From the NCBI GenBank assembly GCA_046758445.1, contig JBHIAE010000059.1:1-16553 (forward strand): DNA of 16,553 bases, given 5' to 3'. Of this stretch, positions 1 to 16,553 are shown in pieces (the stretch's first letter is position 1; every line of letters begins with the position of its first letter). Both the position numbers and the translations under genes were made by a program. The notes under the pieces were generated by a model. The model did not search any database. It had not been told where the DNA came from and saw nothing but the letters and a program-made list of their open reading frames with translations. The stretch comes from Candidatus Thorarchaeota archaeon (lineage in GTDB: Archaea > Asgardarchaeota > Thorarchaeia > Thorarchaeales > Thorarchaeaceae).

Positions 1-102
1 ACAAACAGGTTAGACATGGCAGCCCAGGTATAGGTGCTACCAAGAGCAGTGCATATGTGCCCCTGAAATAGAAGAGAATTGCAGCCTCTGCCTTGTGAGA
101 GG

Positions 103-885
103 TTAGGTTCTCTTGATTCTCAATCCCAAAGTCACAAGTATGATGATGGTTGCCGCACTGCCACTCACTGCAATCAACGTGAAGGGAATCTGGCCAACTG
201 TAATTTCATCATCTACAATGACATTATCTATTGCCCACTCTTTGTTTAGTGACACAATGAAGTACTCACAGGATTCCACATCTACTGTAGTATCCGTTTC
301 TTGAATCACTTGTATGCCATCTATCCATACTGTGATCTGCCCTTCTGCTGTTCGCGTCATATCGATATGGTTGATTCCTTGTTTTCCCTCGTCGATGTCA
401 AATTATCCCAGAGTTGTGTAGTCTGCGCCTACACGTCCTTGTATGGTGGTACCTCGCAGGAGTCTCAATGCAGCGAATGTCGAATCTCCCAGTACCACCC
501 GTTGTAGCTCCAGACAGTATCCATTCCAGTATTCAGGGTCTGTACTCATGAAGAAGAACTTTGGAATGGCACTCAAGTCAAAGAAATCGAGGTCATACTC
601 TATGTCAAAGCTCCACGTTTCTGATGTTACCGAGCTCTCGTGATAGATAGTACCAAGGATCACGCACCCCTCACAGTCAACCGGACTGTCCCCCACAACC
701 TCCAGAGTATGATTGGCCGCCGACCACTCGCCATCAACTACTGTCCATCCATCATAGTTTCCATCTGAGAAGTCGTCAGACCATAGAACCACAGCATCAC
801 ATGAGTTGACTCGTACTGACACCAGAAAAACCAGCAATAGTGCAGCGACTAGAAATTGACGAACGAGGGAGCTAGCGCTTCGCAC
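103..885 (-). pseudogene. Membrane-anchored surface protein (LamG/concanavalin-like beta domain) with one in-frame TAA at 403-405; pseudogene or read-through gene, 260 codons
   Basis: ORFs 403..885 and 103..360 share a frame and are joined by 14 sense codons: ...DYTTLG*FDIDEGKQGINHID-MTRTAEG. The product has a signal peptide, WSDDFSDGNYDGWTV motif, beta-rich core, and C-terminal TM (TLIAVSGSAATIIILVTLGL) with basic tail RIKRT. GGAGG lies 8 nt before the GTG start. The fold call is inference. Confidence 0.8.
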
Positions 886-1136
886 ATGAGTGACCTCCTA
901 TCCTGGTCAGATTCAATGCGAATTACGGCTACAGGGCGGCCAAAGGAACCACCTAGTTTCTAACAGCCAGCCGAGATTGCTCGCTGTGGTTTTTAACTAG
1001 ATTTCGGAGCCAGCAAGAAACGTGCCCGTCGAGGTCGGAGGATTTGTTCATGTGCTGATGGTCGAAGAACGATTGAAGCAGAACTCTCTTATCTCAAGAG
1101 TGCATCTAGTGTGTGGATTTCATGGGGGACTGGACT

Positions 1137-1415
1137 ATGGAATACATAATGTTCTGGGAATATGACTCGGCAGATCACAATGTTGTGATGGAGAAGCCTA
1201 GGCAGTATCGGAATCAAGTGAAGAAGAATCCTGACAGTCATGCAAAGTTCATCTCCAAGAACTACACAATGGTAGATGGCCCTGAGGGTTTCCAGTTGGT
1301 TGAAACTGACAATCCTGAGCATCTTGTCAGCATTGTTCGCCACTACATGCCCGAGGTGCGCTTCAGATTCGCTCCAATTGTAGAATTGAAGAGAGTCGAC
1401 CAGAAGAAAGAATAG
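1137..1415 (+). CDS. DUF3303-like small alpha/beta protein
   Basis: MEYIMFWEY...GFQLVETDNPEHL...YMPEVRFRFAPIVE resembles the archaeal DUF3303 pattern. ATG at 1137 is preferred over GTG at 1113. Confidence 0.7.
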   Translation: MEYIMFWEYDSADHNVVMEKPRQYRNQVKKNPDSHAKFISKNYTMVDGPEGFQLVETDNPEHLVSIVRHYMPEVRFRFAPIVELKRVDQKKE

Positions 1416-1663
1416 TCAGTTTGAACCGCACCTTGTCGATGTAAGTACTGGAGTGCGAAACCGAGTGCATGTCCACTATGCCTATCGCAGAGCGTCCGTT
1501 CGATTCCTGAACTCGATAGCCATCCGAAGAGGTCCCAGACATAGTTCTCGCGTCCTTGGTTAGAAGGTACTTCGCGTGCGATTCAGTTTCAAACGCATTA
1601 TGCCATTCAAGACTTCATATTGTCAACAGTAATCTTGGACTCGTATTGTGGAGCAAAAGTATG

Positions 1664-1705
1664 GGGTGGAACTCAGACAGCCGGAAGCATGTCTGGATCC
1701 CACCC
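1664..1705 (-). terminator. Strong 3' stem-loop (terminator-like or 3'-UTR element) of the heme-protein gene
   Basis: Minus strand reads GGGTGGGAT-C-CAGACA-T-GC-TTCCG-GC-TGTCTG-A-GTTCCACCC, about 17 bp including G.U pairs. It starts 6 nt after the TGA and is followed by CATACTTTTG. Confidence 0.55.
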
Positions 1706-1711
1706 ATTGTT

Positions 1712-3157
1712 TCAGATGCGGCAAGCAGGGATAGACTGTGGTTTTCTTACAAATGCTGCTATCGCTGCGACTAGCGCGACTGCTGAAATGCCAACAGGTG
1801 CCCATATTATGAGGACCTCCGCAGCCTGTCCTGGTTGTCCTTCTGGCCCAGGGGGTCCAGTCGGTCCCTCTGGTCCCTCTGGTCCAACAAGAGACGGCTT
1901 ATCAGCGAAGGTCAGAGACAAGGGTGTTCCAATGTGGAATGAGTGGCCCTCACCGCCGGTGTCATCCATCAGCGCAATGTCGAACTCATAGGAGGCTGAA
2001 AGATCATCAAACTGCACATCGTCAGGATGTCCAGTTACAAGCTTGCGAGAGATTTCTATGGTCCATGTACCAGCAGCCCATGCGGCCCCTTCAAGGACAT
2101 CAGCACGACTTCCTTCGGGCAGCTGCAGAATTCTCTCAGGGATAGCAATCGGTGATGCACCCGCAGGCACGGAGAGAGCTGTGTACTTTGCCCAGTAGCT
2201 GCTAATGGTGGCATTGTTCAGCCCAGTTATGTCAACAGCTTCACCACTCTTCAACTCATTCGCTGTGATGAGCATTGCATCATAGTAGTCGAGCGGGTCT
2301 GTTTCCATGTAGATGGGTGCTGCCTTTGCTGCATATGATACTCCATCGATTACGGTGGTGCTGCCAATGCGATTGTGGTAGTATGAAGATCTACCGGCGT
2401 CTCCGTATCTTCCTCCATCCGGGTCATTTGCTATGGGAGCGCCCATGGCATCAAGAGCAACATAACCAATGTATTTGTCATCCATGTATCCAAGAAAACT
2501 GGCACCGGTTCCAATGTGGAAAAGTGGAAGACTCCTCGCAGCCTTCATGTGCCACATGTCCGCAAACATGCCCTGCGTGTCAAAATAGGCTCCATCTTCA
2601 GAGCTGCTAACGTCTGTGGTGTGACAGTCGGTGCACACTCCATGAGCATCATCTATACTGTGGGGAGGTGTCACTTGATAGCCCGTGGAGTTTATCGCAT
2701 GGCATTTACTCACACATCCATCAGTATCAAATCCGGGTGTGTTCATTGACCACATCACGGCGAGTCTATCTTCAGACTACTCCTCAGCCAGCACATCATT
2801 ACTCTTATTGAATCCACTTGTGGGGTCCCATTGCCATGACCCACCCCGAGTCCAGTTGAAAGTTGGATCGGGGTATTGCGCCAGCATATAGAGATCAGAC
2901 TCAGTGTAAAGGAATTTGATAGTCACGTTCTCGCCAGTGGTAGATTGACCACTGATGAAACAGCCGTCCACTGCCACAACTAACTCTGGTGCTGTGTCCC
3001 ACACCGTATCGACTACTCCGTCTAAAGCTGGAGCATCTCTGGTGTAAATCGCTTCCACGTCAGATGCAGCCTGAGTGCTTGCAGTAGCCACGGACACTGC
3101 CGCAGTTGCACCAACTAGAAGCAATGCGAATATAACTATTCCAATCTGTTTACGCAA
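1712..3157 (-). CDS. Ethylbenzene dehydrogenase gamma-like (EB_dh/DOMON-type) heme protein with c-type heme motifs, collagen-like stalk and C-terminal TM; one in-frame TAG at 2777-2779 (481 aa if read through, otherwise pseudogene)
   Basis: ORFs 2777..3157 and 1712..2758 are in frame: ...NDVLAEE*SEDRLAVMWSMN. Seen: signal peptide, APALDG..D..W..AP DOMON-like start, LYMLAQYPDPT, GCVSKCH, CTDCH, DMWHMKAARS, WTIEISRKLVTGHPDDVQF, seven Gly-X-Y triplets, TM helix and RK tail. GGAGTGA SD precedes the TTG start. Confidence 0.85.
1823..1885 (-). repeat. Collagen-like Gly-X-Y repeat (GPE GPE GPT GPP GPE GQP GQA)
   Basis: Seven consecutive Gly-X-Y triplets between the globular domain and the TM helix, with repeated GGACCAGAG units in the DNA. 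Confidence 0.9.
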
Positions 3158-3214
3158 TCTAGATCACTCCTAAGTAAGACTTGGTGAGCCGTCCCGCATT
3201 AGTCAGGTATATCA

Positions 3215-3342
3215 GTGTTACAAAAATCATTTGGGTTTTTTATATAAAACCAAGGTTATTATTATAAAAGATATGATTTAAATTTGCGATAATCAGCAGA
3301 TTTTTGTAAATTTCAGATTGTAAGTAATGTAATTGCAAAAGT
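3215..3342. promoter_or_regulatory. AT-rich promoter/operator region between the divergent heme-protein and DUF362 genes
   Basis: Very AT-rich relative to the flanks. TATA-like TTTATATA (3238-3245) lies inside the near-palindrome TTGGGTTTTTTATATAAAACCAA (3231-3253). Perfect 11-bp inverted repeat TTACAAAAATC (3218-3228) / GATTTTTGTAA (3299-3309). Confidence 0.7.
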
Positions 3343-3637
3343 TAGGACACGGAATATGTCGGCCAGATCCGGACGGGCCCTAGTTTCAAGATTCGCAAGC
3401 AATAGTGTTAGACAATGACAGAATGAAACTGACCGCTAGGAGCAGGGGTCGAACGTCTTCGCAGAGCCATCCAAGACAACTTCGCACTAAAGAGCTGATC
3501 TTGAGCCTTGGAGTCCAATCCGGCCCGCAACAGGCTTCGCCACGAGGCGCAGAATGACACTGATACAAGGTAGATCCTTTCTCATCTCAAAGTTGAAGAA
3601 GACTAGGGTTCAAAGCAAATCATCAGTTCACTAGACT

Positions 3638-4489
3638 ATGAGGAGAAGATCCGTGGACTCAGTTGCTCTTATGAAGCATGGTGATAGTATCAGAGAAACT
3701 CTTGAGAAGGGACTTGAGCTCATCGGAGGTTTCGGGGAGCTGAAATCCCCGGTCATTGTAAAGCCCAACATATGCACAATATCAGACGGTACGGGCTTCT
3801 CAGTGACAGATGTGACAGTCGTAGAGGCTATCGTAGAACTGATTCTCGCGGAGAACGACGGCCTTCCGATTAGGATTGTGGAATCAGATAGTCAGAGCAA
3901 GTACACAGAAGAGGCCTTCGAGAAGTTCGGCTACAAAGGGCTCGAAGCCAAGATGCAGGGTGCAGGATTCGACGTTTCTCTGATGAATCTGAGTCAATCA
4001 GAGATGCTTCCCACGGACTTCAAGGGCGACTACTTCGACGATCCAGAGCTGCCCGATTTGGCCATCGGGCCGGGTAACTTCATTTCGGTCGCCGTAGCCA
4101 AGACGCACTATTTGACATTCCTCACAGGAGCCCTGAAGAACTTGTTCGGACTTCTTCCGAGAAAGGATCAATCATTCTATCATCCTCACATCAGTGAAGT
4201 AGTCGTCGACCTAGCTCGGCTTGTCCAACCAGACCTCTGCATAGTTGATGCAAGAGTTGGCATCGAAGGATGGAATGGCCCGATGACTCGGAAGCTCGAT
4301 GCATTCATTCTCGGACGCCAACCAGTTTCCGTAGACGCCACCATGGCCCGAATTATGGGATTTGACCCTGAGAGAATTTACCATCTAGTGGAAGCAAGCA
4401 GATACAATCTTGGAACACTAGACCCGACTGTTCTTGGACAGAGTATTGAGTCAGTCAAAGTGAGATTCAATCCACCGGTCCCTGTCTAA
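3638..4489 (+). CDS. DUF362 domain protein
   Basis: Motifs VIVKPN, IVESD, KTH...TGALKNLFG, PDLCIVDA..G.EG..GP and PVSVDATMARIMGFDP are typical of DUF362. Confidence 0.9.
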   Translation: MRRRSVDSVALMKHGDSIRETLEKGLELIGGFGELKSPVIVKPNICTISDGTGFSVTDVTVVEAIVELILAENDGLPIRIVESDSQSKYTEEAFEKFGYKGLEAKMQGAGFDVSLMNLSQSEMLPTDFKGDYFDDPELPDLAIGPGNFISVAVAKTHYLTFLTGALKNLFGLLPRKDQSFYHPHISEVVVDLARLVQPDLCIVDARVGIEGWNGPMTRKLDAFILGRQPVSVDATMARIMGFDPERIYHLVEASRYNLGTLDPTVLGQSIESVKVRFNPPVPV

Positions 4490-4498
4490 TTGACGAAA

Positions 4499-4535
4499 GG
4501 TGCGCATCATAGGTCCAATCATCTAGTAGCGCACC
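4499..4535. terminator. Inverted repeat between convergent DUF362 genes
   Basis: GGTGCGC (4499-4505) / GCGCACC (4529-4535) in the 95-bp gap between two stop codons. Confidence 0.35.
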
Positions 4536-4584
4536 AATAGTATTAGGCATGGTTCGTCTACTCGGAGGCCGACTCAATTCAAAG

Positions 4585-5427
4585 CTAGGCTTCAATAACA
4601 GAGATATCGTCATCACTCTGCGCCCCAAGGCCTATTCGTACTGCGTGCTTAATCTGAGGGACCTCCCAGACTGGTAGATTGAGTCTGTTTTTAGCTTCAT
4701 AGCTCTGAAGGATTCTCACTCCCTCAACGTCTATTGCGACCATGTCAGTGCCTGTTAAGATGTAATTAGGGGACTCCAAATCTCCGCTTGTTGGACCACC
4801 AGTCACGAACACTTTCCTTGCGTCCATGACAATCAGAGTAGGTCTGAAGTGGGAGGCGAGGTCTGCGATCTTCTGTTCAAGTCTGCGCGCATGCATCTTG
4901 AGCCGGTCTGCTCCCTTGATTGTGCCAACTAGGAGCTTCATGGCGCCAGTGAAGCGAGCAAAACGGTGTGTCTTGAGACAAGGTGCAAGCACAAGCTTGT
5001 CGTATCGCGTTAGCGCTTCCCCGACGTGTGCGTTCTTCATGTAGACACCTATGTCGAGCTTCTGTTTGATCCATTCACCTTCGTCAAGGAAAGCCAGTTC
5101 TGCCCCCTTCTCTTCTGCAATTGAAAGAAGACCATTCTTCTCTGCTACCTCTCTTGTATTGAGCGCGAACATCGATGACTCGACAACCCTCAGCTTTGAG
5201 GGTCCTGCTTTCAAGATAATCGTCATCAAGGCGCGAATGAACTGTGGGTCACTTGCTGCTGGAAATGGGTCAGCCGAGTTCAGGTTTGGCTTCAGTGTCA
5301 CGTCATCACCCGGTTGAATGAACCTGTCTATCCCACCCAGCAGCTCAAGAGCGCGGTTGATATGCTTGTCCAGAGAATCCTCTGACCTTACTCTGGCAAC
5401 ATGCGTCTTTCCGTTACTATCGTTCAA
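4585..5427 (-). CDS. DUF362 domain protein
   Basis: ALELLGGIDRFIQPGDDVTLKPNL, LKTHRFARFTGAMKLLVG, PTLIVMDA...TGGP..G and DMVAID. Confidence 0.9.
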   Translation of the reverse strand: MNDSNGKTHVARVRSEDSLDKHINRALELLGGIDRFIQPGDDVTLKPNLNSADPFPAASDPQFIRALMTIILKAGPSKLRVVESSMFALNTREVAEKNGLLSIAEEKGAELAFLDEGEWIKQKLDIGVYMKNAHVGEALTRYDKLVLAPCLKTHRFARFTGAMKLLVGTIKGADRLKMHARRLEQKIADLASHFRPTLIVMDARKVFVTGGPTSGDLESPNYILTGTDMVAIDVEGVRILQSYEAKNRLNLPVWEVPQIKHAVRIGLGAQSDDDISVIEA

Positions 5428-5492
5428 ATCCGGGCCTCTCAGGGTCAGACTAAGTACATGCTAAAGGTCTTGCTGTTTGGTGTGGGGCTTAC

Positions 5493-6392
5493 TCACAACA
5501 TCACTTGCATTCTTCTGTCGGCTTCCAGATTCTGCCTGACAATGTCAAGACCATGGTCAATAGCAAGGGCCTCCTTGTAACACTCCATGGCACGCATTCT
5601 GTCACCTTTCTCTCTCAACGCGACACCTAAGTTGTTCCATCCCCTCGGATCCTCCGAAACCAGGGCAGTATACTTCTCTAGACATTCTATCGCTTCAGCC
5701 CACCTTCCCAGAAACCAGAGGGATGTACCAAAACGAAACAGAACGTAGGGCTGATTTCGCTTCACAGACAGGCTAGATTGGTAGAACTCCGCTGCCCGCA
5801 GATAGTTCTCCGCCTCGTAGCATAGGTCACCGACGACATTGATAGAGTTCAAGGTCCTCGGATTGAGATCAATTGCGACGCTAAGACTCGTGCAGGCAGC
5901 ATTATAGCGCTCGAGTCTTGCCTGGCAGACTCCCCGCATCTCCCAGACTTCGAATAGGTCATCAGCAACGTCGAGAATCGAGGAGGTGACGGAGAGGACA
6001 GTACGACAATCATCCATTTGAGCTGCAGACTTTGCTAGCGCCAGAAGGGCATCAACTTCTGTGCCACCAAGCTTCAAGTAATCCCCTAGTGTCTTTACCG
6101 CCTGCTCGAAGAGTCCTTGGGAGTAGTACAACATTCCAAGATTCTCCACAGGTTCAATCCATTTCTGAACGAGCTCTGTTGCACGTTCGAAGCACTCCAT
6201 AGCCTCTCCAAAGGCCTCCGAATCTTGGTATACGAGCCCCAAGAGATTCCAAGCTTGATGGTGAGTGGGATCAGCATCGACTACTGCACGTAACGCCTCC
6301 TCGGCGGCATCTAGCTCCCCGAATCTCTTGAAGCGCTCACCTCGGCGGAACAGTGATGCTGTTTCATCATTTGCGATGTCGTACATTCTCAA
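5493..6392 (-). CDS. Tetratricopeptide repeat (TPR) protein
   Basis: Repeated TPR consensus (AWNLLGLVY..., GWNNLGVAL...G...A..CY..AL..D) across the 299 aa. The start may be ATG at 6386. Confidence 0.92.
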   Translation of the reverse strand: MRMYDIANDETASLFRRGERFKRFGELDAAEEALRAVVDADPTHHQAWNLLGLVYQDSEAFGEAMECFERATELVQKWIEPVENLGMLYYSQGLFEQAVKTLGDYLKLGGTEVDALLALAKSAAQMDDCRTVLSVTSSILDVADDLFEVWEMRGVCQARLERYNAACTSLSVAIDLNPRTLNSINVVGDLCYEAENYLRAAEFYQSSLSVKRNQPYVLFRFGTSLWFLGRWAEAIECLEKYTALVSEDPRGWNNLGVALREKGDRMRAMECYKEALAIDHGLDIVRQNLEADRRMQVML

Positions 6393-6889
6393 GCAACACC
6401 CAGACTAGTCGATTAGATGGCGACTGTGGAGTATAATCTACTAATCGTCCTTAGCGCCTTTGAATTAACACTGGTCATACCCCGATAGTAGGCAATGAAT
6501 GGTGGCTAGACGTTAGATTCTGCGAACTCAACTGAGAAGTAACGGTCGGGTCAAATGCCGAACAGATGGGCAACTGCAAGGAATGAAATCAGCGGACACG
6601 AATGGACATCTTTGATTCAACCACCTGGTGCGCCCATATCTTCGAGCTCATATTCTCTTACGTTAGTACATGCGGTGTTTGAGAATATAATGAACTGGAA
6701 CTGCGCAAAGACATGCGTAGGAGTCGCAAATCTGAGAGGATGCTTGACTCAACTGTGGCAGAAGCAGGAAGCCGGGTTTCCACAACCTGCATTCAACACG
6801 GCAAGCCGGAAGTCAGTAGCAGAAACTCCTGTTTCTAGCAAATCATTCAAGTGGAGGAATTGTCCCACCTGAAGGCCGAGGCAAACACA

Positions 6890-7918
6890 ATGTCAGAGCC
6901 CTTCAGAATACTACAGATTGGATTTGGTACAATTGGCCGAACGATTGCCCAAGCCATCATTGAGAGGTCGAACCTAGAATTAGTGGGACTTGTCGACGTA
7001 AGTCCTGACCTGCAAGGAATGATCGTGGAGGAGATCCTGGGGCTTGAGACCAAGTCAAGAACTGAGATTAGTGATGATCTTCAGAAGACCATTGAAACGT
7101 CGGATGATTCATCGATAGACGTCGCAGTGGTTGCAACAGTTTCTTCGCTGGAGAAGGTCGCGCCTACGATATCCACCTGTCTAGAGAACGAGATGGATGT
7201 CATTTCAATATGCGAAGAGCTATCGTATCCTTTCGACCGTCATCCGCAGCTTACAAGAGACCTTGATGAGCTTGCTAAGAAGAAGGAAAAGACAGTCTTG
7301 GGGACGGGAATCAATCCGGGGTACCTGATGGACCTTCTACCAATCACTCTGTCTGCACCGACTCAAAGTGTAGACAGTATCATTGTCACGCGCGTGATCA
7401 ACTCCAGTCATCGACGAGCATCGTTCCAGAAGAAGATTGGAACTGGGATGTCACAGGAGGAGTTTAGGAAGTCCATCGACGAGGGCGTGATAACCGGGCA
7501 TGTGGGTCTTGACGAGTCAATAAGAATGGTTGGTGATGCTCTGAACCTTGGACTCGATCATGTCGAAGAGCTGCCTGTTGAACCAGTTGTAGCAGAGAAG
7601 GAAACCACAACACCCTTCGCAAAGGTTCGTGAGGGAGATGTTCTCGGGCTGAAGAGTAGGGGCGTGGGAAAGAAAGGCGAGAAGACTCTAGTCACACTCG
7701 ACTTCTCTGCCTATGCAGATGCCTCCCCTGAGTACGATGAGGTTAGAATCACCGGACATCCTAACTTGGTGCAGCGTGTTGAAGGAGGGGTGCATGGCGA
7801 TTTGGGCACAGTAGCCATGGTTGTAAACATGATACCGCTTGTTGTAGATGCACAAGCGGGAGTGAAGACGATGAAGGACCTGCCGACACCTCGTAACACT
7901 GAAAGAGTATGGAAGTAG
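6890..7918 (+). CDS. NAD(P)-dependent amine dehydrogenase, 2,4-diaminopentanoate dehydrogenase (Ord)-like / DapB-N family
   Basis: Rossmann motif GFGTIG, then SICEELSYP, VLGTGINPGYLMDLLP, GHVGLDES and GGVHGD..T motifs of the Ord/native amine dehydrogenase family. ATG 6890 is preferred over GTG 6851. Confidence 0.85.
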   Translation: MSEPFRILQIGFGTIGRTIAQAIIERSNLELVGLVDVSPDLQGMIVEEILGLETKSRTEISDDLQKTIETSDDSSIDVAVVATVSSLEKVAPTISTCLENEMDVISICEELSYPFDRHPQLTRDLDELAKKKEKTVLGTGINPGYLMDLLPITLSAPTQSVDSIIVTRVINSSHRRASFQKKIGTGMSQEEFRKSIDEGVITGHVGLDESIRMVGDALNLGLDHVEELPVEPVVAEKETTTPFAKVREGDVLGLKSRGVGKKGEKTLVTLDFSAYADASPEYDEVRITGHPNLVQRVEGGVHGDLGTVAMVVNMIPLVVDAQAGVKTMKDLPTPRNTERVWK

Positions 7919-7922
7919 CATT

Positions 7923-9263
7923 GTGTCAGAGGCCCTGGCATCGAGGTGGTCAAAGATGCTAGAAGAGTATAAGAAGTCAACTCCGAAATCCGAGAAACTG
8001 TTCGACCGGGCACGTCATTTGTTTCCCGGAGGAATCAGCCATAACCTGAGAACTTTTGCAATGGACAGATGTGGTGCCTATCCACCCTTCATGACTCGGG
8101 GTGAAGGTAGCCACATCTGGGACGTAGATGGAAATCAATACGTGGATTGGTGGATGACACACTATGCACAGATTCTTGGACACAACAATGCCATTGTCAA
8201 AACGGCAATAGAGCAACATCTCGACAAAGGACTTCACCTTGGCGCTGTGAACGAGCATCAAGTAGCTCTTGGTGAAATGATTCAGAGTGCGATTCCCACC
8301 CTCTCTCAGATGCGTTTTTGCAGTACCGGCAGTGAAGCCACTATGTACGCAGTAAGGATGGCACGAATGTTCACTAAGAGGAAGAGGGTTGCCAAGGCGT
8401 GGGGCGGCTGGCATGGTGGCAACGACTCCCTTGGCTATCACATCAGCCATCCATTCACAGATGACCCCTTCTTCGATGGTGTTACATTCGACTTCAATGA
8501 TCGTGATAGTGTCGACTCCATGATGAAGAAACACGGAGCTGATCTCTCGGCGGTAGTAGTCGAGCCAGTAATGGGAGCTGGTGGAGGGATTCCGCCAGAA
8601 CCGGGTTTCTTGCCCTATCTACGTGAAGAAACTGAGAGTAGAAGCATCCTCCTCATCTACGACGAGATCGTCACAGGCTTCCGCTTGCGCTATGGATCTG
8701 CTGGGAAGGAAATCTATGAGGCGGAACCTGACCTTCTGACACTTGGGAAGATAGCTGGAGGCGGCATGCATCTGGGTGTTTATGGAGGTCGTGAAGACAT
8801 CATGAAACTAGCGGCGCCTGGCGCTCCTGGTGGTCGATGGGTAGGAGGTGGAACCTTCTCCAGTCACCCTTTGGCCATGGTCGCAGGAGTTGCCACTCTA
8901 AAACAACTTCAGGGCCTTAAGAAAAAGTATGACTCACTAAACGGGCTAGGAGATGACTTTCGAGACAAGCTGAACAAACTCTTCACAGAGGAGAACTTTC
9001 ACGCTATCGCTACCGGTGAAGGTTCCATGATGTTCATTAACGTACTCAAGCACCCACTCAAGGATGGCACCCATACTGGTTCGATTCTGGGAGAGGCTGT
9101 AGACCATACGCAGCTTGACCGTTTCCAAGGCCTGCTGATGGAGAGAGGTGTATTTGGCTATCACGGCCTTGGCGGTATGTCATTCGCACATTCAAAGGAG
9201 GATCTGGAGAAGACCTACGAGGTAATCGCTGATGCAGTTTCAGTACTCAAGAAAGGAGGATGA
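7923..9263 (+). CDS. Class III PLP aminotransferase, glutamate-1-semialdehyde aminomutase (HemL)-like
   Basis: IWDVDGNQYVD, TGSEAT, WHG, EPV, DEIVTGFR, TLGK(PLP)IAGGG and GGTFSSHP. Begins 4 nt after the upstream stop. Confidence 0.9.
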   Translation: MSEALASRWSKMLEEYKKSTPKSEKLFDRARHLFPGGISHNLRTFAMDRCGAYPPFMTRGEGSHIWDVDGNQYVDWWMTHYAQILGHNNAIVKTAIEQHLDKGLHLGAVNEHQVALGEMIQSAIPTLSQMRFCSTGSEATMYAVRMARMFTKRKRVAKAWGGWHGGNDSLGYHISHPFTDDPFFDGVTFDFNDRDSVDSMMKKHGADLSAVVVEPVMGAGGGIPPEPGFLPYLREETESRSILLIYDEIVTGFRLRYGSAGKEIYEAEPDLLTLGKIAGGGMHLGVYGGREDIMKLAAPGAPGGRWVGGGTFSSHPLAMVAGVATLKQLQGLKKKYDSLNGLGDDFRDKLNKLFTEENFHAIATGEGSMMFINVLKHPLKDGTHTGSILGEAVDHTQLDRFQGLLMERGVFGYHGLGGMSFAHSKEDLEKTYEVIADAVSVLKKGG

Positions 9264-9281
9264 CAAAGGAGGAGAGACTCC

Positions 9282-9752
9282 ATGAAGAAAGCGATAGTCA
9301 TCTATGAGAGCATCTATGGAAACACAGGACGGCTGGCTTTGGCCGTTGCGGAAGGCATCAAGCGTGCCGGGGACATTGAGTGTGATGTCATGAAGACTAG
9401 TGAGGTTCACCACACAGACGGCCTCGTTGGATACGATGCTATCCTATTTGGATGTCCAAACCATAATCAGGAACCAGCAAGAAACATGATCAAGTTCCTT
9501 GAGAGGGCTGCTATTGTCGAATTGAAGGGAAAGATTGGAGCCGCCTTTGACACATATACCGGGGGCAACAAGGGAATTGCAGTAGGAAAGCTCGAAAGCA
9601 TAGTTCGAGAGAAGATGCCTGGAGTGACCTTGGCTATTGACGGCTTCTCAGCACTAGTTGAAGATAGAAAGGGGCCACTTGCAGCAGGGGAAATCTCACA
9701 GGCCAAAGAATTCGGAAATGCATTAGGTCTAGAGCTAGTGAAAGAGAGCTAG
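9282..9752 (+). CDS. Flavodoxin-domain protein
   Basis: IVIYESIYGNT FMN-phosphate loop, YDAILFGCP, LKGKIGAAFDTY. AGGAGG SD; 18 nt after the upstream stop. Confidence 0.9.
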   Translation: MKKAIVIYESIYGNTGRLALAVAEGIKRAGDIECDVMKTSEVHHTDGLVGYDAILFGCPNHNQEPARNMIKFLERAAIVELKGKIGAAFDTYTGGNKGIAVGKLESIVREKMPGVTLAIDGFSALVEDRKGPLAAGEISQAKEFGNALGLELVKES

Positions 9753-9764
9753 GCCGGCTATCGA

Positions 9765-10973
9765 CTAGATCTCGAACAGTTCAGGCGCCTTCGAAAGCAA
9801 TCTGTTGCCCTTGTCCGTGATAGCGTACGTGTCCTCGATACCTATCAGCACATTTCCGGGGATAATGAACTTGGGTTCACACGCAAGGGTGTTTCCTGAA
9901 CGTAGGTCCGGACCTTTTGAGTAGAAGATTGGAAGGTCATCCAGTTCCAAGCCCACACCATGTCCAAGAAACACAACCTTGTCAGACTCTGTGCCCATGA
10001 AGTTGGCGTGAATTTCCAGCTCCTTACTCAGGTCCATAACTTCTTCATGTAGCTCGCCCAGATTCTTGCCTGGAGTCATGGAGCCCACCAAGAACTTCTT
10101 GATTTGCCCCAAAGCTTCCAGCTTGTTGCGGAGCTCCTTCTCAAGACGCCCACATACAAAGGTCCGAGTCGTGTCAGACAAGTATCCTTGATAGTTCCCG
10201 ACAGTGTCGACTATGAACGGCTGGTTCTTTCCTAGCTTCTTTCTAGTAGACCCAAATGGGTACTTGAGAGAGAGTCCCTGACCTGATATCGGCGTGAAGT
10301 AGGTGCTTAGAGTGGACCCCTCACTAGAAACCACATAGGAGTATTGCACCATTTCCATGTTGAAAGCCCGGGTAGTAATGAAGCCGGCGTGGTCTCTCTC
10401 AACCATCCACGAATCGAGGCGAACGGCCAGTTCAATCTCAGTCATCTCTGGATTCGCAATCTCTCTGCAGAACTCGAATGATTTGTCGACTGTAGTTGCT
10501 GCTTTCTCTATAAAGTCAATCTCGTAGTTCGATTTGACCGACCGGATCTGCCTGAAATGACTACTACCATCGACGAGTTCAATGGATGCTGCTCTTGACT
10601 GTAGGAATGTCACCAGTGAGAAGGGGAGCACATCACCCTCCACTGCAATTCGTGACGACGACCCTACTTCAAGAGTTTCAAAGAGCGCGGACATTCTCCC
10701 CAAGGGCCGAATATCAGTTAGAGGTGAGTAGGTTTCTGTGACCTTGAGGTTTCTCTCAGACAGGCGGATGGGCTCCTCATCCAGGGGAACATAGACAGCC
10801 CCTGGAATGCCAATCCCCGAGTAGTAGTACAACTCAGTTACTGACATGAGCAGTGCTCCATCAAGTCCCTGCTCTCCCAACAGGCTCTTGAGTCTAGTTA
10901 CACGAGAGGTTATCTCGGACTCGGGAATCTTCGAATACGACTTGGACATGAGTGTGTCTGAATCATGACTCAA
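9765..10973 (-). CDS. Xaa-Pro peptidase family (M24) metallopeptidase
   Basis: Creatinase-like N-domain, RSVKS..EI, and metal ligands in D...GYLSDTTRT, HGVGLELD, EPK and GIEDT. GGAGG SD before TTG. Confidence 0.92.
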   Translation of the reverse strand: MSHDSDTLMSKSYSKIPESEITSRVTRLKSLLGEQGLDGALLMSVTELYYYSGIGIPGAVYVPLDEEPIRLSERNLKVTETYSPLTDIRPLGRMSALFETLEVGSSSRIAVEGDVLPFSLVTFLQSRAASIELVDGSSHFRQIRSVKSNYEIDFIEKAATTVDKSFEFCREIANPEMTEIELAVRLDSWMVERDHAGFITTRAFNMEMVQYSYVVSSEGSTLSTYFTPISGQGLSLKYPFGSTRKKLGKNQPFIVDTVGNYQGYLSDTTRTFVCGRLEKELRNKLEALGQIKKFLVGSMTPGKNLGELHEEVMDLSKELEIHANFMGTESDKVVFLGHGVGLELDDLPIFYSKGPDLRSGNTLACEPKFIIPGNVLIGIEDTYAITDKGNRLLSKAPELFEI

Positions 10974-11161
10974 TAAGACTCCTCCGCAATGTCGTCCATG
11001 CCAAGAACAATGTGACCGTATGTTAAGTTTGTCATGGTCTTAGCCTGTCCGTTCTGGTCCCTGAGAATGGCGCGCACTTCGGGGATCATGAATAACCGAT
11101 AAGAAGGTGCGCAAAACGCTCTCTAGAACAGGTCTAGCGACCAGATAACGATAGTATGAGG

Positions 11162-11195
11162 ATATACGAGGATTTATAATAACTAAATATCCTAT
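11162..11195 (+). promoter_or_regulatory. Probable TATA-box promoter of the thioredoxin-like gene
   Basis: TTTATAAT at 11173-11180, about 33 nt upstream of ATG 11213, flanked by AGGAT/ATCCT arms. Confidence 0.5.
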
Positions 11196-11212
11196 ATTAT
11201 TACCTGATTGGA

Positions 11213-11563
11213 ATGGACGTGGCACACTCGATGCAACACACAAACAGGTTGGACATGACACCTTGCGGCCGCCGCGGCTGCATCATACTGTACAGTGGAC
11301 AGGCCTGCCTATTCTGTGGTGCCGCGAAACAGCTTTTGGGAGAGACCATGTCCCATTTCGGTGTTTCTGATGACATAATCTGTACGATAGACGTGGACAA
11401 GGGTGAGGACAAGGGTTCCGGCTGCAACGATGTTGTCACCAGCCTTCCCACAATTCGCATATGCAACGTAGTTCTGGAAGGGCTGCCTGATGAGAGTCAG
11501 GTGAATGATGCTGTCATCCGCGCGTTAATGATGGACTGTTTCTGCGACGCCCCGACCACTTAG
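11213..11563 (+). CDS. Cys-rich thioredoxin/glutaredoxin-fold protein
   Basis: IILYSGQACLFC (CxxC), IDVDK, cis-Pro motif SLPTI and EGLP; 9 Cys in 116 aa. Confidence 0.8.
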   Translation: MDVAHSMQHTNRLDMTPCGRRGCIILYSGQACLFCGAAKQLLGETMSHFGVSDDIICTIDVDKGEDKGSGCNDVVTSLPTIRICNVVLEGLPDESQVNDAVIRALMMDCFCDAPTT

Positions 11564-11590
11564 AAACATATAGTGTCACATAGAAGCCCG

Positions 11591-12067
11591 CTACATCACT
11601 CTCAGACTGTCGAGGGGGTTCTCTGCATGCAGCAGAACACTCTCTTCTTGCCCATCGGTTTCGATAGCACACGGACGTGACTTGCGGACTCGGTCAATCG
11701 CAGCCCGTCCATCAGTCGAATCGTATAGATAGACCTCCGCCAGTGCCATCATTGTACCCGTTCTCCCACAGCCAGCTAGACAGTGAATCAGAACGGGCTT
11801 GTTCTGGTTGAGAGCCTCTCGTACTATCGTGACAAACTTGCGCACATTGTCATCCGAAGGAATACCGAAGTCCGGGATGGAGATGCGATGCTGCTCGAGG
11901 TCAAAATCAGAGAAGTCAGGAAAGCCGAACCCGGATTCTAGAGAAATGACAACTTTGACTCCAGCGTCGGCAATCTTCTGAAGGTCTTCTCTTGTTTCAG
12001 GCAAAGAGGACCCCCATATCTGCCCAGTTCTGTGCTCGAACAAGTCAATCATTGTATTCATGAACAC
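11591..12067 (-). CDS. Cys-dependent dual-specificity protein phosphatase (DUSP23/archaeal PTP-like)
   Basis: CX5R P-loop HCLAGCGRTG, general-acid loop IPDFGIP, and RP.AIET..QE. The start may be ATG 12061 or 12052. Confidence 0.92.
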   Translation of the reverse strand: MFMNTMIDLFEHRTGQIWGSSLPETREDLQKIADAGVKVVISLESGFGFPDFSDFDLEQHRISIPDFGIPSDDNVRKFVTIVREALNQNKPVLIHCLAGCGRTGTMMALAEVYLYDSTDGRAAIDRVRKSRPCAIETDGQEESVLLHAENPLDSLRVM

Positions 12068-12170
12068 CTATAGCGTGGTAGTTCCTAGCGCTGTCCTTTG
12101 ACATGTAAGTTTGGTGATTATGCCATCTGGTCTCGTGTGAGGCCTTATCGCGAACTTTGTTCCAAGTTCC

Positions 12171-12626
12171 TCAGAAGTCAAGGCGAATCGTTTCCCAACG
12201 TAATCTTCCTGCCTCAACTGCCTCTTTGATCTTCCTCTCAGTTCTACTCAAACGAGCGTCACCAGTCTTTACATCAGCCAAGATGACGGTGATCGGTGCT
12301 TCCGAGTTGCCATCCTTCACCGCAGTGTAGCCGTCAAATATCACGTAGTCAATAGGAGCGCCTATGAATCGTGCATCTGAAGGGTTGTATCTGAAGATAT
12401 CTCTCAATAGAGGTACCATATGCTCTGCAATCTTGCCCTTGAGAACATAGCGACTTCGCTGTGCTGCATCCTTTCTGATGTCGCCCTCCTGTTCAGCCCA
12501 CAGCTTTCTGAACTCTGCGTCAACAAGGGCAATTCGATGTCGGAGCCGCCAGCTCATCGCTAGGTACACGATTACTGCAATGAAGAGCCCCACCACAAGA
12601 CCCAGGAGAATCTCTTCAAGAGCCAT
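12171..12626 (-). CDS. Holliday junction resolvase-like PD-(D/E)xK endonuclease (Endonuc_Holl) with N-terminal TM helix
   Basis: SR.VLKGKIAEHMVP, DARFIGAPIDYVIFDG, DVKTG..RLS..ER.IKEAVEAGR. Hydrophobic N-terminus; GGTGA SD. Confidence 0.88.
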   Translation of the reverse strand: MALEEILLGLVVGLFIAVIVYLAMSWRLRHRIALVDAEFRKLWAEQEGDIRKDAAQRSRYVLKGKIAEHMVPLLRDIFRYNPSDARFIGAPIDYVIFDGYTAVKDGNSEAPITVILADVKTGDARLSRTERKIKEAVEAGRLRWETIRLDF

Positions 12627-12792
12627 GACTTGCTATCACCCTTTTTGGATATATGCTCAGGTAATGACCGGGTATTAGCAAGAATTCGGCACTCAAACAA
12701 TGAGAACGACAGCAATTCAGGGAAACGTTGATTAGACCTCCAGGAGAGGCACGCCTGGTTTTGTCGCAATTCTTGCAAGAAGGCCCGAACCG

Positions 12793-13197
12793 ATGACAAA
12801 GACTAGGTTGATTTGCATAGGCGCAATCATCATAATGCTGCTGTCAGGCATTATAGTCATCACGGTCTTGGATGACGTTGAAGGGCCGTTGATCTATCAG
12901 GTTGATATTCTGCCAGTGGACCCGGAGGCTGGGGATCTGATAAGCATCGTCGTATACTGCATTGATCCTTCAGGCGTGTCCGGCGCACAATTATCCTGGT
13001 CAATTAATAGTGAGAACTGGGCTACAGAAGAGATGTCGTTCTATGCCTGCCTGTGTATGGCAGGCGGCCGCTGGAAAGCCAGCTTTGGCCCCGTTTCTGG
13101 AGAAGACAGTGCTGAGTTCTTTGTTACTGCCTACGATAGCTCTGTCTACAGAAACGCTGCAGATACCCAGACGTTCTTGCTGGAAATCGCTTCATGA
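12793..13197 (+). CDS. Hypothetical membrane-anchored/secreted Ig-like beta protein with CxC motif
   Basis: N-terminal hydrophobic helix, then D.EGPLI...P..P, DPSGVS.A.L.W and FFVTAYD pattern of archaeal surface beta-sandwich domains; contains YACLCMAGGRW. Confidence 0.75.
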   Translation: MTKTRLICIGAIIIMLLSGIIVITVLDDVEGPLIYQVDILPVDPEAGDLISIVVYCIDPSGVSGAQLSWSINSENWATEEMSFYACLCMAGGRWKASFGPVSGEDSAEFFVTAYDSSVYRNAADTQTFLLEIAS

Positions 13198-13295
13198 TAG
13201 GCGGGGCATTAGATACTTCAATCCAAAGAATAATACCGAGCGAGTACGGTCGTTCCTCCCACACGTCGGATGCCACGGAAGTGGGAACCTTGGAG

Positions 13296-14741
13296 ATGAA
13301 TACAGCATTCAAGTTGCAGTGTACTCTGATTGCCATTTTGCTCATAATATCAATGATTCCGACTGCTTCTGGGACCAGTACATTCACTGAGGAGCCCATG
13401 GACATAGTTGCATTCTCTCCCAACTTGTTGTTGTCCACTGACGATTCGAAATACGGGCACCATGTTGAGGTATCAGTCGCAATCAGCGACAATGGCACAA
13501 TCTTCGCGGGATGGAAGAACTCAGAAACTCACAATGGACCTGGGGCAAGAGTCAGTATCGTGAAGTCTGCGGACGGGGGGACAACCTGGACTCAGCCCTT
13601 CGACATGCCCATGTTTGGAAGCGAGTTCACTCAGCAGTCAGACCCTTGGCTGTACTGGCATGAGAGCAGCTTGTACTATGCCTATCTGGAGTTTGAACCG
13701 GACTACTTCACAGACCCCGGTAATCCGGAATTCTTTACGCAGATTACTGTTGCAAAGAGCGGCGACTATGGCAGTACATGGACACCTGTGAAAGCATCCA
13801 ATGGGACCTATTTCGCTGACAAGGAAACTATGATGGTCAGTGAAAGTGGTAGCGTCTATGTCGTCTACGACGATGTGAGTATCGAAGAGCAAAACGAGAA
13901 TACGACCATCAGGTTTACACGTTCAATCGACGGCGGCGCCACTTTTGATGAAATCTCCGTCATCGGAAAAGACCCAGGATATGTCGGACCCTTCGTTGCA
14001 CAAAACAGCACGGGCGGCCTCTTTGTGGCATGGACTTGGCTTGATAGCACATACACCGAAGGGGCCCTGTTCCTCTCAAGAAGCACAGATGATGGCCAGA
14101 CTTGGGATGAGCCTCGAGTGATTGACGTTGGGGGTAACTTCTCTGCAGCGACAGCTCCTGGGCGTAGACCGGGCAAGAGCACGCTCCCTGTACTCAGATT
14201 CGATAATACCGATCGCCTCTATGTTCTCTGGGCGGATCTGTATGAATCGGAGGGCCACTCTTGGGATGTCTACCTATGCTACTCGGACGACTCCGGAGAA
14301 ACATGGAGTCCACGAATACAGGTCAATCAGGAGACCTATGGCAACCAATGGAATCCTGATATGGTGATAGACACTAGAGGACGACTTCATGTAGCCTTCT
14401 ATGATGAGCGAAATGGGGAATATGCCCCTTCATACCGTTCAATAGATTTCACTGGAGCAGCTAGGGACAATCCTGTGTTCTCCGATGAGATTCCGATAGC
14501 CGACGCAGTCACAAGCAGCTCGTTCACAAGACCTGGCGAGTACTTGGGGATTCAGGTTGACCAGAACGGTATTCCTCAGGTGGCATGGAGCGATGCACGT
14601 GAGGACGAGATGGATATCTACTACGCTCACGGGATGAACTCCACAATAGAAGACATTCCCTTGGAGATTGTAGTTGTCGTTATTGTTGTGGTGGCCGTGG
14701 CTGTATTGGCTCTGGTTGTGTTCTACACTAGACGAAGATAG
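13296..14741 (+). CDS. Membrane-anchored BNR/Asp-box (sialidase-like) beta-propeller protein
   Basis: Signal peptide from ATG 13296. Five Asp-boxes (SADGGTTW, SGDYGSTW, SIDGGATF, STDDGQTW, SDDSGETW), QSDP and VAWSD.R motifs, and a Val-rich C-terminal TM with RRR tail. Confidence 0.9.
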   Translation: MNTAFKLQCTLIAILLIISMIPTASGTSTFTEEPMDIVAFSPNLLLSTDDSKYGHHVEVSVAISDNGTIFAGWKNSETHNGPGARVSIVKSADGGTTWTQPFDMPMFGSEFTQQSDPWLYWHESSLYYAYLEFEPDYFTDPGNPEFFTQITVAKSGDYGSTWTPVKASNGTYFADKETMMVSESGSVYVVYDDVSIEEQNENTTIRFTRSIDGGATFDEISVIGKDPGYVGPFVAQNSTGGLFVAWTWLDSTYTEGALFLSRSTDDGQTWDEPRVIDVGGNFSAATAPGRRPGKSTLPVLRFDNTDRLYVLWADLYESEGHSWDVYLCYSDDSGETWSPRIQVNQETYGNQWNPDMVIDTRGRLHVAFYDERNGEYAPSYRSIDFTGAARDNPVFSDEIPIADAVTSSSFTRPGEYLGIQVDQNGIPQVAWSDAREDEMDIYYAHGMNSTIEDIPLEIVVVVIVVVAVAVLALVVFYTRRR

Positions 14742-14885
14742 GGCCCCTGCGAGGACTCCATATGTAGATGAGAGTCAATCGAACTTCTTTTGCTAGGATT
14801 TCAGATGCTGCATATCAAATAGAGCAATCTGTCAGTTTTGGGGTATTCCTTAAGTAGAACAGGTTCGGCGTTCTTCAAGAGTGAT

Positions 14886-15929
14886 ATGACAAAAAGAACA
14901 TTCCAATTGCTAGAGGAACTCAGTGGGATCCCTGGCCCGGTGGGGCGAGAGGAGTCCGTTCAGGAGAAGGTCGAACAGCTTCTCAAGGAGATTGGGCTAA
15001 CAGTTCAACGTGACAAGATTGGTAATCGAGTCACAACCCTTGAGGGTTCGAAATCCCACTATGCGTTGGTTTCACACGCTGACGAAGTAGGTTTTCTTGT
15101 GAGCAATGTTGAGAAATCAGGATTCCTTCGAGTGAAATGGAACACAACTGGATACATGCCTGATCTTAGACTTCTACCTGGTCAGCGCGTTTCAATAATG
15201 GCAGAGAAGAAGTTGATCCCTGGCACGTTCTGTGTCAAGACTGCACACATCGCAGGTCCTGAGGACAAGAAAAAGATTCCAACCTACGAGGAGGTCTTCC
15301 TTGACATTGGGGCAGCCTCAGAGGAGGAAGTCCATGATATGGGCATCCATGTTGGAACGCCTGTCGTATATGACACGGCTCTCACCAAGGTGGGTAGAAA
15401 CGTCGTTGGGAAGTCGTTGGACAACCGTCTAGGTCTGACCATGATGGTTTTGATTGCGGAAGAACTCGCGAAAGTTCCGAAGAGCAAACGACCGACAGTC
15501 ACCTTCGTTTCGACAGTAATGGAGGAGTTGGGCGCCAAGGGTGGAGCCGCAGTGGCAAAGACCCTTGATGTTGATGGTGTGATCATTCTGGAAGTGGGTC
15601 TGGCAGATGACTACCCAGGTACTGCTGGAGAGGCTGGCGTGGCCTTGGGGAAGGGTCCAGTCTTGGTGATAAAAGACAGCCAAGTGCACTATTCACACGA
15701 ACTCAACGTGAGAATCATCAAAACAGCTGAGAAGAACAGCATACCAATACAGAGAGCGGTATACCACAACTACGCCACTGATGGCTTGCAAATGATATTG
15801 CAGGGGCAGATTGCATCCGCAATTGGGGTTCCTTGCCGCTACTCACACAGCAGCTTTGAAACAGTGACTCTAGATGATGTCGAATCTACCACTAGACTAG
15901 TTTCGCTGTTTCTTCAAGAGTCATTATGA
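14886..15929 (+). CDS. M42 family (TET-like) aminopeptidase
   Basis: GPVGRE, D.IGN, HADEVG, GKSLDNR, EELG..G, EVG, LGKGP, TDG and RYSHS..E. ATG 14886 is preferred. Confidence 0.93.
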   Translation: MTKRTFQLLEELSGIPGPVGREESVQEKVEQLLKEIGLTVQRDKIGNRVTTLEGSKSHYALVSHADEVGFLVSNVEKSGFLRVKWNTTGYMPDLRLLPGQRVSIMAEKKLIPGTFCVKTAHIAGPEDKKKIPTYEEVFLDIGAASEEEVHDMGIHVGTPVVYDTALTKVGRNVVGKSLDNRLGLTMMVLIAEELAKVPKSKRPTVTFVSTVMEELGAKGGAAVAKTLDVDGVIILEVGLADDYPGTAGEAGVALGKGPVLVIKDSQVHYSHELNVRIIKTAEKNSIPIQRAVYHNYATDGLQMILQGQIASAIGVPCRYSHSSFETVTLDDVESTTRLVSLFLQESL

Positions 15930-15945
15930 GTGCAGAGTATGGTTT

Positions 15946-16338
15946 CTATGCCTCTTCTTCCTCAGCGGGTTCTACGCGAACTATCATACTGTCTCTTGAG
16001 AGAATCTTCACCTTGGTTCCAATCGGTATCTCACCAGTGTCGGTTCGTGCGTCCCAGATCTCTGCGCCCACCTTGATCTTGCCTGAGGTGCTTGTAACCG
16101 TACTGACAACCCTCCCGGTCATTCCTTCCAACTCGTATGACATGTAAGTTCCTTCCAATAGTGACGGGTAAACGAGGTGGTATTTGCCAGCCACAAACAC
16201 GATCGCTCCTACCACCATGAGAACTGTTATGGGTACTGTCAATTCGGGAGCGAGATAGTAGATTATGGCAATGACAAGCGGGACTAGGAGTAGCTCATCG
16301 ATTGTGATGGCAATGAACTTGACACGAGGCGAAACCAT
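15946..16338 (-). CDS. Short NfeD-family membrane protein (TM helices + C-terminal OB fold)
   Basis: N-terminal TM segments followed by LEGMTGRVV...GKIKVGAEIWDAR...IPIGTKVKIL.....VRVEP. Confidence 0.88.
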   Translation of the reverse strand: MVSPRVKFIAITIDELLLVPLVIAIIYYLAPELTVPITVLMVVGAIVFVAGKYHLVYPSLLEGTYMSYELEGMTGRVVSTVTSTSGKIKVGAEIWDARTDTGEIPIGTKVKILSRDSMIVRVEPAEEEEA

Positions 16339-16483
16339 ACTTACTCTCGACCACCTATCGTCGTGCTATGATTGTATATCAAAAGTGAAAAGCCTTTGCT
16401 CGAAGTTGCGACTTCCTACAGCTTTGCGACCTACAATATGATTAAAATAAGGTACACTGGCCCGAGATTCAAGTGACCTCCCT

Positions 16484-16553
16484 TTGAAGACTGAAACCAT
16501 CCAACTCATGGCTGGAGCTGCGATGCTCTCGTCATTCACATACATCCCAATCC
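16484..16553 (+). CDS. 5' fragment of a probable MFS-type membrane transporter, running off the window
   Basis: TTG-initiated open frame MKTETIQLMAGAAMLSSFTYIPI resembles MFS TM1 ending in Y-I-P. AT-rich TTAAAATAA lies about 35 nt upstream. Only 23 codons are visible. Confidence 0.5.
   Translation, partial: MKTETIQLMAGAAMLSSFTYIPI

Follow-up and report, generated by a model that had tools for sequence, protein, structure and literature searches.

In a deep-sea Thorarchaeial (Asgard) archaeon, two neighbouring genes for surface proteins are each interrupted by one in-frame stop codon, and the two stops are very probably independent, recent single-base nonsense mutations, each of which knocks out, or nearly knocks out, an accessory surface gene. 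In gene A, a glutamine codon, presumably CAG, would have become TAG within the EB_dh haem domain. This would split the product into a secreted N-terminal part of 126 residues, devoid of both haem motifs, and a downstream part devoid of the signal peptide. In gene B, a serine codon, TCA, would have become TAA, which would remove the last third of a predicted lectin-like domain together with the membrane anchor. Both stop alleles would be part of a wider set of such lesions dispersed over the genome, and they probably lie side by side because both genes are located in a dispensable island where selection against loss may be weak. That the genes have lost their function, that the ancestral codon of gene A was CAG and that weak selection is the cause are points that we infer. 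Judged from the sequences, the nonsense loss of the two genes looks like a known kind of event and not like a new reading of the code.

Results

Two interrupted genes for anchored surface proteins

The window, i.e. the whole stretch of 16,553 nucleotides that was analysed, contains the two genes and their in-frame stops at the following positions.

103..885, minus strand: gene B, membrane-anchored protein, 260 codons, GTG start at 885; the frame reopens after the stop and runs to a TAA at 105-103
403..405, minus strand: in-frame TAA of gene B, next base T
1712..3157, minus strand: gene A, surface protein, 481 codons, TTG start at 3157; the frame reopens after the stop and runs to a TGA at 1714-1712
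2777..2779, minus strand: in-frame TAG of gene A at residue 127, next base T

A preliminary description of this DNA had reported single in-frame UAR stops in two minus-strand genes, and this is confirmed: a TAG at 2779-2777 and a TAA at 405-403, each followed by a T. It had also attributed a signal peptide and a C-terminal transmembrane helix to both products, which inspection supports. The N-terminus of gene A is signal-like and hydrophobic, and its C-terminus comprises a hydrophobic helix with a basic tail; gene B exhibits a signal-like hydrophobic N-terminal stretch and a hydrophobic C-terminal helix with a basic tail. In the AF2 model of a gene B orthologue (pLDDT 68), residues 2-25 and 235-259 form helices.

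Gene A: a dihaem EB_dh protein with a TAG inside its domain

Gene A matches the Pfam family EB_dh (PF09459) over residues 71-403 (E=1.7e-22, 81.1 bits versus a gathering cut-off of 33.3), so that the TAG at residue 127 lies inside the domain and not at a gene boundary. The protein comprises two CxxCH haem motifs, which are kept across all 11 aligned EB_dh members, a collagen-like GPEGPEGPTGPPGPEGQPG linker and a C-terminal transmembrane helix, and CcmF/CcmC-like cytochrome c assembly genes are encoded in the same genome. The linker contains a short repeat that varies in copy number:

1855..1872, minus strand: GPE-coding 9-nt repeat in the collagen-like linker of gene A; the contigs of all three metagenome runs lack 9 nt at 1863, i.e. 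one copy, relative to the window

One GPE of the linker is also absent from P0002.

Full-length, uninterrupted homologues of gene A include P0001 (74% identical, 479 aa) and P0003 (62%). In the protein-level alignment, the column of the TAG immediately precedes an invariant SEDR motif; it is occupied by glutamine in P0001, P0003 and P0013, the three closest homologues with the same architecture, and by N, P or A in remoter homologues. The gene has accumulated a single private substitution, and all family-invariant residues and both CxxCH motifs are intact. This means either that the TAG arose very recently or that selection still acts on gene A.

Gene B: a predicted lectin-like protein with a serine codon turned into TAA

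Gene B belongs to a family that is expanded in Thorarchaeia and has no Pfam match. With the model of the orthologue, whose pLDDT is only 68, Foldseek retrieved CBM66, GH16 glucanases, galectins and calreticulin (E values between about 1e-6 and 1e-5, TM of at most 0.66 by target). At this model confidence, the predicted fold is a concanavalin-A-like beta-sandwich, which would make gene B lectin-like.

The alignments of gene B orthologues extend across the TAA, at which ten out of ten close orthologues have a serine (alignment A4); the three that were aligned as DNA, from G007, G008 and G004, have TCA. Uninterrupted orthologues with this serine are found in G007 (87% identical), G008, G012 and G004, as well as among database proteins (eight sequences). 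Since the orthologues have TCA, the coding strand has undergone a C>A transversion. The preliminary description had held that both stops are one C>T change away from a glutamine codon. This agrees with the homologues of gene A, at the protein level, but not with the serine of the gene B orthologues.

The branch leading to the window copy of gene B carries 18 non-synonymous and 18 synonymous substitutions, versus 6 and 15 on the one leading to G007, an excess that is not statistically significant. The ATG start was lost on the window branch. In addition, at columns that are otherwise invariant, the window copy has ten changes of its own, most of them radical, versus zero to seven in the other sequences (three in G007). 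In this comparison, the extra radical substitutions are consistent with decay, and gene B may be under relaxed constraint. Local hypermutation was considered and dropped, as the mutation spectrum of the gene B branch has no single dominant type.

In-frame stops across the genome and the case for leaky termination

A paralogue scan of the archaeon's own genome revealed at least 12 other cases of a lone in-frame stop, with all three types represented. The in-frame TGA, TAG and TAA codons align to W, R, Q, K, Y and S, and outside the two genes TGA is no rarer than TAG and TAA. The interrupted genes encode an AlkZ-like glycosylase, a condensation domain, a NAD-epimerase and an IS110 transposase, while a P-type ATPase gene and a TnpB-like gene are also split. 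Among 801 conserved ORFs, a comparison with the orthologues in G004 yielded 13 raw hits, about five of which are well supported, and in addition six frameshift-like breaks; the raw comparison was filtered because antisense "shadow" ORFs and upstream regions had swamped it. About 1% of the conserved genes have a single in-frame stop in an otherwise intact frame in G000 and G004 alike, the G000 hits at C4:37819-37909, C4:66749-66827, C12:57575-57677 and on C13 still being doubtful. A scan of coding potential on either side of stops yielded 264 candidates, mostly adjacent in-frame genes; it missed the TAG of gene A and was left out of the counts. All 12 single in-frame stops of G004 are UAR, and 7 of the 12 align to glutamate.

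Local damage or decay came last among the explanations listed in the preliminary description, and it is the one that the evidence favours. The observations that the description itself had named as refuting its idea were also made: elsewhere in the genome there are internal stops of each of the three types, and sister genomes have sense codons. By simple arithmetic, if 20-50 of about 3,000 genes are interrupted, about 0.25-1.6 neighbouring interrupted pairs would arise by chance.

The stops could nevertheless terminate translation incompletely. In such "pseudo-pseudogenes", near-cognate tRNAs would read through weakly, and the genes would be turned down instead of dead. The perfect conservation of gene A downstream of its stop speaks for this reading, as does the fraction of about 1% of conserved genes with single stops in G000 and G004. 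Two published surveys, which we count on the same side, argue that prokaryotic in-frame stops are widespread and often under purifying selection, and that weak expression of disrupted genes can occur (PMC7918605, PMC9122581). Leaky termination is nevertheless unlikely, given that UAGU and UAAU commonly serve as genuine terminators in this genome (224 and 80 times, respectively), that folding over the 126 nt from either stop is no stronger than in shuffled sequences, i.e. no stimulatory RNA fold was detected there (z = -0.81 and -0.67), and that the radical substitutions of gene B fit decay. A broader version, in which this Thorarchaeial genus tolerates single in-frame stops unusually well and leaky aRF1-based termination keeps gene A, and perhaps gene B, partly functional, appears quite doubtful.

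A strain-variable island and the case for adaptive loss

The two genes flank an intact gene and lie within segments that differ between strains:

92..1072, no strand: segment spanning the whole of gene B plus the region upstream of it; skipped by lower-depth contigs that join 91 to 1073
1113..1415, plus strand: intact DUF3303 gene between genes A and B (PF11746, E=4e-9), also present in G007
1504..3581, no strand: cassette with gene A; the sister species G007 has a 1,016-bp O-methyltransferase segment instead, with flanks that are 88-91% identical

The contigs that skip 92..1072 come from runs X2 (5x) and X3 (9x) and share about 91% identity with the window over their aligned parts; there appears to be a co-occurring strain without gene B. 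As an O-methyltransferase occupies the slot of gene A in G007 and diverged contigs skip gene B, both genes are dispensable and lie within a strain-variable island.

This location is also what could be expected if the loss of the surface proteins was adaptive, for instance as an escape from a virus that uses them as receptors, or if the stops represent the off state of a population-level switch that back-mutation could revert. Two surface proteins are affected within one variable island, gene B is skipped by diverged contigs of the same runs, and G007 has a different gene in the slot of gene A. However, no repeat, inverted repeat, invertible element or simple-sequence tract was found near positions 404 or 2778, nor any homopolymer longer than 3. 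Only the stop alleles occur among the contigs listed, and no intact allele was seen, in a check that covers assembled contigs of three vent runs from one study; such contigs drop rare variants, and minority alleles may hide. Moreover, cytoplasmic enzymes and transposases are interrupted elsewhere in the genome, which argues against any specificity for the surface, and the chance expectation given above already accommodates one neighbouring pair. Adaptive loss therefore seems very unlikely.

Translation machinery and the case for recoding

No tRNA with a stop anticodon was found by ARAGORN with and without introns, by an Infernal scan with RF00005 or by an anticodon search anchored on the T arm, in a tRNA set that is incomplete (33 Infernal hits plus ARAGORN extras, from a 92.7%-complete MAG with many tRNA introns). 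ARAGORN did propose a "tRNA-Stop(tta)" at C40:12865-12972. This candidate most likely represents a tRNA-Asp(GUC) interrupted by a non-canonical intron: in the Rfam alignment and by manual parsing, an anticodon arm CAAGA-CUGUCAC-UCUUG (Asp, GUC) is located 4 nt before the T arm, and about 30 nt are inserted after the D arm. The genome has no match to the PylS model TIGR02367, for which only one of the control genomes scored above the cut-off. The aRF1 exhibits the standard NIKS, YxCxxxF and GGQ motifs.

The long ORFs of the genome terminate with TAG (45%), TGA (41%) and TAA (12%). Within the window, a recount roughly matched the earlier tally of genuine ends (TAG 9, TGA 6, TAA 2). TAG is the commonest terminator, and the earlier judgement that a global reassignment is unlikely is upheld. 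Neither of the two stops is conserved in any relative compared.

Programmed recoding, in which a glutamine-inserting suppressor tRNA with a UUA anticodon, pyrrolysine or RNA editing would give sense to UAR, could account for two features, namely that each stop is a UAR codon with a U after it and that the homologues of gene A have glutamine at the site. It is highly improbable, as the gene B orthologues have serine instead of glutamine, the search for stop-anticodon tRNAs, in the incomplete tRNA set, and for PylS was negative, the aRF1 motifs are standard, TAG is the preferred terminator, the stops are unconserved in relatives, and in-frame TGA is elsewhere no rarer than TAG or TAA. The readings put forward in the preliminary description, i.e. 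read-through or glutamine suppression, a surface switch and U-to-C editing, thus find no support: the genome has no detected suppressor tRNA or PylS, its aRF1 is standard and the contexts of the stops are ordinary. The lack of a hypermutable tract, the orthologues without stops and the ancestral serine of gene B also disfavour them.

Presence of the stops in separately assembled contigs

A contig of 12,709 bp from run X1 spans positions 1-3300 of the window, with three base changes and one 9-nt deletion, none of them at either stop. Both stops are unchanged in contigs from X2, and the TAA is unchanged in a contig from X3; the stop-carrying contigs of these vent metagenome runs (X1-X3) have depths of 11-27x. 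Although the genome is a MAG of 113 contigs with an estimated contamination of 3.95%, a sequencing or assembly error can practically be set aside, since the stops recur unchanged in contigs of separate runs, which differ from the window elsewhere (A>G at position 202, a 9-nt indel) and are thus not simple copies of one assembly.

Discussion

The two interrupted genes resemble ordinary prokaryotic nonsense pseudogenes or null alleles in several respects: a one-base change from sense to stop in a conserved domain, intact orthologues, strain-variable dispensable genes, and stops of all types and frameshifts scattered over the genome. They differ from typical cases in that gene A exhibits no secondary decay yet and in that the two lesions lie within 2.4 kb. 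Bacterial "pseudo-pseudogenes" are similar in that the stops interrupt well-preserved genes and low read-through is conceivable (Belinky et al. 2021, PMC7918605; Feng et al. 2022, PMC9122581). Those cases were supported by dN/dS over many genomes or by proteomics, whereas the present one was read from sequence, in an archaeon with a single aRF1.

Archaeal stop recoding, with pyrrolysine at UAG or selenocysteine at UGA, shares with our case an in-frame stop in a functional-looking archaeal gene. Such recoding depends on dedicated machinery (for instance pylTSBCD or SECIS/SelB), and orthologues share the recoded sites. In contrast, the sites described here are lineage-specific, PylS was not found in the genome, and one of the stops is UAA. 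A likeness can also be drawn to phase-variable contingency loci, in which surface-protein genes are turned off by a frame-disrupting change. Bacterial contingency loci rely on hypermutable repeats or invertible DNA, and their on and off forms coexist. The two stops, in contrast, are plain point mutations with no repeat, and the stop allele is the only one among the contigs listed.

Our preferred reading, i.e. two independent nonsense mutations, carries a caution for the annotation of Asgard MAGs: single in-frame stops can be genuine fixed mutations without any variant code, and gene callers will split the genes that they interrupt in two. The two genes mark a small strain-variable island that encodes a dihaem EB_dh surface protein and a predicted lectin-like anchored protein, and the gain and loss of these surface proteins may reflect pressure on the cell surface. 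Leaky termination, if true, would bear on the fidelity of eukaryote-like termination in Asgard archaea.

Interrupted genes and their reality

The window corresponds to contig C59 in its full length, part of a metagenome-assembled genome of 3.25 Mb (G000; 113 contigs, 92.7% complete). The preliminary description had placed one in-frame UAR stop in each of two surface-protein genes, and both stops are present:

3157 to 1712, minus strand: gene A, surface protein with an EB_dh domain; single in-frame TAG at 2779-2777, followed by T
between genes A and B, plus strand: DUF3303 gene, intact
885 to 103, minus strand: gene B, membrane-anchored, putatively lectin-like protein; single in-frame TAA at 405-403, followed by T

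The EB_dh match of gene A (PF09459, residues 71-403) spans the TAG at residue 127, and the protein comprises two CxxCH motifs, a collagen-like GPE/GPT linker, and a hydrophobic helix at the C-terminus. Gene B has no match in a Pfam search. Paralogues of gene B are numerous within the genus, and its relatives are encoded in genomes of Thorarchaeota and other Asgard archaea. The AlphaFold model of the intact orthologue from the sister species G007 (pLDDT 68) exhibits a beta-sandwich flanked by an N-terminal and a C-terminal helix, and at this confidence resembles CBM66, GH16 glucanases, galectins, and calreticulin.

Both stops are real at the level of the assembled contigs. The window DNA is present in three sequencing runs (X1, X2, and X3) of a single hydrothermal-vent metagenome study. 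An X1 contig of 12,709 bp spans positions 1-3300 with three substitutions (202, 620, and 656), none touching either stop, and one 9-nt deletion within the GPE repeat. Contigs of X2 cover both stops unchanged, and an X3 contig covers the TAA among the matches listed; the contig depths over the stops are 11-27x. Contigs can mask rare variants. All three runs differ from the window both at position 202 and in the 9-nt repeat, and so do not simply reproduce its assembly. The database protein P0002 (341 aa), called from the X1-length contig, begins at a Met downstream of the TAG, which fits the same interruption of gene A. Positions 1-55 are identical to the reverse complement of positions 1-55 of contig C78 of the same genome, which is probably an assembler k-mer overlap between abutting contigs.

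Probable ancestral codons

Gene B is uninterrupted in four genomes of the same genus (87% identity in G007; 63-64% in G008, G012, and G004), and likewise in eight database proteins. The column of the TAA is Ser in every close orthologue and reads TCA in the DNA of G007, G008, and G004, so that the mutation is C>A on the coding strand and not the C>T change from CAA that had been proposed. With regard to gene A, no close orthologue was found among the 40 relatives searched. The residue corresponding to its TAG, which directly precedes an invariant SEDR, is Gln in the closest database proteins, P0001 (74%), P0003 (62%), and P0013, and N, P or A in remoter members; a CAG>TAG transition would be the simplest inference from this alignment. 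Neither stop is conserved in any relative compared.

Variable island and selection

Both genes lie in a variable island. The flanks of this region in G007 are 88-91% identical to the window, and in place of positions 1504-3581, including gene A, there is a 1,016-bp stretch that encodes an O-methyltransferase. In X2 and X3, lower-depth contigs that are about 91% identical where aligned join position 91 to position 1073, omitting gene B and its upstream region. This is only suggestive of a strain-level absence of gene B, as joints matched at <95% likeness may derive from other organisms. Beyond gene B, G007 exhibits a gene matching Pfam Ribosomal_S19 and a TPR gene.

Constraint on gene B looks relaxed in the window lineage. 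Polarised against outgroups, non-synonymous and synonymous changes number 18 each on the window branch, versus 6 and 15 on that of G007, small counts whose contrast is not significant alone. The start codon changed from ATG to GTG on the window branch, and at columns otherwise invariant in close orthologues the window copy carries 10 private substitutions, most of them radical (G>D, P>L, G>E, Q>L, A>E); other gene B sequences have 0-7 private changes, mostly conservative. In gene A every invariant residue is retained and only a single private change is seen; either its TAG arose very recently or some selection still acts on the gene.

Variant contigs of X2 and X3, 90-94% identical and at a third to half of the depth, cover parts of gene A (2405-2465, 2542-2742, 2834-3044, and 3077-3256). 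In the piece 2834-3044, 13 of the 14 listed differences (16 in total) fall at third codon positions, a bias which indicates that these samples also contain a diverged variant of gene A that is subject to purifying selection.

In-frame stops elsewhere

A tblastn search of the genome with its own coding-like ORFs revealed at least 12 further single in-frame stops, of all three types, inside strong paralogue alignments; five are TGG (Trp) positions changed to TGA or TAG. In a reciprocal orthologue comparison with 1.6 Mb of the same-genus genome G004, 801 conserved ORFs gave 13 raw in-frame-stop matches in G000, about five of them well supported, as well as six frameshift-like breaks.

Well-supported in-frame stops of G000, with the residue in G004
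C12:27209, TAG, W
C15:22584, TGA, W
C25:16487, TAG, K
C93:3499, TGA, R
C41:17037, TAG, Q

Based on Pfam searches of the read-through products, stops lie within an AlkZ-like DNA glycosylase, a condensation domain, an NAD-dependent epimerase, and an IS110 transposase; others divide a P-type ATPase and a TnpB-like gene. Interruption is thus not restricted to surface proteins. G:C>A:T predominates among the changes, as expected under spontaneous mutation. With 20-50 interrupted genes among roughly 3,000, chance alone would yield about 0.25-1.6 pairs no more than two genes apart (our own arithmetic), and one neighbouring pair is unremarkable.

A gene B paralogue of G000 at C4:48808-49361 matches as two pieces in differing frames (residues 23-97 and 107-212), which may reflect a frameshift or a small insert. 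Conserved genes at C1:102913-103221, C1:123194-123209, C30:29274, and C40:13547-13554 match G004 proteins as two adjacent pieces in different frames, which may reflect frameshifts, errors of assembly or short introns. The DUF3303 stretch at 1147-1358 has a paralogous stretch, 67% identical, at C1:104753-104964, whose divergent neighbour, an Fe-S protein gene (C1:103448-104560), has an in-frame TGA at 104350; that this layout mirrors DUF3303 and gene B is probably a coincidence.

In the first 1.6 Mb of G004, a scaffold record containing 100-N gaps, all 12 well-supported in-frame stops in conserved genes are TAG (7) or TAA (5), with no TGA (for example C1:146738, 197331, 274330, 572440, and 897547). 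Seven of the stops correspond to Glu codons in G000, suggestive of G>T changes, and the flanks match very closely, at up to 18/20. Only two frameshift-like breaks are present, and genuine terminators are normal (TGA 355, TAG 352, TAA 101). A mutation or error spectrum of the oxidative-damage type could account for these stops, as could something of greater interest.

Read-through and recoding

Low-level near-cognate read-through of both stops is the one rival explanation with a probability above a few percent, and is itself unlikely. Such read-through of in-frame stops is argued for bacteria in PMC7918605 and PMC9122581. Both stop contexts are ordinary here: UAGU (n=224) and UAAU (n=80) are genuine terminators, also in neighbouring genes of the window, and among long coding ORFs TAG is the commonest terminator (45%), followed by TGA (41%) and TAA (12%).

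Dedicated recoding machinery was not found, although with an incomplete tRNA inventory it is not proven absent. ARAGORN counted 16 tRNAs without introns and 36 with introns, and Infernal gave 33 matches, the additional ones read as His(GUG), Lys(CUU), Glu(CUC), Val(GAC), and Arg(UCG). A search anchored on the T-arm motif in this incomplete inventory gave no intact stem-loop with a UUA, CUA or UCA anticodon. PylS was not found by a search that scored 1 of 14 control genomes over the cut-off. The aRF1 gene, suggested for inspection, has the standard NIKS, YxCxxxF, and GGQ motifs. Many tRNA genes are intron-bearing, and several (His, Glu, Val) were recovered by Infernal only. The tRNA-Stop(tta) called by ARAGORN is most likely an artefact: the T arm at this locus is preceded, 4 nt away, by a canonical Asp anticodon arm (loop CUGUCAC). 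The gene, at C40:12865-12972, reads best as tRNA-Asp(GUC) with about 30 nt inserted behind the D arm, which is not a canonical place for an intron.

The surface switch or read-through put forward in the preliminary description is not supported, given the lack of detected machinery, the ordinary contexts, and the lack of conservation; moreover, the 126 nt beginning at either stop show no better folding than shuffled sequence, and neither stop has a repeat, inverted or otherwise, nearby.

Probable loss of function

The evidence best supports two loss-of-function point mutations that arose independently, one in gene A and one in gene B, and such events are of a known kind. Decay, which the preliminary description kept as a fallback, is the reading supported by contig-level stops, sense-codon orthologues, and similar lesions genome-wide. 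Ending at residue 126, gene A would yield a fragment that bears the signal peptide and lacks both haem motifs, and a restart at the GTG/ATG codons 7-8 positions past the stop would give a product without a signal peptide. Ending at residue 160, gene B would lose the last beta-sandwich strands and the membrane anchor. In the AlkZ-like glycosylase gene (C12:26691-27983), an in-frame TAG stands at the position of a Trp codon (TGG) in G004. That this broken DNA-repair gene coincides with a visible load of point-mutation pseudogenes in the same genome may be of interest.

Follow-up and report, generated by a model that had tools for sequence, protein, structure and literature searches.

An in-frame amber codon in a predicted surface heme-protein gene of a Thorarchaeota genome is probably a recent nonsense mutation

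Introduction

The family PF09459 (EB_dh) comprises gamma subunits that bind heme in enzymes of the type II DMSO reductase family, among them EbdC of ethylbenzene dehydrogenase and NxrC of the Kuenenia nitrite oxidoreductase. The heme of EbdC is of the b-type, with methionine and lysine as its ligands. The archaeal gene described here shares with these subunits the HMM family, the beta-sandwich fold and a signal peptide, but the subfamily to which its product belongs differs in its invariant CxxCH motif, in its large insertions, where a second CxxCH is found, and in having a collagen-like linker and a membrane anchor at the C-terminus; the gene also stands alone, with no molybdoenzyme alpha or beta genes adjoining it. 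Judging from sequence, the invariant CxxCH implies that members of this subfamily would carry a covalent, c-type heme.

The gene is interrupted by an in-frame TAG. In some archaea, UAG encodes pyrrolysine through the pylTSBCD genes, classically in methylamine methyltransferases. Among Asgard archaea, pyrrolysine is confined to the Sifarchaeia, with 'remnant' tRNA-Pyl genes in some Thorarchaeia metagenome-assembled genomes (MAGs; PMC9723677). Those systems and the locus studied here have in common that UAG interrupts, in frame, an archaeal gene with no other defect, but in the genome of the latter PylS, PylB, PylD and tRNA-CUA were not found, UAG is much used as a terminator, and the UAG is not conserved in homologues.

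Ordinary young, single-lesion nonsense pseudogenes of prokaryotes offer a closer likeness. Features in common are a stop codon that one transition separates from the sense codon found in homologues, a distal part with no restart or export signal, an accessory gene lying in a variable slot, and premature TGA, TAG and TAA codons in other genes of the same genome. There is no essential difference between such pseudogenes and the present case; the gene is unusually intact otherwise, which points to a recent event.

The interrupted gene and its predicted product

The window, by which we mean the whole analysed stretch of 16,553 nucleotides (contig JBHIAE010000059.1 of assembly GCA_046758445.1, Candidatus Thorarchaeota archaeon), contains the interrupted gene at positions 1712..3157 of the minus strand. 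It comprises 481 codons, including the in-frame TAG, and ends with a terminator at 1712-1714; translation of the 481-codon frame (3157..1715) reveals the TAG as its single in-frame stop. The start codon is TTG, with GGAGTG 8 nt upstream, and the whole gene is predicted to encode a secreted, C-terminally anchored c-type heme protein of the EB_dh family. The premature amber is codon 127 (2777..2779, minus strand). It is embedded in GAG GAG TAG TCT GAA GAT AGA CTC GCC GTG ATG TGG, or EE*SEDRLAVMW, and directly precedes the conserved SEDR motif; these codons had been read correctly in a preliminary description of the locus.

Upstream of the stop, the N-terminal fragment of 126 amino acids (2780..3157, minus strand) contains a signal peptide at about residues 1-27, with the hydrophobic leader IGIVIFALLLVGATAAVSVATA, followed by the first beta-strands of the EB_dh/CBM9-like sandwich. 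CBM9_1 gives a weak match to residues 45-111 of this fragment, and strands are predicted between residues 33 and 118 in an AlphaFold model. The C-terminal 354 codons (1715..2776, minus strand) encode the SEDR motif, the remainder of the EB_dh domain, the linker and the membrane anchor. This downstream piece begins VMWSMNTPGFDTDG; as the preliminary description had remarked, it has no hydrophobic leader or signal peptide of its own and could not be exported alone, nor is there a ribosome-binding site usably spaced before its internal GTG and ATG codons.

Both heme-attachment motifs lie after the stop, as had also been noted, on the same side as the anchor, while the signal peptide lies before it. 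The first CxxCH, CVSKCH, occupies residues 148-153 (2699..2716, minus strand), and its Cys148, Cys152 and His153 are invariant in a family alignment of 20 sequences. The second, CTDCH, at residues 175-179 (2621..2635, minus strand), is within an insertion common to most, not all, of the aligned homologues. The heme of the window protein is presumably c-type, attached through CxxCH. The genome contains CcmC/F- and CcmE-type genes and should thus be able to mature c-type cytochromes; three further EB_dh paralogues encoded in it have a signal peptide and an anchor, but are without this CxxCH. Towards the C-terminus, a collagen-like, Gly-Pro-rich linker, GPEGPEGPTGPPGPEGQPG (1817..1894, minus strand), leads into a hydrophobic helix, the putative membrane anchor, and then a basic tail (1742..1816, minus strand; helix 455-470 in the model). 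The anchor architecture is shared by the homologues P0002, P0004 and P0007, as seen in the alignment.

Open reading frames had been listed at 2777..3157 (126 amino acids) and 1712..2758 (348 amino acids, with a GTG start at 2756-2758). Exactly six codons (SEDRLA) separate the TAG from this GTG, and they do contain the EDR motif recognised in the preliminary description: Glu129 and Asp130 are invariant and Arg131 nearly so in the 20-sequence alignment. The claims that the split is not a real gene boundary and that the product is an EB_dh-like heme protein were borne out by the profile search, in which PF09459 matches the joined 481-residue read-through protein from residue 71 to 403 in one stretch (81.3 bits against a cut-off of 33.3 bits, E = 1.5e-22), covering profile positions 25-230 of 236. 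Since this match crosses the TAG without a break, the stop lies inside a single domain. A profile search of the genome recovered the same EB_dh match, with one TAG inside. The pair of frames at 2780-3157 and 1712-2758 should accordingly be annotated as one broken gene.

An AlphaFold model calculated from 20 homologues is only moderately confident (pLDDT 72.7, pTM 0.74). Its top Foldseek matches are 7b04_C (NxrC), 2ivf_C (EbdC) and 1i82_A, each with a probability of 1.00; for the pair EbdC 2ivf_C and NxrC 7b04_C, the E-values are 5.7e-8 and 9.2e-6. CBM9 modules are among the best structural matches of the model.

Homologues at the position of the stop codon

In a collection of 5.8 billion protein clusters, 43 homologues were found. 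The closest full-length ones, P0002 (479 amino acids, 74% identity) and P0004 (475 amino acids, 62% identity), have the same architecture, and in both the codon aligned to the TAG is CAG (Gln). The codons flanking it differ from those of P0002 and P0004 mainly at synonymous third positions (AGT/AGC, GAT/GAC, GTG/GTT, CTG/CTT and GAG/GAA). Together, the CAG of both nearest homologues and the synonymous flanking differences indicate that the region is coding and collinear and that the lesion is one C>T transition. Excision of the stop as a mini-intron with a bulge-helix-bulge (BHB) motif was ruled out: the window protein is collinear with P0002, has the synonymous third-position pattern and contains no extra length. 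The whole gene is collinear with the intact homologues of 475-479 amino acids.

At the stop column, glutamine is present in P0002, P0004 and several others, and elsewhere Asn, Pro, Ile, Ala, Gly or Val is found; the column being variable in the family, no special residue appears to be needed there. UAG is not kept at this column in the homologues of the 20-sequence alignment, and no homologue is naturally split at the stop position.

Among homologues with a named source, the nearest belong to Chloroflexi MAGs. P0007 (50% identity) is encoded on archaeal contigs, adjoining genes for TBP, TFIIE and Trm56. Among 40 related genomes no orthologue was found, only linker or anchor matches to other proteins, and scans of genome contigs and metagenome contigs gave nothing closer than 36% and 49%, respectively, over fragments. 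The P0001 family is an EB_dh subfamily with an invariant CxxCH that occurs in archaea and Chloroflexi, stand-alone and without molybdoenzyme partners; its members often have a membrane anchor, as well as collagen-like Gly-Pro linkers at either end. This anchored, CxxCH-bearing subfamily is uncharacterised and is put on record here.

Genomic setting

The genome is a MAG of 3.25 Mb in 113 contigs, 92.7% complete. Among its predicted products are an AdoMet synthetase of archaeal type and an actin homologue of full length (438 bits), which identify it as archaeal and consistent with Thorarchaeota (Asgard).

The interrupted gene is located in a variable slot of 2.1 kb (1504..3581), between a DUF3303 gene and paired DUF362 genes. 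Contigs of two congeners, L036 (GCA_964345915.1) and L037 (GCA_012975005.1), align to window positions 1-1503 and 3582 onward, with 84-91% DNA identity in the aligned flanks. Their own slots (L036:4914-5929 and L037:963-2005) contain about 1 kb of DNA unrelated to the window, with a SAM-methyltransferase gene in L036 and two small ORFs in L037. The EB_dh gene is thus accessory. No convincing repeats were found at the slot edges, and the GC content of the gene is unremarkable.

Premature stops elsewhere in the genome

Open frames of at least 200 codons end with TAG in 45% of cases, with TGA in 42% and with TAA in 12%. Long same-frame open segments parted by one stop occur with TAG, TGA and TAA in a ratio of 165:148:42, in the same proportions as terminator usage. 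TAG is the commonest terminator and the split-frame counts are proportional to terminator usage, which rules out a genome-wide reassignment of TAG.

From all 4,057 junctions of the type open frame, stop, open frame, we selected those across which a paralogue encoded elsewhere in the genome runs without interruption. With a loose filter, 107 were found (62 TGA, 36 TAG and 9 TAA), some of which may be off-frame matches between repeats. A strict filter, which required flanks of 80 codons or more, alignments of 40 amino acids or more per side and E <= 1e-10, retained 21 (10 TGA, 9 TAG and 2 TAA). All three stop codons are found, roughly according to codon usage, which is a signature of mutation and not of codon-specific decoding. 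Judging from these counts, young nonsense lesions, or else remnants of mobile elements, may be numerous in the genome.

A second broken gene is present in the window itself. At 103-885 (minus strand), a gene of 260 codons with a signal peptide and a C-terminal anchor is interrupted by a TAA at 403-405, about 2.4 kb from the TAG; the codon is TCA (Ser) in congener L036, and the same TAA is present in the Logan assembly described below.

Age of the lesion and proposed explanation

We consider it about 85% probable that a recent nonsense mutation has produced a dead gene. A recent change of CAG (Gln) to TAG, by a single C>T transition, would have truncated an accessory gene for a cell-surface heme protein of the EB_dh/DOMON-like kind. 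Translation would stop at codon 127 and yield a 126-residue stub bearing the signal peptide; the distal 354 codons, with the heme-attachment motifs and the anchor, would be left with neither a start signal nor an export signal. The Ccm system acts outside the membrane. Without start and export signals, the distal part could not reach this extracytoplasmic heme-attachment machinery, and the gene would be functionally dead. We infer that no useful protein is made from the broken gene. The preliminary description had put forward a CAG>TAG nonsense allele as the simpler alternative to recoding, and the CAG of both nearest homologues favours it.

The lack of other lesions suggests that the event was recent. 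The 481 codons contain no further stop and no frameshift, and all 41 family-invariant residues are kept. With P0004 as the outgroup, the window protein has 24 private amino-acid changes and P0002 has 34; downstream of the stop, the numbers are 17 and 23. The proportion of non-synonymous differences, pN, is about 0.15, against a pS of about 0.8; synonymous sites are saturated, and for this reason only pN and the relative-rate count were used, not dN/dS. As there is no sign of relaxed evolution, the mutation should be young; a less likely possibility is that leaky read-through still allows some expression of the gene.

The second of these possibilities is the best surviving alternative to a recent nonsense mutation, although we consider it improbable. 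Low-level natural read-through of the UAG, for instance by a near-cognate Gln-tRNA(CUG), would supply some full-length, exported heme protein, and the allele would be hypomorphic and maintainable. The intact frame, the absence of further decay and the lack of rate acceleration are in its favour; considered by themselves, the intact frame and unaccelerated rate fit a very recent lesion and, equally, a gene under selection through read-through. Moreover, the homologous residue is glutamine, as would be expected from decoding by a near-cognate tRNA-Gln, and tRNA-Gln(CUG) genes are present in the genome. Against it, intactness is expected just as much from a young lesion, and the premature stops of all three types in other genes point to plain mutation. 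TAG being the main terminator of the genome, efficient read-through would not be generally tolerated. No structure that might stimulate read-through was found either, PYLIS-like or otherwise: the 126 nt from the stop fold no better than shuffled sequences (z = -0.81). An Rfam search of the window gave no family.

An extension of the read-through explanation is that the amber, partly read as glutamine, together with other single-stop genes for surface or secreted proteins, forms a tolerated or exploited throttle or switch in a lineage without pyrrolysine; we regard this as very unlikely.

The amber codon in a second assembly

An error of the consensus, or a minority allele in the bin, would also simulate a broken gene: the population would then mostly have CAG, and the TAG would be an error or a rare variant. 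MAG consensus sequences can indeed fix minority variants. The protein search returned a 341-residue match, P0003, from the Logan assembly of SRR29324601, encoded on a 12.7-kb contig (L014) that aligns with the window over 10,737 bases at 99.85% identity. Seven SNPs separate the two, together with a single 9-bp indel in the collagen-like linker, a length polymorphism of one PEG (Pro-Glu-Gly) unit at 1877-1885 between the MAG and the Logan assembly; these differences are evidence for a heterogeneous population. Yet the TAG recurs in L014 and divides the gene there in the same way, into ORFs of 126 and 341 amino acids, so that the stop is present in two assemblies from different pipelines, and the 126-residue stub is recorded from both NCBI and Logan. 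The site is outside homopolymers and repeats, and no intact copy of at least 90% identity exists among about 15 billion proteins, the best full-length match being that of 74%. The TAG is probably not an assembly slip, as an independent assembly agrees, though both assemblies may share one sample; that the population mostly has CAG is very improbable.

Decoding capacity for UAG

Programmed recoding, in which UAG would specify pyrrolysine or, by means of a dedicated suppressor tRNA, some other amino acid, is close to refuted. It could draw on the occurrence of pyrrolysine in one Asgard class, the remnant tRNA-Pyl genes of some Thorarchaeia MAGs (PMC9723677) and the incompleteness of the present MAG. 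In the latter, no remnant tRNA-Pyl was found. A search for PylS (TIGR02367) at E <= 0.001 found nothing in the 92.7%-complete genome, nor did any of 17 genomes of the genus give a match above the cut-off; in Methanosarcina acetivorans, used as a control, PylS scored above the cut-off. The best matches of PylD (24.9 bits, cut-off 150) and PylB (35.7 bits, cut-off 348) in the genome are below their cut-offs as well. The single MttB-family gene of the genome has no internal stop.

Many tRNA genes of this organism contain introns, with aragorn finding 16 tRNAs without the intron search and 36 with it. In neither mode was a tRNA-CUA detected. The 33 Infernal tRNA matches do not include a CUA anticodon either; the four that aragorn had missed are His GUG, Lys CUU, Glu CUC and Val GAC. 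With only about 36 tRNA genes recovered from a 92.7%-complete MAG, this absence of pylT and pylS is not absolute. A candidate suppressor, 'tRNA-Stop(tta)', proposed by aragorn in intron mode (G000:C40:12865-12972; L035:266-373), was rejected, because its anticodon loop according to Infernal is CUGUCAC, that of an intron-containing tRNA-Asp(GUC). This tRNA-Asp(GUC) gene has an insert of about 30-40 nt in the D-arm region.

The preliminary description had raised pyrrolysine or programmed read-through, and this part of it did not stand. Its picture of a false gene boundary within one EB_dh heme protein, a downstream part that cannot be exported alone and a nonsense allele as the simpler cause did. 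Besides the missing PylS, PylB, PylD and tRNA-CUA, the orthologues contradict recoding, with a sense codon in place of the stop, an ordinary glutamine (CAG) in the two closest and a variable residue in the rest, and so does the use of TAG as the most frequent terminator.

Equally far-fetched is a tolerated gene fission, in which the exported stub of 126 residues and a C-terminal protein with a translation start of its own would both function: in-frame GTG and ATG codons do occur 6, 7 and 10 codons past the stop and the downstream part is among the ORFs reported by gene callers, but the stop cuts a single beta-sandwich domain, the CxxCH sites of a downstream piece without a signal peptide cannot meet the Ccm system, the sole Shine-Dalgarno-like sequence, GAGGAG, is the pair of Glu-Glu codons and, at 21-24 nt before the internal starts, is too far away, and no homologue is naturally split here.

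By itself, the broken gene is of little significance. It does show cleanly what distinguishes an in-frame amber in an Asgard MAG from an expansion of the genetic code: the codon of the homologues, the inventory of pyl and tRNA genes, terminator usage and the numbers of premature stops of each type across the genome. The broken gene also adds to the signs of many young nonsense lesions, of all three kinds, in this genome.

Other genes of the window

Beyond the variable slot, two convergent DUF362 genes (3638-4489, plus strand, and 4585-5427, minus strand) are located beside a gene for a TPR protein, in an arrangement conserved in the congeners. Further on, between 6851 and 9752, there are genes for a 2,4-diaminopentanoate-dehydrogenase-like protein, a class-III aminotransferase and a flavodoxin, possibly constituting an ornithine/lysine fermentation module.
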